From positions 384,001 through 448,000 of the forward strand of contig CAWIAD010000002.1 of NCBI GenBank assembly GCA_963833985.1: DNA of 64,000 nucleotides. The letters run 5' to 3'. The notes under the pieces are model-generated. The model worked only from the letters and a program-made list of their open reading frames with translations. It was not told the DNA's origin and made no database searches. This stretch comes from an uncultured Planctomycetaceae bacterium. Its GTDB lineage: Bacteria > Planctomycetota > Planctomycetia > Isosphaerales > Isosphaeraceae. Shown one piece after another: positions 1 through 64,000 of the stretch; the stretch's first letter is position 1, and every line of letters starts with the position of its first letter. A program made the translations under genes and the position numbers.

Positions 1-664
1 CCAGCGGAACCATGGCCAGCAGGAACGACCGGTAGACCAGCAGCAGGACAATCAGGAGCAACGCCACGGTTGCAACGGCTGCGCGGTCGAGGGAGACCTG
101 GACCTGGGCCATGTAATCGCGGCCGATCACCGCGTCGCCGGTCCAGCGTAGCTCCAGGCCAGAGACCCCCGGAGTCTGACCCAGGAGCCTTTCCGCCTGC
201 GATTGCAGCCAGGCAATCGCGCAATGCGCAGTGGGCGAGACGTGCGAGGAATCCAGCGGCAGCACCAGCAGGCTGAGCGTGCCGTCCCGGCTGACCAGAC
301 GCTCGGCAACCTCGGCGGGAGACTGGGGCCCCAGCACCCGAAGCAGGTCCGCTGGTCGATCCTGCGCGCTCAACCGCCGGCTCAGGCGGACCGCGAACTC
401 CCGGTCGGCATCGGTCAAACCGGCCGGCCGGTACAGCTCAAGAACCGCCGCCGACTCGTACGACTGGTCTGGCCAGGCGCGCCGGATCATTTCCGCCGCG
501 CGGCGGCTTTCGGACTCCTCGCCCAGCAGCTTGGACTGGCCCTCCGCGGCCAGCCGTGTCAGGTTCGGAGAACCCGCCCCGACGGCGAGCGCAAGAAGGA
601 TCCAGAAAATGGCGACCCATGCCGGTCGACGGCTCAGGATATCGAGGGCTTTGTCCGGCCACAT
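1..664 (-). CDS. MMPL/RND-family membrane transporter (5' part, runs off window)
   Basis: Not in the ORF track. Manual translation from ATG 664 gives MWPDKALDILSRRPAWVAIFWILLALAVGAG...LELRWTGDAVIGRDYMAQVQVSLDRAAVATVALLLIVLLLVYRSFLLAMVPL, i.e. TM1, a large loop, then the 'TG...D...LLLVYRS...PL' pattern typical of MMPL. Confidence 0.85.
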   Translation of the reverse strand, partial: MWPDKALDILSRRPAWVAIFWILLALAVGAGSPNLTRLAAEGQSKLLGEESESRRAAEMIRRAWPDQSYESAAVLELYRPAGLTDADREFAVRLSRRLSAQDRPADLLRVLGPQSPAEVAERLVSRDGTLSLLVLPLDSSHVSPTAHCAIAWLQSQAERLLGQTPGVSGLELRWTGDAVIGRDYMAQVQVSLDRAAVATVALLLIVLLLVYRSFLLAMVPL

Positions 665-828
665 GGATAGGGCTCCTGCTTCCGTCATCACGCACTTGCC
701 GTGTCCGATCCTTCGGACATTTCCGGCTGGAGCACGCGGTTATCTCTGAACAATGGAGCAGGCACAGGACGTGCCGATGATCCATCCGGGCGGGTTGAGC
801 CAAAGGCCTACCTCGTCAAACTCTCCCG

Positions 829-857
829 ACTATAGCCAGATCACCATCTCCAATCAA
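829..857 (-). promoter_or_regulatory. Candidate sigma70 promoter for the MMPL gene
   Basis: Minus strand reads TTGATT-17 nt-TATAGT, ~165 nt upstream of the ATG, in an AT-enriched intergenic patch. Confidence 0.45.
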
Positions 858-870
858 TGCAAGAAAGTCA

Positions 871-2794
871 TCAGCCTGTCCGCGCAAGGGATCGAGGCGC
901 CGTCCTTGCCGGATGCGCAAGTCCAGGCGAAGTTGAGCCTTGATTCATGACTGCTGGCGCGGGGGAAAACCTCCCATGATGGCAATCGAGAGCGCGCGCC
1001 GGCACGCTGGCCGTAGCCGAGCGGCCGGTGCGGCGATTTCGGAGTCGCGCGACGACGCCAGGGTCAACCCGCGCTCGCTCACAGAGAACCGAATTGGTCC
1101 TTGCCCGGGTTCGTCCAGGCGGTGAGCTTGCGCCCTTGCTCAGGCTCGTCAGCCAGGCCAGGGCCAATGAGGCCATTCCCAGCGCGATGTAGTCGAGCCC
1201 CGCCACGAGCACTCTCAGGTATCGATACGCCAGCCAGCCCGACCAGAGGGCCCAGCAAGTAAGAATGGCTCCGGCGGCCGCGAGCGATCCACGGTGCTTC
1301 AGCAGCCAGCCGTAGGCCGCCAGCACAAGGCACATGACAGGCGGGTAGATCCACCTTGCCAGCGGCGGGACCTGGTCTTCCATTCCGCCGTCGGGCCTGA
1401 CCAGCAAGGCGATGCATCCCAGCAGAGCCAGCAGCGCACCATAGTTCCGGCACCAGCGCCCGAGGGCATCTTCACAGACCGCGCCCAGCGCCAGGAGAGC
1501 AAACAAGGCCACGTGGTAGCCAAGCGGCAAACGATACGGCAACGGCGCTCCGCCGATACGCCCCGTCAAGGTGGCAGCGACCAGGCAGCCCACTGCAAGG
1601 AGACAGAACCAGCGGTCGCGCCGGATGACTGCGATCGCGAACAGCAGACCGGAAACCACGGCCATCGGTAGAAACCGCGGCGCTGCCAGCCGGCCGAGAT
1701 CCCGAGTACTCGGGTCGACGACCGCAAGGCCCAGCAGTGCAAGGGTCAGAGCGAAGGCGGCCAGCGAGGCGCGCCGCGTCCAGGCGTAGGCATAGTACCC
1801 GGCTGCGGCAACCAGTGTCAGGAAGAGCGGCGTGCCGCCCAGCCGTGCGCTGAACTCTGCCAGGAACGCCTGGTATGTGGGCTCGGGACGGTGACCGACG
1901 GCGGCCAGCACGACCAGAAGAGCCGGCAAAGCCAGCGCCAGACGCACGATGGTGGGCTGTCGCTCCACCAGGCCGATCTCGAGCAGGAGCACGGCCACGG
2001 CCAGCAAGAAGGGCACCAGGAAATAGGGCCCGAAGATGTAGGGCTCCGCCGCTTCAAGCTGGAGGTGGTGCATGGACCAGCACAGCAGCGCCGAGCGTGC
2101 CATGACGGCGAAGCCGAGCACGCCAAAGAGTGTCCAGGGGTACCAGGCCCAGGGCCAGGGACTGCCGTTGCCCTGGACGTGGTTCCGGCCCCGGCGAACG
2201 GCCGGCAGCAGCGACAGCGCGACCAGTCCGGCCACCGGTGAGAACCCGTAGAGCGCCCAGCTCGAGCCCGGCACTTCGCGGCTGGTCCAGCAGCGGAACC
2301 AGCGCCACCGGGTACAGGAAGAAATGTGCAAGTATCAGCAAATAAGGGATACGAAAGGCCAGCGGCAGCGCCAGGCGGCAGCCGCGGAGCATCCCCTCGC
2401 TGACCGCAACGGCAAACGCCAGACCGCCCACGAAACAGGCGCTGCCACGACTCGGGGCCACGGCCAGCACCTGGTCGAAGGTGACGGACGTCGCCAGGAA
2501 CATGAGCACCGAGAGCAGCAGCACGGTCCGCACGTCGTCCCAGACGCCGAGGAGCCGCACCAGCAGGCACGCTGTCACCGCCAGTAGCAGCGTGTAGCTG
2601 CTCAGGCCGGCCGCGAGCGCCCATGTCTGTGCGGGCTCGGCCTGGCCACCGAACGAGACCCAGAGCCCCAGACACACCAGCATGGCGCTGAGGACGTAGA
2701 ACGGGTTGTTGCACGTCAGCCAGCGGATCAGCCCACGTGAGCCGCCGAGCGCCGGTGAGGACGAAGAAATGCACGCGTCGGTAAGAACGGTCAT
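871..2794 (-). CDS. Large multi-pass integral membrane protein (apparent frameshift ~2261; possible second one ~1131)
   Basis: ORF 2054-2884 (MTVLTD...NNPFYVLSAMLVCLGLW...) continues into ORF 871-2331 (WALYGFSPV...) if one extra C in CTCGAG-C-TGG is removed. There are many hydrophobic helices. The last ~90 aa look out of frame, so the true stop may be at 1079. Confidence 0.7.
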
Positions 2795-2955
2795 GATGAT
2801 GGCCCCTTGATGTGATCGGGTCGGGACCGGGGCAAGACAGGAAATGACGGATGGGCTCCAGTCCCGTGCCTGCATCATAGCCAACCTGCGACAACTGTCG
2901 CAAGAGGCTCATGGATCAGCTTGCCGCAAGCAAGCGGTGGGGCCCCACGGCTGGC

Positions 2956-4299
2956 TCAGTCGTGCCGGGCCGGCAGCGGCGCGGACGCGTTCGCGGGATG
3001 GTAGCTGTTGCAGAAGTCGATCCGTTCACCAATGCTGGGGTGGGAACCACGGAAGACCTTGTAGATCAGCCCCGGGCGGGGGTTACTCAGGTTTTCGTGC
3101 TGGAGCTTGACGAAAGCCGTCGCGGCCGAGTGATTGGCGTGCGTCAGGTCGAGTGCGAAGCGGTCGGCCGCATGCTCCTGGAAGCGGCTGTAGGCCATGG
3201 CCACGGGGGACAGGAACAGGCTGGACACCTCGATCAAGAGCAGAATCAGCGGCACCGCCGCAATGTCCGACAGGCTCTGGAACCGCAGCCGGTGGGCGTA
3301 CCGGGCGATCAGCCAGCGGCCCAGGCGATCGACCACGAACAACCCGGTGAGCGTCAGGAGCGACGAGAGCAGGATCGACCACACCACGTGGCCCATCACG
3401 TAATGCCCCATCTCGTGGCCCATGACCGCGAGGACTTCTTTCTCGTCCAGCCGGTCCAGCAGCGTATCCCAGAGGACGATCCGCTTGGTCCCCAGCACAC
3501 CCGTCACGTAAGCGTTGACCATCCTGGTATCGGCGCTCTTGTCCACTTCGAAGACCCGGCTCCCTTCGATGCCGGCCCTCTGGGCCAGTTCCAGTATCGA
3601 CTGCTCGAGTGCCTGGTTCTTCATCGGCCCGAACTTGTTGAACAGCGGATCGATCCAGATCGGCATCACCAGCACGGTCGAGAACAGGAAGGGTACCGAC
3701 AAGAGCGCTGAGTACAGCCACCAACGCCGCGGCGATCGAGAGAGCAGCAGCAACGGGACCCAGGCGAAGGCGAAGCCCGCCAGCATCTCCACGCCCAGGT
3801 GGAGAACCGATTTCGTGAACCACCGGCCCGGGCTCTGGTTCGAGAGACCGTAAGCGTGCTGGCGCACGAACCCCGCGTAATAGTTCAGGGGCAGGTCAAT
3901 CAGGAAGACGAGCCCCAGGTAGAGCACGACGTACAACCCCACCGAGAGGAACCAGTAGCGGCCCAGCCTGTGCGCCAGGTCACGGAGAGTGGCGGAGAAG
4001 CCAGAGAAGGCCATCGCGGCAGGCACCAGCATGCTCCAGCAGACACCCAGCGCCCACAGCCACATACCGCTTCTGTAATATCGCAGGGCCAGGGGAGAAG
4101 GAGTCGGAACCTCGACGGGACGCTGTTCCATGTCCGTTCTCGCGACGAGGGTTCCAGGATCCGGCACACCGCTCTTGCTCCCTGTGTGCTGTTGAGGTTC
4201 CTCGCTCGGCTGGGCCGCCTGCATGGGAACAAGGGAACCGGCGAGCACGATGAGCAGTACCACTACCAGAGCGACTGGCGCAAGCGACTTCCGATTCAT
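2956..4299 (-). CDS. M48 family (Ste24/CAAX-protease-like) membrane zinc metalloprotease
   Basis: HEMGH zinc motif, NAYVTG, RIVLWDTLL, SRFQEHAADRFA and HPSIGERI motifs, plus several TM helices. Confidence 0.93.
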   Translation of the reverse strand: MNRKSLAPVALVVVLLIVLAGSLVPMQAAQPSEEPQQHTGSKSGVPDPGTLVARTDMEQRPVEVPTPSPLALRYYRSGMWLWALGVCWSMLVPAAMAFSGFSATLRDLAHRLGRYWFLSVGLYVVLYLGLVFLIDLPLNYYAGFVRQHAYGLSNQSPGRWFTKSVLHLGVEMLAGFAFAWVPLLLLSRSPRRWWLYSALLSVPFLFSTVLVMPIWIDPLFNKFGPMKNQALEQSILELAQRAGIEGSRVFEVDKSADTRMVNAYVTGVLGTKRIVLWDTLLDRLDEKEVLAVMGHEMGHYVMGHVVWSILLSSLLTLTGLFVVDRLGRWLIARYAHRLRFQSLSDIAAVPLILLLIEVSSLFLSPVAMAYSRFQEHAADRFALDLTHANHSAATAFVKLQHENLSNPRPGLIYKVFRGSHPSIGERIDFCNSYHPANASAPLPARHD

Positions 4300-4357
4300 C
4301 AAGCCCTGGCCCTTTCTGACGTGGTCCTCGAGCCTTCAGGCGGGCGCGGGCCCTTGA

Positions 4358-5776
4358 TCACTCGATGATCTGGTGGGGCTCTGGCTCGCTGATCGGAGCG
4401 TTCGGCTCCGGCTCACCAAAAACGCGGAGCGAGAGATACCCCAGTGCGGCCGCAAGCGCCGCGCTCAGGGCGCCGAGTACATAGGTGGCGTAACGAAACA
4501 GATTGAGCCTGCGCAGGAACTCCGCGCCCTTCTGGCCTTCGGCGGTCTCGGCGATCTCGGTTTTCTCGGCCAGTTCTTGTTTCAGCTGCACCTGCGACTT
4601 CTGAAGGTCGTCCACCTGAAGTCGCAGCTCGTTGGTCTTCCGGGCGTCGGCCTCATTGCGCTCAGCCTGTGTCCTGACCGTGGCCAGCTCATCGGTCAGC
4701 TTGTCGTTCTTGGACACCAGCTCCTTGGTGCGCAGACCCAGAGTTTCGTTGATCGATTGCAGGGCCGATAGCTGCTTGCGGGCCTCGTCGCGGGCCTTCG
4801 CCGCACGCTCGTATCGCTCGGCGAACTGGGCGGGGTTATCGCTGCCGGCCTTCTCCAGCAAAGTATCGACGGTGAGCCGCTGAGTTCCGGCAACCTGGTC
4901 CACCGACCGCGCCAGGACCTTGAGCGACTCGCCCTGATCTTCGAGCCGGTTGTGAAGCTGGTACAGCCCGAGCACCACACCGACCCCCAGCACGCCCAGG
5001 AACGACCCCAGCATGCTGAAGAGCACAGCGGTCTGGATCTTGTCGCCTGATGGGCCGACGTACTGCGGCGTTGATTGTCGATTGAGCATCTTCAGAAGCT
5101 CCGCCTCGAGACGTGGAGAAAGAATCCCCGTTCCCGATCCCGAGCCCTGTGGGCTGGGAATGTTTTCCAGGTCATTGGCCAGCTTGGCCAGGGCCATTCG
5201 CTCGCTTCGCTCGGCAGTCAGGTAGTAACCTTCGACCTGCGCCACGTTCCCGCCCCGCCACTGGAAGAAGCCGCGGGTCTGCTGGATGGGATCGACGACG
5301 TAGGCCACTTGCAGCTTCTGGGCGAAGAAATGTTGATGAATGAAGACATCGTGGTGCGACAGGAAGATCCCGAAGCTGGGATGCGTGTGGTACCAGCCGA
5401 CGATGTCGAGGTCGGGAAACAGCCGATCGCGCTCGCGAGTGATCTCTTCCCAGGAGTCGTGGGTGTAGGTGAAGCTGGCCTGAGTGTTGGCGTAGTGCTT
5501 GGCCTCGAGGCTTTGTGAGATCCACACAAAGGGCGTGCCCGCCGTCTCGTCCAAGCATTCCTTGCCCAGCAAGATGCCGCCGAGCTCGACCGAGGTATCC
5601 GCCAGCGCGTGCCGCTCGATGGCGTCGGCCGCGTGGTAGTCCAGGAAGATGGGCAGGTCGTCGGCGGCGGGCACCTGATAGGACAGGCAGGCGAAGCGGC
5701 GGTCGCGGTCGGGTCGGAGTAGCCGCACCGGCTCGCGGTACCGGATCTCGTCGAAGACCATCTCATCGCCGCTCAC
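4358..5776 (-). CDS. JAB/MPN+ (JAMM) metallo-isopeptidase fused to TM - coiled coil - TM
   Basis: VELGGILLG...VGWYHTHPSFGIFLSHHD (E...HxH...S..D JAMM motif, Rpn11-like). Hydrophobic helices at ~4961-5033 and ~4425-4495 flank a heptad-rich segment. The GTG start at 5776 overlaps the E1 stop (GTGA). Confidence 0.9.
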   Translation of the reverse strand: MSGDEMVFDEIRYREPVRLLRPDRDRRFACLSYQVPAADDLPIFLDYHAADAIERHALADTSVELGGILLGKECLDETAGTPFVWISQSLEAKHYANTQASFTYTHDSWEEITRERDRLFPDLDIVGWYHTHPSFGIFLSHHDVFIHQHFFAQKLQVAYVVDPIQQTRGFFQWRGGNVAQVEGYYLTAERSERMALAKLANDLENIPSPQGSGSGTGILSPRLEAELLKMLNRQSTPQYVGPSGDKIQTAVLFSMLGSFLGVLGVGVVLGLYQLHNRLEDQGESLKVLARSVDQVAGTQRLTVDTLLEKAGSDNPAQFAERYERAAKARDEARKQLSALQSINETLGLRTKELVSKNDKLTDELATVRTQAERNEADARKTNELRLQVDDLQKSQVQLKQELAEKTEIAETAEGQKGAEFLRRLNLFRYATYVLGALSAALAAALGYLSLRVFGEPEPNAPISEPEPHQIIE

Positions 5777-7065
5777 CGGCCCATCCCCCAGCCGCGCGGG
5801 CGGCCGTCCCGGTCGCCAGCCAGAAGGAAGAAACGGCTTGCTCCGGCACCGTCCACGCGGAGGATATCGTACGCGGGCACGCCAAGGTCCGCCAGCGTGC
5901 GGCCGGCCAGCGGGGAAGTCTCCTGCACGGTGCTGATCAGCTCGGGACGGCCCGTTTCGCGGCAGTTCGGGCATGCGGCCTCGGCTTGCCGAACGCTGGT
6001 GCGCGGCCGCATGATCTCCTGCCGCCCGTCGCATCGCGGGCAATGCACGGAGGTCACCAGCTCACGATCGAGAACCAGGGCGAGTGGTCCTTCCAGCTCG
6101 TCCCGCGCCGCGGCCAGCAGTGCGGCGCAGGTGCTCTGGTGGCCGAGCGGCAGCTCGACCGGGCGGGGATAGGTCTCGTGGCTCAGGCAATCCTCGCGAA
6201 ACGGAAGCTGCGTCGTATAAAACTGATTGCCCACGCCATTGAACACCATCGCCGAACCGGCCGCCACCGGCATCCCATGCAGCAGCTTGAGCGCTTCTTG
6301 AACTTGCAGCGCCGCCATCATCGACGCGATCGTCGGCGCCGTGGGGACCTTGCCCGCCAGGATCTCGTCTCGCTTCAGCAGCGGACAGCTATAACGCAGG
6401 TTCAGAAGCTGGTAATCGCGCTGGGTCATGGCGCACTCGTAGCAGGCCGAATCCGGCGGCACGAAGACCTTCACCACGCCCTGGATCTCCTGGATGCCCG
6501 CGTCGATCCAGGGCGTGCCGGTCTTCCAGCACTGACGGTTGACCCAGAGCCGGGCCTCGCGGTTGTCCAGGCAGCCGATCACCAGGTCGACATCAGCGAA
6601 CAGACCCAGGCCCAGATCGGTGATGACGTCCCCGTGCATCGGCACGATGGTGATGTCCGGATTGAGCTCGCAGGCCCGCCGCGCCGCGGCCTTGGCCTTC
6701 GACTGGCCGGCGTCGTCGGCTCGGAAGAGCACCGAGCGCGACAGGTTCGAGGGCTCGATGACGTCCAGATCGATCAGGTAGGTGGTCCCCACGCCCACCA
6801 GTGCCAGGTTCTTCAAAACCTCGTTGCCCAGCGCGCCGGCTCCGACGACCAGCACCCTGGCGGCAGCCAGCCGGTCTTGCCGCCACCAGGAAATGAGACG
6901 GAGGCGGCCGTAGCGATCTTCATCGTCAATTCGCAGCAGCGCCGGATCGCCGTTCTCACCTTCCGGCGGAACGGCAGACGCGGCCGCCGGGCTCGCGCCG
7001 GGCTCCCGCGCATCGCCGGGTCCTGCCTGTGCCTGACCGCGAATCGATAGGGATGGTTGATCCAT
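5773..7065 (-). CDS. E1-like ubiquitin-activating enzyme (ThiF/MoeB/E1 superfamily)
   Basis: DRYGRL...VLVVGAGALGNEVLKNLAL...DLDVIEPSNLSRSVLF...CLDNREAR; ACYEC followed by RYSCP (candidate catalytic Cys at 6385-6387); C-terminal CPRC/CPNC zinc pairs. Start could be 7065 or 7101. Confidence 0.92.
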   Translation of the reverse strand: MDQPSLSIRGQAQAGPGDAREPGASPAAASAVPPEGENGDPALLRIDDEDRYGRLRLISWWRQDRLAAARVLVVGAGALGNEVLKNLALVGVGTTYLIDLDVIEPSNLSRSVLFRADDAGQSKAKAAARRACELNPDITIVPMHGDVITDLGLGLFADVDLVIGCLDNREARLWVNRQCWKTGTPWIDAGIQEIQGVVKVFVPPDSACYECAMTQRDYQLLNLRYSCPLLKRDEILAGKVPTAPTIASMMAALQVQEALKLLHGMPVAAGSAMVFNGVGNQFYTTQLPFREDCLSHETYPRPVELPLGHQSTCAALLAAARDELEGPLALVLDRELVTSVHCPRCDGRQEIMRPRTSVRQAEAACPNCRETGRPELISTVQETSPLAGRTLADLGVPAYDILRVDGAGASRFFLLAGDRDGRPRGWGMGR

Positions 7066-7100
7066 CGGACTTGGTTCCCGCCCTGACCCGCGGATCGCCA

Positions 7101-8093
7101 TTATTCCAGGAACATAATCTCGTCGTTGCTCTCGAGCGGCCGGGACGGGCGAGGCGGGATCTCATCATCCGTATCGAGGACGATCACATCGTCTGTGATC
7201 GTCTCGACGGGCCGGGCGTTGCGTGGACCCGCGCTGTCCGTGAGACATCGGCCTTCACCGTTCGGGGCGGGAATGGGCAAGCTCGCGGACGCGGTCTGGC
7301 ACGGCGACACGGACACCGCGCTGACGGTTGAGCCTGCCGGGTGGATCGCCGTGACAAGACCGGGGGGCCCGGGAGCCAGCACAGTCGTCGTCGTGACCAG
7401 TTCCGGCTGGCCGGTGATCCCGTCGCCGATCGCCCTGGCGTACCGCTCCATGAACTGGCGCACGCGTCCCACCGGAGAGAGGCTCTCCAGGCCTGAGCCG
7501 GAACCGTTTCGGGCGGCGTGGCCGGCACGCGAGGGCTGCCTTGTCGCGCCGGCCGAGGACCCCCTCGTGCTGCCGTTGACGTCGCTCTCCGCGGCTTCAA
7601 TCCGCCCCTGGGCCGCACGCAGGTCGCGCAATGGCCGGGCGTCGGTGGGGAAGAGGATTGCCGTCTGGTTGGCGACCCAGAGCGCGGCTTCCCGGTTGTA
7701 CGGGCTGCGGATGTCGTAGTTGAAATAGCGGGTCATGTCCCAGAGCATCACGCAGAGCTCGTCTAGCTGGACGCTGGGCACCCAGTGCGTGCCGTAACCG
7801 CCCAGACAGACCATGCCGATCTCCGAGATATTGGGATGGTACACCGGAGTCAGCCAGCGCAGCTCTGGAATGGTCCGGGGATAGGATGCACCAAGCTTGA
7901 TCTCCACGCGGTGGTAAAGGACGAGCTTGACCTTGCCGCGATCACGGCATAACCCCTTACCCTTGTAGGTGACAAGATAGTACGTGGGCGGATTGCCCGT
8001 AGCCTGAAAATCAAAGACCGAACTTTCCGACCGCAGCCTTTCAAGGGCCGTCAGGTCGTTTCTCAGGCGCCGCATGCGTGGGGAGTCGTGCAT
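7101..8093 (-). CDS. E2 ubiquitin-conjugating (UBC) enzyme with long disordered C-terminal tail
   Basis: RRLRNDL helix 1, YPRTIP, TPVYHPNISEIGMVCL (HPN motif plus catalytic Cys at 7806-7808), W..S..L, SPYNREAA. Alternative start at 8144. Confidence 0.92.
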   Translation of the reverse strand: MHDSPRMRRLRNDLTALERLRSESSVFDFQATGNPPTYYLVTYKGKGLCRDRGKVKLVLYHRVEIKLGASYPRTIPELRWLTPVYHPNISEIGMVCLGGYGTHWVPSVQLDELCVMLWDMTRYFNYDIRSPYNREAALWVANQTAILFPTDARPLRDLRAAQGRIEAAESDVNGSTRGSSAGATRQPSRAGHAARNGSGSGLESLSPVGRVRQFMERYARAIGDGITGQPELVTTTTVLAPGPPGLVTAIHPAGSTVSAVSVSPCQTASASLPIPAPNGEGRCLTDSAGPRNARPVETITDDVIVLDTDDEIPPRPSRPLESNDEIMFLE

Positions 8094-8261
8094 CGTCTCG
8101 CGGCCACCCGCGGCAAGCGCGGAGCCGACCTCTTGGAGGTACATCGTCTGGCGAAAAGGGAGCTCTGGGGAGGCTGCGGCCGAGGCAGTGAAAACTGTTC
8201 GGGCGAGGCCACAACACCGGGCACCGGGGAATGTCCCGTGCGCCGGTGAACCCCGCCCCGC

Positions 8262-8555
8262 TCAGCCCGCGACCACCTCGGGATAGACGATCAGGTGATC
8301 GCCATTCTGAATTCCAGCCTCAACGAGTGTCCAGTTTTCGAGCAGCCGCCGTCCCCCTTCTTTATGATCCAGCGCGTAGCTCATGGGCTGACCGTCCGGG
8401 CTGGTCGCCGGCAAGTTCATCTTGGTGATGATGTTGGGGATGATCCGGCTAACGGGAACGGTGAAGGCGATAACCGCCTTGACCGACTTGGACCCGGTCT
8501 GATCCAGAAAGGTGACCTGGATCCCGTTGGGATCGGCATTTCCGCCGTATGACAT
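8262..8555 (-). CDS. Ubiquitin-like beta-grasp protein (YukD/EsaB-like) ending in Gly
   Basis: 97 aa with a TLVEAGIQNGDHLIV Ubl signature and C-terminus PEVVAG-stop. Strong SD (GGAGGAGG) upstream. First gene of the E2-E1-JAB run. Confidence 0.88.
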   Translation of the reverse strand: MSYGGNADPNGIQVTFLDQTGSKSVKAVIAFTVPVSRIIPNIITKMNLPATSPDGQPMSYALDHKEGGRRLLENWTLVEAGIQNGDHLIVYPEVVAG

Positions 8556-8825
8556 GATCAGGATACCTCCTCCACATCCCTATTCGGACGCTCCTCGCCG
8601 ATATTGGGTCGCACCCGACGGTTTCTTCCCGATCTTCCCCGCGGCCGGGCAGCCCGTCTTGGCATTGCCCTTCCACCAGGATAACCGCTGACGCGCGCGG
8701 CGAGAACAGCCCGCAGCGCAAATTCCAGGTGAAGTCCCGGTAATCGACTCTTGCGCGTCCCTCTCTCAGCTTATACGCGAGATGAGTTCCATCCTTTCAC
8801 GGGAATCTCATCGGGTCTCGCATTC

Positions 8826-10013
8826 TCAGCGGCCGGAGGCGTCCACTTCGATGCTGTTTCCTGCGACCCGGACGACCCTGGCCCAGGTGATCTGGTCCGC
8901 GAAGCGCTGCACATCGACCGAGCCCTCGAAGCCTATCCGATACATGGACAACGGACCGCCAGAGCCGGAGTTCGAGAGCTGATACCCGCTGGAAACGCGC
9001 CTGATCAGCTCCGTCAGCCTGTCCGCGAACTGCCTGGCGGCCTCCCGGTTGCTCAGACCGGAGACCATCACAACAATCGAGTACGCCATGACCGGCTGCT
9101 GGACGCCCGGCGGCGGTGCGGGCGATTGCGCCGGCGGGGGTTCGAAGCCCGAGGGCGGACCAGGGGCTGGTCGCAGAAAACCCGGCGGCACTTCGGCAGG
9201 ATCGCCGGCACCCGAGAACCCAGCCGGGAGGGCCCCGTCCTGCCGATCGATGTTGTGCCTCATCGCATTGAGTCCTGGCAGCGCGATGGCCATGACGATC
9301 ACCACACCGAAGGACGCGATGTAGCTCAGGAAGGGGCCCTTCATGGCATCCCATTCCCTGATCGTGTACCCAAGGATGTAGAAGGGGCAAAACCAGCAGA
9401 GCAGCCCGGTCAAGAGACCGTCGCTGAAGGGCACGATGATGACCCCGGCTGCCCCGTAGAGAAAGAGCACCAGGAACGACAGCACCCCACCGCCAAAGAA
9501 GAGGTACGCCCCGGCAGCCGGGCTGATGAGGGTGAGCAGAAAACCCAGGGCGAGCACGGCGAGTACACCGAAGTAGACAAACCCCGGCAGACCATCGAAT
9601 AAGGAGCCCCGGTCGCGACTTGCCCAGGAGCTTCCCTTGCTCTTTTGCCCCGGTGAGCTTGCCGGGGCCCGGCGGGGGAGCACCGGCGCATCGTATTCAT
9701 TGTCGACTGACGGAAGCGCGGGGGCGGCAACCGGGCCGACCGGCACGTCGTTCAGGCCGTACGGGTCGTCCACGGCTGAATCTGGGATGGATGGCGAGGG
9801 CAAGGAAGGACGCCGTTCCGCGGCCCCACGAGTCTTCCCCGACGAACTCGCTGAGGCGGCCACCGGCGCCGCCCCCCGCGGCGGACGGACGGTCGATGGC
9901 GTCGGGATGACGAAAACGTGACCGCACCCGCTGCACCGGGCCTTCTTGCCCGAAAGAATGCTGTCTTTCTGAAACTTCTTTCCGCAACTGGAGCACGAAA
10001 ACACGATCTGCAT
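8826..10013 (-). CDS. Zn-ribbon / Pro-rich linker / multi-TM membrane protein
   Basis: N-terminal CSSC...CSGC zinc ribbon, Pro/Ser-rich linker, 4-5 hydrophobic helices, and a small C-terminal alpha/beta domain. Confidence 0.75.
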   Translation of the reverse strand: MQIVFSCSSCGKKFQKDSILSGKKARCSGCGHVFVIPTPSTVRPPRGAAPVAASASSSGKTRGAAERRPSLPSPSIPDSAVDDPYGLNDVPVGPVAAPALPSVDNEYDAPVLPRRAPASSPGQKSKGSSWASRDRGSLFDGLPGFVYFGVLAVLALGFLLTLISPAAGAYLFFGGGVLSFLVLFLYGAAGVIIVPFSDGLLTGLLCWFCPFYILGYTIREWDAMKGPFLSYIASFGVVIVMAIALPGLNAMRHNIDRQDGALPAGFSGAGDPAEVPPGFLRPAPGPPSGFEPPPAQSPAPPPGVQQPVMAYSIVVMVSGLSNREAARQFADRLTELIRRVSSGYQLSNSGSGGPLSMYRIGFEGSVDVQRFADQITWARVVRVAGNSIEVDASGR

Positions 10014-10561
10014 GGCTCACCTGAAGCAGCGTGTGGTCCGCAAGGCCTGGCCGCCCTCGTGACCGTAATGGTTGGATCGAGCGAGCGATTGCGGGGCGAA
10101 TTGTAGCAGCCGGGACATTCCAGGAACAAGCACGCAGGCCATCAGTGATTCGACAAAGCGACAGGCCCGCGCTCTGACCGCGCGGCATGCCCCTTGCGCG
10201 AGCGATAAGGACCGGACCGCTCCACCTGGCCGACGGCTCACGTGGGCCAGAAACAGCGCTCGACTGGTCCAGCCATGCAAGGAGATTCTCCTCGGCTTCA
10301 GGAACCACCGGGCGGGCCGTTGGGGCCGGGGACAACATCGGTATAAGATCACGTCATTAAATCTTCACTTTTTACAAGTTTGGTATCTCGTCCCACAAAA
10401 GGGAGAATCGGGGGTTGCTGATCTGAACCTGGCACGCCGCGCCGTGCTTGAGAACGCGCAGCTTGAACCAGCCTGGCACCAACAAAATGCGCGGGAACAG
10501 GTCGGGCATTGCGGCGCGCCAGTGAGCCTGAGCGGCCCTTCCTGGCACAAATCGCAGCCGA

Positions 10562-11074
10562 TCACCGCGACTTCAATCGTTTCCTGATCTGCTCTGGCCG
10601 GGCTCGCTTCGCGCGTGCTTCGGTATGCGGCCGTTGCCAGGACTGCTTGCGTTCCGGCTTTGCCTTGACCATGTCGTAATGCCGTTTCAGCCGCTCCACG
10701 TAGGCAGCGTCCGGCAAGATCACCGACTGGAAGAGGTCGAGGAAGTCTTCCGCATACTCCGACTGCTCCCAGATCGGGTCGAGGAACAGCTCCAGGCTCG
10801 TTCCGGCAACCGCAAGCGGACGGGATCCTTGCTCCAGCTTGAGACCCGGATCCCAGGAATAGCTGATGGACGCCCAGATCTTTCCCGGAGTTGATTCCTC
10901 GACCACCCTGATCAGCACACGGCGGCAGTGGCAACCCACTTCATCACAGTACATCTCCAGGAACGCGTACCGGCCGGGAGGCGGCGCTTCGCCATCCCCC
11001 GGTCCCTCAAGGATCACCACACGCGTCTCTCGCGGTCCGATGTCCGGGAACCGTTTCGAGAAATAAGCCATCAT
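10562..11074 (-). CDS. Conserved hypothetical protein with Cys cluster (YCDEVGCHCRRV)
   Basis: Globular-looking ORF. The motif resembles the N-terminal region of proteins often fused to SEC-C, but no SEC-C motif is present here. Confidence 0.6.
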   Translation of the reverse strand: MMAYFSKRFPDIGPRETRVVILEGPGDGEAPPPGRYAFLEMYCDEVGCHCRRVLIRVVEESTPGKIWASISYSWDPGLKLEQGSRPLAVAGTSLELFLDPIWEQSEYAEDFLDLFQSVILPDAAYVERLKRHYDMVKAKPERKQSWQRPHTEARAKRARPEQIRKRLKSR

Positions 11075-11231
11075 GGCTGGGTCCTCCAGTTCTTACCCGA
11101 TGAATCTTCAAGCAATGATGTGTGAGTTCCGGTCCATTGCGGACGCACGGCACCTTCGGATATACCATAATCGAAGCGACCAGTTCGACTGGAAATCGGC
11201 CCAGCACGGCCGTCGGCGGAGGCTCCGGCTG

Positions 11232-12323
11232 ATGAGATTGCTGTTCGACGGCCACCTGGACCTGGCCTGGAACGCCCTGTCCTGGAACCGGGACATCACG
11301 CAGGATCTCGACTGGCTGAACCGCGGTGAGATCGGAATGACCGACCATCCGTCGCGGGGGCGGGCGACGACGACGCTGCCCGAGCTGCGCAGGGCGGGCG
11401 TCGCGGTCTGCCAGGCGACGCTGCTGGCACGGGCCAAGCCGGAAGTGCGCCGGCCGGAGGGCCATGCTCGCAACAGCCTGGACTTCGCCTGCCAGGAGAT
11501 TGCCTCGGCCACGGCCCGTGGGCAACTGGCCTACTACGAGCTGCTGGAACGCAGGGGGCTCGTGCGCATGATCCGCTCCCGCTCCGAACTGGACCAGCAC
11601 TGGGAGCGCTGGCGGGCCGGCGACGGTGACGGCGACGAGCCCATCGGCTACATCCTGGCGATGGAGGGTGCCGATCCCATCGTCGAGCCGGGCCAGGCCG
11701 TCGAGTGGTGGAACCTGGGCCTGCGCTCGGTGAACCTGGCACATTACGGCAAGAGCCGCTACGCGGTCGGCACGGGCGACGACGGTCCGCTCTCTCCGGA
11801 GGGCGTGCAACTGCTCAAGGAGTTCGAGCAACTGGGGATGATCCTCGATGCGACTCACCTTTCCGACACCAGCTTCCACCAGGCGCTCGCCATCTTCCAT
11901 GGACCCGTGCTGGCCAGCCACAATAACTGCCGGGCCCTGGTTCCCGGTGACCGGCAGTTCAGCGACGCACAGTTACGCTTGCTCATCGAGCGCGACGCCG
12001 TCATCGGTGCGGCGCTCGACGCCTGGATGCTCTTTCCTGGCTGGGTGCGCGGAGAAACCTCGCGCGATGCGGTGAACCTCGAGGCGGTCGCGGACCAGGT
12101 CGACCACGTCTGCCAGCTTGCCGGCAATCACCGGCATGCCGCGATCGGCAGCGATCTCGACGGCGGATTCGGCACCGAGCAAAGCCCGCTGGGCATGGAC
12201 CGAATTTCCGATCTTCAGCGGCTGGATGAGATCCTCGCGCGGCGCGGCTATGCCGCGGAGGCGATCGATGCGATCTTTCACGGCAACTGGATTCGCTTTT
12301 TCCGCAAGAATTTGCCCTTCTGA
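11232..12323 (+). CDS. Dipeptidase, M19 (renal/membrane dipeptidase) family
   Basis: FDGHLD, LAMEGAD, ILDATHLSD, ASHNN, DRQFSD and IGSDLDG motifs. Confidence 0.92.
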   Translation: MRLLFDGHLDLAWNALSWNRDITQDLDWLNRGEIGMTDHPSRGRATTTLPELRRAGVAVCQATLLARAKPEVRRPEGHARNSLDFACQEIASATARGQLAYYELLERRGLVRMIRSRSELDQHWERWRAGDGDGDEPIGYILAMEGADPIVEPGQAVEWWNLGLRSVNLAHYGKSRYAVGTGDDGPLSPEGVQLLKEFEQLGMILDATHLSDTSFHQALAIFHGPVLASHNNCRALVPGDRQFSDAQLRLLIERDAVIGAALDAWMLFPGWVRGETSRDAVNLEAVADQVDHVCQLAGNHRHAAIGSDLDGGFGTEQSPLGMDRISDLQRLDEILARRGYAAEAIDAIFHGNWIRFFRKNLPF

Positions 12324-12427
12324 GCGATGGTCCCGTGAGACGGGCTCGGAATTCCGGGTCCTTCCTGGCGTTTCATTGCCAGGCTTGCGGCGCGGTGGAG
12401 AGCGCACCGGAGGTCTTCGTGGGCGAG

Positions 12428-15400
12428 ATGGATGCAATCCCGGCCGACTGGTGTGAGCAGGCGCAGGAGCTTCTGGCGGCCGCCGAACGAGGCCAGGGCA
12501 AGCCGCTGACCGATCTACTAGACCAGCTCGCAGAGGGCATCCGCCTGCGGCGTGCTCTCGATCAGCGAGCGCCCGAAGCCCCCACAGAGACCGCGCCGAG
12601 CCATCCAGAGGCGGCTCTTCGAGCTGCGACGGGCCATCGCCGCTGAGATTTCCAGTCGCGAGGTCGAGCCGGACGAGCGTTCGGAGCTCTCTGGTCGAGT
12701 GAAGGCGTGGTTGGCCGAGGCGCGGATCACGCTCCGGAACCTGGTGAGCGACCATGCGCTGGACGCGCTGGCTCGAGCGCTTGCGATCGACGGTTTGCGG
12801 ACCGACCTGGAATGGCTCGGTATGCTGGTAACCTGGCTTGACCGGGAAACGCCTCCGGGCCGGATGGCGGCGCTGGATGTTGAGCTGGAACGGATTCGCA
12901 ACGGCCTGGCCGTCTGGCCTGAGCCGCAACGGAAGCCCGACGACCGCCGCGAGGCCCTGCTGCGGCGTTGCGATCGTTTGCGGGGTGTGCTGCTGGAGCG
13001 GCGGATCCGTTCCGAACTGGAGAGACCGGCTGCCGGCGAAACCCCCGAGCAACTGCTCGGCCAGCGTCTCGAGTTTTCCCGGCTGCAAGCGCGGGTGCTG
13101 GCTCTTGAGGAGCCAGACGATGAAGCACGCCCGAAATGGCTGGGCGGCGACCCCGAGCAATGGGCCGACGCGCTCTCGGTGCGGCGGATCGAGCTGTCCG
13201 TCCGGGCCGCGAGCCAGCTCGAGGCGATGAGCCTGGCCGAAGCCCGTCGCCACTGCGAGCGAGCCGCCCAGCGCGCACGCGACGAGGTCAGTGAGATGAT
13301 CGCGTTCGTGCAGGACATGCCCCTGCGCCGGGCCGTGAGCCGGCTGGAGCTGGCGCGGCAGGATCTCCAGCAACTCGCGGTCATCCTTCGCCGCCGTGCG
13401 GGTTCACCGCGCTCCGAGAGCGGCCAGGACGACGAGGACCCGAACGTCCCCGGCGGGGCGCGGCGTGCCGCTTCGCCGCACGATTCAGGCGAAGCTGAGA
13501 TTGCTCGCCAGCGGATTCGCCACCAGGCCCTCGAGCTCAAGAAGGCGGACCGCAGGGTGCGCGGCGAATGGCAAGAGCGGCTACTGGCATTCCGGCTGGC
13601 AAGCGTGCTGGGGACGCGCGTCGCGAGGTTGATCGAGACGGCCGTGCTCTGGCTCATTCTCTTGCTGGTCGGCCTGATCACCGCGGAATGGCTGCTCGAT
13701 CGCGCCGGATTGCTTCTGGACAGCCATCGCCGCTGGCTGGCCTGGGCGGATCTTGCCGTCTGCTCGGCCCTCCTCCTGGAATTTGCCCTCCGGCTGGCTC
13801 TTGCCCCGCGCAAGGGGGTCTACCTGCTGCGCCATTTCGTCCTCGATGTCCTCGCCTCACTTCCGTTCGGCTTCCTTGCCTACCAGTCCGCCGTGGCCGA
13901 GCTGGGGACGGCACCCGGAACGGACGCAACGTTTCTCTGGTTCCTCAAGGCCCTGCAAGTCGGCCGGCTCGTGCAACTGGTACGGTTTCTCCGCCTCACG
14001 CTTCCGGTCCTCAGGCTCGCGCGGCTGGTCCTTTTTTTCCTCAGGCTCGGCGACCGTCTCGTGAGCAAGTACGCGGGGCTATTGAACCGCAACATCATCC
14101 TCTTCGAGCCCTATCACGCACAGCGGCCGGAATCGAGCGATCGGCACCGCCTGGCGGCCCTGCGCGGCGAGCAGGAGCATGCGGCCTGGGCCCTGGCGGC
14201 ACGACTGGACGCCGGCCAGCGCGCGCAGCTTGCCGCCCGAGCCCTGGCCGATCTGGACATCCGCATCGAGACCCAGCCGTTCGAGGTCCCTGGCAGCGAG
14301 GGTGCGGAGCACGAGCCGGGTGAGGGCGTGGGCCGCGACGTTCCCGTGGAGGCGCTCGTCGATCGGCTGATCCAGCTCAGCCCGGAGGGACTCGTCGAGC
14401 AGATGGGACCGGCGTTCGTCACCTCGGCCGATCGTTACCTGCGGCTGCTGGACGTGCCGCTTGTGCGGCGCATGCGGGTGATCCGCAACCTTGTGGCATA
14501 TCGCCAGAAGAGCCCGGCGGAAGCCGTCGCCCTGGCCGCTAACTACGTCGGCCATCTGCTCCAGCGCATCCTTGACGTCGTCTACTTTCTGGCCGACCTG
14601 GAGGGAACGCTGTCGCCGCCGGTCTTCCTTGACCGCCTGGGAGCGACGATCGAGAGCGCGACCCGCACGCCAGCCAGGCGTTTACTCTGGATGGGGTCAG
14701 CCTTCCTGTCACTCTTCGTCGTGGTCAATAGCGTGGGTTTCCTGAAGCCCTTTCGGGGCTTTGTCGACCGGCTTCAAGACTTGCTCGGCTGGCCGGTGAT
14801 CGTCCTGGGTGGTTTCTGCCTGATCTTCTGGCTGCTCGGCTCATGGTTCCGGAAGATCGCCAACCAGTCGGCCGACCATTGTGAGCGGGTGGTCGAGGCG
14901 CAGTTCGCCGCCCAGACCAAGAACCTGAAGTCCCGCCGTCGCGATCAGGACGCGCGGTTCCTGGCCGAACGCGTCATCGATCCGGAACTGTTGCTGAGAT
15001 CGTCCGATAACTCGTTACCGGACCTCTATCGTGGTCATAGCGAGGCCGGGCCCGAATCCACGGGCCGTCTGCTCTTCGAGAACCGCGAGCTGATCTTTCT
15101 GAGGAACATTCGCCTGCTCTATCAGGATTACCTCGACGGCTCGCCCTTTCACCGCAGCGACACCAGGGCCTCGGTGCAACTGCTGGGCAACCTGGCGCTG
15201 GCCAACTTGCGGCGCAGCCACCTGGGCCACCTGCTGCGCGAGGGACGCGCCCTGGACCGCCTTGATCTCAGCCGCGCCGGGCGACTCTTCGGCGGGCCCT
15301 ACCTCTGGTTCAACTACATCACCCGCATGATTGTCCAGGAGACGGCGATCCTGCTCCTGGATTACAACCAGCACGCGATCCCCCTGGACCGCCTGGCCTG

Positions 15401-16882
15401 CTCGCCGCCGGAGACCCGGCACAGCTTCGCCTGCTGGCTGGCGCGGCGCTTGCGGATCGATCCGGGCGAGGTTGTCCTCCCCGAACTGGCCGTCCCCGGG
15501 GCTGAAGACGCGGCTTCATCGGCCGAATGCCATGCGCGTTCCCGGCGCGCCGAGGCGGACGACTTCCTCGAAACCGTGGAGTTCACCGCGATGGACTTCC
15601 TGGCCGACGACCCCCAGCGCGACGCGGGGATTGCGGCCCGCTTTGGCCTCCAGCTCGCCGAGCTCGTACGCAGGGACCGGCAGCAAAATGTCCGTCGCGC
15701 ATTCCGCAGCTTCCCGCTCCATGAGCTCCCCCTGGCGCAGCGAACGATCAACCTCTACGCCTTCTATGAGGCATACCTGTCGCACGGCAGGATCGTCTTC
15801 TTCCCGTTTCTTGTCGCGGGCGCCGCGGGACAGGCCGTCCTGACCGCCTACCGCGCGGTGCGGCGCGGCGTGCGCGAGATCCTTCATCCCAGCGTCGACC
15901 AGGATGACGACGTGCCCGCGGATACGTACTGGGCGGCGCTGCGCAAGATCCACCGCATGCGCAAGCCCGTGTTCATGGGCACGCTCTGGCTCCGCGCCGA
16001 TTCGACCCCGAATATCTCGGCCTGCCTCTGCCCACCGCGCCGCCCGGAATCGCCGCGCATTCACTGATGGAGAGCGACCTCGATTTCATCGGCGCCTCAC
16101 GGCAGGACCGCATCATCGCCGAGCAGATCCGCACCGGCCACCAGCGCCGGCTACGCTGGATCGGTCGCTGGCTCCAGCAGTTCGGCTGGACCTTCGACAC
16201 CCTGCCCGGATACCTCGCCCGCGAGATCCCCTACCTTGCCAACCGGGGCGGAGAAGGCCTTCGCGCCCTGGTGACGGCCTGCGTGCTCGACCACGACGAC
16301 ATCACCAGCCTGGCCTTCTCCATCGAGGGCCTGAAGCGCGTGCTGGCCCACGGTGCCGACGCCGCGCTGGACGGGCAGGCGCTGCCGCCCGGCTTGCCCG
16401 ACCCGGTGGTGAACCTGCGCAAGCTCTGGCATCCTGTGCCGGCGCGGCGCCGCCCGCTGAGCGACCTCTTCCGGCTGGCTTGCTTTCCCGCTTACGGTCC
16501 GCAGCAGCAGGCTCGCATTCTTGCCTATCTGCACCGTCACCGCCGTGCGGTGCGCGGCTGGATTCACGTCATCCTGGGCCAGGCCGGCGACGATCCCTGG
16601 ACCACCGTGCAGAGCCGCATGCGCGAGGTGCTCTTGCGAACGGACCTCTGGAGCGACCAGGTGCTCGTCTTGAGAGCGGTGCAGACGCTGACCATGCTCG
16701 ATGTCCAGCACAATTGCGACCTGGTCTGGAGCCTGGGCGGGTATACGCTGCCGGCCTCCGATGCGGCCGCGGCCAGCGGATCTTTCACCAGGGAGCCGGC
16801 CGAGGAGAGGCAGGTCCCGGAGCGCGATTTCCCGAGAACGGTTGCCGCCGGGAACACGCCGGCAGCAGCCGGAGTGCAGTGA
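12428..16882 (+). CDS. ~1,480-aa membrane protein with voltage-sensor-like (Ion_trans S1-S4) domain; apparent frameshifts ~12595 and ~15997
   Basis: ORFs 12335-12646, 12552-16067 and 16067-16882 join by small indels (TETA/RAIQRRL; LRA/RFDPEYLG). S1-S4 at ~13630-14055 carries ADLAVCSALLLEFALRL, DVLASLP and GRLVQLVRFLRLTLPVLRLARL. Confidence 0.7.
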
Positions 16883-16917
16883 TTGGATGGTCGTCGGGTG
16901 GATCAGTCTGGGTCGGA

Positions 16918-17862
16918 TCAGCGCGACTCGCCGGCAAGAACGGGGGTTTCCTCCACGGCACGGCCGGGCGGTACGGCCTGGGCGACCTTCTGGACGCAGA
17001 CCCGCTGCATGTCCCTGAAGTTCAGATAGAACTTCCAGTTTCGCAGGCCGAGCCGGTCCGAGATTCGATCCAGCCGCCACTTGAGCTTGGGGCTGCGGCT
17101 GATGACTCCTACATTGTAGAGCAACCGTTCCGCCGTGAGCGATCGGCCCACGTAATCAAGCCGCACCGTCTTGAAGCCTGCGGCTTCATAGAGGTTCTTG
17201 AGCGACTGCGTGGTGAAGAAATAGATATGACCGATGCAGCCGAGGCTCCGCTCCCGGCGGCCGAGGAGCTTGAACATCAGGGTGTCATAGCGCGGAGTCT
17301 CGATGACGAAGTGCCCTCCCGGCCTGAGGATCCGGTGGACCTCCCGGAGCGTCCGCAGGGGATCGTCGATGTGCTCGATGACGTGATTCAGCAGGACCAC
17401 GTCGAACGATTCATCGGCGAATCCGGCCGTTTCCAGGATTGCGTTCTTGACGTCAAGCCCGAGCTCCTCGCGGGCATGGCGGCAGGCCTGATAGAAAGGC
17501 TCCACGCCCGTGACGTCCCAGCCGTCCTTCCGAAAGACATCCATCAGGTAACCCAGGCTGCTGCCGACTTCCAGCAGATGTCCGCGCTGCGGGTAGAGGC
17601 CGTTCAGAAGGGCACGCGTCCTGTCGTAATCCTTGACCTGGAGCCGCTCCTTGAGAACCCGGCTGTCCCCGGGATGGAAGGGGTCGTACTCCGGGTCGTA
17701 GTGGGCGATCTCGACGTGATCGGGTTCCTTCGCGCGTGGACTGGCGTACATGAGTCCGCATCGGTTGCAGCGCACGATACGGTTCGGCTGGGCAACTCCC
17801 GCCTCGAAGAGCACGGTGGCGTCATCCACTCCACAGTAATTGCAGGGCACGGCATCCGACAT
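16918..17862 (-). CDS. Class I SAM-dependent methyltransferase with N-terminal CxxC pairs
   Basis: CNYC...CNRC, LLEVGSSLG, FDVVLLNHVIEH, LRPGG. Confidence 0.9.
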   Translation of the reverse strand: MSDAVPCNYCGVDDATVLFEAGVAQPNRIVRCNRCGLMYASPRAKEPDHVEIAHYDPEYDPFHPGDSRVLKERLQVKDYDRTRALLNGLYPQRGHLLEVGSSLGYLMDVFRKDGWDVTGVEPFYQACRHAREELGLDVKNAILETAGFADESFDVVLLNHVIEHIDDPLRTLREVHRILRPGGHFVIETPRYDTLMFKLLGRRERSLGCIGHIYFFTTQSLKNLYEAAGFKTVRLDYVGRSLTAERLLYNVGVISRSPKLKWRLDRISDRLGLRNWKFYLNFRDMQRVCVQKVAQAVPPGRAVEETPVLAGESR

Positions 17863-18130
17863 GGCAGGGTTCCTCGAGGCCGGGAATGGTGGCAGCAGTC
17901 ACGATGCTGACATCAAGCCTAGAAAATCGTACTGCGCGCGGCCGCCTGAACGGTAGACAACTTGCTGGCCATGCGCCGGCAGGGTGCTCATGACCGACGA
18001 CAGGGGCCAGGCCGTCGGCAAGATCGGCCGTGATCGGCCGCGCCATCTCGAAGAATCGAAGGTAATACCATGATGCAAGATACGCAAACCGGTCCGGAAC
18101 ACCGCGGGACGCTGCTGTTTACGAAGGACC

Positions 18131-20914
18131 CTACCGGTCTGCCGTCCCTGGCCTGCGAGGCGATCCCCGCGTTTTCAGGACGTACCAGTGCGTGCCCCGA
18201 CCAGAAGGCAGGCGAATGAAGAGAGACCCGTTTTGCAAAGCCGGCGTGCTCCGGCTTACGATCTTGCCGTCCGGGCCGAGCGCCAGGAGCTCCAGGGCCT
18301 CCGTACTCGTGTGCAGCTCGATGGTGCCGGTCACGGGCTCGGTGAGGAACGGCAGATGCTCAGGCGGTCGACCGGGCAAGAGCCGGCCCCTGTCGGTGGC
18401 CGGGCTTGGCCGAGCCTGGCCGATTGCGGTGATGAGGATGAACTGCGATGAGGCAAGCGGCAGGTCGTCGATGCTCGTGAGCGCCACGGCCGCCTTGCTG
18501 GTCGCGAAGGTGAAGGTGGCATCTTTCAAACGGATTGACTTGCCGCCAATCCAACCGCACGCCGCCTGGGTCCGTGGAGTGTCGATTGTCTGGAGCCCCG
18601 CAGTCCAGGAGCGGGTCAGCTCGCCCGTATCGGACTGCACGGACGACTGTCCAGCGGGAATGAAGTCATGGTTCGGGTCGGTCACAGCCACGACGTCTCC
18701 CGGGATCTCGGCGGGCCTCAGCCAGGGAAGCTCCTTGACCGCGGGCATGCCGATCGTCACATGGCTTTGCTCCAGCAGGGTGCGCAGGGTGGCCGTCCCT
18801 TCCTCGGGAGAGAGCATCGTCTCGAAGAGCTGCTGGGGCGAGAGCTTCAAGCAGTAAGCCTTGCGGGCCGGGCTGATGTGGCCCCGGCGAAAGGCGATCG
18901 CGGCCGCTGGCATCAGACCCGAGATTGCAGGATCATTAAAAGTCGACCACTTGTTGATCTGGTGGCGGCCGTCCTCGGGCCCGGGGCGTTGCAGCTCGAC
19001 CTGCGAGTAATTGTAGATCATGGGGGCGTCCCAGCCCTGAAGCGCGGCGATGCTGGCCACGTAAAGGGGGGCGATGAAGCGGTCGGGCTCGGGGTATGGG
19101 ACGTTCCACTCGGTGATGACCAGCGGTTTGCCCTGCACGTGGGCCGACGCTGCCCAGGTGAGGAAGTTGGCCACATATCGAGGATTGGCACTGAGGGCCT
19201 CGGACGTGCCGTAGGCGTGCACGTCGACCACGTCGCCGTCGGTGAGCGAGGGAACCGAGTAGAGCGCGTTCGACCCCCAGAGGTTGGTCGTGGCGATCAT
19301 GGATCTGAGCCCGTCGGCCCGCAGCGCGTCGATCATGGTGCTGTTGAACCGATGCTCCATCTCGGCCAGCAGGTACTTGCTCGGGCCAGGTTCCCAGGAG
19401 CGCCAGATCTTGCTGACGGGCAGTCCGGTGCTCCTGGCGAACGCCTCCATGGACCGGTCGTAGATCGCCTTGTGCACGGGGTTGTTATGATTCTCCAGGA
19501 ACGACAGGCCATAGTGAAAGCTCAGGTCGTTTTCGTTGGTGATCAGTACGCCGACAACCGCGGGATCGCGGTTGTACGCAAGCCCCGTGTACCTGTTAAC
19601 GTGCGTGAGGTACTGATGCTGAAATTCCTTCATGAGGGCGATGAGCTGTGAGTTGACGTAGTTGAAGCCCCAGAAGATACCCTTGGCCCGCGCGATCTCA
19701 CTGGCGCCCTGGGTCACGCCGTCGCCGGGCTTGAGCTCGCGGAGATAGTGCATGTCCAGCCAGACGTAGACGCCTTCGTCCTTCAGACACCGGATCCAGT
19801 AATCCATGGCGTCGAGCGATTTCCTGTCGAGATGCCGGGTGTCGCGCGTGTCACGGCCGAAGATGTTGGGGTTCACCCAGTTCGAATCGTGCTGGACGAT
19901 CCGCACCAGGTTGTAACCCAGCTGCGCGATCCGCCGCGCCTGCCGCGCGACGTTCTCGCGAGGAGTATTGAAGAGCACCGGACCGGACAGATTCGTGCCC
20001 CAGAACCGCACCGGCGTGCCGTCGTCGAAGACGAGGCTCTCTCCCTGGGGCTTTACGAACCCATGCTTGCCCGCGGGCCGGTCGCCGGCATTCAGGAACG
20101 ACAGGTCCACCGGCGACACATCCCAGGCCAGCGCGTCCTTGAACCAGGTCGGACCGGGCAAGGCGTAGCGCTCGCCGAACGTCGCGCGAATACGTGCGCC
20201 CTCGGGCAAGGTCACTCTCAGCCCGATGTGATCTCGACCGGGCCGGATGCGATCGCCGACATAACCGGTGCGGACTTCCTCTTTCTTGTCCTGATCGAAC
20301 AGGAGCTGTGCCAGGGGCCTGTCAAAGTGGACCATGAGCTGCTGGTCGGGAGCCACCTTCCAGCGCCAGCCGGTCCGGTCCAGGAGCAGCTTCGGTTCCT
20401 CGGCCTGGCCGCCGAATGAGGGGGAATCGGGCAGCAGCGTCCAGCTCATGCCTCCGCCGCCGATGCCGGAGTGCTCCTGGCTAGCCGTCACATCGAGATC
20501 GATGCGCAGCTCATGCGGCGAGATCGGCCGGGCCGAACCCCGCAGCTCGAGACCCAGGCTGGGGACTGCGCCGGTGAGCTCGACCCGGTCGCTGCGCCGC
20601 GGGCCAGCCCTGAACCGGACGTCAGCGGGTCTTCCTGCCTGGCCCCAGAAGCGGGTGAAACCCTTCGCCACCTGAACGCCCCGGTGACTGATGAGGATCA
20701 CCCCGACGTCAGGAATCGAGAGCGTCCACTCGGCATCGCCCGGATCCACGGCGAAGCTACTGCCGGCGGCCGCGTCAGAGCTTTGACCCTGCTTCACCTC
20801 CTGAGCCGGAGCAAGGGCCGACAGCCAGACATGACACAGGGCGAGCGTGCTGAGCAGGGCCAAGATTGAGCGGATTGGCGGTCTCATTCGGGAGGGTCCT
20901 GGTGTCGGACTCAT
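18131..20914 (-). CDS. Secreted clan-A glycoside hydrolase (GH5-like)
   Basis: Signal peptide; PAGKHGFV, VRFWGTN, LGYNLVR, HVNRYTG, ITNEND (acid/base) and VITEWN (nucleophile) motifs. Confidence 0.8.
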   Translation of the reverse strand: MSPTPGPSRMRPPIRSILALLSTLALCHVWLSALAPAQEVKQGQSSDAAAGSSFAVDPGDAEWTLSIPDVGVILISHRGVQVAKGFTRFWGQAGRPADVRFRAGPRRSDRVELTGAVPSLGLELRGSARPISPHELRIDLDVTASQEHSGIGGGGMSWTLLPDSPSFGGQAEEPKLLLDRTGWRWKVAPDQQLMVHFDRPLAQLLFDQDKKEEVRTGYVGDRIRPGRDHIGLRVTLPEGARIRATFGERYALPGPTWFKDALAWDVSPVDLSFLNAGDRPAGKHGFVKPQGESLVFDDGTPVRFWGTNLSGPVLFNTPRENVARQARRIAQLGYNLVRIVQHDSNWVNPNIFGRDTRDTRHLDRKSLDAMDYWIRCLKDEGVYVWLDMHYLRELKPGDGVTQGASEIARAKGIFWGFNYVNSQLIALMKEFQHQYLTHVNRYTGLAYNRDPAVVGVLITNENDLSFHYGLSFLENHNNPVHKAIYDRSMEAFARSTGLPVSKIWRSWEPGPSKYLLAEMEHRFNSTMIDALRADGLRSMIATTNLWGSNALYSVPSLTDGDVVDVHAYGTSEALSANPRYVANFLTWAASAHVQGKPLVITEWNVPYPEPDRFIAPLYVASIAALQGWDAPMIYNYSQVELQRPGPEDGRHQINKWSTFNDPAISGLMPAAAIAFRRGHISPARKAYCLKLSPQQLFETMLSPEEGTATLRTLLEQSHVTIGMPAVKELPWLRPAEIPGDVVAVTDPNHDFIPAGQSSVQSDTGELTRSWTAGLQTIDTPRTQAACGWIGGKSIRLKDATFTFATSKAAVALTSIDDLPLASSQFILITAIGQARPSPATDRGRLLPGRPPEHLPFLTEPVTGTIELHTSTEALELLALGPDGKIVSRSTPALQNGSLFIRLPSGRGTHWYVLKTRGSPRRPGTADR

Positions 20915-21129
20915 GTCGAGTTGCGGAGATCAAGGCGTGCAGGAGTCATGGTCGCATATGGCCCGCGACCGGCACAAGCCGGGGAGGGCCGCGACACGGC
21001 TGTCTGGCACTCTGAACGGGGCTGGCTGGGGTCCGGGCAGCGCGTGGGATCGCAAGCGGCGGGCGTGAAGCTCTGGGAATGGACAAGGTTTTGCCGCGCA
21101 CAGGCGCTCGAGGCGCAGCCGCCTGGCCA

Positions 21130-22590
21130 TCAAGCCCTGGCCAGTGCTTCAACCAGCCTGTCATTGGCGGTCTGCCAGCGGTACTGAGCCGCGATGCCGC
21201 GACCGAAATCAACGCGGCGACTGCATTCCTCGGGGTGGTCCAGCAGATCGCGCAGGGTGGCCGTGATGGCGTCCTGGCTTTCGGGATTGAAGTACCAGCC
21301 GGCAGCGCCGCCGATCTCCGGCAGCGCTGTGGAATCGGCCAGTGCAGCCGGTATCCCCTGTGCCATGGCCTCGACGACCGGGATGCCAAAGCTCTCGCAG
21401 AGCGAGGGGAAAACCAGGGCGGTGGCCTCGGCGTAGGCCGCGCGCAGGACCTTGCCCTGGCGATAGCCGGGCATGCGGACGATCGCCTTCCGGCCCAGCC
21501 GGGCGATCGCCTCGCGAAGCTGCCGAGCCTCGTCCTCGGCGCCGGTTCCCAGCAACACGAGTGCCAGGTCCCCAGCGCCGACTTCCGGCAGCGCGGCCGC
21601 GGCGTGAATCAGCCGCAGCAGGTTCTTGCGAGGTTGAAAATTGGCGACCGAGAGCAGATACGGCACCTGGGGTGGCAACGCCAGATCATCACGGACACGC
21701 GCGCGCTCACGGGCGCTGGCGGGCTCGAAGAAGAGGTCCTCGGCGCCGTTGGGAACGTGGGCCACGCGTCCATGGCAGCGGGGAAACGCCTCCACGAGCT
21801 GCCGGGTGTTGAATTGCGAGACGGAAAGGATCAGGTCCGCCTGACCAAACGCGGAAGCCAGCAAGTCGCGATTCTTGGGAGGCTGGAAACGCAGGTGCTG
21901 CAACACGTCATGGCTGGTGACGGCCCGGCGCATGCCGCGCGCGGGGACGGAGTACTCTGCCGGACAGTAAAGCCAGTCGGCCTGCCCGGCCAGCCATTCC
22001 ACAGGCGGCCAGGGCTTGAGGCGCCACCACCTCAGCAGGTCGCGCGTGCGTACCGGCAGCTCGCGGCGCGACAGCTGGTCCAGCGACTCCCAGTAGGCCA
22101 GCCCGTCGGGATGCGTGATCCGGCCGGAGATCAGGCGGAGCGCGATATCGCTGCGGCGGGACAGCCGCTCGAGCTGGGCCAGGGCATGCCGGGTGACACC
22201 GGTCGGCCCGTGGCAGGCGTCCATGTCGTACAGCATGATGATCCGCAGAGGCGCCGGCGGTGCCTTCCCTTCAGAGTCACGGGTGGCAGCCGGTTCGCTC
22301 TGGGGACTCGTCATACCTGGTCCGGTGGCGGCATCGTCGCGGTTGGACGGGGCGGAGATGTGGTGTTCCGCGCCATTGCGGGAAGGCGCTGGCCTGGGAA
22401 CATTCAGACTCTCGACGCGGGCGGCCGGTACGACCAGGGTCCCAGGCGATGGATCGGGCTCGCGTTGCGGCATCCTACCCCCAGGGCTCTTCTCTCCTCG
22501 GGCTGCGACAGTGCCGCCTTTGCTTCCTGCCCGGATGGAAGGGCTGCGTCGTCTGCCACCGTGTTCCGGTCGCTTTCGATCCAGTGACAA
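21130..22590 (-). CDS. GT4 (GT-B) glycosyltransferase
   Basis: PRKNL, LVFPSLCESFGIPVVEAMAQG and LPEIGG motifs. The N-terminal ~110 aa are disordered, so the start is uncertain. Confidence 0.9.
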   Translation of the reverse strand: MSLDRKRPEHGGRRRSPSIRAGSKGGTVAARGEKSPGGRMPQREPDPSPGTLVVPAARVESLNVPRPAPSRNGAEHHISAPSNRDDAATGPGMTSPQSEPAATRDSEGKAPPAPLRIIMLYDMDACHGPTGVTRHALAQLERLSRRSDIALRLISGRITHPDGLAYWESLDQLSRRELPVRTRDLLRWWRLKPWPPVEWLAGQADWLYCPAEYSVPARGMRRAVTSHDVLQHLRFQPPKNRDLLASAFGQADLILSVSQFNTRQLVEAFPRCHGRVAHVPNGAEDLFFEPASARERARVRDDLALPPQVPYLLSVANFQPRKNLLRLIHAAAALPEVGAGDLALVLLGTGAEDEARQLREAIARLGRKAIVRMPGYRQGKVLRAAYAEATALVFPSLCESFGIPVVEAMAQGIPAALADSTALPEIGGAAGWYFNPESQDAITATLRDLLDHPEECSRRVDFGRGIAAQYRWQTANDRLVEALARA

Positions 22591-22859
22591 ATCCCGATCC
22601 TAGGTCCAGTTCGCCAGACTGTCAATTGCAGCACAGGGTGGAGCGCTCTTGCGGCCCGATCCGTGCATGGCTTCTCTCTCGTGGGTGCATTGCGCAGGTG
22701 CGTCATTCTGCCTCTGGAAAACGTGGCTGCGTCCGACCGATCAAGCCATTCGTGCCGTCAAAGGAAATATTGCGGTCGCAGCATTTTTGCTTGACTCATC
22801 GTCGGGGTCGCTAGCAGCATGGAAATGTGACATCTGCGACCACGTCCGGGAGGTGAGCA

Positions 22860-23360
22860 ATGCTGGACACCATGCTGGATCAGTACAGCAAGGCCGTCGA
22901 ATCGACTTTGAAGCTTCAGCAGGAGATGCTCCGCAAGTGGACCGATGAGCTGGCGCCAACGACATCCGCGCCGGTAACTCCCGCTTCGCCGCCGGCGGGG
23001 CCAGCCGCCAGCGCAAGTGCGACCCTCCAGCCGATGGCGGCCTTGCACGAGCAACTCCAGGCCGCGCGGCAGAAGTGGGAAGAGGCCATTACCGAGATGC
23101 TCAACCGGCACCGTGAGACTCTGGACGAGCAGTACCGGGCCGGCATCCGCATCCTGGAAGACGCGTTCCGACTCGCCAAAGCGACAGACCACGAGGAGTT
23201 TCGCCGACTCAGCGAAGAACTCTGGCGGCGCAGCGTTGCAACCCTGGAGACGGCGGTCTCGTCGCAGGTGCACGACGCTCAGGCGACGTTCCAGAAATGG
23301 ATGGAAGTTACGGCAACGGGAATGAAGGAGTCGATGGAACAATTCCACGATAAGAGCTAA
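22860..23360 (+). CDS. All-helical hypothetical protein (phasin-like)
   Basis: SD GGAGGT upstream; amphipathic helices with a Pro/Ala linker. Confidence 0.65.
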   Translation: MLDTMLDQYSKAVESTLKLQQEMLRKWTDELAPTTSAPVTPASPPAGPAASASATLQPMAALHEQLQAARQKWEEAITEMLNRHRETLDEQYRAGIRILEDAFRLAKATDHEEFRRLSEELWRRSVATLETAVSSQVHDAQATFQKWMEVTATGMKESMEQFHDKS

Positions 23361-23514
23361 TCGCGGAGCACTCCGGCAACCGAACCGGATAAGGGGGAAT
23401 CGCCTCACGTCTCGAGGCGGGCCGTCCCGCGCGGGCTCCCGGTCAGGGTCTCCGGTGCTGCCTGAAGACTGTACCGGAGCACGGCGTCCTGGTTACAAAC
23501 ATGCAGGCCTTTGC

Positions 23515-25139
23515 ATGATGAGAACCATGATGATGAAGTCCGACCAGATGGACAGGGAACACCCGGAGCCCCGCTTGCGACTGCGCTGGCTTCCATGGTT
23601 GCTGATCTCCGGCGTCATGCTGGTACCCGGAGGTGAATTCGCCAGGGCGGCCGGCGCCGGGTCACCGGGGCAGCGCGGCAGCCTTTTCTCCGCCGAAGAA
23701 CGCGCCACGCTGATGCAGTACGCCCGGGATACCTGGCGCGGCTTTGACCGGCTGCTGTTACCCAGCAGCCTGCCGGCCGACGGCCTGCGACGCAATGGCG
23801 ACGGCTGGTCCGCCCCCTGGATGCAGACCTCGCCAACGAATATTGCCGCCTACCTGTGGAGTGTCCTCGCCGCCGAGCGTCTTCATCTGATCAGCGCAGC
23901 GGAGGCCCGCCTGCGGCTTGACCGGACGCTCTTGACCCTGGCCCGGATGGAGCGCCTGCACGGGTTCTTCGTGAACGAGCTCGACCCGCGTACCGGTGCC
24001 ATCTTGAAACTCTCCGCATTCGACTCCAGGCCGCCCCGGCTACGCATCTCGGCCATCGATAACGCCTGGCTTGCGGTCGCGCTGACGATGGTTGCCAACA
24101 CCCAGCCATCGCTTCGAGACCGCGCCGGAAGCTTCTGGAACCAATGGATTTCCGCTTCTTTTACGATGCCTATGACGTGGCGGATCCGGTCGGGCATCCC
24201 GGCCAGTTGCACGTGGGCTTCCGGCCCCGCGAGAAGGTCTACTACGGCCATTACGGGTTGCTCAACACCGAGGCGCGGATTGCCAGTTACCTTTCGATTG
24301 CGCACGGCCAGCTTCCGCCCGAGCATTACTACCGGCTCTACCGGACCCTTCCCGAGGGGCTGGCTGCGCAGACTCAGAAACCGCGGGGCGAGATCCGCAA
24401 GTACCGGGGAATCTCGGTCTTCGAGGGCCATTACGACCATCTCGGCGCGCACCTGGTCCCAAGCTGGGGGGGAAGCATGTTCGAGGCCCTGATGGTCACG
24501 CTCTTCGTACCCGAAGATCTGTGGGCGCCCCGGAGCTGGGGAATGAACCACCCACTGTACGTGCAGGCTCAAATCAAGCACGGGGTGCAGGAAACGGGCT
24601 ACCGATATTGGGGGTTCTCACCGGCCGCCAGCCCCAGAGGCGGTTACCAGGTCTACGGCGTGAAGGCCCTGGGCACGTACAGCCAGGGCTACTTCTCGCA
24701 CGAGGTCGGCCCGCCCATCCTCACGCCGGTGGGGTCGCGTCCCAGCAATTCGTTGCACGTGGTCGTCACTCCGCACGCCTCTTTCCTGGCCCTGCGGTAT
24801 GCCCCGCACGAGGCGGTCGCCAACCTCCGCGCTCTCGCCGTCGCCTTCCCGATCTACAGCACGCTGGGCTTCCAGGATTCTGTCGACGTCTCGGTGGGCG
24901 TTGTGGCCGGCTGCATCCTGACTCTCGACCAGGGAATGACCATGGCGGCAATCGCCAATGCGCTGGCCGACGATGCCTTGCAGCACGCCTTTTGCGATGG
25001 CGCCGTCGAGCAGAGTATCCGCCCGCTCATTGCTGCCGAGGAGTTTTCCGCCGGGCCCCCCAGAGAACTTGCGAACGTGCAGCAACAGCCGTTGCACGAA
25101 GACCATCAGCCCGAGGTGAAGAGCAGCTCCGCACGCTGA
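23515..25139 (+). CDS. DUF3131 / glycoamylase-like (alpha/alpha)6 glycoside hydrolase; apparent frameshift ~24132
   Basis: YARDTW, LPAD, TSPTNIAAYL and SAIDNAWL in ORF 23455 continue into MDFRFFYD...SWGGSMFEALM...WGFS...TPHASFLAL...LDQGM in ORF 24144. Start uncertain. Confidence 0.8.
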
Positions 25140-25277
25140 CGGGCGAGGCTCCCAGGGCTGGCCTGAAAACGCGCACATCCCGGCGATCACGCCGGCAGCC
25201 CGGCCCTCTCCGTGAGCTCGTGAAAGGATCGAGCGGTCCCGGCTGCTCATCCGGGTCGTCTGTGCGAGGCAAGACCG

Positions 25278-26651
25278 ATGACGTCGAAATCGCTACCCAG
25301 AGTGTTCATCGTTGGCGGAGGCTTTGCCGGGCTGGCGGCGGCGCGGTCGCTGGCGGCGGCCCCGGTCGAGCTCACCGTCGTCGACCGCCGCAATCATCAC
25401 GTCTTCCAGCCGCTCCTCTACCAGGTTGCCACGGCCTCGCTCTCGCCGGCGGAGATCTCCGCGCCGATCCGGAAGATACTCCGCGGTCAGAAGAACTGCC
25501 AGGTCGCGATGGCCGAGATCCTGGGAGTGGATACGGCGCATCAGCACCTGATGGTCCCCGGCGGCCGCTTTCGCTACGACTACCTCATTCTTGCCGCAGG
25601 CGCCACGCACGCCTATTTCGGCCATGAGGAATGGGCTGCGCTCGCGCCAGGGCTGAAGAGCATCGAAGACGCGACCACGCTCCGCCGGCGCATTCTGCTG
25701 GCGTTCGAGTCGGCCGAATACGAGGGCAACGACGAGGCACGGCAGGCGGCCTTGACTTTTGGGATCGTCGGCGGCGGCCCGACCGGCGTCGAGCTCGCCG
25801 GGGCAATCAAGGAGATCGCCGGACAGACCATCCCCAAGGACTACAAGTACATCGACACGCGGACGACGCGGGTGATCATCTTCGAGGGCGGCGACCGCCT
25901 GCTGGGCCAGTTCCCGCCCGAGCTCAGCGCGCGGGCCCAGCGCGACCTCGAGCGCATGGGCGTGGAGGTGCATCTGGACACCCGCGTGACCGACGTCACG
26001 CCTCACGGAGTCATGGTCGGCGGCCAGTTCATCCCGGTGCGCAACGTGTTCTGGGCTGCCGGCGTGAAGGCCAGTCCGCTGGCGCAGACGCTCGGCGTTC
26101 CACTCGATCGCGCCGGGCGGGTCATCGTGGGCCCCGACCTGACGATTCCCGGCCACCCCGAGGTCTTCATCACAGGCGACCTGGCAGCCGCGAACTCGGC
26201 CGATACCGGCAAGCCCGTCCCCGGCGTGGCCCAGGGGGCCATCCAGATGGGACGTTACGCGGGCAAGATCATCGCGCGTGCGGTCGAAGGCAGGTCGACG
26301 GCTGCGGACCGTCCACCGTTCGTGTACCGCGACAAGGGCTCGATGGCCGTCATCGGCAAGGCCAAGGCCGTCGCACAGCTCGGCAGGCTGAAGCTCGGCG
26401 GCTTTCCCGCCTGGCTGCTCTGGGGCGGTGTTCACATCGCGTTCCTGATCGGGTTCCGCAACCGCATCCAGGTCCTTCTGAGCTGGTTCTGGAACTGGCT
26501 GCTGAACGCCCGCGACGCGCGCCTGATCACCGGAGAGGCTCACATCGACGTGAGGGTCCCGCGCCCGCCGGAGTTCATTCCGGACCCGGTGGCGCGCCCG
26601 GCTCCCGCAGCAGCCACTGACGCGGACGGTGCGAACACGGAATCTCGATGA
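25278..26651 (+). CDS. ndh: Type II NADH:quinone oxidoreductase
   Basis: IVGGGFAGL, NHHVFQPLLYQVAT, GGGPTGVELAG, WAAGV and YRDKGSMA motifs. Confidence 0.92.
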   Translation: MTSKSLPRVFIVGGGFAGLAAARSLAAAPVELTVVDRRNHHVFQPLLYQVATASLSPAEISAPIRKILRGQKNCQVAMAEILGVDTAHQHLMVPGGRFRYDYLILAAGATHAYFGHEEWAALAPGLKSIEDATTLRRRILLAFESAEYEGNDEARQAALTFGIVGGGPTGVELAGAIKEIAGQTIPKDYKYIDTRTTRVIIFEGGDRLLGQFPPELSARAQRDLERMGVEVHLDTRVTDVTPHGVMVGGQFIPVRNVFWAAGVKASPLAQTLGVPLDRAGRVIVGPDLTIPGHPEVFITGDLAAANSADTGKPVPGVAQGAIQMGRYAGKIIARAVEGRSTAADRPPFVYRDKGSMAVIGKAKAVAQLGRLKLGGFPAWLLWGGVHIAFLIGFRNRIQVLLSWFWNWLLNARDARLITGEAHIDVRVPRPPEFIPDPVARPAPAAATDADGANTESR

Positions 26652-26752
26652 CGGTTACACCGAGACTCGATTTTTTCTTGAGGACTGGTGGCCGAAGCCC
26701 ACCGAAACGCATTTCTCCACGCATGCATTGTGATCGGGTCGAATCCCCAGGG

Positions 26753-26780
26753 TTGACAGGAATGCCGGGTACGTTAGACT
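26753..26780 (+). promoter_or_regulatory. Candidate sigma70 promoter of rpsL-rpsG
   Basis: Perfect TTGACA, 16-nt spacer, then TAGACT, ~257 nt upstream of the rpsL ATG. Confidence 0.55.
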
Positions 26781-27037
26781 GGTAGCTTCGCCACCGCAGC
26801 GACTGCGTGCGAATCATGACCGGTCGTGGCGGTCGGGAGCGATCCAGACGATCCTCCACGCCGGGTGGACGGCGGTGGATCGGATCGCTGCATACGCCCT
26901 GCGGCATCGCCGTGAGGGCCGTCTTCACATTGCCGGGAGTTTCCCTGTCGACAAGGGATGCCCGGGCGCGGAACCGGTCAGGGCCTGGAGCCCCGTATTT
27001 GATTCAGCGGCTCCGGGGTAAGGGAAACGACGGACTC

Positions 27038-27433
27038 ATGCCCACGATCAATCAGCTCGTTCGGAAGCCGCGCAGGCCTGTCCAGTACAAGACCAAGGCC
27101 CCGGTGCTGGAGTCTTGCCCGTTCAAGCGGGGGGTTTGCCTCCAGGTCAAGACGATGACCCCGAAGAAGCCCAATTCCGCACTGCGCAAGGTCGCCAGGG
27201 TACGGCTCTCCAATAGCAAGGAGATCACGGCCTACATCGGCGGTGAAGGGCATAACCTTCAGGAACACTCGATCGTCCTGGTACGGGGCGGTCGCGTGCG
27301 CGATTTGCCTGGCGTCCGCTATCATATCGTCCGCGGCGTGCTTGACTGCCAGGGCGTGGCCGACCGCAAGCAGGCGCGCTCGAAGTACGGCGCTCAGAAA
27401 AAGAAGGCAGCGGCCCCGGCAAAGAAGAAGTGA
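27038..27433 (+). CDS. rpsL: 30S ribosomal protein S12
   Basis: [10 protein letters not shown]...[17 protein letters not shown]...[10 protein letters not shown]...[10 protein letters not shown]. Confidence 0.99.
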
Positions 27434-27494
27434 GCGGCACACCCGGATTACCGGAAGGAAACCTTTTCGATCACCTGCCCAGGGATAGATTTTT

Positions 27495-27968
27495 ATGGCC
27501 CGCAAGTTCACCGCCAGCAAGACCCACCTTCGTCCCGACCCGAGGTACGGCTCGAAGCTGGCCGGCAAGTTCATCAACTGCGTGATGCACAACGGCAAGA
27601 AGAGCGTGGCCCAGCGCATCTTCTACGATGCGATGGAGCTGATCCACAAGCGGCTGCCCAATGAAGAGCCGGTCGATGTGTTCACTCGCGCCGTCGAGAA
27701 CGTCAAGCCGATCATCGAGGTCCGCTCCAAGCGCGTCGGCGGGGCCACCTACCAGGTTCCCATGCAGGTGAACAAGACACGGCAGCAGACCCTGTCGATC
27801 CGCTGGTTGCTCATGGCGGCCCGCGAGAAAAAGGGCCGGCCCATGGCCGTGAAACTGGCGGACGAGCTGATCGCCGCGTACAACCGCGAAGGTGCCGCGA
27901 TCACTCGCCGTGAAAACGTGCACCGCATGGCCGACGCCAACAAGGCGTTCGCCCATTTCGCGTGGTGA
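27495..27968 (+). CDS. rpsG: 30S ribosomal protein S7
   Basis: GKKSVAQRI...[15 protein letters not shown]...[15 protein letters not shown]. Confidence 0.99.
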
Positions 27969-28016
27969 GATCCGGTCGCTCCGTCTGGTGGACTGCGCGC
28001 GACATCCAGGGCTTCC

Positions 28017-29318
28017 ATGCCCCAAGATCCGCTTCACGTACTCTGGGTTGAGCCCGAGTTCCCCGGCAGGCTCGGGGCCGTCGCCGACTGGCTCGTGCGG
28101 CATCGCGGGTATCGCTGCTGGTTCTATTGCCATGGCGCCGCTCCACGCGAACACTGGCCCCCCTCGGCGGGACACGGGCTCGAAGTGCAACTCTTCGGGG
28201 TCGGCGGCGTGGCTCGCGAGCCGGCAGTGGCCTGGACGCGTGCCCTCGAGCGTGGACTCTGCTACGCGTACGGCTGCTGGGAAGTCCTGGAAGCGCGCCG
28301 GCCGCGACCCATCGATCTGATCGTCGGACGCTCTGCCGGTCTCGGCTCTGCGCTCTTCACGCCCGTCCACGCGCCCGCTCCGCCATGCATCAACTTCTTT
28401 GATTACTACTATCACCCTCGCCAGAACGACCTGGCCCCCGAGATCGCCCCTGCCGCGCCACCCGGCTACGTGCACTGGAGAAGGTCGGCCAACGCCGTCG
28501 AACTTCTGGACCTGGAGCATTGCGACCAGGCGTGGACGCCCACGAACTGGCAGCGCCACCTGTTTCCGGCCGAGTATCGCGATGACCTCTGGGTTCAGCA
28601 TGACGGCATCGCCACGGAGACGGCGGGCGACCGCCAGATGCATGCGCGTCGATCGGTCCCTCGGACGCTCGCCGGCCGGAGCGTGCCCGAAGGCGTGACC
28701 CTCGTCAGTTTCGTGGCGCGGTCGCTCGACCGGCTCCGGGGCTTTGACCGGTTCTGGCACGCGTCCAACGCCTTACTCCGTGAGCGCTCCGACGTGGTGT
28801 TCGTGATCGTGGGCAATGCGATCGTGCAGCGCGGGCTTGATATCGAGTTTCACAACCGTGACTATCCGGCTCTGCTGCGCCTGAACGCCCCGCCGGTGGA
28901 CCCGGATCGATTCTGGTTCCTTGGCCAGACCACTCCTGATGTCGTCGCGGACGTCCTGGCCGCCAGCGATCTGCACCTGGCTCCTGGCCGGCCGTACCCG
29001 CTCTCGCGGTCGCTCCTGGAAGCGATGGGCGCAGGATGCATCGTTCTGGCCTCGGACACGGTGCCCCATCGCGAGGTCATCCGTCACGGACAGAACGGGC
29101 TGCTCGCCGATGAGGGCGATCCGGACGACCTTTTCCTCCAGCTTCGCAGCGTGCTGAACGACCTGCCGGCGCACCGAAGCCTGGCCAGCGCGGCTGCTGA
29201 ACTTGTCCGCAACCGTTATGCACGCGACGTCTGCCTGCCTGCCGTCGCGGACAGGTTCTGCACGCTGGCGGGCGCACGGCGCGGAGGTGATGGCCATGCA
29301 TGTGCTCTTCCTGCATGA
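28017..29318 (+). CDS. GT4 glycosyltransferase
   Basis: HVLWVEPEFPG, PTNWQ...FP, HDGI, ARSLDRLRGFD and LLEAMGAG motifs. Confidence 0.85.
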   Translation: MPQDPLHVLWVEPEFPGRLGAVADWLVRHRGYRCWFYCHGAAPREHWPPSAGHGLEVQLFGVGGVAREPAVAWTRALERGLCYAYGCWEVLEARRPRPIDLIVGRSAGLGSALFTPVHAPAPPCINFFDYYYHPRQNDLAPEIAPAAPPGYVHWRRSANAVELLDLEHCDQAWTPTNWQRHLFPAEYRDDLWVQHDGIATETAGDRQMHARRSVPRTLAGRSVPEGVTLVSFVARSLDRLRGFDRFWHASNALLRERSDVVFVIVGNAIVQRGLDIEFHNRDYPALLRLNAPPVDPDRFWFLGQTTPDVVADVLAASDLHLAPGRPYPLSRSLLEAMGAGCIVLASDTVPHREVIRHGQNGLLADEGDPDDLFLQLRSVLNDLPAHRSLASAAAELVRNRYARDVCLPAVADRFCTLAGARRGGDGHACALPA

Positions 29319-30535
29319 TGCCTTCCCTGCCCAGTTCGGCCGGCTTGGGCTCGAGGCTCAAGCGACGCCATGGCTGGAGGTGCAGCTTCCTGGTGCAGAG
29401 CCTTTCAAGCTGCCCCACCCCGAGCACGGAGATGCTCCAGGAGCTGGAGATTCACCAGCTACCGCTGGCGTCCGAACACAGGTCGAAGGAAGGCATTCCC
29501 TGGCCGCAGATTTTCGGGATGTATCTCGAGCAATGCGAGACGCTGTTCAACGCTGTACGTGCCCGCCCCGAGCTCAGGCCGGACCTCGTCGTTGCCCATG
29601 GCGGCCGCGGTGCTCCGACGCTCTTCTTGAAGGAGCTGCTCGAGTGCCCGATTGTCAACTACTGCGAGTACTACTTCGCGACCAGCCACCGCGACATCTC
29701 GTACCGCATCGACCTGCCCCCTGCCGAGCCGGCGCCGTTCTTTCCGCGGTGCATCAACGCCCCCACGCTGACCTCGCTGGTCGATTGCGATGCGGGCTAC
29801 TCGGCGACGCACTGGCAGAAGGCGTCCTTTCCCGCGCGGTTCCATTCCAGGATCGAGGTCCACTTCGACGGCATTGACACGGCGCTGTACCGTCCCGGTC
29901 CCGCACCGCGGCGGATTGGAACCGCGTCCATTCCCGAGGACGCCAGGGTCGTGACGTTCGTATCCCGCGGGCTGGAATCGATCCGCGGCTTCGACATCTT
30001 CATGAAGGTGGCCGGCCGGATCTGCCGGGAGCGGCAGGACGTGGTCTGCGTCGTGGTCGGCGGAGACGAGATTCATTACGGCTGGGACACGTTGCACACC
30101 GGGTCGCCAAGCTTCAAGCAGTGGGTCTTGAGCCAGGAAACCTACGACCTGTCGCGCTTTCTCTTCACCGGCCGGGTCCTTCCAGAGTGCCTGGCCGAGA
30201 TTCTGCGCATCAGTCATCTGCACATCTACCTGTCGGCCCCGTTCGTGGTTTCCTGGTCGCTGTTCAATGCCATGGCGACCGGAGTACCTGTGCTGGCTTC
30301 GGACGTCGAGCCGGTACGCGAGATCATCGAGTCAGGCGTCAACGGCCTGCTCGAGCCGCTCTTCGACATCGACCGGCTGACGGCCGCGGCCCTGGCGATG
30401 CTGGACGATCCCGCGGCTTTCGCGCCACTGGGACAGGCGGCGCGCCGGACCATCGAAGAGCGTTATTCCATTGACTGCTGCATCCCGCCCCTGCATGACT
30501 TCTTCCAGCGCGTGGCGGCCAGCACCGGCTCCTGA
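29296..30535 (+). CDS. GT4 glycosyltransferase (paralog); apparent frameshift ~29355
   Basis: MHVLFLHDAFPAQFGRLGLE joins LKRRHGW... after removing one G; FDGIDT, SRGLESIRGFD, PFVVSWSLFNAMATG motifs. Confidence 0.85.
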
Positions 30536-30823
30536 GCAGGGGCGCGGGACAAGTGACAGAGGACAGCCCGCGATTCGCGTGCAAGCCGCGATGAAAGCTG
30601 GGGGCAGCCCCGGTACGATACGAAAAATCGCCGGCGTGCTGTCCTCGATCGAGCCGGCCGCGCAAGTCAATGGCTATGGACCGGAGCATGACCGAGCGAC
30701 CAGACGCCCTTCTTGCCGAGGCCGAAGCCGTGGTCCTGTACGACCCCAGCTTCCCCCCGGACCCATTCGCACCTTGAGCACCGTATGGTCGCGAACGGAT
30801 TTGCTCCGGCAGAACGGCCCTTG

Positions 30824-32825
30824 TCAATTCTCCTGAGCTTTGAGCAAGACGGCCAGCTCGCGGAAGAAGCGGTCCCACTCGATGGGCTTGCTGATGTGTT
30901 CATTGCAACCGAGGCGCAGGCACTCCTCGCGGTCCTGGCTCATCGCGTAGGCGGTGACGGCCACGATGGGGGCCGTGAAGCCGCCGGCGCGAAGCTGGCG
31001 GACGGCCTCGTAGCCGTCGAGCACCGGCATCTCCATGTCCATGATCACGGCATCGAACGGGCGGCCTTGCGCGGCCGCGGCATGAACCAGTTCAACGGCT
31101 TCCTTGCCGTTTCGCGCCGGCACCACTTCAGCACCGGTGCTGTTCAGGCGCAGCGTGATCAACTGCCGGTTGGCCTCGTGATCCTCGGCCAGCAAGATGC
31201 GGGCGTCAAGCCTTGGCACGGAAGGCGTGCGCACGCTGGCAGTTGCCCCGAGCGTTTCTTGCCGTTTGCCGGGAAGACCGGGACGTGCCGGTACTTCGGA
31301 CAGGTGGAGGCTCACGGGAATCTGCAACGTGAATCGGGTGCCCACAGCTGGGGTGCTCTGCACAGTCACATCGCCCCCAAGCTGCTGCGCCAGGCGACGA
31401 GAAATGGTCAGGCCCAGGCCAGTGCCTCGAGGCGCATCGCCGCATGTGGTGCGTACGCGGTAGAACGGCTGGAAAAGACAGAGCATCTCCTCGGCCGTCA
31501 TGCCCACGCCGGTATCGCTCACAGAGATCACCAGTAAGGCCCGGTCTCCGGAGCAATCGACCACCCGACCGGCCAGACGGACGCCGCCCTGCTCGGTGAA
31601 CTTGATGGCGTTGTTGACCAGGTTGACCAGAATCTGCTGGAGCCGCAACCGGTCGATGCTGATCAGCGGAGGAGACTCGCCGCCGAGATCCATTTCCAGG
31701 GTCAATCGCTTGGACTCCGCCCAGGAACGAATCGACCCGACCACATCGTTGAGAAGCTGCGGCAGCGAGCAGGGCTCGCACTGCAATCGAAGCTGACCGG
31801 ATTCAATGCGTGCCACGTCCAGCAGATCGTCGATCAGGGCCAGCAGCATGCGCCCGTGCTCGTGGATGTTGCGAAGGTAGTCGCCGATCTCGGGAGGCCC
31901 GTGATGCAAGTAGGGATGCTCCGCCAGCAACTCGTTGAACCCGAGCAATGCGCTCAGAGGCGTTCGGATCTCATGGCTGACGTTCGGAAAGAAACTCACT
32001 CTTGGCGCGGTTGGCCTGCTCGGCTGCGTCCCGGGCCTGACGCATCGCCTCGGCCTGCGCCAGGGTCTCCTCGGCGCGCTTCTGCTCGGTGATATCCCGG
32101 CTGATGCCCAGAAGCCACTGCCGAGATTCGTCGCAGAGCGTGGTGACCAGCAGGAACTCGCAAATCAGGACAGGGCCGGCGCGACTGGGAATGCGCAGCT
32201 CGAACCGTGGGGGCGTCTCGCCGCGCATTGCCCGGTCGTGGTAGCCCCGCGCGGATTCCAGGTCTTCAGGAAGGACCAGGTCGGTGAACGAGCGGCCTAT
32301 CCACTCGCGCCGGGTCCAGCCGGTGATGGCTTCGAAGGCCGGGCTCAGCGAGACGAGGATGCCCCGGACGTCGATTTCCCAGACGACAACTCCCGTCGAT
32401 TCCACGAGGCTGTTGTAGCGGGCCTCGGCTTGCTCCAGTGCCCGGACGGCGCGCCTGCGTTCGCTGACGTCTCGCGCCACGACCAGTCCGACCGGCTCGG
32501 GCTCGACGTGCATGCGGCTCACGCTGAGGTTGACCGGCAACGGTCTGCGCCCGGCCCTGCGCAGCAGGTAACCTTCGCGGGAATGGAAGAAACCCGTGCG
32601 ATCCAGCGCCAGTGCGAGCCGGTCCAGATCACCCGGGCAGGACTCCTCGAACAGATCACGCAGATTCAAGCCGCAAGCGGCGTGCTTCTCCAGTCCGGTC
32701 AGCCGCAAAGCGACAGGGTTCAGATCCAGAACGACCTGCGTCTTGGGGTCGAAGAGGAAGAAGGCGTCGTTGGCCTCGCGAAACAGGCTACGTGCGATCT
32801 CGGCATGGCGGTCTTCGACGTTCAT
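30824..32825 (-). CDS. Hybrid sensor histidine kinase (PAS-PAS-HisKA-HATPase-REC); apparent frameshift ~31985
   Basis: Two PAS domains ending AEQANRAKSEFLS continue into NVSHEIRTPL, NLVNNAIKFT, DTGVG, GTGLGL and a receiver domain with MDMEMP. Confidence 0.9.
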
Positions 32826-32899
32826 GACCTGATCGAGCCTCGGTCAGGATGTTCGATGCGGCACCAGGTCGCCGGCATCTCCTCGCTTGGACAAGAACT

Positions 32900-34228
32900 T
32901 CAATCGATGGGATGGCGGCGCAGCTCCTGCTCGGTCTCGTCGAGAAGCTGAACCTCGGCATCGTGGCGGTTCTTCTTGCTTGCGGCTTCGCCTTCAGGAC
33001 CCGTGGGGCGTCCCTGGCGCTGCCATAGATCATAGGCCCTCTTCCGGACCTCTGCCTCAATCTGCTTTTGCGCCTCCAACCAGTTCGGCAACTGCACCAG
33101 GGCCCCCGCATCGCCGGTGGGACGGCCGGAGTTCACCCAGATCTTGTAGGCCCGGGACTCCGTCAGCCTCTGAAATTCGGGCGATTGCGGGTTCGGTTCC
33201 GCCTCGATGTTCGCGGTTGCTCGCGCGGCCGCAAGCGCGGCCGGCGCCGGCTGAACGCTTGCAGCCCCGGACTGACCCGGATCTCGGGAGCACTGCGCCA
33301 TTGCGGGCGCGTCCTTCACGGATCCGAAACTCACGTAGGCCGCGGCGCTGGCAATCACGACCGAGATGAGCAGGAACCCGGCCACCGCCGCCGTGCCGTT
33401 GAGAAACGTCCGCGGTGACGACTTGAGCGCCTGCTCGAGGGCGGTCAGGAACGCAGCAACGGTGGAGTAGCGGTCGTTGGGCTCCTCGCAGAGCCCGCGC
33501 AAGATGACGGCGTCAAGCTCGCGTGGAAGGTGCCGATTGTGGCGCGACGGCGGCGGGAACTGTCCCAGAGGGCGCCGGCCAGTGAGCAGCTCATACCCCA
33601 GTGCCGCCAGCGAATACTGGTCGGTTCGCTCGTCGATCCTCAGCCCGGATTGCTGCTCAGGCGAGACATAACCGGGAGTTCCCAGGCCCCGCAGGGAGCC
33701 CGTAAGCTGGCCCGCGTTGTCACGCAGGACCGCAAGTCCGAAGTCGCCCACCTTGCAGTCGCTCTCGGTGGGCATGAGGATGTTCTCCGGCTTCAGATCG
33801 CGGTGGATGATGCCTTTGCCATGCAGGAACTCAAGCACCTGGCCGACCTGCACGAGAATGGAACGCACCCGGTCGATAGGCATCGCGTGGCCCCGGATCA
33901 TCCGCTTGCGCAGGTCTCCTGCCTCAATATACTCGGTGACCAGGAATGGTAAGTTGCGGTCCGAGGTCGTGCCGAAATCGAACACGGAGAGGATCTGCGG
34001 GTGAGACACGCTTGCCAGCAGCTCGGCCTCACGAGCGAACATGGCCCGGCAGAGATCGGCGTCCTCTCCCTCCGGTATGGACAGAACTTTGATGCAAACG
34101 AGCCGCTTGAGCGCTTGTTGCCGGGCCAGGTAGACCTTCCCCATGCCCCCTTGCCCGAGCAGCCTCTGCAACTCGTAGCCCGATACTGTCGGGACAGTCT
34201 CGCTGGAGGATCCATGTTTTGAAGACAT
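32900..34228 (-). CDS. Ser/Thr protein kinase with TM helix and two DUF2934-like repeats
   Basis: GQGGMG, IK, HRDLKPEN, DFG and SPEQ kinase motifs; TM helix; RAYKIWVNSGRPTG...WLEA and RAYDLWQRQGRPTG repeats. Confidence 0.9.
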   Translation of the reverse strand: MSSKHGSSSETVPTVSGYELQRLLGQGGMGKVYLARQQALKRLVCIKVLSIPEGEDADLCRAMFAREAELLASVSHPQILSVFDFGTTSDRNLPFLVTEYIEAGDLRKRMIRGHAMPIDRVRSILVQVGQVLEFLHGKGIIHRDLKPENILMPTESDCKVGDFGLAVLRDNAGQLTGSLRGLGTPGYVSPEQQSGLRIDERTDQYSLAALGYELLTGRRPLGQFPPPSRHNRHLPRELDAVILRGLCEEPNDRYSTVAAFLTALEQALKSSPRTFLNGTAAVAGFLLISVVIASAAAYVSFGSVKDAPAMAQCSRDPGQSGAASVQPAPAALAAARATANIEAEPNPQSPEFQRLTESRAYKIWVNSGRPTGDAGALVQLPNWLEAQKQIEAEVRKRAYDLWQRQGRPTGPEGEAASKKNRHDAEVQLLDETEQELRRHPID

Positions 34229-34416
34229 GGTATGCCTCCCTTGCGACACACCAGACCTACCACGACTCCCTCATCCCGATCTTTACCTTATCAAGCCGCG
34301 ATTCGTTCCGTAAATGGAACAGACCGTGCGGATTGGGTTTTCATAGACCATGGCGGCGCGTTTGCAGCAATGCGGGTGTGGACCTGAAAAAGTGGAGGAC
34401 GTGGGCCATCAGAGGG

Positions 34417-37400
34417 TCATTCAAAACGCCAGACGCCCCAGCGCCGGGGCTGGAGCCGGGCCTCGCCGGGCAGGTCGCTCACCAGCAGCGAATCGCGGTT
34501 GTTCCAGTAGATGCGCTGCACGGTCTGTCCGCCCTGGCCGCGGAGGATCCCCAGGTCGCCGAGGATTTCCTGGCCCTTCTGAACGTCCAGGCCAAGGCGA
34601 TCGAGCGGAACGCTCAGCTCGAAGTCGCCATCGCGGCTGCCCAGCGTGACGGCCTGGCTGACATCGAGAACCTGGTCGAACGTCTGAGTGCCGATGGGCG
34701 ACTGGTACACGACCTGGTCCGAGGCGGCTACGCCGGAGACACGTGGCCGGTAGATCACGGCGCGCGGCTGGCCGTCAATCCTCGTGACCAGCAAGCGGAG
34801 GTCGCCGGGTCCAGGTTCGGTGCGCCGCGAGTCAGCGCCGCGCTGGCTGCCGATCATCAGGTCGAGCGCCCCCCATGCTTGAACTGGTAGCGCACATCGC
34901 CGCCGGCCGCCGTTTCCAGCAGGCCGGGATCGTCGGTGCGAAAGGCCGCGAACAGCCGGTCGCCGGCAATGCACACTGCCGCGCGGGCACGATCGCCGAT
35001 CGCGGCCCAGGCCGTGTTCTCCGGCCAGTCCTCGAGCCTGCCATCGATGGTGGGAGCCGATCTGGCATCGCGCACCGCGACCGCCAGGTGTTGCTGACCC
35101 TCACTGGGAACAACTTCACGCAGTTGCGCCGAGACCGTCTCGAGGGCCGATTCGCTCAGCTCGAGCTTGCCAAAGGCAACCCGTCGAACCGACTCCAGAC
35201 CCTCCAGGCGCAACAAGCTGGAATGCGCGAACCCGGCCACGAGGATGGTCGTGCCGTCGGCAAGCTGTCCCAGAGTGGGGTGAAAATGTTCTTGCTGGAA
35301 AGAGATCCCGCCGACGATCATGCCACGCTCGGCGTGAGCCGCACGCCAGTACGGCTTGACGCGTGCATCGCCGCCCAGATCCTGGATGGGCAGCCCGTCC
35401 ATCGTGATCAGGAACACCTGGCCCATCTCGCCGCTGAACGCGACGAGTGGCCCGGCCTCACCCGTGCGGGGCGATACGGGCGGGCCCAGCACGCGCGTGA
35501 GCGAGGCGAGCTGGCCTTCGGGGGCGATGAGCCGTTCGGGAACGGAATTGATGCGCCAGCGCCGGCCTCCTTGCAGATCCACTCCCAGCAGGGCTTCGAC
35601 CGAATCGTGACCGTCGCGAGAGGCAAGTGCCCAGCCGCCCGCCACCAGGGGTGAGCGAAGCACCGAGGTATCGCCGACGGTGGTGACAGTTTTCAGGTCA
35701 TAGATTGGAACTCCGTTCGAGTCGATCACGGGCGGCGCGATCTTGATCCCGTACGAGGTTGTCACCGAGAGGTCGGCATGGACCAGCGGCATGAGCCCGA
35801 TGCCGCCGATCGAATCGCTCGGGCCGGGTGGGCGCGTCGATTCCAGCCACTGGACCTCGTCCGGCTGTGCCATCTGGTCGCCGCTCCTGTCGGACCAGAC
35901 GAACACGACGCGGGCGGGGTCCTTGCCTTGCCAGAGGGCGTTGATGGCGTCCCGGTGCTTCCAGGTCCAGCCCCAGAGCGAGTGATTCATGTCGGCCGCG
36001 TTGCCGATCACGGCGACCGGCCGGGCAATGTGGCCGGCGTCCATCCGCCAGAGGGTCGAGCCCCGATCCTGGTTGGCGCGCAGCTGACCGTTATAAGAGT
36101 TCGTCAAATACTGATGATTGCCTACATAGAAGGCGCACTCGGGGGCGGGGCCGGGAAAGGGCTCCGCGAGTCGCTCGGGCCGCCAGAAAATGGCGTGTGG
36201 CCGTGCGCTGCCATGCTCCCAGTCGAGGGCGTACTCGATGCCGCCCCCTTTCTCGTACTCGGCGTAATAGAAACGGGTGCGATCGCGGGGATCGACGGCT
36301 CCGCCTCCGCCGTACTTGGGAGGGCCGTAGAGTGCGCGCCGGAACGCCCCCGTGGCCGGGTCCCAGACACTCAGCCGCTTCGGGAACGTTTCGGCCTCGG
36401 CCACCCAGAGCCGACCGGCATCGTCGAGCGCCAGGCCGGCGGGGTGGCTCATCTTCCGCTCGTCATAGAGGCCAAGCTGCGGGCCGCCGGGCAACCCGAT
36501 GGTTCGGATCCATTTGCCATCACCGGAAAAGATCTTCACCTGGTGGCTCCGGCCCCAGTCCGAGACGAGCAGCCTGCCATCACGGTCGATCTCGATCCGG
36601 CGCGGATCGTCGAGCCCGCCATCGATCAGCGTGACCGGCGCTTCAAGCGCGGGCCGGCCGCCCTGCACATGGAACGCAAACCGCTTGACCTCCTTGCCCG
36701 AGACCAGCAGCAGCCGTCCCTGGGCGTCAAAGGCCAGCCCGTGCGGTTCGGGCACCATTAACTCGCCGATCACCTTGCGGCCGCGTGCGTCCGCAACGAC
36801 CAGCTTGTCAAACTGCGTGAAGCTGAAGACGACGATCCCGTCCCGCACCGCCAGGCCGTTGGTGCCGTAGCTGTCGGCGATGGTCTGGAACCGGCGCGCG
36901 CTGTGCGGGAACGTGATCTTCACGACCGGCTCGACGTCCTGCTCGCCCTCGACATCACGGCGGAAGGCGCGAACCTCGACCGTATCGTTGTCCGGGTCGC
37001 GCTCGCCGGAGGTGAAGACGTAGGCCTGATGAGCGGCGACCGGGTTCGGGCCGTCGTCGCGGGCTAGGAACATCCCACCCCAGAAGCCGGTGTTGAAGCC
37101 AAAAACGCGCCGGCCGTCGCCATCGAGCCAGACGAACTCGTCGCCCGCCTCGCCCGAGCTGGAACAGACGAGCAGGCGCGCGCGGCGGTCTTGCCCGCGG
37201 GAGACCGCGCGCTGCGCGGCAATTCGAGGATATCACCGGGCGGCGTGTGGTCGGCCAGCCAGCCGCCCGAGCGATCGACCGTCTCCCACGGCGGTTGACC
37301 CGGGTTGTTCACCGTGAGCTCGATAGCGCATCACGACGCCGTCATGCACCAGGCCGCGCACCATGTAAGTCCCGGCGCTGACGCGTCGGCGCACCAGTGC

Positions 37401-37724
37401 CCCGGACGCATCGCGCTGGCCCTCGTCATGGCCATCCCACCAGAGCGTATGATGAACGGACGGAAACCGCGTTCCGGAGACAAGTGTTCGCAGCCGGCTA
37501 CCGGCCGCGTCATCGATGACCAGGGTCACGAACGCAGGTCGATCCAGGCTGAACCGCACCGGGATGCCGGCCGGACCTGGCTGTTCCGCGAAGGCCGCCG
37601 TCCGGCTCAAGGCGCTCATGCTCAGCAACACGACCCAACAAAACAGGAACCGGCGTTTCAGGCCTTCATTCTTCGAATCCCGCACGTCTTGCCCCCCCGA
37701 TGCTTGTGCTCGACTCCACATCAT
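34417..37724 (-). CDS. Large secreted protein: FlgD-Ig-like + NHL/beta-propeller + CBM9-like C-terminus; apparent frameshifts ~37321, ~37200, ~34870
   Basis: Four ORF pieces join by small indels. Signal peptide, FSLDRPAFVTLVIDD...WDG (FlgD-Ig-like), PHGLAFD/PAGLALD repeats, APTIDGRLEDW, and terminal LQPRRWGVWRFE. Confidence 0.7.
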
Positions 37725-38626
37725 TTCGGCCCCCAGGGCGCGCGGCTGCCGTCGATCGTCGTCTGGCAGTGCAACGGTTCGATGACGCGCGGATCGGAGC
37801 CGTCGATCCCCATCACCCAGACCGGCCGCTTGTCGCCGCGCTGCTCCTTGTAAGCCCGCTCGCTGAGCTTACCGTCGCGCCAGTAGATCTCGTCGCAGAG
37901 CCGGAACGAGATCAGCCGGCTGTCGGGCGAGACTGACGGCGAGGTCGCGGCCCGGCCGCCGCCGAAATGGGTGAGCTGGCGTAGATCGCTACCCGCGCGA
38001 TCACACCGAAACAGCTCGAGCGAATCGCCCGCCTTGTCCGCGAAGATGATCCATCGGCCGTCGGGCGACCAGGCCGCGTGAACTCCGGCGAACGGGTTCG
38101 GCCGGGTCGTGAGCGGGCGCTCATTCTTGCCGTCACCGTCAGCCGCGAAGAGACAATGACCGCCTGCCACTTCCCGGGCATAAACCAGCGTCTTGCCGTC
38201 CGGAGAGATGGCCGGATCGATGCCTCCACGCTGAATGAGCTCGAAGCCAGAGCCGTCCGGATGCACGCGGCACATCCGGGGCGGCCCGCCGCCGAAGAGA
38301 CCGAAGTAAATCCAGCGGCCATCGGCTGTCCAACTTTGCATTCCGGCGACCACAGGCGCCTTCTCATGCGTGATCTGGCGCACGTTACGGCCGTCCGCAT
38401 CCATGATGAACAGGTTATGCGTTCCATCCCGGTCCGAGTTGAACGCGATCCAGGAACCGTCTGGCGACCACGAGGGATAACGCTCGCTCGAATGCGGGCT
38501 GCGCGTCAGGTTGCGGGCGTCTCCCGTGACGGGGTCCACGCGGAAGATCTCCGTGTCGCCCGTTCGAAACGTCGCCACCAGAAGACTGAACCCGATGACA
38601 AAGGTCGGTCGCATGAAGAGTCTCAC
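37721..38626 (-). CDS. TolB-like PD40 beta-propeller protein
   Basis: Repeated PSWSPDG / PAISPDG / AWSPDG / PSVSPD. The stop overlaps the next gene's ATG. Confidence 0.85.
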   Translation of the reverse strand: MRLFMRPTFVIGFSLLVATFRTGDTEIFRVDPVTGDARNLTRSPHSSERYPSWSPDGSWIAFNSDRDGTHNLFIMDADGRNVRQITHEKAPVVAGMQSWTADGRWIYFGLFGGGPPRMCRVHPDGSGFELIQRGGIDPAISPDGKTLVYAREVAGGHCLFAADGDGKNERPLTTRPNPFAGVHAAWSPDGRWIIFADKAGDSLELFRCDRAGSDLRQLTHFGGGRAATSPSVSPDSRLISFRLCDEIYWRDGKLSERAYKEQRGDKRPVWVMGIDGSDPRVIEPLHCQTTIDGSRAPWGPK

Positions 38627-38751
38627 TTCCTTGATGATCCGGCCGGCGATCGCGAGACATGCATTTCACCTCGCAGCCTGGTTTCGCGGCCATGTCATAT
38701 CGCGTAAAACTTTTACGTGATCACGACAGTTGCCACAAGAGAAGCCGTACC

Positions 38752-39907
38752 ATGTCCGAGATTTGCCGGATTGGCCTGGTCTTTGGTTTCGGGCTTGGTT
38801 TCTATCGCGATATCCTGCGCGGAATCAAGTTATTCGCCGAAACTCGAACGCACTGGTTGTTCACGCCGATCGCGCCGGAACCGCGGGCGATCCTGTCGCA
38901 CCGCAAGGTTGGCCTCGGCGGACTGATCGCTCATGTGTCGAACGCACCACTGGCGAACGCGCTCGCGCGGCTGGACCTGCCGGTGGTGAATGTCGCGGGT
39001 GTCTTGCCCGGATTGCCGTTTGCGCGCGTGATGGTGGACCATGAAGCGGTGGGCGAGATGGCGGCCCAGCACCTGCTGGATCGAGGCTTGCGCCATTTCG
39101 GCTTCGTCGGCTATCCCGATCATGCATTCTCGGTGGGTCGAGAGCGAGGCTTTCGGCACGAGCTCGAGCGGGCGGGATTTGCGATCTCGAGCTTTCACGC
39201 CCGGGTTCCCTGGCGCCGCGACCCGAGCGGTTTCTGGGCTTCGGACGGCACATTACCGCGCTGGCTCGAATCTCTGCCGCGGCCTCTGGGCATCCTGGCC
39301 AGCCACGATCCGCAGGGGGTCCAGGTCTCGGAGGCGTGCCGGATGGCCGGGCTGAAGGTGCCCGACGACGTGGCCATCGTGGGTGTGGATAATGACGACT
39401 TGCTGTGCGAACTGGCGCGCCCGTCGCTCTCGAGCGTGGCTCTTCCCTCGGAGCAAATCGGAATCGAGGCCGCGGCACTGCTCGAGCGTTTGATCGCGGG
39501 CGACGTTCCCCCCGCAGGGCCGAAACTGCTCCCACCGCAAGGGGTCGTGGTGCGCCAGTCCTCCGATATCCTGGCGATCGCCGATCCGGACGTGGCCGGG
39601 GCGGTCCGGTACATTCGCGATCATCCCAGCAAGCCCATCCGGGTTGCCGATGTCCTGGGCGCGGTTGTGATGTCGCGGCGCGGCCTGGAACGGCGGTTTC
39701 GCAAGGCACTCCGCCGGGGCATCTGGGAAGAGATCCGGCGGACTCACCTGGAACGCGGCAAGATGCTCCTGGCCGGATCGGATCTTCCCATGTCCGAAGT
39801 GGCGCCGCGCCGGGTTTTCCGACAGCCGTCAACTCTCGGTCGTCTTCCGCCAGGAAACCGGACTGACGCCCACGGCCTATCGGCGGCAGTTTCGAGGACA
39901 GGGATAA
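38752..39907 (+). CDS. XylR-type regulator (LacI-like sensor + AraC HTH); apparent frameshift ~39803
   Basis: VPDDVAIVGVDND, PSLSSV, RQSSD and LERRFR motifs. The alternate frame supplies the canonical AGFSDSRQLSVVFRQETGLTPTAYRRQ-stop (39907). Confidence 0.88.
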
Positions 39908-39917
39908 TCGCCCGGCT

Positions 39918-40706
39918 TCATTTCATCGGCCGGCTTTCTCGCCCCAGCATCTCGGCCCACTCCAGGTCGGCGGCGACAAGCGGCAAATCGAGCGACCGGG
40001 TGTAGTCGACGAGCAGTTCGTACCGGGCGTCCTCATAGGTCTGGGCAAACAGAGGCTCCAGGGCGAGCGGGATATCCGGGTCGGGGGGCAAGAGCGGAAT
40101 GGGTATGGTCGGCAATGCGCGGCGGATCGACCAGGCGTAGACGTCGCTCTGGGGCCGCCGGTCGGACCGGGAGACCAGAGCATAGTAGTCGGCCGGCGGC
40201 AACGGCTTTTTCATGGGCAACCGGCGCCCGGCAAGCAGGAGATCAATCTCCACGATATGAACCGGCTGCCTGATCCACTGGTTTCTCTTTTCGATGTATT
40301 CCGGTCGTCCCGAGCCGGTCTTGTTCGAGGGCGACAGAAGCTCGATCACGGTCACCAGCGAGCGATCCGGTAGCCTGCGAATCTCGATCCAGCGGTTGCG
40401 GACTTCTTCAAGAGGCTCAGACGCCAGGGGAAGAGTGATCGGTTCGAGAGTCGCGGCAACTCCGCGCTGGCTTGCCTGCCCGGCGGCTCCGGTGTTGCGC
40501 ACGATGCTGACGTCGGGGCGGTAAGTGTCCGTGGATTCCTCCGAAAGATCCACCAGGCTGATGCGCTCTTCGACCAGCGCCGCATAGTGCCTGGGCAACG
40601 TCGCCGTGATGGTCCGGCGACAATACGCCAGGAAGGAAGAGTGAAAATCCTGCCAGTATCCCTGGCTCTCCAGGTAAGGATCCATTCCGGGGAACGGGCT
40701 GGGCAT
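39918..40706 (-). CDS. DUF4058 family protein (PD-(D/E)XK/Uma2-like), copy 1
   Basis: MPSPFPGMDPYLE, YRPDV, VTVIELLSPSNK and VEIDLL motifs. Confidence 0.85.
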   Translation of the reverse strand: MPSPFPGMDPYLESQGYWQDFHSSFLAYCRRTITATLPRHYAALVEERISLVDLSEESTDTYRPDVSIVRNTGAAGQASQRGVAATLEPITLPLASEPLEEVRNRWIEIRRLPDRSLVTVIELLSPSNKTGSGRPEYIEKRNQWIRQPVHIVEIDLLLAGRRLPMKKPLPPADYYALVSRSDRRPQSDVYAWSIRRALPTIPIPLLPPDPDIPLALEPLFAQTYEDARYELLVDYTRSLDLPLVAADLEWAEMLGRESRPMK

Positions 40707-40939
40707 GGCGAAACCTCGATGGCAGAAGCTTCGATGATTCCAGCATCCATTTTAAGTCAGATCCCTGAACCATGCCCACTGCTTTGCCACACACCCCGGT
40801 TGTCCGCCGTTCGCCGAGCGGCCTCGGAGAAAGGGTTTTGACCGAGGGGTGCATCTGGGCGACCACGCCGGCCTGGAGACCGGGCCACCGCCCACGGCCT
40901 ATCGGCGGCAGTTTCGAGGACAGGGATAATCGCCCGGCT

Positions 40940-41728
40940 TCATTTCATCGGCCGGCTTTCTCGCCCCAGCATCTCGGCCCACTCCAGGTCGGCGGCGACA
41001 AGCGGCAAATCGAGCGACCGGGTGTAGTCGACGAGCAGTTCGTACCGGGCGTCCTCATAGGTCTGGGCAAACAGAGGCTCCAGGGCGAGCGGGATATCCG
41101 GGTCGGGGGGCAAGAGCGGAATGGGTATGGTCGGCAATGCGCGGCGGATCGACCAGGCGTAGACGTCGCTCTGGGGCCGCCGGTCGGACCGGGAGACCAG
41201 AGCATAGTAGTCGGCCGGCGGCAACGGCTTTTTCATGGGCAACCGGCGCCCGGCAAGCAGGAGATCAATCTCCACGATATGAACCGGCTGCCTGATCCAC
41301 TGGTTTCTCTTTTCGATGTATTCCGGTCGTCCCGAGCCGGTCTTGTTCGAGGGCGACAGAAGCTCGATCACGGTCACCAGCGAGCGATCCGGTAGCCTGC
41401 GAATCTCGATCCAGCGGTTGCGGACTTCTTCAAGAGGCTCAAGCGCCAGGGGAAGAGTGATCGGTTCGAGAGTCGCGGCAACTCCGCGCTGGCTCGCCTG
41501 CCCGGCGGCTCCGGTGTTGCGCACGATGCTGACGTCGGGGCGGTAAGTGTCCGTGGATTCCTCCGAAAGATCCACCAGGCTGATGCGCTCCTCGATTAGG
41601 GCGGCATAGTTCCTTGACAGGTGGGCATTCAGTTCCCGGCTCATCCAGGCGATCAGCCGGAAATGAGAATCCTGCCAGTATCCCTGGCTCTCCAGGTAAG
41701 GATCCATTCCGGGGAACGGGCTGGGCAT
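40940..41728 (-). CDS. DUF4058 family protein, copy 2
   Basis: Same protein as copy 1 apart from residues ~21-45 and one S/L change. Confidence 0.85.
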   Translation of the reverse strand: MPSPFPGMDPYLESQGYWQDSHFRLIAWMSRELNAHLSRNYAALIEERISLVDLSEESTDTYRPDVSIVRNTGAAGQASQRGVAATLEPITLPLALEPLEEVRNRWIEIRRLPDRSLVTVIELLSPSNKTGSGRPEYIEKRNQWIRQPVHIVEIDLLLAGRRLPMKKPLPPADYYALVSRSDRRPQSDVYAWSIRRALPTIPIPLLPPDPDIPLALEPLFAQTYEDARYELLVDYTRSLDLPLVAADLEWAEMLGRESRPMK

Positions 41729-41868
41729 GGCGAAACCTCGCGGGCCGAAGCTGCGGCGACTCCATATCATTCTATCCGATATCCGTACGCAGAGCCCACA
41801 CAGCGGCTGAATGGCCGCGCAGCGTGGCGACTGATTCTCGCCGATGCCACACAGGGCCCGGAACGGCT

Positions 41869-43131
41869 TCAAAGCTCCCAGATCGATCTCCGCGTCAGGA
41901 GCACCGCGAGCGTGGCGCCCACACAGCTCACGCCCATGAAGGCACCTGCCAGCTTGGTCCCCGTGATCCCGGCGAGAGAGCCGATGAGGATGACACCCAG
42001 CGGAATGAATCCACGGTCCATGAGGGCGATGCTCAGGATCCGGCCTCTCAAGGCGTCTGGGACATGGAGTTGAAGGGTGATCCGGCTGGTGGTGCGATAA
42101 ACCTGGCTACAGGCGCCGACGAGGAACAGCGTGACAGCGGCCGCTGTGACGGAGGGCGCCAGGGTGAAGAACAGCAGGCCGACCCCGAACCCGACGCATG
42201 AGAGGATGAGATACCGCCCGGCCCTCACGCGGGTGCCGGGCAGAGACAGCCAGGTCGAGCCGGCCAGGGCCCCCGCCGCCGAGATGGAAAGCAAGAGGCC
42301 ATACCCCGCGGGACCGACGTGCAGCAGGTCGCGGGCGAACAATGGCAGCAACGCCGTGTAAGGGAAGCCAAAGACCATGGGAACAACCGCCAGGATCAGC
42401 AGCGACTGGACCACACGGTCATTCCGGAGAAAGCCGATCGCCTCACGGATGGTGGATTTGGTCTCAGCACGAGACAGCCGGTCTGATGCCCCTTCCTGCA
42501 CGTCCGCGAGCGTCCAGAGCACGGCCATGAAGCTCGCGCCGTTGATCCAGAAGAGCGCCTCGATCGGCAAGAGCGTGACCAGGACGCCAGCGATGGCAGG
42601 CCCGATGATGTGCGCAAGGTTCATTCCCGCGGTATGGCTGGCCACGGCGGCCGGCATGCACTGCCTCGACACCAGGGCGGGCAACAAAGCGTTGCGGATC
42701 GGCGGCACCATGGCGGCCAGGCTGGCCCGCACTGCGACGACAAGGGCGAGGATGGAGAACCGACATCGCATCCCCACCAGCGCGGCGAGGAGAAAGGTCA
42801 GCATCATTGTGCCCCCCTGCAACCAGATCAGAGCACGGCGCCGGTCCATCCTGTCGGCGACGACTCCCGCGGGCAGACTCATCGCGAAGACGGGCACCAG
42901 ACGGCAGACGTTGATCAGGCCAAGCTGAACGGCTGATCCGGTCAGGGTCAGCACGGCCCAGTTGAGCGCGGCCAGGTCCATCCAATCGCCGATCCAGGAG
43001 ATGAGATTACCGACCATGAAGATACGAAACGGACGGCAGCGGAAGACCCACTCCGGCCCGCTTGCGGCCGGCGCGACGTCCGGAAGGAGCGTAGGACCTG
43101 AACGCCTCCTGAGGATGGTTGTGCAGGTCAT
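41869..43131 (-). CDS. MFS transporter (EntS/MFS_3-like exporter)
   Basis: ~12 TM helices, AGVVADRMDRRR and VPDALRGRIL motifs. ATG overlaps the IucA/C stop (ATGA). Confidence 0.9.
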   Translation of the reverse strand: MTCTTILRRRSGPTLLPDVAPAASGPEWVFRCRPFRIFMVGNLISWIGDWMDLAALNWAVLTLTGSAVQLGLINVCRLVPVFAMSLPAGVVADRMDRRRALIWLQGGTMMLTFLLAALVGMRCRFSILALVVAVRASLAAMVPPIRNALLPALVSRQCMPAAVASHTAGMNLAHIIGPAIAGVLVTLLPIEALFWINGASFMAVLWTLADVQEGASDRLSRAETKSTIREAIGFLRNDRVVQSLLILAVVPMVFGFPYTALLPLFARDLLHVGPAGYGLLLSISAAGALAGSTWLSLPGTRVRAGRYLILSCVGFGVGLLFFTLAPSVTAAAVTLFLVGACSQVYRTTSRITLQLHVPDALRGRILSIALMDRGFIPLGVILIGSLAGITGTKLAGAFMGVSCVGATLAVLLTRRSIWEL

Positions 43132-45203
43132 GACTTCGACTGCCCCTCCGCAAGGCGGGCATGGCCAGGGGAGAGGCACGGAGAAAACAGAGGGTTGGCG
43201 ACTTCTCGGTAAGTGTATTCGGTCACATCGCCCTTGAGCCGCATCGTGGTCAACGCCTTGAGGGCGAGCTTGGCCTGAAAGAGCGCCTCCTCGTCGGCAC
43301 GCACTGATGTGCTCAGTTCCGGCCTGGATTTCAGCCGCGCCAGCTCGCGCCTGGCCACGCAGGCCACCCTGGCCCAGAGCGGCCCCTCGTCGATGCGATA
43401 GTGACGCGCGATGGTGTGGATGAGTTCGGCCAGATGGTTCTGGAAGAAGGAGTAGTAGAGCTTGTTGCGCAGATCCTCCTGGTTCCTGGCAAGAATCGCC
43501 GAACCGGGCACCGCGGTGAAGGACAGGCCTTGCTGTTCCAGCCGCTCAGGCCAGATCCGGACCGCACCCAGGTCGCGGACCAGCATCCTCACCGGTTCGC
43601 CGTCCCGGAAGACGGTGACGCTGTTCTGCATGTGGCCCTCCAGGGCAATTCCGTACTGGCACATGAGCGTGAGCATGCCGGGCACCGAGACCTCCGCATA
43701 ACGTGCCACGAAGGCCGCACTCGCCGCCTGCGGGGCGGTGCATCCGGTCGATGCACCGTAGGCCTCGATCAATTCCGCGACAATCGGCCTGCCGCTGAGT
43801 GGCGAATCGGCGGTCAGGGCGGCTGCCGGCATGGCAATCTCCCCCTCGTTCACGTGGTTTTCCGGGTTCTCTCGCACAATAGCCGCCAGGTGTTTCGCCT
43901 GGGCGGCCGCGAGTTCCGGCTCGAGCTCGGAATCGGCGGAGAGGTAGTGGATGCCTGCGTCCTCGGACAGAGGCACCAGCGTGCCCCGGAAGTACAGCTC
44001 CCGTGCACGAATCCGGTCCAACAGGGAGCTGAGCCGGGGCCCGTTCTCCACCGCAAACGGCGAGACCGTGCGCACCGCGCTGGTCATGTGCACGTCGATC
44101 GCCGTCTTGAGATGGTGCTTGCCTTCGCCCTGTCGCTGCACGGGCGCGAACGATCGAACAGAGATCAGCGCCTGCGCCGGGATCACTGCTTTGGGTATGG
44201 GAATGACGTCGCCCCGGCGGATTGGCTCGGCGTACAGTCGGGGCAGCGTGTGCCGGAGCTGCCATGGGTGCACGGGAACCAGCTCATAGTCCGCGAGGCT
44301 GCGTCCCATGCGGCTCAATTCCGCCGCCACGACCGCGCCCGCCTGGGGATGTTCGCGAAGCAGAATCTGCGTGGGGCCTTCGGGCTCCCGGGTATGCGTG
44401 CGGCAACAGCCGCGTGCCACGGCGACAAGCGCGAGGTCTGGCCGCGCACCCCACTCGGGAGCGTACTGCATGACATCCTCGGGCTCCATGCCGAGCTTCA
44501 TACGGCAACCGGGATGGAGCGGATGCCCACTGACAACGCACTGCTCAAAGAAGGCCAGGGGGCTGAAGCTGGCGTCCAGCCGCTTCATGACGGCCGCATG
44601 TTGCAGCGAGGTGCTCAGGCCCAGGCGGTGTCCCCACCGGCGCAGCGAGGCCGTCCGCCGTGCCGCGCCGACGAGAGACAGGATAAGGTTGGTCGAGCTG
44701 TTGTCGAGCTCGTACCGCAGCCGTTCCAGTCGTCTTTTGGCCTCGAGATCGCCGTCCCCGGCGAGTTCCTCGCCGGCGAGCAGGTCGAGCAGCTCACCGG
44801 GGTGGTCGACCACGGAGGACTGGCCGCGATCGACGAGAATCAGCTCTCCATCCGCCTCGAAGCGGTCCAGTGCCATCCTCCGGGAGACAGAGATCCGCAG
44901 CGAGCGGCCGCGGAACAGTCGAACGACGAGCGTCGTGCCGCCGTCCATCCAGGAGCTGCGATCGAGCGCACCTGCCATGTTCTCGCGAATCGCGGCCTGA
45001 AGCAGGCGAAGCAAGACACCTCGGCGGCCCGAGCGGAGGAAGTGGAGGAATTGCGGCAGCAAATCGGGTCTGATTGTCCCCAGGCGATCAAGGACCCGGG
45101 TTTCCTCCGCACTGAGCTCGGGGGCCAGCACCGCGCTGGCCATCCCGGAATGGGGAACTGGCGGCGTGGTCCTGGGGAAACTGTCCAGCGTCTGAATCGT
45201 CAT
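43128..45203 (-). CDS. IucA/IucC-family NRPS-independent (NIS) amide synthetase
   Basis: EQCVVSGHPLHP, PVHPWQ, SVRS, KTAIDVHMTSAVRT, IVRENP, EGHMQN and VRDLG motifs. Confidence 0.92.
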   Translation of the reverse strand: MTIQTLDSFPRTTPPVPHSGMASAVLAPELSAEETRVLDRLGTIRPDLLPQFLHFLRSGRRGVLLRLLQAAIRENMAGALDRSSWMDGGTTLVVRLFRGRSLRISVSRRMALDRFEADGELILVDRGQSSVVDHPGELLDLLAGEELAGDGDLEAKRRLERLRYELDNSSTNLILSLVGAARRTASLRRWGHRLGLSTSLQHAAVMKRLDASFSPLAFFEQCVVSGHPLHPGCRMKLGMEPEDVMQYAPEWGARPDLALVAVARGCCRTHTREPEGPTQILLREHPQAGAVVAAELSRMGRSLADYELVPVHPWQLRHTLPRLYAEPIRRGDVIPIPKAVIPAQALISVRSFAPVQRQGEGKHHLKTAIDVHMTSAVRTVSPFAVENGPRLSSLLDRIRARELYFRGTLVPLSEDAGIHYLSADSELEPELAAAQAKHLAAIVRENPENHVNEGEIAMPAAALTADSPLSGRPIVAELIEAYGASTGCTAPQAASAAFVARYAEVSVPGMLTLMCQYGIALEGHMQNSVTVFRDGEPVRMLVRDLGAVRIWPERLEQQGLSFTAVPGSAILARNQEDLRNKLYYSFFQNHLAELIHTIARHYRIDEGPLWARVACVARRELARLKSRPELSTSVRADEEALFQAKLALKALTTMRLKGDVTEYTYREVANPLFSPCLSPGHARLAEGQSKS

Positions 45204-45288
45204 CGGTTCTCCTCGTCTTGAAGCGGGCCGGGGTTCACCACGGCATGAGGGAGGCTCGGTATGAGTCGCAATGAATCAGGGTGGCCAC

Positions 45289-46413
45289 TCAGGCCGCGGT
45301 CTCAATCGCAGTCCTGGGAGTCTGGGTGTGGAGCACGGCGAGTCGCCTCAGGACGTTCGGCAAGGAGGGGTCTTCTCTGTACCAGGCGATGATCTCGTCG
45401 GCCGGCACGAGACGGCTCGCAAGGCGTTGCGCGAAAGCCTTCAGCGCGGCCGTCTCAAAGCCCCACATCGGCAAGACCCGGTTGGCGCGCTCCAGCACCT
45501 CCGCGGCACGCTCCCGCACATGGTTGACCGCCAGGCCGTCACGCGCCACGGCGCCCAGGTCATACACGCGTGACTGGAGCGTGGAACGGCCCTTCAGCCC
45601 CTGGTCCAGGAGTAACGTCAGCCAGAGAAGGAAGTACGCCTCAAAATCGGCAACTCTGTGCGACATTTCGAAGCCCTTGAATTCCGTCCGGCCCCCCTGC
45701 GCGGGATGTAGCCGTAAAGGCTGCCCGAACACGCTGCGGCGGTGTGTTCGGAGCGATTTCCCGATTCTGCCCGCGGTCATCCACGGCTGCCCGCGATGAA
45801 AGGGTGACGCGAGGCTCATGACCGCCAGCGCCGGAGCATAGTGGTTCACCTTGGCGATCAGGTCGGTCTCGATGATCCGCTCCGAGAGCCGCGCAGGCAG
45901 ACTGATGTTCACGTCCGGACCATACGTCAGCATGGCCTGCATCGACCAGTTCCAGCGCTCGATCGTCCGGCTGCCGCGCGGACCCTCGAAATGATCATCG
46001 AGCGGGTGGTGGGAGAGGGCGACGGCCTGCCAGCCTCGGTCTGCCAGGGCACGCTGAAGCCGCTCGTGCAGGGTGGCGAACAAGGAGAGTGTTTCCGCAA
46101 TCGACGAGCGCGGAGGTGTTCGGATCTCGATTCCCTTGGGTATGAGGTCCGGCTCGGCGGCGTCCACGTCGGGGACATGGTAACCCTCCACATAGTAGTG
46201 CATCAGCCGGCCGTGCGGCCGGATCAGCTCCAGACCATGAGGTGGCGGCAGATCGCCGACGGAGATCGACTCCAGCACCTCGTTCAACGCCCGGAAGCTC
46301 ATCTCCCGAAAGCTGAGGGGCCGGAACGTCGCCGCGTCGACGAGTAGGTACTCCGCCTCCAGTCCGAAGCGGAAGCGGTCTTCCCGGTGATTTCGCCTTG
46401 CTGTCTGATTCAT
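45289..46413 (-). CDS. Glutamate-cysteine ligase family 2 (GCS2/YbdK-like) carboxylate-amine ligase
   Basis: FGLEAEYLLVD, IEIRTP, GPDVNIS, SLASPF..G and GRTEFKGFE motifs. SD GGAG upstream of ATG 46413. Confidence 0.78.
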   Translation of the reverse strand: MNQTARRNHREDRFRFGLEAEYLLVDAATFRPLSFREMSFRALNEVLESISVGDLPPPHGLELIRPHGRLMHYYVEGYHVPDVDAAEPDLIPKGIEIRTPPRSSIAETLSLFATLHERLQRALADRGWQAVALSHHPLDDHFEGPRGSRTIERWNWSMQAMLTYGPDVNISLPARLSERIIETDLIAKVNHYAPALAVMSLASPFHRGQPWMTAGRIGKSLRTHRRSVFGQPLRLHPAQGGRTEFKGFEMSHRVADFEAYFLLWLTLLLDQGLKGRSTLQSRVYDLGAVARDGLAVNHVRERAAEVLERANRVLPMWGFETAALKAFAQRLASRLVPADEIIAWYREDPSLPNVLRRLAVLHTQTPRTAIETAA

Positions 46414-47417
46414 TGTTGTTTCTCCAAAGCTGGATGAGGAAGCCGGGCTCGGTGTCCCTGAAGAGCGCCTCTCGCATGCGAGCCCGCGGAACCTGGTGGT
46501 CCTCACGAGGGACCGCCATCGTGTCCGGAACCCGACGCACGTGAGCCGTCCTGCGGGGGCGGCTTGAAAGGGACGGCCTGGACGCGAGACGATCCACGCC
46601 ATTGGATTGACCACGGCTGCGCGAGCCCGAACGCTCGGGCCTGGCCGGTCTCGCCGGCAAACTCCGTGTGCCGGCGTGGAAGCGCCCGCACACGGAATCG
46701 GCATGTTGTCTTCCAGAGACCCGCTCGTTGCTCGGGCGGGAGAGCGGATCAAATCGAGCGCTGGCACGGACGCTAAGAACTGCGTGCCTGATCCACAGGG
46801 TGACCGAAGGCCGACGAAACCGGGCGGCATTCGCTTCTTGAGCTACGACTGGGCTGGAACGTCCCGGCGTGCTTGGGGTTGCGCCTCGCATCTCCATCGT
46901 CTTCCTGGATGCCCACTCTGGCGACAGGTTCATCGGCCCTCATCGCCGGTGGCTGCGCCGGGCGTGAAAAAACCGGCGACATGGGCTTTTGAAAAAAGTG
47001 CGCGCGCCAACCAGGGGTTCGGCGCGATCTACAAGGTGGAGGGCCACCCGGATCGAGTCTGGCCGAGCTTCCGCGAGACACAGTATTCAAAGCATTACGG
47101 AAGTTGAGCCGGCGTCAGAGATGTTGATTTCGCTCAACGACACGAATGTGTGCGACTGTCCAGATCGCTTGTCAAAAGCGCCTGTTTGTGTCATAAGAAT
47201 GTGTGAAGCGGGGTTGCTGAAGGTGCCAGCCCGCGACCGTCCGTTCTCTTCTCGTTTTCTAACCAAATAAATCCGGGTTTTTCTTCGACATGGTCTATTC
47301 ACGATCATTCATGGTTCGCCGTGCGCCCTTACAGCATGTCCCGGCGGGAGTCGTCACCAGTTTAGTCGAACGCACCAAGCCAGGGAGTGAGCTGCAACGT
47401 TCCGAGGACCATCCGTC

Positions 47418-48656
47418 ATGAGCAGGCACGGTAGGCATTCCCGACGCTTGATCGGGGTTCTGGCCCCACGCGCGGAGCAACTCGAAGACAGGAGGCTCCT
47501 GAGCTCTGTGACGGGAAGTTTTCTCTCGGGGGAGGATCCTCTCTCTGGAGATGGTGGCGTGCCCGCGCAGGTCAGCACCGGGGAGGGCGCAGGCTCCTCC
47601 GCCCCGAGTACACCGGCCGCCATACCGGAGAGCGCGACACCAAACACGGAGTCGCCTGCGGTGGGCACTGTACCCAGCGTGCAGGCGAGCGAGGATGGTC
47701 CTACCGCGCCGGTTCCGGTCTCAAGCGACCATGAAGTGGCGCCGGCCCCTGCGTCCGCGGCTTCGATTTCAGCGGTGAGCCGCCCGGTGATGAAGACGGT
47801 CGCGCCCACGGCAACTCCGGCCGCGTCTTCTCCAGCGACGCCGGCCTCGCTCGCTTCCTCCTCGGCAACTGCATCGAGTGCCAGCCAGTCGAACGCGGCC
47901 GACGATCAGACTCCCGTCGATGATATCTCCAGTGAATCGACCGTCAGCGATGCGTCCGCATCGAATGCGGGGATTATCGGGAACTCCCCGGCTGACGGTC
48001 TCACGCAGTCCGCCAGCAATGGCGGCGATTTGACTGGCAATACCTCACCGACAGGATCGGCAGGCGCAAGCCCGGCCACGGGCGCACGCGGCGCTTCCTC
48101 GGCGAACGACCCGCAGGGGGCAGCGGCCCTGGCATTGCCTGGCAACGGGTGGACCCGTCGCGAGTCGCTTTCGGAACAGGAAGCCGCGGCCCTGTTGAAC
48201 AAGCTCGCCAGCTCCAACGGCGTGCCCGAGTACCTCGTGACCGCAGCCGGCAGCGAGCCTGGTGCATCCGCCACCGCCGATCACTCACGCTCGCAAGCAG
48301 TTTCCGCAGGAGACACGGGACAGTCAGAACCCGGGACTCTGTCCGGAGATGCCTCGGCACCCGAGCCCGTGGCACCTTCTCCAACCTACGCCGATCTGCT
48401 CACCAATTTCTTGCCGATCGACCGGGCCTCGCTCGATAGCGCCATCGACCATGTTCTCGACAACTTCGATGCTTTCGGATCAGGATTCACGGATCTGAAG
48501 GCCATCGAGGGGCTCGCACTGCCGATCGCCGCGGGAGTGGTCATCATTCTGGGCACGGAAGCGACCATGAACCGGCGTGCACGCGCGGAGCGACGGCAAC
48601 AACGTGACGAGACGGAGAATCCGATTGTTCATCCGCTTCTGGGCCTGCCGGCCTGA
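47418..48656 (+). CDS. Ser/Ala/Pro-rich protein with N-terminal LEPRxLL-type motif and C-terminal TM
   Basis: Arg-rich N-terminus then EQLEDRRLLS; low-complexity body; hydrophobic LALPIAAGVVIILG near the C-terminus. Confidence 0.7.
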   Translation: MSRHGRHSRRLIGVLAPRAEQLEDRRLLSSVTGSFLSGEDPLSGDGGVPAQVSTGEGAGSSAPSTPAAIPESATPNTESPAVGTVPSVQASEDGPTAPVPVSSDHEVAPAPASAASISAVSRPVMKTVAPTATPAASSPATPASLASSSATASSASQSNAADDQTPVDDISSESTVSDASASNAGIIGNSPADGLTQSASNGGDLTGNTSPTGSAGASPATGARGASSANDPQGAAALALPGNGWTRRESLSEQEAAALLNKLASSNGVPEYLVTAAGSEPGASATADHSRSQAVSAGDTGQSEPGTLSGDASAPEPVAPSPTYADLLTNFLPIDRASLDSAIDHVLDNFDAFGSGFTDLKAIEGLALPIAAGVVIILGTEATMNRRARAERRQQRDETENPIVHPLLGLPA

Positions 48657-48674
48657 ACTAGCGAGTTTCGATCC

Positions 48675-49250
48675 ATGAATGCTGACCCGCTGGACAACGT
48701 CCTGGAGCAGTTGAACCGGGGAGACAACCTGGCAGCGGAGAAGATCTTCCGCGATTTCGAGCCGTTCCTGCGAGCCATGGTACGGAGGCGCCTGACTTCC
48801 CCTTTGCGGGCCAAGTTTGATTCGATGGATGTCGTCCAGTCGGCCTGGTCCGAACTGCTGGAAGGATTTCGCTCCGGTGCCAGGGAATTCAAGGACCTGT
48901 CGCACCTGAGGGCGTTCCTGGCCAGGGTCACCTACAATCACTTTGTCAACCAGTGCCGCCACAACAGTGCGGCGCTGGAGCGCGAGGAGGCGTTTCGAAC
49001 CGACGAGTGCCAGACAATTCCCGCGTCCGCCCAGCCGCGCCCCAGCCAGGAGGCCCAGGCCGATGAGCTCTGGGACACGCTCGTCGACCTCTGCCCTCCC
49101 CAGCACCGCAAGATCCTGGAACTCAAGAGGCAAGGCCTCACCCTGGCGGAGATTGCCGAACACGTGGAGCTCCATGAGGGGAGCGTGCGACGCGTCCTTT
49201 ATGACCTGGCGAAGCGACTGGCCGCGCGGACGGGGCCCTCCGAGCTGTAA
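48675..49250 (+). CDS. ECF sigma factor
   Basis: LRAKFDSMDVVQS region 2, RPSQ, and region-4 HTH GLTLAEIAEH...SVRRVL. Confidence 0.9.
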   Translation: MNADPLDNVLEQLNRGDNLAAEKIFRDFEPFLRAMVRRRLTSPLRAKFDSMDVVQSAWSELLEGFRSGAREFKDLSHLRAFLARVTYNHFVNQCRHNSAALEREEAFRTDECQTIPASAQPRPSQEAQADELWDTLVDLCPPQHRKILELKRQGLTLAEIAEHVELHEGSVRRVLYDLAKRLAARTGPSEL

Positions 49251-49358
49251 ACCGATCTCGCCGCCGGCTGGGGCCGTCTCGATGCGAGGCGCACCGACCG
49301 GTCCGGCGGACGCCGGGCGCCAGGGACCGCGCTGCCCGAAACCGATTCAGACTGCGTC

Positions 49359-51867
49359 ATGAGCAGCAACAACGACGAGCCGCGTGAAACAGACCTGACC
49401 GGGTCGCTGGCGACCCGGCAAGTGGACCAGATGGTCTCTGCCTGGCGCAACGGCGAGCGCCCGCTGGCCGAGGAATTCCTCGCCAGTCACCCGGAGCTCG
49501 GCCATGAGGCCGCGATCCGTCTCATCTACGAGGAGGTGTGCCTTCGCCTGGAAGCCGGGATGCCTGTCGATCCCGAGGAGATCGCTGCGCGCTTTCCGCG
49601 CTGGAGCGAGGAGCTGAGAATCCTGCTCGACTGCCAGCTTCGCATTCATGAGACGTCTTCCGCACCGCTCTTCCCGGTCGTCGGTGAAGTTCTTGCCGGA
49701 TTCGAGTTGCTGACCGAGTTAGGTCAGGGAGTGTCCGGACGAGTGTTTCTAGCCACTCAACCGTCCCTGGCCGACCGGCCCGTCGTGCTCAAGGTGTCCC
49801 GCCGGGGCCGCGACGAACATCTCTCGCTGGCGCGGTTGCAGCACATGAACATCGTGCCCCTCTTCTCCGAGCACGTACTCCAGGCGCGTGGACTCCAGGT
49901 CCTCTGCATGCCCTTCCTCGGCGGAGCCACGCTCTCCCAGATCCTTGACGCCATGTCCGGAGTACCCGTCGAGAACCGGAGCGGAAAACAGCTTGTCTCC
50001 ACTCTGGATCAGCTCCAGTCACGATTGCCGATCGCACTTCCGGCACAGGGGCCCTTTCGCGATCATTTCGCTCGCTCCAGCTACGAGGCCGCGGTCTGCT
50101 CGATCGCCGCCTGCCTGGCCGATGCCTTGCAGTATGCTCACGACCGGAACCTGATCCACATGGACGTCAAGCCGTCCAACGTGCTGCTCGCCGCCGACGG
50201 CCAGCCGATGCTCCTGGACTTCCACCTGGCCAGAGAACCCATCGGCAGGGGCACCGCCCCGACCTGGATGGGCGGAACTCCGGAATTCATGGCACCCGAG
50301 CAGAGACGTGCCCTGGAATGCGTGCGCGAACGCAAGCCCATAACCCGGGTGGTGGATCGCCGGGCTGACCTCTACTCGCTCGGGTTGTTGCTGTACGACG
50401 CATTGGGTGGACGGCGGACCGCTTCCGCCGCGCCCCTCGCACCCCTTCACTCGCTCAATCCACGAGTCTCTCCGGGGCTCTCGGACATCGTCCGGAAGTG
50501 CCTGAATGCTGAGCCAGGCGGCCGGTATTCCGACGCCCTGGCGCTGGCGACAGACCTGCGAAGACACCTGGCGGACCTGCCTCTCAAAGGGGTCCGAGAT
50601 CGCAGCCCCCTGGAGCGGTGGCGGAAATGGCGGCGCCGTCATCCCACGGCCCTCTCACGCAACCTGATCCTGCTTGCACTGGCCCTGGCATCTCTCGCAA
50701 TCGTGACGCTCGCCTGGACCTCCTATCGCCAGCGCGTCAGCGTTGTCAAGGCGGCACTGATTGATAGCACCTCGCAACTGAAGCATCGCCAGTACGCCGA
50801 AGCCGTCGCGACGTTGCGGCGTAACCTCCCCCTCGCCGAGAGCCTGCCCGGTGCTGCCTCCTACCGGCACGCGCTGCGCGAGAACCTGCTCCTGGCTCAA
50901 AGAAACGAACAGGCCGTGGAATTGCACCGCTTTGCCGAGCTGCTCCGTTTTCGGTATGGAGTGGGAAACCCTTCGCCCGAGGAGGCCGAGTGGTTCCTTC
51001 CGCTCGCCCATTCCATCTGGGAGGTCCGCCGCGTTCTCGCCGCGACCGTGGAAAACAGCAACGAGGCCGAGATCCAGCAGCGGATCCAGGAAGACATGCA
51101 CGAATTCGTCGTACTCTGGGCTGATCTGCGCGTGCGTAACGCCGCACCAGGGGAGAGCAGTGCGGTCCGCCGCCAGGTACTGGAGCTTCTTGACGAGGCA
51201 GAGACCCTGTTTGGCCCAAGCCTGTTTCTGGACCGCTGCCGCCAGGAGTCCGCCAGGGCCCTGGGACAAACCCTCGCCCCGGCGTTGCAATCCCGCGCAC
51301 CCAGCTCCGCATGGGAACACTACGAGTGGGGTCGCGTCGACCTGAGGGCCGGCAACCTGGAACGTGCGGCTGACGAGTTCCAGGCCGGACTGGAAGAGCA
51401 CCCGGAGGACTTCTGGCTCAACTTCTTCCAGGGCCTGTGCGCTTACCGCCGCGGCCGGTTCCAGCAGGCGGTCACCGCTTTCGCCGTCTGCTGTGCCCTT
51501 TCGCCGCAGACCGCGGAGTGCTACTACAACCGCGCCCTGGCCTACCAGGCGCTTGGCGAGAGCGAGGCTGCCCTCAAGAACTACAGCCTGCGCGCTGCGC
51601 CTCAACAATCATCTCACCGACGCCGCATTGAACCAGGGAATTCTGCTCTACAAGTCGGGACGCCTGAGCGAGGCAAACACAGCACTCGTGCAAGCGCTGG
51701 ACACCACAAACCTGCCGGCGAAACTGGGCGAGATCCGCTACACCCTGGCCCTTATCGAGCTGGCCAAAGAGAACCGGTCCGGCGCCCTCGAGCACCTGAG
51801 GTCGGCATCGAAGTACGGCCATGCGGCCGCACGCGACCTCAGCGAACGAATGCGCAGCGGTCGATAG
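49359..51867 (+). CDS. Ser/Thr kinase with TM and TPR repeats; apparent frameshift ~51587
   Basis: LGQGVSG, HMDVKPSN, LDFHLA and GTPEFMAPEQ motifs; TPRs (CYYNRALAY...) continue in ORF 51364-51867 (ALRLNNHLTDAALNQG). Confidence 0.88.
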
Positions 51868-51887
51868 TCTAGCTGGTATGGGCGGTC

Positions 51888-53084
51888 TCACGACCGGGGC
51901 GGCCTGGGCGAGAGCAGCTTGATCGTACGGTGCATCTGGGCAACGACCTCGGCATCCTGGTCGGCGGCGAGCGATTTGACGGCGTTCACCGCCTCCTCGG
52001 AACGCCTCGACGAGGCCTTCGCGAGGTTCGCCGCCGCCATGATGCGCACTCCCGGGTCTTCATCCTTGAGCGCCCGCAGCAGGGCCTGGAAACCAGCGTC
52101 GCTGTTTGGGCTCAGGCCGAAGACCGCCGCGAACCGCTGCGCCGGGTCCTTGCTCTGTGCGGCAGCAAGGGCCGGAAACTCCTTCGACTTGACGATCTTT
52201 TCCAGGGAAAGCTCCGCCCCTTCCTGGAGCTGCCTCTGCCCGGACAGGTAAGCCTTGTAGATCAGCGGGCAGGAAGCCGCGTGATCCTCGGGGAAGTTGC
52301 CCAGCGCCGTGATGGCCCTGGCCTGGACATAGAGATCGGGATCCGCGGCAAGCTTGCTCAGCGCGGCCAACGCACCGGGCGCCTCGGGGCCGATCTCGCC
52401 CAGCAGCCGGGCCACGTCGCTACGAACTTCGGAAACGGGATCGCCGGCCAGGTCCACGAGCTTTTTCTGGACCGCGGGATCGTGTGGACCAATTCGGCCC
52501 AGGGCCACGATTGCGCCGGCGCGCGCGTGATCGCGCTGGGTCCGTGCAATGAATTCCTGCGCGGCCTCCGGAGTGGCCGCGGGGGTTGCAGGCTCTGATC
52601 CGGGATGGTCCGATGCGGGCTCGGGTGTAGCGGCCTGGATGAGCGCCGGAAGGGCCTGTTTCGGGTCGACATTGAGTGCGGGCAAGGTTCCCGCGGCCAT
52701 GGCCCGCACGCGCGGTTCGGCATCCGCAAGGGCCCCGATCAGGGCTGCTGCCGCCTCTGCAAGATGCGGATCGTCGGGCTTGACGACATGCAGACTACCC
52801 ACGGCTGCCAGGCGAACCTCCGGATCACGATCGCGCACCGCGCCGACGAGCGCCGGGACGACGCGGTCGGCCTCCCGATCAGCCTGCCGCGCCAGTTCCA
52901 CCACGGCAGTCCTGCGCTCGGATGTCGAGCCGTCCTGGAGGTTGCGAAGCTGGCTGGCGACCGGATCCGAGGTATTGCCGGCGCGACGGATCGGCAAGAA
53001 GGCGTAGATCAGCAACAGGATCAGGCCCAGAAGCCAGAGCAGCTCTCGAAGGCCCACCCGGGGCTTTTTCCAGTCCCACTGCAT
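51888..53084 (-). CDS. N-terminally membrane-anchored HEAT-repeat protein
   Basis: TM helix followed by repeated L.D.D..VR..AA..L units. Confidence 0.85.
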   Translation of the reverse strand: MQWDWKKPRVGLRELLWLLGLILLLIYAFLPIRRAGNTSDPVASQLRNLQDGSTSERRTAVVELARQADREADRVVPALVGAVRDRDPEVRLAAVGSLHVVKPDDPHLAEAAAALIGALADAEPRVRAMAAGTLPALNVDPKQALPALIQAATPEPASDHPGSEPATPAATPEAAQEFIARTQRDHARAGAIVALGRIGPHDPAVQKKLVDLAGDPVSEVRSDVARLLGEIGPEAPGALAALSKLAADPDLYVQARAITALGNFPEDHAASCPLIYKAYLSGQRQLQEGAELSLEKIVKSKEFPALAAAQSKDPAQRFAAVFGLSPNSDAGFQALLRALKDEDPGVRIMAAANLAKASSRRSEEAVNAVKSLAADQDAEVVAQMHRTIKLLSPRPPRS

Positions 53085-53152
53085 CGCTCACCCCGGATTG
53101 CAAAACGGCCTGCCGGCGAAGCAACGCCGGTCTTTCCAGGAAAACCCGATGG

Positions 53153-53650
53153 CTACTTCGAGGCTGTCTCCGATGGCTGGTCGAGGTCAATGGTCAGGTG
53201 ACAGGGTCCATCAATCGTGCGGACGATCGGCGAGCTCTCCGGTCCGAACTGGTTCTTGAGGAGATCCTCATCCCGGTTGGGTGCGTTCTGGCGCTTTCCG
53301 ACCTTGGCTCCGTCCGTTGGTTTGAGGGTACCCGTCTTGTGCTTGCGAATGACCGCAATCCGGTACTTACCCGCCGGGATGCCGTGACCCTCGAGGCCGG
53401 GCACCTCGTAGGTCGCCTCGCTCTTGAGGCGTGCCATGTACGGCTGATGCTCGAAATTCTCGCCGGGAACCGAGCTTTTCCGTTCCATTCCATAGAAGGT
53501 CACCTGAACGCTCTGGTTCTCAGGAGCGACGAAGGGCTGACCTCCCTTGACAAGATCGACTGTCACCCAGACTGCATCGGAGGAGCCGCAGCCGGGTAAA
53601 ACCAGGACCAGACAGCAGACTCCGGACATCAGACAGAGAGGGCCACGCAC
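53153..53650 (-). CDS. Small lipoprotein (typical partner of DUF1559 genes)
   Basis: Lipobox LPGC; GIPAGKYRIAV and SPIVRTI beta-sandwich motifs. Start uncertain (53629-53764). Confidence 0.7.
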   Translation of the reverse strand: MRGPLCLMSGVCCLVLVLPGCGSSDAVWVTVDLVKGGQPFVAPENQSVQVTFYGMERKSSVPGENFEHQPYMARLKSEATYEVPGLEGHGIPAGKYRIAVIRKHKTGTLKPTDGAKVGKRQNAPNRDEDLLKNQFGPESSPIVRTIDGPCHLTIDLDQPSETASK

Positions 53651-53767
53651 GTTAAGGCTCCCAGGGTGCAGAGAGGCCGGTGAAGGCTCGTGGCAGGGCG
53701 AGCCTGCACCGGGTGTGGAAGCGATCCAGTTCATCAGCTCGACGACGAGCTGATCGAGTTTCACGCG

Positions 53768-54982
53768 TCAATACTGATCTGCGCTGATGATCCGCCCATC
53801 GTTACTGACAATCAGGGAGAACCAGGTGACATTGGAGATCGAGTTTTTGATAAAGCGGACGCTGCCATCTCCGAGCCCAATGTTCACGCCGCCCGGGTGC
53901 AGGCTGCGTGCCTGCCCGCCGCTGTTGTTCAGGCCGTCTCCCTGTCCCTGGTGATCCGGAGAGCTGGTGTTGCAGGGCATGCCCAGCGCAGCCAGGTTCG
54001 GTACGCGGGCCCACGTGGAGAGGCAGGTCTGAAGCTCGTCACCACCGTCGTCAGATCCCGGAGGAGGACCGGCCCAGTTCATGCTATTGGGAGTGGGGTT
54101 GTAGGAACGGGTTTCACAGCAGAAGCTGGCTCCGGAAAAGCCCATTGCCCAGGTTCCCCGGATATCGATCGTGGAGATTCCACTCCGCATCTCGGCGAAG
54201 AACGCGGTGTTGGTCGTACCATCCGTCACCGCGGCATAGGAGACGCCGAAGTTCACTCCCATCACACCGCGCTTGGAACTCGGAGGAAACGGGGCGTTGT
54301 TGTTCCCCTCCACGCCGTTGACCGTGTGGTCGCTGTCCGTGCCGCCCTCGACCGCGCCATAGTTCCCGCGGGCCCAGTTCATGAGCAGCACACCGCTCCG
54401 CGGATCGTTCGGAAGCGTCCCCGACAGATACTGATCGTTCGCATCCGAGGCACTGCCCAGAAAGTTGTTTGCCGTGTCGTTGTAGCCGTCGGAGGGACAG
54501 ACAAAGACATTCAGCCGCGTGGCGCGAAGCGTCGAGTTCGCCCAGTCCATGTTGTACAGGTTGTTGTTCGGGATCTGTACGCCGTCGGGCGACATGTACG
54601 GCCCGTTGAAGCCCGGATAGCCGTTGACGTTCGATGCGTTGTAGAGCGTCTGCTGTTCCAGGAACGGCAGAAGCTGTACGGCCCAGTTCGGGCCGAAGGG
54701 ATGGTAGAAGTCGCTGACCGTGTAGTCGCCGGCCGTCTGGTTGTTCAGGCCCAGGGCCCACGGCTCGTACACACCCATCGGCAGCTTGTTGTTCACCGAC
54801 ACGAAGTTGGCAGCCGCCAGACCGAGCTGCTTCAGGTTGTTGACGCATTGCGCCCGCCGGGCTGCCTCGCGGGCGGACTGAACCGCGGGCAAAAGCAGTG
54901 AGATCAAGACCGCGATGATGGCGATGACCACCAGCAGTTCAATCAGGGTGAATCCACGTCGATTCTTCGGTCCGAGAGCCAT
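53768..54982 (-). CDS. DUF1559 prepilin-type N-terminal cleavage/methylation protein
   Basis: RRGFTLIELLVVIAIIAVLISLLLPAVQSAREAARRAQC.NNLKQ, TDGTTNT and HPGGVNIGLGDGSVRF (H-X9-DG) motifs. Confidence 0.95.
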   Translation of the reverse strand: MALGPKNRRGFTLIELLVVIAIIAVLISLLLPAVQSAREAARRAQCVNNLKQLGLAAANFVSVNNKLPMGVYEPWALGLNNQTAGDYTVSDFYHPFGPNWAVQLLPFLEQQTLYNASNVNGYPGFNGPYMSPDGVQIPNNNLYNMDWANSTLRATRLNVFVCPSDGYNDTANNFLGSASDANDQYLSGTLPNDPRSGVLLMNWARGNYGAVEGGTDSDHTVNGVEGNNNAPFPPSSKRGVMGVNFGVSYAAVTDGTTNTAFFAEMRSGISTIDIRGTWAMGFSGASFCCETRSYNPTPNSMNWAGPPPGSDDGGDELQTCLSTWARVPNLAALGMPCNTSSPDHQGQGDGLNNSGGQARSLHPGGVNIGLGDGSVRFIKNSISNVTWFSLIVSNDGRIISADQY

Positions 54983-55242
54983 GGTGCGTTCTCCATGTGT
55001 TGCGTTCAAAGTGTAAATCAGTCAGCATGCGGCTCATCTTGAACGCTCCGTCATTTTGTATGCTGCAAATGCAAAACGCAATAGCAAATCTGATGATGTT
55101 TACATTATGATATTGTTAAGAAAAAGCATACGCCTTGTGTAGAGCCCGTGATGAATCTTTGAAGGCAGTGCCCTTTCCGACGCATCGACAGCTCCAGAAT
55201 GTTTAGTCTCTGGAATCTTGCATTGATTATAGATCTTGATGG

Positions 55243-56787
55243 TTACAGGACTTGCAGCGCGGCCGCGGCTGGCCGGGAGGCCCGGTCTGGAAGAAGTCGA
55301 TTCGAGCCGCCCGGACCTCCCGAGATCTGGCAAGGTCGATTCTGACGCATGTCGTCACTCGCGCGGCGATTTCGAGTAGGGCCGGTTCGCGACTTCAGGG
55401 GTCGGGGCCGCGCAGGGTGCACGGCCGAACGATCCGGAGCGGCCTGTTCCAGCGTGCACGAAATGAGGGCAGGCGCCCCGATCGCCAGCAGCAGATCGGC
55501 CTGGGCCTGGCTGGCCGCCCAGAGCGCATCAAGCTCGGTGTTCTTCAGCTGCATCACCCGTTGCTGGGCCTGCAAGAGTTTCGTCACGTCCGTCTGGCCC
55601 TGCTGGAAGAGATCTTCGACCTGCCTGGCGACTTGTGTCAGACCCGCGGAAAGACTGCGGGTTCGCTCCACAAGCTGAACGGCGTTGTTCCATTTCCCCA
55701 GAGTGGCCCGCACCTGAGCAACGGCGCGCTGCTGGGCCTGGCGCAGGGCCTGATGCGCCCGGCAGTGGTCGGCCTCACGCTGGCGGAGCAGGGGCCCCCC
55801 GCTGTTCATGACGGGAATCGGCGTGACGTAGATGAACCCGATATATTGCAGGCCCGCTTCGTCGATCTCGTACTGCGGGCCGACGATCGGTGTGGGGATC
55901 CGGTCGGCCCGCGCCAGGTTCTCGGCCGCCTTGGTTCCGGCCACCTGAGATTTCACGGCCTGGATGTCCGGCCGGTACGCCAGGGCCGTCTGGATCAGCT
56001 CGTCCTCGCCGACGGGGGGGATGCAGCTGGGCAAGGCGAACGGCCCGGCTGGCTCGGCTGTGCTCAGCTCTGAGATCCCCAGCTGGTTCCGCAGATCGGC
56101 CAGTGCAACCACGTAGTCCTGTTGCGCCGCCCTGGACAGTTGCCTGACGGCCCGGCTCTCGACCCGGGCGAGGATGACCTCCGCCGGGGCCACCAGGTTC
56201 GCCTCCAGGCGGCTCTGAAGCGAGGCCAGGATCCTGCCATTGAAGTCGGCGAGCCTCCGGGCCAGCGCCAGCTTCTCGCGGCGGTACACGGCGGTCTGAT
56301 AAAAACGGTAGGTCTGGACGAGCGCCGCGAGCTCGGCCTGGCGCACCGTCCAGCGCTGCTGTTCGTAGGCCGCCTGGGCAATGTGGTAACGGTGCGTCGT
56401 CTGGTGTCCCAGCTCGACCGGCTGCCGCAAGGAGAGGTAGATGTATTGCTGCCCCCAGTGGTAATAGGGCCCATGGTTGACGGCCCCACCGGGCCCACTG
56501 AAGGGCTCGAAGGGAATCAGGATCATCGGCCGGTAGTCGATCCAGAGTGTCGGGTTGAGCGTGATCGGGAAATGCCGCGCCACCTCCACGGACTCGAGCG
56601 ACGGAGTCGTGGGAGTGCCCAGCCGCAGGATGTTCAGGTCGGGGTTGGAGCTGAGCGTCCCCTGAAGTGCCGCCTGGAGGCTCAGCGGAGGTGCACTGAT
56701 CGCATCCGGAGCGCTGGCGAGCACTGGACCGGCCGCACCGGAACCCAGGGCCTGAGCCAGCACGGCAAGAATGAGCATGTGTCGCAT
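55243..56787 (-). CDS. TolC-family outer-membrane efflux protein
   Basis: Signal peptide, LSLQAALQGTLSSNPDL, LRQPVELG and ALAYRPDI, with two OEP helical repeats. The last ~45 aa may be out of frame. Confidence 0.85.
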   Translation of the reverse strand: MRHMLILAVLAQALGSGAAGPVLASAPDAISAPPLSLQAALQGTLSSNPDLNILRLGTPTTPSLESVEVARHFPITLNPTLWIDYRPMILIPFEPFSGPGGAVNHGPYYHWGQQYIYLSLRQPVELGHQTTHRYHIAQAAYEQQRWTVRQAELAALVQTYRFYQTAVYRREKLALARRLADFNGRILASLQSRLEANLVAPAEVILARVESRAVRQLSRAAQQDYVVALADLRNQLGISELSTAEPAGPFALPSCIPPVGEDELIQTALAYRPDIQAVKSQVAGTKAAENLARADRIPTPIVGPQYEIDEAGLQYIGFIYVTPIPVMNSGGPLLRQREADHCRAHQALRQAQQRAVAQVRATLGKWNNAVQLVERTRSLSAGLTQVARQVEDLFQQGQTDVTKLLQAQQRVMQLKNTELDALWAASQAQADLLLAIGAPALISCTLEQAAPDRSAVHPARPRPLKSRTGPTRNRRASDDMRQNRPCQISGGPGGSNRLLPDRASRPAAAALQVL

Positions 56788-57144
56788 GAATCTGGCATCC
56801 TGCGTGGTTCGCGACGCTCGAGGCCCCCGACCCTCCGGGTCGCACGCCTGATCCGTGCCTGAGGCGCGGTCCGGAATTTTTCGTTCCGGCTCTCTGCTCT
56901 CATCGGCCCCTTGTGGCGCCAGGCTGTGCCTCGTTTGCCGGATCTGAGCCCCGGAGAGCCGGTTCCAGCCGAGCAATCCGCATCGCCGGATCATCTTCAG
57001 GTCCGGGCGCGACCGCAGGCGACGAAATCTAAGGAAGAACTTAAATTCGCGGGCCTTATGGCGCACTCGCTCCTGCGGGTATGTTAATTCTCTAGGGTGC
57101 AATTTGCCTTTTGTTCAGATGCAGCGGAACAAGGACGCACAGGT

Positions 57145-58626
57145 ATGATCGGGCGCTGGTGGATGCTCGCGGGATTGCTCTGTCTCGGTCTTGCCGGCTG
57201 CCACCCGGAGGGCCAGTCCGAGGAGGCGAAGGACGAGCACGCCGGCGACGGTGAAGCCCACGTGACGGTCCAGGTCGAGCCGGCCCGCAAGGGGACGATG
57301 GTCGAGGCCGTGGAAGGTCTGGGACGGAGCGACGCCCTGCCTTCCAAGCTGGCGATGCTCACACCGGCGGTCGAGGGGCATGTCCACGAGCTGGTCGTGA
57401 AGCTGGGAGACGCCGTCACCAAGGGCCAGCCAATCGTCGAGCTGGACAAGTCCGTGGCCCTGGCCGACCTCGCCGAGAAGACCGCCACTCGCGACGGGCT
57501 GAAGGCCTCGCTGGCCCTGCTGAAATCGATTCCCCGTCCCCAGGAGCGGCGGTCGAACGAGCTGGCCGTGGAGCAGGCGAAGGTGGGCCTGGAGCGCGCC
57601 AGGGCAGCCGCCGACCGGCTGCGGCCGCTCTTCGCCCAGCATGAGGTCTCCGAGCAGCAGGTCTTCGAGGCCGACCTGGCGGTCACCTCCGCGCGGCTGC
57701 TTCAGCAAACGGCCGAGGCCCAGCTCCAGGTCATGGTGATCGGACCGCGGCCAGAGGCCGTCACCGAGGCGGAAGCCAGGATCCAGGTGGCCGAGGGCGC
57801 GGTCGCGTTCTCCAAGGCCCATCTCGACCTGCATACCATCCGTGCCCCCATCGACGGCGTGCTCGACAGCCTGGGCTGCCATCCCGGGCAGACGATCGCC
57901 ATCGGCACGCCAATTGGCGAGGTCATCGATACCCGGCAGGTGCACGTCTCGGTCTACCTCCCGGCCCGGTCGGCGCAGCTCGTCCGCGTGGGCCAGAAAG
58001 CCCGCGTGCGGGTCGTCGAATCGCACAGTGGTTCGTCGGAGGTCTCGGCCAGCCTGGAGGAAGGGCTCGAGGGCAAGGTCGATTTCGTGGGCCGGCTGGC
58101 GGACGCGCAGACGGGCAACCTGCCTGTTCTGATCCTGGTTGACAACCCCGACGGGCGGATCAGCATCGGCCAGACCATGGGGGTGACCATCGCCGTGAGC
58201 GAGCAGCAGGACGTGCTCGAGGTTCCCTCTGCCGCGGTCATCGACCAGGGCGAAGGTCCAGTGCTGACCGTCGTCCGCGACGGCAAGTCCGTGGCCCTGC
58301 ATCCCGAGCTCGGCCGTTCCCAGGGCGGCTGGGTGGCCGTCTCCCAGACGGACCTCAAGGAAGGAGAACCGGTCATCGTGGATGGCGGCTACAACCTGCC
58401 AGAGGGAACGGCCGTCAAGACCGAGGACGCCCGGGCCAAGACCGAGGAGAAGGGCGAAAACGACGAGGGAAAGGAGGCAAAACATGACGACAAGGAAGAG
58501 AATGCCGAAGGTAAGGACGGCAAGGTGGAACCCCCCGCTCGGAAGGCCGAAGCGAACGAAGGAAAAGCCGAAACCGCTCCGGTGAAGCCAGAGACGGCCA
58601 GGCCCGCCGCGGAGCACGAGGAATGA
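57145..58626 (+). CDS. RND efflux membrane-fusion (adaptor) lipoprotein
   Basis: Lipobox LAGC, lipoyl-like halves (VKLGDAVTKGQ, IRAPIDG), VPSAAV, LKEGEPVIVDG, and a charged tail. Confidence 0.9.
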   Translation: MIGRWWMLAGLLCLGLAGCHPEGQSEEAKDEHAGDGEAHVTVQVEPARKGTMVEAVEGLGRSDALPSKLAMLTPAVEGHVHELVVKLGDAVTKGQPIVELDKSVALADLAEKTATRDGLKASLALLKSIPRPQERRSNELAVEQAKVGLERARAAADRLRPLFAQHEVSEQQVFEADLAVTSARLLQQTAEAQLQVMVIGPRPEAVTEAEARIQVAEGAVAFSKAHLDLHTIRAPIDGVLDSLGCHPGQTIAIGTPIGEVIDTRQVHVSVYLPARSAQLVRVGQKARVRVVESHSGSSEVSASLEEGLEGKVDFVGRLADAQTGNLPVLILVDNPDGRISIGQTMGVTIAVSEQQDVLEVPSAAVIDQGEGPVLTVVRDGKSVALHPELGRSQGGWVAVSQTDLKEGEPVIVDGGYNLPEGTAVKTEDARAKTEEKGENDEGKEAKHDDKEENAEGKDGKVEPPARKAEANEGKAETAPVKPETARPAAEHEE

Positions 58627-61600
58627 GCGTCGCAGCGACTCCCGAGACAGAAACCCACGCCGTATCCGAGACCGCTGAGAGCGGTCGCGGCATGAACCTG
58701 GTCGCGCTGGCCCGGCCCTTTTTCGGGCTCATCGTCCTGACCACCGTACTGCTCTCGGCCTTCGGGCTGTACGCGATGTTCCGGATGCCCAGCGGCATCT
58801 ATCCGGAGGTGGCCTTCCCGCGCATCGTGGTCATCGTCCAGGCGCCCGGTCTGGCAGTGAAGGATGTCGAGGTGGCCGTCACCCGGCCCATCGAGGAAGC
58901 CGTGAGCATCGTGCTGGGCGTGATCCAGGTGCGCTCGAAGACGGTGCGCGGCGCCGCGGAGCTGTCGATCGACTTCGCTCCCGGCACCGACATGATCCAG
59001 GCGCTCAACGACATTCGCGCCCGCATGGCCGAGGTGGGCTCGCAACTGCCCCCGGGTACGAGCACCATCACCGAGCGGCAAACGCCCTCGGTCTTTCCCA
59101 TCATCTCCTTCGTCGTCAGCGGTGGCCGCGACCCCTCCGCGCTGCATGACTATGCCTATTTCGACCTTCGGCCGCGGATCAGCCGATTGCCCGATGTCTC
59201 CTACGTGACGGTTCAAGGTGGCGATATCCGCGAGATCCTGGTGGAGGTCGATCCCCAGGCGCTGGTCGCTGCGGGGCTGTCGATCGCCGACGTCGCCGAC
59301 CGGCTGGGCAAGGAGCACCGGCTCAAGGCGGTGGGCCGGCTTGATCGCGAGGTCCTCCAGTACCAGGTGCTGGCCGACACCCAGGCCACCGATCCGATGG
59401 AGCTGGAGAACCGCGTCATCGTCAGCAAGAATGGCCAGTCGATCCGGCTCCGCGACCTCGGCCGCGTCACCATCTGGCACGAGGATCGCACGATGGTGAT
59501 CCGCTCGGGCGGAAAGGACGCCGTGGCGCTGACCGTCTTCCGCCGGCTTGGCGGCAATGCTCTGGAAGTCTCTCGCCAGCTCGACGCCGTCCTGGCCGAC
59601 GCCGTGAAGTCCGCCCCGCCCGGCGTGACCATCCGCCCGGTCTACGACCAGGGACTGCTCGTGAAGACGGCCATCGCCAACGTCCGCGACGCCATCGTCA
59701 TCGGCGGAGCGTTCAGCGTGTTCATCCTGCTCATGTTTCTCAAGAGCCTGCGGGCCACGGCCATCGCGGCGTTGTCAATTCCCCTCAGCCTCGTGATCAG
59801 CTTCGTCTTCCTGTATCTCACGGGCGATACGCTTAACCTGATGTCGCTCGGTGGACTGGCCGTGGCCATCGGCCTGATCATCGACGACACGGTCGTCGTC
59901 ATCGAGAACATCGCGCGGCACCTGGCGGAAGGCCAGACCGGCGACGAGGCCGTGGACCGGGCCAGCAAGGAGATCTCCGGAGCGGTGATCGGCTCGACGC
60001 TGACCACCATCCTCGTCTTCTTGCCGCTGGCGTTCGTGCGCGGCGTCGTCGGCCAGTTTTTCCAGTCGCTGAGCATTTCGCTGACCATCGCACTGTTGGT
60101 CTCGATGGTCGTGAGCCTCACGGTCATTCCGGTCCTGGCGGCACGGTTCCTGGGTCGTCGTTCGATGCCGACGACCGGTCCAATCTATAACCGGCTCGCG
60201 GACGTTTACGAGCGGGCCCTGAGGTTCGGACTCCGCTTCCCGAAGACGACCATGCTGCTGGCGCTGCTGGCGGTGGTCCCGGGCTGGCTGCTGGTGCGCG
60301 GCCTGAAGTTTCAGATCGGAAAAGACGTTGTGGAGATCCACGGGCTGGAGACGGGCTTCATGCCCGACATGGACGAGGGTGCCTTCGTCCTGGACTACAA
60401 CATGCCCGTCGGGACCTCGCTGGCCCAGACCGACAGGGTCCTCCGCCGCGTGGAAGACGTCCTGCTCGCGACTCCCGACGTCGAGGGCTACATCCGCCGC
60501 ACCGGCGCGGAGCTGGGCTTCTTCGCCACGGAGAGCTATACCGGCGACATCCTCGTCAGCCTGAAGCCCCCTGGCCAGCGCCGCCCGGTGAGCGACATCT
60601 TCGACGCGCTTCGTGAGCAGCTCAAGGAAGAGGTCCCCGAGCTGGAGACGGAGTTTGTCCCGCTGATCCAGGACCAGATCAACGACCTGGCGGGGGTCCA
60701 GACCCCGATCGAGGTCAAGGTCTTCGGCCCCGACCCGGTCAAGCTGCGCGCACTGGCCGAGCAGGTCGGCAAGATCGTCGAGAAAGTCGAGGGCGCCGCC
60801 GACGTCAACTCGCACGTCCTGCTGGGCAACCCGGACATCGTGGTTCGCCCGGACAGCGTGCAAACGGCACGTGTCGGCTTGACCGAGCTCGACGTCGAGA
60901 GCCAGCTCACCGCTGCCCTCTACGGCCAGGTGGCCAGCACGATCCCGGAGCAGGACCGGATGACGAAGATCCGCGTCCGCTACCCCGATCGTGTCCGCTA
61001 CAACCGGGACAGCCTCGGCAGACTGCCCATCAGCCTGGCCATGGCCACTCCGCCGCCGGCTCCGGCCGGCCTCAGCTCGGCCGGGACCACATCCGCCGGA
61101 GTTGGCTTCGTCCCGCTCGAGCAGCTCGCGTCGATCAACGTCGTGCGCAGCCCCAACGAGCTCTGCGCGAGAACCAGCAGCCGGTCATCACCGTCAGCGC
61201 CGAGCTGGAGCATGGCGATCTCGGCAGGATCAACACCGCGCTTCACGAGAAGCTCTCGGAATTGAAGTTCCCACCCGGCTACCGCTGGGAGCTGGCCGGG
61301 TCGTATCGTGCCCAGCAGGAATCCTTCCAGAGCCTCCTGGTCGTCCTCATCGTGGCGTCGGCGCTGGTGTTCCTCGTGCTGGGATTCCAGTTCCGGAGCG
61401 TGGTCCTGCCAATCCGGCTCTTCCTGGTGCAGCCCATCTCCCTGGTCAGCGCCATGTTCGCGCTCTGGATCACCGGCACGCCACTGAACGTGTCCTCTTT
61501 CATGGGGGCGATTCTCCTGATCGGCCTGGACGTGAAGAACGAGATCATCCTGATCGAGTACATCGGCCAGCTTCGTGAACAGGGGATGCCGCTTCATGCG

Positions 61601-61828
61601 GCCCTGCTCAAGGCCGGCCGGACGCGGTTCCGTCCCATCCTGATGACCAGCCTGTGCACGATCCTCGGCCTCGTCCCGCTGGCGATGGGCTTTGGCCCGG
61701 GCGCCCAGATGCAGCAGCCTCTGGCCATCGCCGTCATCGGCGGCCTGATCACCAACATGCTGCTCACGCGGCTGCTTATCCCCGTCGGCTACCTCGTTCT
61801 CAAGGGAGGTTCCGCGGCCGCGGAATGA
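58623..61828 (+). CDS. RND efflux permease (AcrB/CzcA superfamily); apparent frameshift ~61165
   Basis: IYPEVAFPRI, SLGGLAVAIGLIIDDTVVVIENI, RFRPILMT and QQPLAIAVIGG motifs. ORFs join at NEL/RENQQPVI. Confidence 0.92.
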
Positions 61829-61950
61829 GCGGAACGGCGGAACGGACCGACTGCCAAGTGCGCTCTCTGGTACCCGGTGCGCCACGTTATAATGAATCCG
61901 ATCGGCCACCGCGACCAGAAAGCACATTCTCCCGGAGAAGGGGTTTCCGC

Positions 61951-63096
61951 ATGAGCCGCCGCTTGAGCACTCGCCGACGTTTCCTGGGGCAGACCGCGAT
62001 CGGGATGGGAGCAATCCAGGTGCTCACCGTGCGTCCACCCTGGGTACGCGCAGGGCAGGCGGCAGCGGCAGGTCCTGTGGCCCCGCTCATCGATCGCGGC
62101 GTGAAGTTTCTGCGCACCCGGCAGGACGCCAAGGGCTGCTGGTCCACCCAGCGCGAGCCCGGGATCACCGCCCTGGCCGTCACGGCCTTGTTGCGCTCCG
62201 GTGAAGTCCCTCCCGGCGACCCGGCCGTTACCCGAGCCTTCGCGTACCTGGAAGGCTTCATCGGTCCCAAGGGCGGCCTCTCCGAAGCGCCTCATGCCAA
62301 CTACTCGACCTCGATCGCGCTCATGGCGTTCGAGCAAGCAAATACCAACGGGCGCTATTCCCGCCAGATCAAGGCCGGGCAGGATTTCCTCAAATCCATG
62401 CAGTGGGACGAGGGCGAGGGGAAAGCACGCGAGGACGCCTTCTACGGCGGCGCGGGGTACGGCGGCAGCAATAGCCGGCCCGACCTGTCGAACACCGCGT
62501 TCTTCATGGAAGCCCTGCACGACACGGGCCTACCGGCGAACGACCCGAACTTGCAAAAGGCCCTCGTCTTCGTTTCGCGCTGCCAGAACCTTCAGAGTGA
62601 GTTCAACGACCAGCCGTGGGCGGGCAAGGTGAATGACGGCGGATTCGTTTACACCGCAGCGCAGGGTGGCACGAGCATGGCCGGCAAGGAAGCGGGCGGC
62701 GGCCTGCGCTCTTATGCCAGCATGACCTACGCCGGGCTCAAGAGCATGATCTACGCCGGCCTCACGCGCGACGACCCTCGCGTGAAAGCCGCTCTCAGCT
62801 ACATCAGCCGGCATTACTCGCTGGACGAGAACCCCGGCCTCGGCCAGCAGGGTCTCTACTACTACTACCATACCTTCGCCAAGACGATGTCCGCGCTGGA
62901 CGCGCCGACAATCACCGACGCCTCGGGTGCATCGCACGACTGGCGCGCCGAGCTGATCGCGGCCCTGGCGAAACGACAGAATGCGGACGGTAGCTGGGTC
63001 AACTCGGCCGACCGGTTCATGGAAGGCGATTCCAACCTGGTGACGGCCTACGCCCTCCTGGCGCTGGCATACGCGCGGATGAAGACCGGACGATAG
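61951..63096 (+). CDS. Tat-exported prenyltransferase/squalene-oxidase-repeat (alpha/alpha barrel) protein
   Basis: STRRRFLG twin-arginine signal; QW-like repeats RQDAKGCW, DGGFVY, RQNADGSW. Confidence 0.8.
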   Translation: MSRRLSTRRRFLGQTAIGMGAIQVLTVRPPWVRAGQAAAAGPVAPLIDRGVKFLRTRQDAKGCWSTQREPGITALAVTALLRSGEVPPGDPAVTRAFAYLEGFIGPKGGLSEAPHANYSTSIALMAFEQANTNGRYSRQIKAGQDFLKSMQWDEGEGKAREDAFYGGAGYGGSNSRPDLSNTAFFMEALHDTGLPANDPNLQKALVFVSRCQNLQSEFNDQPWAGKVNDGGFVYTAAQGGTSMAGKEAGGGLRSYASMTYAGLKSMIYAGLTRDDPRVKAALSYISRHYSLDENPGLGQQGLYYYYHTFAKTMSALDAPTITDASGASHDWRAELIAALAKRQNADGSWVNSADRFMEGDSNLVTAYALLALAYARMKTGR

Positions 63097-63188
63097 CGTC
63101 CGGCGCCCTGGCTGTCTGAACAGAAAAACAGCTGTCGGCGCGCGGTCCGGGGCGGGCGTACCAGGCAGGGGAATGCGCCTCTGCTAGA

Positions 63189-63623
63189 CTAGCCCGCCAG
63201 CTCTTGCCGGATCCGCGCCTGGAGCTGGCTGAGCTCGTCACCGGAGTACTTTCCCTGCGTCCACGGCCAGTGAATGCGGTCGTTGGCGAAGCGGGGGATG
63301 ATGTGCCAGTGGGAATGATCGATGGTCTGCCCGGCCACAGTACCGTTGTTGATGACCACGTTGAGGCCATCTGCCCCCGTGGCCGCCTTCACGGCGCGGC
63401 AGAGTCGGGGCAAGAGCGAGCCGGCGTGGGCAGCGAGTTCGTCGGGGAGTTCGCCCAGGTGCCGGTGATGCGCGCGCGGGACGATCAGCGTGTGACCCGG
63501 GTTCAGCGGGTTGATGTCGAGGAAGACCACCGCCTGGTCTGTCTCGAGCACCCGGGCCGAGGGGATCTCACCCCGCACGATCTTGCAGAAGAGGCACTGG
63601 GATTCGAGTGCGGCGTCAGCCAC
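63189..63623 (-). CDS. HIT family nucleotide hydrolase
   Basis: CLFCKI, DINP..PGHTLIVP and AGQTIDHSHWHIIPR motifs. Confidence 0.93.
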   Translation of the reverse strand: MADAALESQCLFCKIVRGEIPSARVLETDQAVVFLDINPLNPGHTLIVPRAHHRHLGELPDELAAHAGSLLPRLCRAVKAATGADGLNVVINNGTVAGQTIDHSHWHIIPRFANDRIHWPWTQGKYSGDELSQLQARIRQELAG

Positions 63624-63670
63624 GGCACGAGGCTCCCGGAGTGGGCCTGTTTCGCCTGGTATCCCGGCGA

Positions 63671-64000
63671 TCAGCTGGTGCTGGGCGGTGAGACGACGGC
63701 TGGGCGCGTCGGCGCCTTGAGCTGTTCCTGCTCACCGAGCAGACTGATGACGGCCAGGGCGGCCGCGTCACCCTGGCGAACCCGCGCCAGCTTGTAGATC
63801 CGGGTGTAGCCGCCCGGGCGGCCCTTGTACCGCGGCCCGATCTCGTGGAACAGCTTGTAAGCGACTGCCTTGCTGGTGAGCACCGCAAGGCAGCGCCGAA
63901 AGTTGTTCAGGTCCCAGCCGTTCCTGGCCAGGGTGATCAGCTTCTCGACGTAGGGCTGAACTTCCTTGGCCTTGGGCAGCGTGGTCTGGATCTTGCCGTG
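63671..64000 (-). CDS. rplQ: 50S ribosomal protein L17 (3' part; start outside window)
   Basis: HGKIQTTLPKAKEVQPYVEKLITLA...RYKGRPGGYTRIYKL...RQGDAA. Confidence 0.97.
   Translation of the reverse strand, partial: HGKIQTTLPKAKEVQPYVEKLITLARNGWDLNNFRRCLAVLTSKAVAYKLFHEIGPRYKGRPGGYTRIYKLARVRQGDAAALAVISLLGEQEQLKAPTRPAVVSPPSTS

Follow-up and report, generated by a model that had tools for sequence, protein, structure and literature searches.

Operons that bring together Ubl, E1, E2, RING and JAB components were reportedly predicted in prokaryotes, planctomycetes included, by Burroughs, Iyer and Aravind in 2011 (Pfam Prok-RING_1 and Prok-JAB). As far as this predicted type can be followed in the accessible part of the literature, the system described here has all five of its components and likewise a planctomycete host. 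In the available text of PMC4197634 the ubiquitylation-type operons of planctomycetes are presented as related, sporadic, often missing in close relatives and uncharacterised, whereas the present form is found in about 90% of the genomes of its family. Bacterial Ubl operons containing a RING protein are called rare and untested in the accessible part of PMC10557695.

The BilABCD systems of types I and II also have separate Ubl, E2, JAB and E1 genes, and the Bil Ubl, as in the present system, carries a single terminal Gly, often with a short extension that is trimmed by the JAB protein; BilC does both deconjugation and Ubl precursor trimming (PMC10557695, available part). That part of the text mentions no E3 or membrane anchor, the gene order differs, and the E2 described here is of the canonical HPN type. 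The Bil profiles of PADLOC match neither the Ubl nor the E2, and the E1 gives only a weak BilD match (7.6e-11, below generic E1-E2 models). Bub (6E/DUF6527) operons are characterised by Ubl-E2, JAB-E1 or E2-E1 fusions together with DUF6527 (10.1101/2024.11.21.623966, available part), whereas here the genes are four separate ORFs and no DUF6527 was found in the 11 ORFs of the window that were scanned. Nor are the Cap2/Cap3 traits of type II CBASS seen, in which E1 and E2 are fused and a CD-NTase is encoded nearby: here E1 and E2 are separate, and no CD-NTase was found in the 11 window ORFs or in 21 neighbour clusters. The best structural matches of the JAB protein are Rpn11, the Caldiarchaeum Rpn11 homologue and CSN5, with which it has the full MPN+ site in common; these enzymes are soluble or proteasome-linked and ~21-24% identical to it, whereas the JAB protein of the window has two membrane helices. 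Among eukaryotic deubiquitinases, USP19 is membrane-anchored and a cysteine protease. USP30, judging from the accessible description, likewise works at a membrane in the control of membrane proteins and is a cysteine protease. The window JAB differs from both: it is a metalloprotease, it is anchored twice, and its coiled coil is predicted to be on the outside. No two-helix bacterial JAMM protein and no link between CCDC47 and TtfA was found in the literature searched, and the available parts of PMC1779556, PMC11354881, PMC7159879, PMC3417536, PMC4197634, PMC10557695 and 10.1101/2024.11.21.623966 do not describe a two-helix JAB; the 2011 source or a 2012 review may already show a TM-JAB.

The window, that is, the whole stretch of 64,000 nucleotides that was analysed, carries four separate ORFs in a same-strand run, in the order Ubl, E2, E1 and JAB (Table 1), so that Ubl, E1, an E2 with the catalytic Cys and JAB stand in one operon. 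The JAB ORF runs uninterrupted for 472 aa from a GTG at 5776, which overlaps the E1 stop (GTGA); residues are numbered after the database protein P0002 (467 aa, start ATG 5761). Three soil DNA sequencing runs are listed for the sequence, with shares of 0.05-0.08, and no RNA run is among those listed. The Ubl has no real match among sequences of solved structures. Over 57 Ubl loci, at least one pair of which is from the same genome, the C-terminus has an extension needing trimming in 46, ends on Gly in 10 and is frameshifted in one; in the window the JAB protein is intact although the Ubl already ends on Gly. The E2 resembles Ubc13/UBE2N by sequence and has the canonical HPN...C site conserved, and the E1, with UBA7 and UBA1 as its best solved relatives by sequence, has conserved its candidate catalytic Cys motif, YSCPLL. 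Median identity to the window is 92% for the Ubl, 79% for the JAB domain, 74% for both E1 and E2, 61% for the RING protein and 33% for the extension of the JAB protein. The Ubl is under such constraint that it probably has several partners. Five of 37 loci (L031:7249-7989 and four others) have Uma2-type genes inserted between the E1 and JAB genes.

Table 1. Features of the operon, its neighbours and the displaced E3 gene (positions in the window unless a locus is named).
Feature	Position	Strand	Basis or remark
JAB-TM-coiled coil-TM de-Ubl-ase gene (predicted)	4358..5776	(-)	ORF, Pfam, homologue sets
JAMM/MPN+ catalytic domain	5204..5659	(-)	residues ~35-186; Pfam, invariant columns, Rpn11 fold
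Short helix before TM1, residues 214-228	5078..5122	(-)	near-invariant; helix in AF2
TM1, residues 244-266	4964..5032	(-)	hydropathy, homologue conservation
Helical loop, predicted extracytoplasmic	4502..4963	(-)	AF2, heptad test; helix break near 308
TM2, residues ~424-445	4427..4492	(-)	followed by conserved K/R446 and short acidic tail
E1 (ThiF family)	5773..7101	(-)	Pfam; true start probably downstream of 7101
E2 (UQ_con), low-complexity tail	7101..8144	(-)	Pfam; true start probably near 8096
Ubl, YukD-like, 97 aa	8262..8555	(-)	Pfam; ends on free Gly
M48 (Ste24/HtpX-like) membrane peptidase	2956..4302	(-)	Pfam; usual downstream neighbour
5' part of MMPL-family RND transporter	2..691	(-)	same-strand downstream neighbour; candidate client only
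Displaced E3: N-terminal helix, DUF3137-like core, Prok-RING_1	G000:C1:4884-5726; L118:1453-2292	(-)	other contig of genome

The N-terminal part of the JAB protein matches Pfam JAB (E 1.7e-9) and Prok-JAB. Throughout an alignment of 110 homologues, drawn from 120 listed after ten had been dropped as partial or to trim the set, E59, H125, H127, S135 and D138 are unchanged, and the zinc site (Glu and H-x-H-x7-S-x2-D) is complete. The AF2 model (pLDDT 81) has the MPN fold, with Rpn11 as the best structural match (Z 15.3, rmsd 3.0, 150 aligned; Foldseek E 7e-8). Only two strongly hydrophobic 19-mers are present in the protein, with Kyte-Doolittle (KD) values of 2.33 and 1.73 (the runner-up reaches 0.88), and the loop between them is ~160 aa long. 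In the close set of 110 homologues a KD value of at least 1.5 is reached by TM1 in all and by TM2 in 97, the loop measures 149-170 aa, and a further hydrophobic segment or signal anchor at KD >= 1.6 is found in none. TM1 has a stripe of small residues at 249, 252, 256 and 259, of which G252 is invariant in the 110 homologues. Residues 330-405 show clear heptad periodicity (3.45-3.5), which 0 of 2000 shuffles reached, and residues 267-305 show it more weakly; long helices are predicted by AF2 at 240-307, 310-405 and 407-448.

The first-pass annotation, made from the letters of the sequence, had described an Rpn11-like JAB domain followed by two hydrophobic helices flanking a heptad-rich segment. 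The domain is borne out by the Pfam matches, the invariant JAMM residues and the fold, and the helices and the segment by hydropathy, the heptad test (330-405) and AF2. The annotation had also raised the objection that the fusion might be an indel artefact, and had proposed checking whether orthologues keep both helices. Because the set of 110 homologues was ranked with the full protein, which favours the tail, the second question was put with a JAB-only query that avoids this bias. The best 150 representatives of that search include 145 with the zinc motif and 107 of 400-560 aa in length; two helices are kept in 101 of these 107, one in four and none in two. At the level of genes, 36 of 50 genomic loci have one ORF with both helices, and the remaining loci are cut by contig ends (4), in several pieces (6) or have one helix over the threshold (4). 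The two-helix JAB fusion is real and no indel artefact.

We infer that the most likely topology has the JAB domain inside, the helical loop outside and the tail inside, because there is no other hydrophobic stretch in the protein and because it has to work with the Ubl, E1 and E2. No hydrophobic anchor of the kind found in the JAB protein was seen in the Ubl and E1 (by inspection) or in the E2 (checked in relatives). Immediately after TM2 there is K/R in 109 of 110 homologues, and in a diverse two-helix set of 101 proteins, 64 have more K/R after TM2 than before it, 20 have equal numbers and 17 show the reverse. When flanks of 12 residues are compared in the close set, there is more K/R before TM2 (89/110), and TM1 has no N-in charge bias in either set, so that the charge bias around both helices has to be read as mixed. 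This arrangement, a cytoplasmic JAB domain and an extracytoplasmic loop, is the one the first-pass annotation had suggested. Its proposal that de-Ubl activity is localised to the membrane is also supported, as the partner E3 appears to be membrane-anchored as well (see below). Its further proposal, switching by periplasmic or envelope signals, fares less well and is weakly supported, given the 33% identity of the extension and its varying loop, and the interpretation as a whole is partly supported.

No part of the system is less conserved than the extension, whose median identity is less than half that of the JAB domain, and in the diverse two-helix set the loop is anything from 115 to 203 aa long. 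A fold search with residues 309-405 returned generic coiled coils only (Z 7.5-7.8), tetherin (Z 7.6) among them; a structure-atlas search with residues 180-467 returned only the family's own clusters, with scores < 0.8, and complex prediction with two copies of residues 212-452 scored 0.10 and 0.14 (mark 0.42), which speaks neither for nor against a dimer. Because the loop is poorly conserved and variable in length, an outer stalk or spacer would fit these sequences better than a sensor. Outside the JAB domain the invariant spots are the short helix at 214-228, in which P216, R217, E219, A220, E221, L222 and M225 are each present in 110/110 homologues, and G252 in TM1; contacts are therefore more likely at or in the membrane. 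The short helix is probably a cytoplasmic interaction or membrane-facing motif, judging by its conservation.

The RING E3 is unlinked to the Ubl-E2-E1-JAB operon in this genome. Genes for TM-RING proteins were first met in more distant operons and then searched back in close relatives, where, of 37 loci with 6 kb of flank, 17 have the RING gene upstream of the Ubl gene in the same orientation; in family f3 it is downstream of the operon in 8/8 loci. The displacement was missed in the first-pass annotation. Just upstream of the displaced gene there is a phosphopantetheinyl-transferase-like ORF, and such an ORF is found likewise in five intact loci. Among 85 E3 sequences, Prok-RING_1 was matched in all and DUF3137 in 79, other matches being to zinc-finger families only, and the eight RING ligand positions are invariant. 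An N-terminal helix is present in 85/85 and is followed by K/R in 85/85, which therefore places the RING inside.

The E3 model (pLDDT 89) has TtfA as its top fold match (Z 14.9, rmsd 3.8, 160 aligned; Foldseek E 1.5e-7), followed by the translocon chains 7tut_4 (Z 13.2, rmsd 6.1, 201 aligned) and 9i78_4 (Z 10.6, rmsd 5.8, 199 aligned); the next match has Z 7.9, and RING domains about 5.5. The E3 has the single N-terminal helix and the globular alpha/beta domain of the CCDC47/TtfA fold, at an identity to TtfA and CCDC47 of 7-14%, and a PDB sequence search with it returned no CCDC47 or TtfA chain. Chain 4 of 7TUT is probably CCDC47, to judge from its agreement with 9I78. For 9i78_4, the range 76-372 agrees with CCDC47 residues 76-370 (PMC12572126, available part). 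According to the accessible texts, mycobacterial TtfA is anchored by its N-terminus, faces the cytoplasm and partners the multipass transporter MmpL3 (PMC6593404), and CCDC47, a protein of the ER, is a member of the PAT chaperone complex for multipass membrane proteins (PMC12572126). The single helix and the cytoplasmic globular fold are thus, on the model, common to all three proteins, which differ at the C-terminus: a RING in the E3, latch helices in CCDC47 and a disordered tail in TtfA. These modelled fold relatives are the best hint at substrates and point to multipass membrane proteins as possible clients, with the reservation that a shared fold shows no function.

Of 105 genomes of the family, 95 have a match to JAB, 93 to Ubl and 95 to RING, one JAB and one Ubl count resting on the paralogue only. 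Genus g244 lacks JAB, Ubl and RING in 7/7 genomes and E2 in the 5/5 tested, and its E1 matches are at the MoeB/ThiF level only, the orthologue being gone. In two of these genomes (G341 and G336) a gap of ~0.3 kb separates the flanking genes EamA and M48-MMPL at the place expected for the five genes; among 37 other loci, seven have EamA close to the upstream end. The same junction, EamA adjoining M48-MMPL with the five-gene block missing, can be seen at L131:8284-10861 and L132:8694-11283. The absence in g244 is probably one loss, as kin are not independent. Because they are co-present in the family and co-lost in g244, RING, Ubl, E2, E1 and JAB form an inherited unit, and because a whole genus lives without it, the system is not essential. 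Beyond the family, a JAB match was obtained for 23 of 227 further genomes from the class and, at 1e-10, for 0 of 250 other genomes of a phylum sample, a blank which is a sampling effect since the class sample found relatives. Most of the named relatives belong to Isosphaeraceae or are unclassified planctomycetes, and named loci include Singulisphaera acidiphila, Aquisphaera insulae and Tautonia sociabilis, so that the family has cultured members.

In family f3 a separate soluble JAB is encoded in 7 of the 8 operons fetched, and the two-helix JAB is kept too, which suggests a membrane-specific job for the anchored enzyme. The f3 operons (L098-L105) comprise Ubl, E2, soluble JAB, E1, two-helix JAB, a second E2 and one or two TM-RING genes. 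The catalytic Cys is missing from this additional, UEV-like E2 in all six of the eight loci where the site was parsed. All eight f3 genomes with the two-helix JAB have a full-length TM-RING, and in the 12 f2/f98 genomes that have only a one-helix paralogue, matches to the E3 profile did not extend beyond the RING part. The TM-RING is kept without JAB or operon-type E1 in three f3 genomes that are near-complete (G173, G418 and G451). The orphan TM-RING genes of f3 genus g8 (L129:9196-10008, L130:9260-10072), likewise without JAB or operon-type E1, are near amtB-glnK-like genes, and such genes also follow intact f3 operons.

Downstream of JAB an M48 peptidase gene is found in 34 of 38 loci and an MMPL gene in 24 of 38; both are conserved neighbours and not proven parts. 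M48 was considered and rejected as a fixed degradation partner: it is kept in 7/7 g244 genomes and missing from 5/5 g246 genomes that keep the system. MMPL genes are present in 105/105 family genomes, including those without the Ubl system, and are not near the operon in the f3 loci. The MMPL gene of this genome (window 2-691; G000:C2:381823-384691) aligns in four pieces over changing frames, probably owing to assembly indels. No 20S proteasome was found in the genome, the only related find being an HslV-like gene beside HslU. Several other genes were rejected as components, namely the Zn-ribbon membrane gene at 8826-10013 (adjacent in only 2 of 50 loci), the ORFs at 871-2884 (adjacent in 1-2 of 50) and a second JAB gene of this genome, which adjoins a cysteine-synthase-like gene and is unrelated to the operon. 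Among 21 recurrent neighbour clusters scanned, out of 184, no defence or mobility family was found save the Uma2-type.

Taken together, we give a probability of roughly 0.5 to a housekeeping cycle which tags membrane proteins and in which the JAB enzyme removes the tags at the inner face and matures the pro-Ubl. In such a cycle E1 would activate the Ubl, E2 would take it over, and the single-pass E3 would bring the charged E2 to the cytoplasmic loops of inner-membrane proteins. The two helices would hold the JAB domain at the same membrane face, where the tag could be removed or edited, and the outer helical loop may be a stalk or spacer, perhaps for oligomerisation. In most relatives the JAB enzyme would also trim the Ubl precursor (46/57 loci), a step not needed here with the Ubl ending on Gly. 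Because the ligase is also membrane-bound, the kit probably tags and untags membrane proteins, and the likeliest purpose would be their routine control (quality control, turnover or sorting) and not defence. The fixed position, the ordinary neighbours in the 21 clusters scanned and a Ubl more conserved than any enzyme would make a housekeeping pattern. Against it stand the low identity of the E3 to its fold relatives and the RING in place of the CCDC47 latch helices, the M48 gene that is not co-inherited, the proteasome search that found no 20S, the universal MMPL, the orphan TM-RINGs, the mixed charge bias and the genus that does without the system. By analogy it also counts against it that the bacterial E1-E2 systems tested in the accessible texts are all tied to defence or stress. 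One tentative and, in our judgement, rather unlikely elaboration is a standing quality control similar to ERAD, with the CCDC47/TtfA-fold E3 reading new or misfolded multipass proteins and tagging them with a Ubl as constrained as ubiquitin, and the two-helix JAMM enzyme proofreading the tag at the membrane. The neighbouring MMPL transporter is one candidate client, and the Cys-less E2 and second, soluble JAB of f3 may extend the parallel.

The analogy just named could also be taken at face value, the system being a Bil-like anti-phage one that puts Ubl on phage or host proteins at the membrane, with the JAB enzyme restraining it until the cell is infected or its envelope is damaged. The bacterial E1/E2/JAB systems whose function has been tested, Bil and CBASS, serve defence according to the available parts of PMC10557695 and 10.1101/2024.11.21.623966, a RING-containing Ubl set appears among FtsH-type conflict systems in that of PMC7159879, and the distribution outside the family (23/227) is patchy. 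We regard a defence role as unlikely, however, since in the family the system is near-universal at a fixed site, PADLOC has no match for Ubl or E2 and a weak one for JAB (1.4e-4), no defence or mobility family besides the Uma2-type turned up in the 21 neighbour clusters scanned, and the Ubl is highly conserved and not diversifying. The two remaining alternatives concern the extension. The outer loop might sense a periplasmic or envelope cue and switch the JAB domain via TM1. Chemoreceptor sensor domains are similar in length to this loop, the TM-loop-TM layout agrees with such a role, and the invariant Gly and small-residue stripe of TM1, with a near-invariant helix just inside, would be suited to relaying movement. 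The low identity of the extension, its variable length, the fold matches to generic coiled coils and a paralogous clade with one helix and a different outer domain make a signal-switched enzyme distinctly improbable. A dual use is more doubtful still: TM-coiled coil-TM as a spacer or tether between membrane sheets or in invaginations, with the JAB domain marking a site of Ubl recycling. Tetherin and Climp63 are parallels in layout, both anchors are kept in 101/107 representatives while the sequence drifts, and the predicted arms differ in length, with ~40 aa up to the break at 308 and >100 aa beyond it, which ill suits a simple hairpin. The loop length is not fixed, though, the basic residues that follow TM2 are in keeping with its normal insertion into the membrane that also holds TM1, and the tetherin match is level with unrelated coiled coils.

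Independently of which reading holds, the architecture is real and conserved, a variant of a predicted and experimentally unproven operon type. What the locus adds is a clean five-gene unit that belongs to the core of one family, and an E3 whose fold points to membrane-protein clients. For Bil, Bub and CBASS the accessible texts mention neither RING E3s nor membrane anchors, and they connect these systems with defence or stress. The present system, by contrast, combines E1, E2 and E3 tiers, its ligase and its de-tagging enzyme are both membrane-bound, and in its family it behaves as a core function would. It lends itself directly to the question whether bacteria tag membrane proteins in a RING-dependent way for purposes other than defence, a question that bears on the origin of eukaryotic membrane-protein ubiquitination.

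In a JAB tree (quick method, 180 rows, unrooted) nearly all two-helix proteins are in a clade of 139 rows (SH-aLRT 94, below the starred level), and the one-helix clade B (97) and the soluble f3 JABs (96) are separate. The paralogous operon of L052-L058 and L106-L113 encodes a one-helix JAB, a multi-helix FHA protein, Zn-ribbon and RING membrane proteins, a RING-DUF4190-trypsin protein, E2 and DUF2752, and some genomes of the family have both operons. In two genomes (L052:7494-8195 and L054:7232-7942) the paralogous Ubl is in frame with a Zn-ribbon and DUF4190 membrane protein, possibly a ready-made membrane substrate for a membrane JAB. Four proteins of 612-1113 aa (P0244, P0251, P0258 and P0267) have two JAB-like stretches and one membrane helix and form their own small clade. 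Elsewhere in the window, an ORF of 1171 aa at 12552-16067 (+) has a weak Ion_trans match (E 0.007) at residues 364-498 between long helical flanks.

Follow-up and report, generated by a model that had tools for sequence, protein, structure and literature searches.

A predicted ubiquitin-like conjugation operon and its displaced RING gene in the planctomycete order Isosphaerales

Introduction

In 2011, Burroughs, Iyer and Aravind reportedly named genomes of planctomycetes that are kin of the family considered here. A prokaryotic class joining a ubiquitin-like protein (Ubl) with E1, E2, RING and JAB proteins was predicted at that time (Burroughs, Iyer, Aravind, 2011, as cited in PMC4197634, PMC3417536 and PMC7159879), and the system described below belongs to this class. 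The operons of this class, termed tri-ligase (Prok-RING_1, PF14446), combine, as described in those sources, the same five components and count planctomycetes among their carriers. Our locus shows their Ubl with a C-terminal Gly, E1, HPN-Cys E2 and JAMM-type JAB; the C4HC3 RING, linked in those operons, is adjacent in many relatives and unlinked in this genome. By description, the tri-ligase operons occur sporadically, are mobile and tend to be absent from close relatives, whereas the clade in question has the system fixed throughout an order and vertically inherited, with a single, often unlinked RING and a tag conserved at the level of RpoB. A comparable system is the Ub/E1/E2/srfp/Rpn11 operon of Caldiarchaeum subterraneum, with which, as far as its description in PMC5654768 extends, our system shares a minimal E1-E2-RING cascade, a JAMM peptidase and a canonical E2. 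Unlike in that archaeon, the tag here is YukD-like and ends in Ala-Gly, the C4HC3 RING and the JAB are both membrane-anchored, and a 20S proteasome was not found in the genome.

The bacterial E1-E2 systems characterised to date are, in the accounts given of them, E3-less and tied to defence (10.1101/2023.09.26.559546, PMC11601603, PMC11601596). The Type I/II Bil systems are described as having separate Ubl, E2, JAB and E1 genes and a single Gly followed by a short pro-tail, as here, but with a BilD whose adenylation domain is inactive and which is devoid of a ubiquitin-fold domain, a BilB with a CEHH-type site, and no E3 (10.1101/2023.09.26.559546), whereas our system presents an HPN-Cys E2, an E1 with a predicted ubiquitin-fold domain and a RING. 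The Bub systems, as defined in the respective reports, possess a DUF6527/BubE gene and use Tyr/Ser oxyester sites instead of Cys (PMC11601603, PMC11601596). What sets the present system apart from those studied at the bench is the predicted RING E3, the eukaryote-like E1, E2 and JAMM protein, inheritance in the manner of core genes, and occurrence in an order with cultured members. No experimental study of it was found in the openly readable literature. The five small single-copy genes make RING-dependent conjugation in Bacteria testable, along with the question of whether such systems maintained the cell earlier than the proteasome or independently of it.

The operon and its products

Four co-oriented genes occupy the minus strand of the window (the whole 64-kb stretch of DNA analysed): the Ubl gene (8262-8555; 97 aa, ending in PEVVAG, with a GGAGG ribosome-binding site upstream), the E2 gene (7101-8093; 330 aa, HPNI at 86-89, Cys96), the E1 gene (5773-7101; 442 aa, GAGALG, Cys239), and the JAB gene (4358-5776; 472 aa from a GTG start; E64, H130, H132, S140 and D143). 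The stop of E2 and the start of E1 share a TAATG overlap, and the GTGA overlap of E1 and JAB noted in the first-pass annotation is indeed there. All four products have Pfam matches over cut-off, to YukD (2.9e-14, Ubl), UQ_con (3.3e-11, E2), ThiF (3.7e-57, E1) and JAB (1.7e-9, JAB). Position, domains and motifs, along with the beta-grasp model of the Ubl, thus bear out the four-gene operon proposed in that annotation. Synteny points the same way, as the Ubl-E2-E1-JAB order recurs in 41 of the 50 loci fetched with JAB, and therefore the layout is not due to chance; of the other nine, five run into the end of a contig, three contain JAB alone and one is rearranged. A scan for promoters (3 sites versus 1.0 by chance) and terminators (6 versus 3.2) yielded none of use. 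Each component is present as one copy in this genome, the catalytic residues of the enzymes are invariant across orthologues, and the operon is real.

The Ubl is a beta-grasp protein of the YukD family, and in this genome, of which it is the only YukD match, it ends in a free Ala-Gly. The predicted model (pLDDT 89.8) matches EccD-Ubl, SUMO, ISG15 and ubiquitin at Z 10-11, EccD5-Ubl being the best match. Together with the Pfam family, and with the structural, non-conjugated YukD that Bacillus subtilis is described as having (PMC12637312, PMC1779556), this match would suit a structural adaptor of the kind seen in type VII secretion, the accompanying enzymes then being vestigial. We consider this extremely improbable, as the terminal glycine is invariant with a cleavable tail, the active sites of E1, E2 and JAB are invariant, and the FtsK ATPase and WXG100 genes to which the type VII YukD/EsaB proteins are described as linked (PMC1779556) are not among the common neighbour clusters. 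G97 is found in 46/46 orthologues, 50 of the 97 columns are invariant, and four lysines (23, 26, 45, 65) are conserved. The earlier proposal that the Ubl needs no maturation, leaving JAB as a deconjugase, fails as a rule: only 7 of 45 orthologous Ubls stop at the glycine. Since the other 38 carry a tail beyond it, JAB is probably a maturase as well.

The JAB protein is a JAMM/JAB metallopeptidase with Rpn11 as the best PDB matches and with the E/H/H/S/D motif intact in 43/43 orthologues, which we infer to serve in both maturation and deconjugation. Its N-terminus bears a strand resembling a SUMO-interacting motif (SIM). Hydropathy places two hydrophobic anchors, absent from the first-pass annotation, at 251-269 and 432-450, around a long helical segment; two transmembrane segments are seen in 37 of the 43 orthologues and at least one in all 43.

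The E2 has the UBC fold, with Ubc13/UBE2N as best PDB matches and with HPN and Cys96 present in 43/43 orthologues, followed by a variable, low-complexity tail that closes in an acidic-hydrophobic SIM-like strand. The E1 comprises an adenylation domain, a Zn site, a crossover-loop Cys239, whose position suggests that it is catalytic, and a C-terminal domain with a Zn-ribbon insert. Its best PDB sequence matches are UBA7/UBA1, the adenylation site and the thioester Cys are invariant in 38/38 orthologues, and the E1s of these operons form one clade (17 rows, 96/97; the survey covered the fetched loci and genus g232). The model (pLDDT 92.2, folded from an alignment of 48 rows, one of which, L083, is on the wrong strand and amounts to noise) can be aligned with UBA1, UBA6, SAE2 and UBA3 as far as their C-termini, whereas alignment to MoeB/ThiF, the closest in fold to the core (Z 31-32), stops at model residue 257. 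The C-terminal domain is thus modelled as a eukaryote-like ubiquitin-fold domain; as its profile had no match under E 0.07 among PDB sequences, it is from the structural alignment that this assignment derives.

Comparison with the known operon types leads to neither Bil nor Bub. Bil identity was rejected on the single adenylation domain and UFD-like C-terminus of the E1, along with HPN and Cys in 43/43 E2s (a PADLOC match of the E1 to BilD is weak and spans residues 80-203 only), and Bub identity on the invariant E1 and E2 cysteines and on a search of the 96%-complete genome for DUF6527 (PF20137), which gave no match while its control did.

As to a ThiS/MoaD-type sulfur carrier, rejected likewise, E2 is linked in 41/41 Ubl-bearing loci, and thiamine, molybdopterin and cysteine genes are not among the 25 commonest neighbour clusters (56 loci). 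The first-pass preference for thioester protein tagging over sulfur transfer is therefore upheld, by the invariant E1 and E2 cysteines and by the eukaryotic identity of the best solved relatives of E2, E1 and JAB. A broader version, that the acceptor is a membrane lipid or small molecule, in the manner of Atg8, or that the tag is a sulfur carrier, could draw on the membrane anchors of both RING and JAB and on the MoeB/ThiF-like fold of the E1 core, but it appears distinctly improbable, given that an HPN-Cys E2 with a RING is of the lysine-conjugation type and that the genome holds separate MoeB-like genes.

A RING gene away from the operon

The claim that the system has no visible E3 holds for the window, in which no RING gene flanks the operon, but not for the genome. 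A Prok-RING_1 gene is located on another contig (G000:C1:4884-5726, G000 being this genome), with PF14446 scores of 28.7 and 25.2 bits, i.e., at or just below the cut-off of 29.1. It encodes a membrane-anchored protein composed of a transmembrane segment, a DUF3137-like domain and a C4HC3 RING, the latter matching the arrangement as described in PMC11354881; for the middle domain, ESM Atlas returned unnamed clusters at 0.90 and the DUF3137 lead only. The eight Zn ligands and a Trp (W257 here) are invariant in 18/18 orthologues, and 17 of the 18 are membrane-anchored. The RING gene lies directly upstream of Ubl, on the same strand and at a spacing of 145-1309 bp, in 36 of the 66 genomes holding both (24/33 genera), and in the other 30, including all 8 of the window's genus with both, it is on another contig or far off. 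Full-length RING is found in 68/74 genomes of the order, and it is kept in 66 of the 67 Ubl-bearing genomes, the exception (G285) being an 89%-complete draft with RING-domain matches only. Five further planctomycete genomes have operons that include no RING gene, and 5/5 encode relatives of the RING elsewhere. The gene on the other contig is a displaced operon member.

This distance between genes, the status of RING as the fastest-evolving member (54% mean identity), and the conjugation by E1 and E2 without an E3 described for Bil (10.1101/2023.09.26.559546) might be read as E3-independent tagging, with the RING gene an accessory neighbour. Such a reading is improbable in light of the retention of RING alongside Ubl and of its invariant Zn ligands and Trp.

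Distribution and inheritance

Ubl, E2 and JAB are each present in 67/74 genomes of the order Isosphaerales, and records of Singulisphaera, Aquisphaera and Tautonia carry the system. The identity of Ubl, E2, JAB and RING to their counterparts in the genome of the window tracks RpoB identity (rho 0.77 for Ubl, 0.85 for E2, 0.70 for JAB and 0.74 for RING; 21 genomes), conservation of the Ubl being equal to that of RpoB (86.4% versus 85.6%). The system is near-universal in the order, chromosomally fixed and vertically inherited. In genus g232 (5 genomes, 93-98% complete), no Ubl, E2, JAB, RING or PF14446 match was found, and E1 matches are MoeB-like only (34-37%); this joint absence amounts to one event, the branch concerned being deep and long, and it could reflect genes never gained rather than lost.

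The RpoB-level conservation of the tag, along with near-universal retention, points to a putative housekeeping function and away from a defence cassette held only in passing, and, with the membrane-anchored JAB and RING, it supports the housekeeping, membrane-linked flavour suggested in the first-pass annotation. A domesticated anti-phage system, which would tag phage proteins as in Bil and idle in uninfected cells, is in our judgment rather unlikely, even though precedents are described for Bil, CBASS Cap2 and Bub (10.1101/2023.09.26.559546, PMC11601603, PMC11601596), a 77.7-kb viral contig encodes a Ubl 71% identical to this tag, as a decoy might be, the distribution outside the order is patchy (29/251 phylum genomes), and 16 of the 74 genomes in the order possess a further, RING-rich operon (Ubl-E1-JAB-FHA/TM-RING x2-3-E2), a paralogue representing the fullest form of the tri-ligase operon. 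Against it stand single-copy retention and slow vertical evolution; defence or mobile genes are not among the 25 commonest neighbour clusters, PADLOC gives no match for Ubl or E2, and only one viral locus was found, while housekeeping tags too get copied by viruses.

One gene that does recur nearby encodes an M48 membrane protease of the Ste24/CAAX type (2956-4302, minus strand; Pfam M48 and M48_N), directly downstream of JAB in 41/59 genomes with both. It was rejected as an obligate member, being retained in 5/5 genomes of the genus without the system and not found in 5/5 genomes of one genus carrying it, and is a habitual downstream neighbour.

Proposed conjugation cycle

With moderate confidence, we propose that Ubl, E1, E2, the RING E3 and JAB together make up a full conjugation cycle, which is fixed in the chromosome and operates on the cytoplasmic side of the inner membrane, the five components, their active sites and co-inheritance being drawn from sequence, models and comparative genomics and the chemistry from eukaryotic and Bil systems. 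JAB would trim the pro-Ubl to Ala-Gly, a step for which the Ubl of this genome would already be mature; Gly97 would be adenylated by E1 and taken on Cys239; the ubiquitin-fold domain of E1 would recruit E2, with the tag passing to Cys96; the membrane-anchored RING would activate the E2 thioester and select membrane or membrane-proximal targets; and the membrane-anchored JAB would remove the tag. Most likely, the cycle would regulate membrane proteins or control their quality on a standing basis, and it may do so through an interaction signal like that of SUMO or by passing substrates to membrane or AAA+ proteases rather than to a proteasome; the genome search revealed no 20S proteasome and no Pup ligase, with an HslV-like PF00227 match only.

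More speculatively, E2, JAB, E1 and RING may each use short acidic-hydrophobic strands at their flexible ends to dock on the tag in the fashion of SIMs, at its basic beta2/alpha1 face, which would explain why the tag is so strongly conserved. The E2s terminate in [IV]xF[ILF][EDS] in 36/43 orthologues, 2 of the genome's 12,556 likely coding frames have an ending of this type, and SIM-like strands are also seen, by eye, at JAB starts and in E1 and RING linkers. Judging by pattern alone, the enzymes would carry SIM-like strands with the short hydrophobic strand, acidic flanks and flexible extension of the SUMO type. In the SUMO pathway, as covered in PMC12687455, the E1 and proteases have SIMs in flexible extensions, and there is one tag, one E1 and one E2; here, the motif is a sequence pattern, and in sequence the tag shows no homology to SUMO. 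A complex prediction that paired the Ubl with the C-terminal 36 residues of E2 reached a best score of 0.27 versus a mark of 0.32, controls not having been folded.

An extension of this idea, which we regard as possible though doubtful, is that Isosphaerales and some other planctomycetes possess a true housekeeping ubiquitin/SUMO-like code, with a tag conserved to the degree of RpoB, a single E1 that bears a ubiquitin-fold domain, a single canonical E2, membrane RING ligases no longer tied to the operon, and SIM-like docking both of the enzymes and of readers encoded elsewhere, a conserved FHA protein being one example. If true, the eukaryotic hierarchy would have been reached inside Bacteria and outside defence. 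As to the type-B TM-FHA partner, the FHA homologues in this genome are all unlinked. The FHA tail motif is present in 37/45 genomes outside g232 versus 0/5 in g232 (50 of 72 orthologues read), deep-branching Ubl-bearing genomes being without it as well. One genome (G180) encodes at least 13 scattered, predicted membrane RING ligases.

Operon composition and class

Four consecutive minus-strand genes in the window encode a ubiquitin-like protein (Ubl; 8262-8555), an E2 (7101-8093), an E1 (5773-7101) and a JAB peptidase (4358-5776), with stop/start overlaps TAATG and GTGA inside the operon. They match the Pfam families YukD, UQ_con, ThiF and JAB, respectively, all above cut-off, and the Ubl is a beta-grasp protein by structure prediction and fold search, so the gene content reported in the first-pass annotation stands, while of its two further claims, that of an absent E3 holds for the window only and that of a Ubl in no need of maturation does not hold as a rule. 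Among solved structures, the closest relatives by sequence are eukaryotic, namely Ubc13/UBE2N (E2), UBA7/UBA1 (E1) and Rpn11 (JAB). Among the full-length open frames from 56 loci and the window (truncated or frameshifted frames dropped; close kin are among the loci), the active sites are unchanged: the Ubl glycine in 46/46, the E2 HPN motif and Cys96 in 43/43, the E1 nucleotide loop, zinc ligands and Cys239 in 38/38, and the JAMM residues in 43/43.

As to the affiliation of the system, the operon matches neither Bil and Bub (10.1101/2023.09.26.559546; PMC11601603; PMC11601596), ThiS/MoaD nor type VII (YukD; PMC1779556; PMC12637312) systems. The earlier dismissal of ThiS/MoaD sulfur transfer is thus upheld, also by the lack of sulfur-pathway genes among the 25 commonest neighbor clusters, which likewise include no defense, mobile or type VII genes. 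In contrast, every sequence-testable feature of the prokaryotic E1/E2/RING/JAB class (Prok-RING_1; PMC4197634; PMC3417536; PMC7159879) is present, including the C4HC3 layout of the RING (PMC11354881), and the system, as judged from sequence, is a variant of this already known class. A minimal E1-E2-RING cascade with a JAMM peptidase is also described for Caldiarchaeum subterraneum (PMC5654768). The paper defining the class reportedly dates from 2011. Our search of openly accessible papers found no experimental study of this system; what the locus adds is fixation across an order, a tag conserved at the level of RpoB, and a putative E3 displaced from the operon.

One difference from Bil concerns the E1. 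Its model (pLDDT 92.2) can be aligned up to residue 377-380 with UBA1, UBA6, SAE2 and UBA3, reaching the C-terminal end of each (for SAE2, 9dqb, 310 residues, rmsd 4.0, Z 29.6), while MoeB/ThiF score slightly higher (Z 31-32), with the alignment ending at 257. The extra C-terminal domain is read as a predicted E2-binding ubiquitin-fold domain, which BilD is described as lacking (10.1101/2023.09.26.559546).

As to maturation, the Ubl ends at the glycine in only 7 of 45 orthologs. The remaining 38 possess tails, of two residues in 24, of 1-8 residues in 11, and of 20, 21 and 108 residues in three, the latter possibly being sequence errors. With the free glycine end being the exception, the JAB is best read as both maturase and deconjugase, and not, as initially proposed, as a deconjugase alone.

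The putative displaced E3

The gene for the putative E3, the only Prok-RING_1 gene in the genome, is found on another contig (C1:4884-5726). It encodes 281 residues, with an N-terminal membrane segment, a DUF3137-like domain and a C4HC3 RING. Full-length orthologs are present in 68 of the 74 Isosphaerales genomes, including 66 of the 67 that possess the Ubl. In 36 of these 66 (24/33 genera), the RING gene lies upstream of the Ubl on the same strand, at a distance of 145-1309 bp; in 9 others the two genes share a contig without this arrangement, and in the remaining 21 they are on different contigs. In the window, the position of the relatives' RING, directly upstream of the operon, is occupied by a gene for a Zn-ribbon and membrane protein (8826-10013, minus strand) that falls outside the common neighbor clusters. 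In all five genomes of one genus of the order, g232, searches found no Ubl, E2, JAB or RING, and E1 matches were only MoeB-like; this joint absence supports the linkage of RING and operon only modestly, as it represents one event on a deep branch.

RING relatives are also encoded away from the operon in all five distant planctomycete genomes with RING-less operons. Two of these, G180 and G114, show a scattered expansion (L209-L224 and L225-L228) of varied, often membrane-bound architectures, with strict C4HC3 RINGs in 13 of 16 regions read for G180 (17 matches in the genome) and in 4/4 for G114 (6 matches), and a single Ubl match each. This arrangement, by its sequences, is one of one E1, one E2 and many putative E3s.

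Inheritance within Isosphaerales

Ubl, E2 and JAB are each present in 67/74 genomes of the order; of 251 genomes sampled evenly across the phylum, 29 possess the Ubl. Named relatives carrying the system belong to Isosphaeraceae. Of the 50 loci in the synteny survey, 41 have the order Ubl-E2-E1-JAB. E1s from Isosphaerales group into a single clade (17 rows, 96/97), separate from a RING-rich paralogous operon type. Identity of the components to those of the window's genome tracks RpoB identity (rho 0.70-0.85 over 21 genomes, kin not being independent), with means of 86.4% for Ubl against 85.6% for RpoB, 69.6% for E2, 69.3% for JAB and 54.4% for RING. Order-wide presence, the single E1 clade and the tracking of RpoB together are, at the sequence level, as expected of a core function retained by vertical descent, whereas the class is described as sporadic and mobile (PMC4197634; PMC3417536).

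The paralogous type is arranged as Ubl-E1-JAB-TM/FHA-two or three membrane RINGs-E2 (L087, L088, L094, L101, L102, L106, and L107 carry TM/FHA-RING/TM-RING/trypsin-E2 with a Zn-ribbon tail), and its Ubl is the second match in 16/74 genomes of the order.

SIM-like strands and a candidate reader

The E2 tail, of variable length (about 40 to 170 residues), ends in 36 of 43 orthologs in [IV]xF[ILF][EDS] following acidic residues; of the 12,556 frames judged likely to be coding in the window's genome, 2 have such an ending. Similar strands are present at the JAB start and ahead of the E1 core and the RING. SUMO pathways carry SUMO-interacting motifs (SIMs) in flexible extensions of E1 and proteases (PMC12687455); the SIM-like strands here are a sequence pattern in enzyme ends. 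By eye, and in two or three lineages, a basic beta2/alpha1 tag face pairs with acidic strands (Isosphaerales, L081-L084) and an acidic face with basic ones (L099, L100, L116, L117, L120).

An FHA protein unlinked to the operon (C1:2271327-2271902; L127:5328-5903, minus strand of L127), conserved in 72/74 genomes, terminates in two SIM-like strands. Outside g232, 37 of 45 genomes encode it with a disordered tail whose end is an acidic [IV]I[DE]L[DE] strand, whereas in g232 the tail is replaced by a different conserved end motif. As the tail is missing in other deep branches as well, the protein is a candidate reader of the tag as a lead only.

Possible cellular role

Both RING and JAB carry membrane anchors, and the positive-inside rule would place the catalytic domains of both on the cytoplasmic side. 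Neither a 20S proteasome nor a Pup ligase was found in the window's genome. These features, along with the lack of defense or mobile genes among the common neighbor clusters, suggest that the system probably serves membrane proteins, through either their standing regulation or their quality control. A defense role, to which a viral contig (IMGVR_UViG_3300033233_000027; L126:4965-5264) encoding a 71%-identical Ubl that ends in Ala-Gly plus three residues could point, appears unlikely. A Ste24-type M48 protease directly follows the JAB in 41/59 genomes; its distribution across genomes rules it out as a co-inherited part.

Other neighbors include an MMPL-family transporter cluster in 24 of 56 loci (L034:10728-13562 and 23 others). 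In the window, two adjacent, very hydrophobic frames of 276 and 486 aa (871-2884, minus strand), with no Pfam match, may belong to a single gene interrupted by a frameshift, and 11073-16067 (plus strand) encodes an M19 dipeptidase together with a protein of 1171 aa in which one segment is weakly ion-transport-like (Pfam). Two further loci (L118:3097-12416 and L119:6262-12467), in which no E2 was found, encode divergent YukD-like Ubl, E1 and JAB beside a proteasomal AAA ATPase, the former also with two Pup-ligase-family genes, and may represent a junction of Ubl and Pup-type systems.
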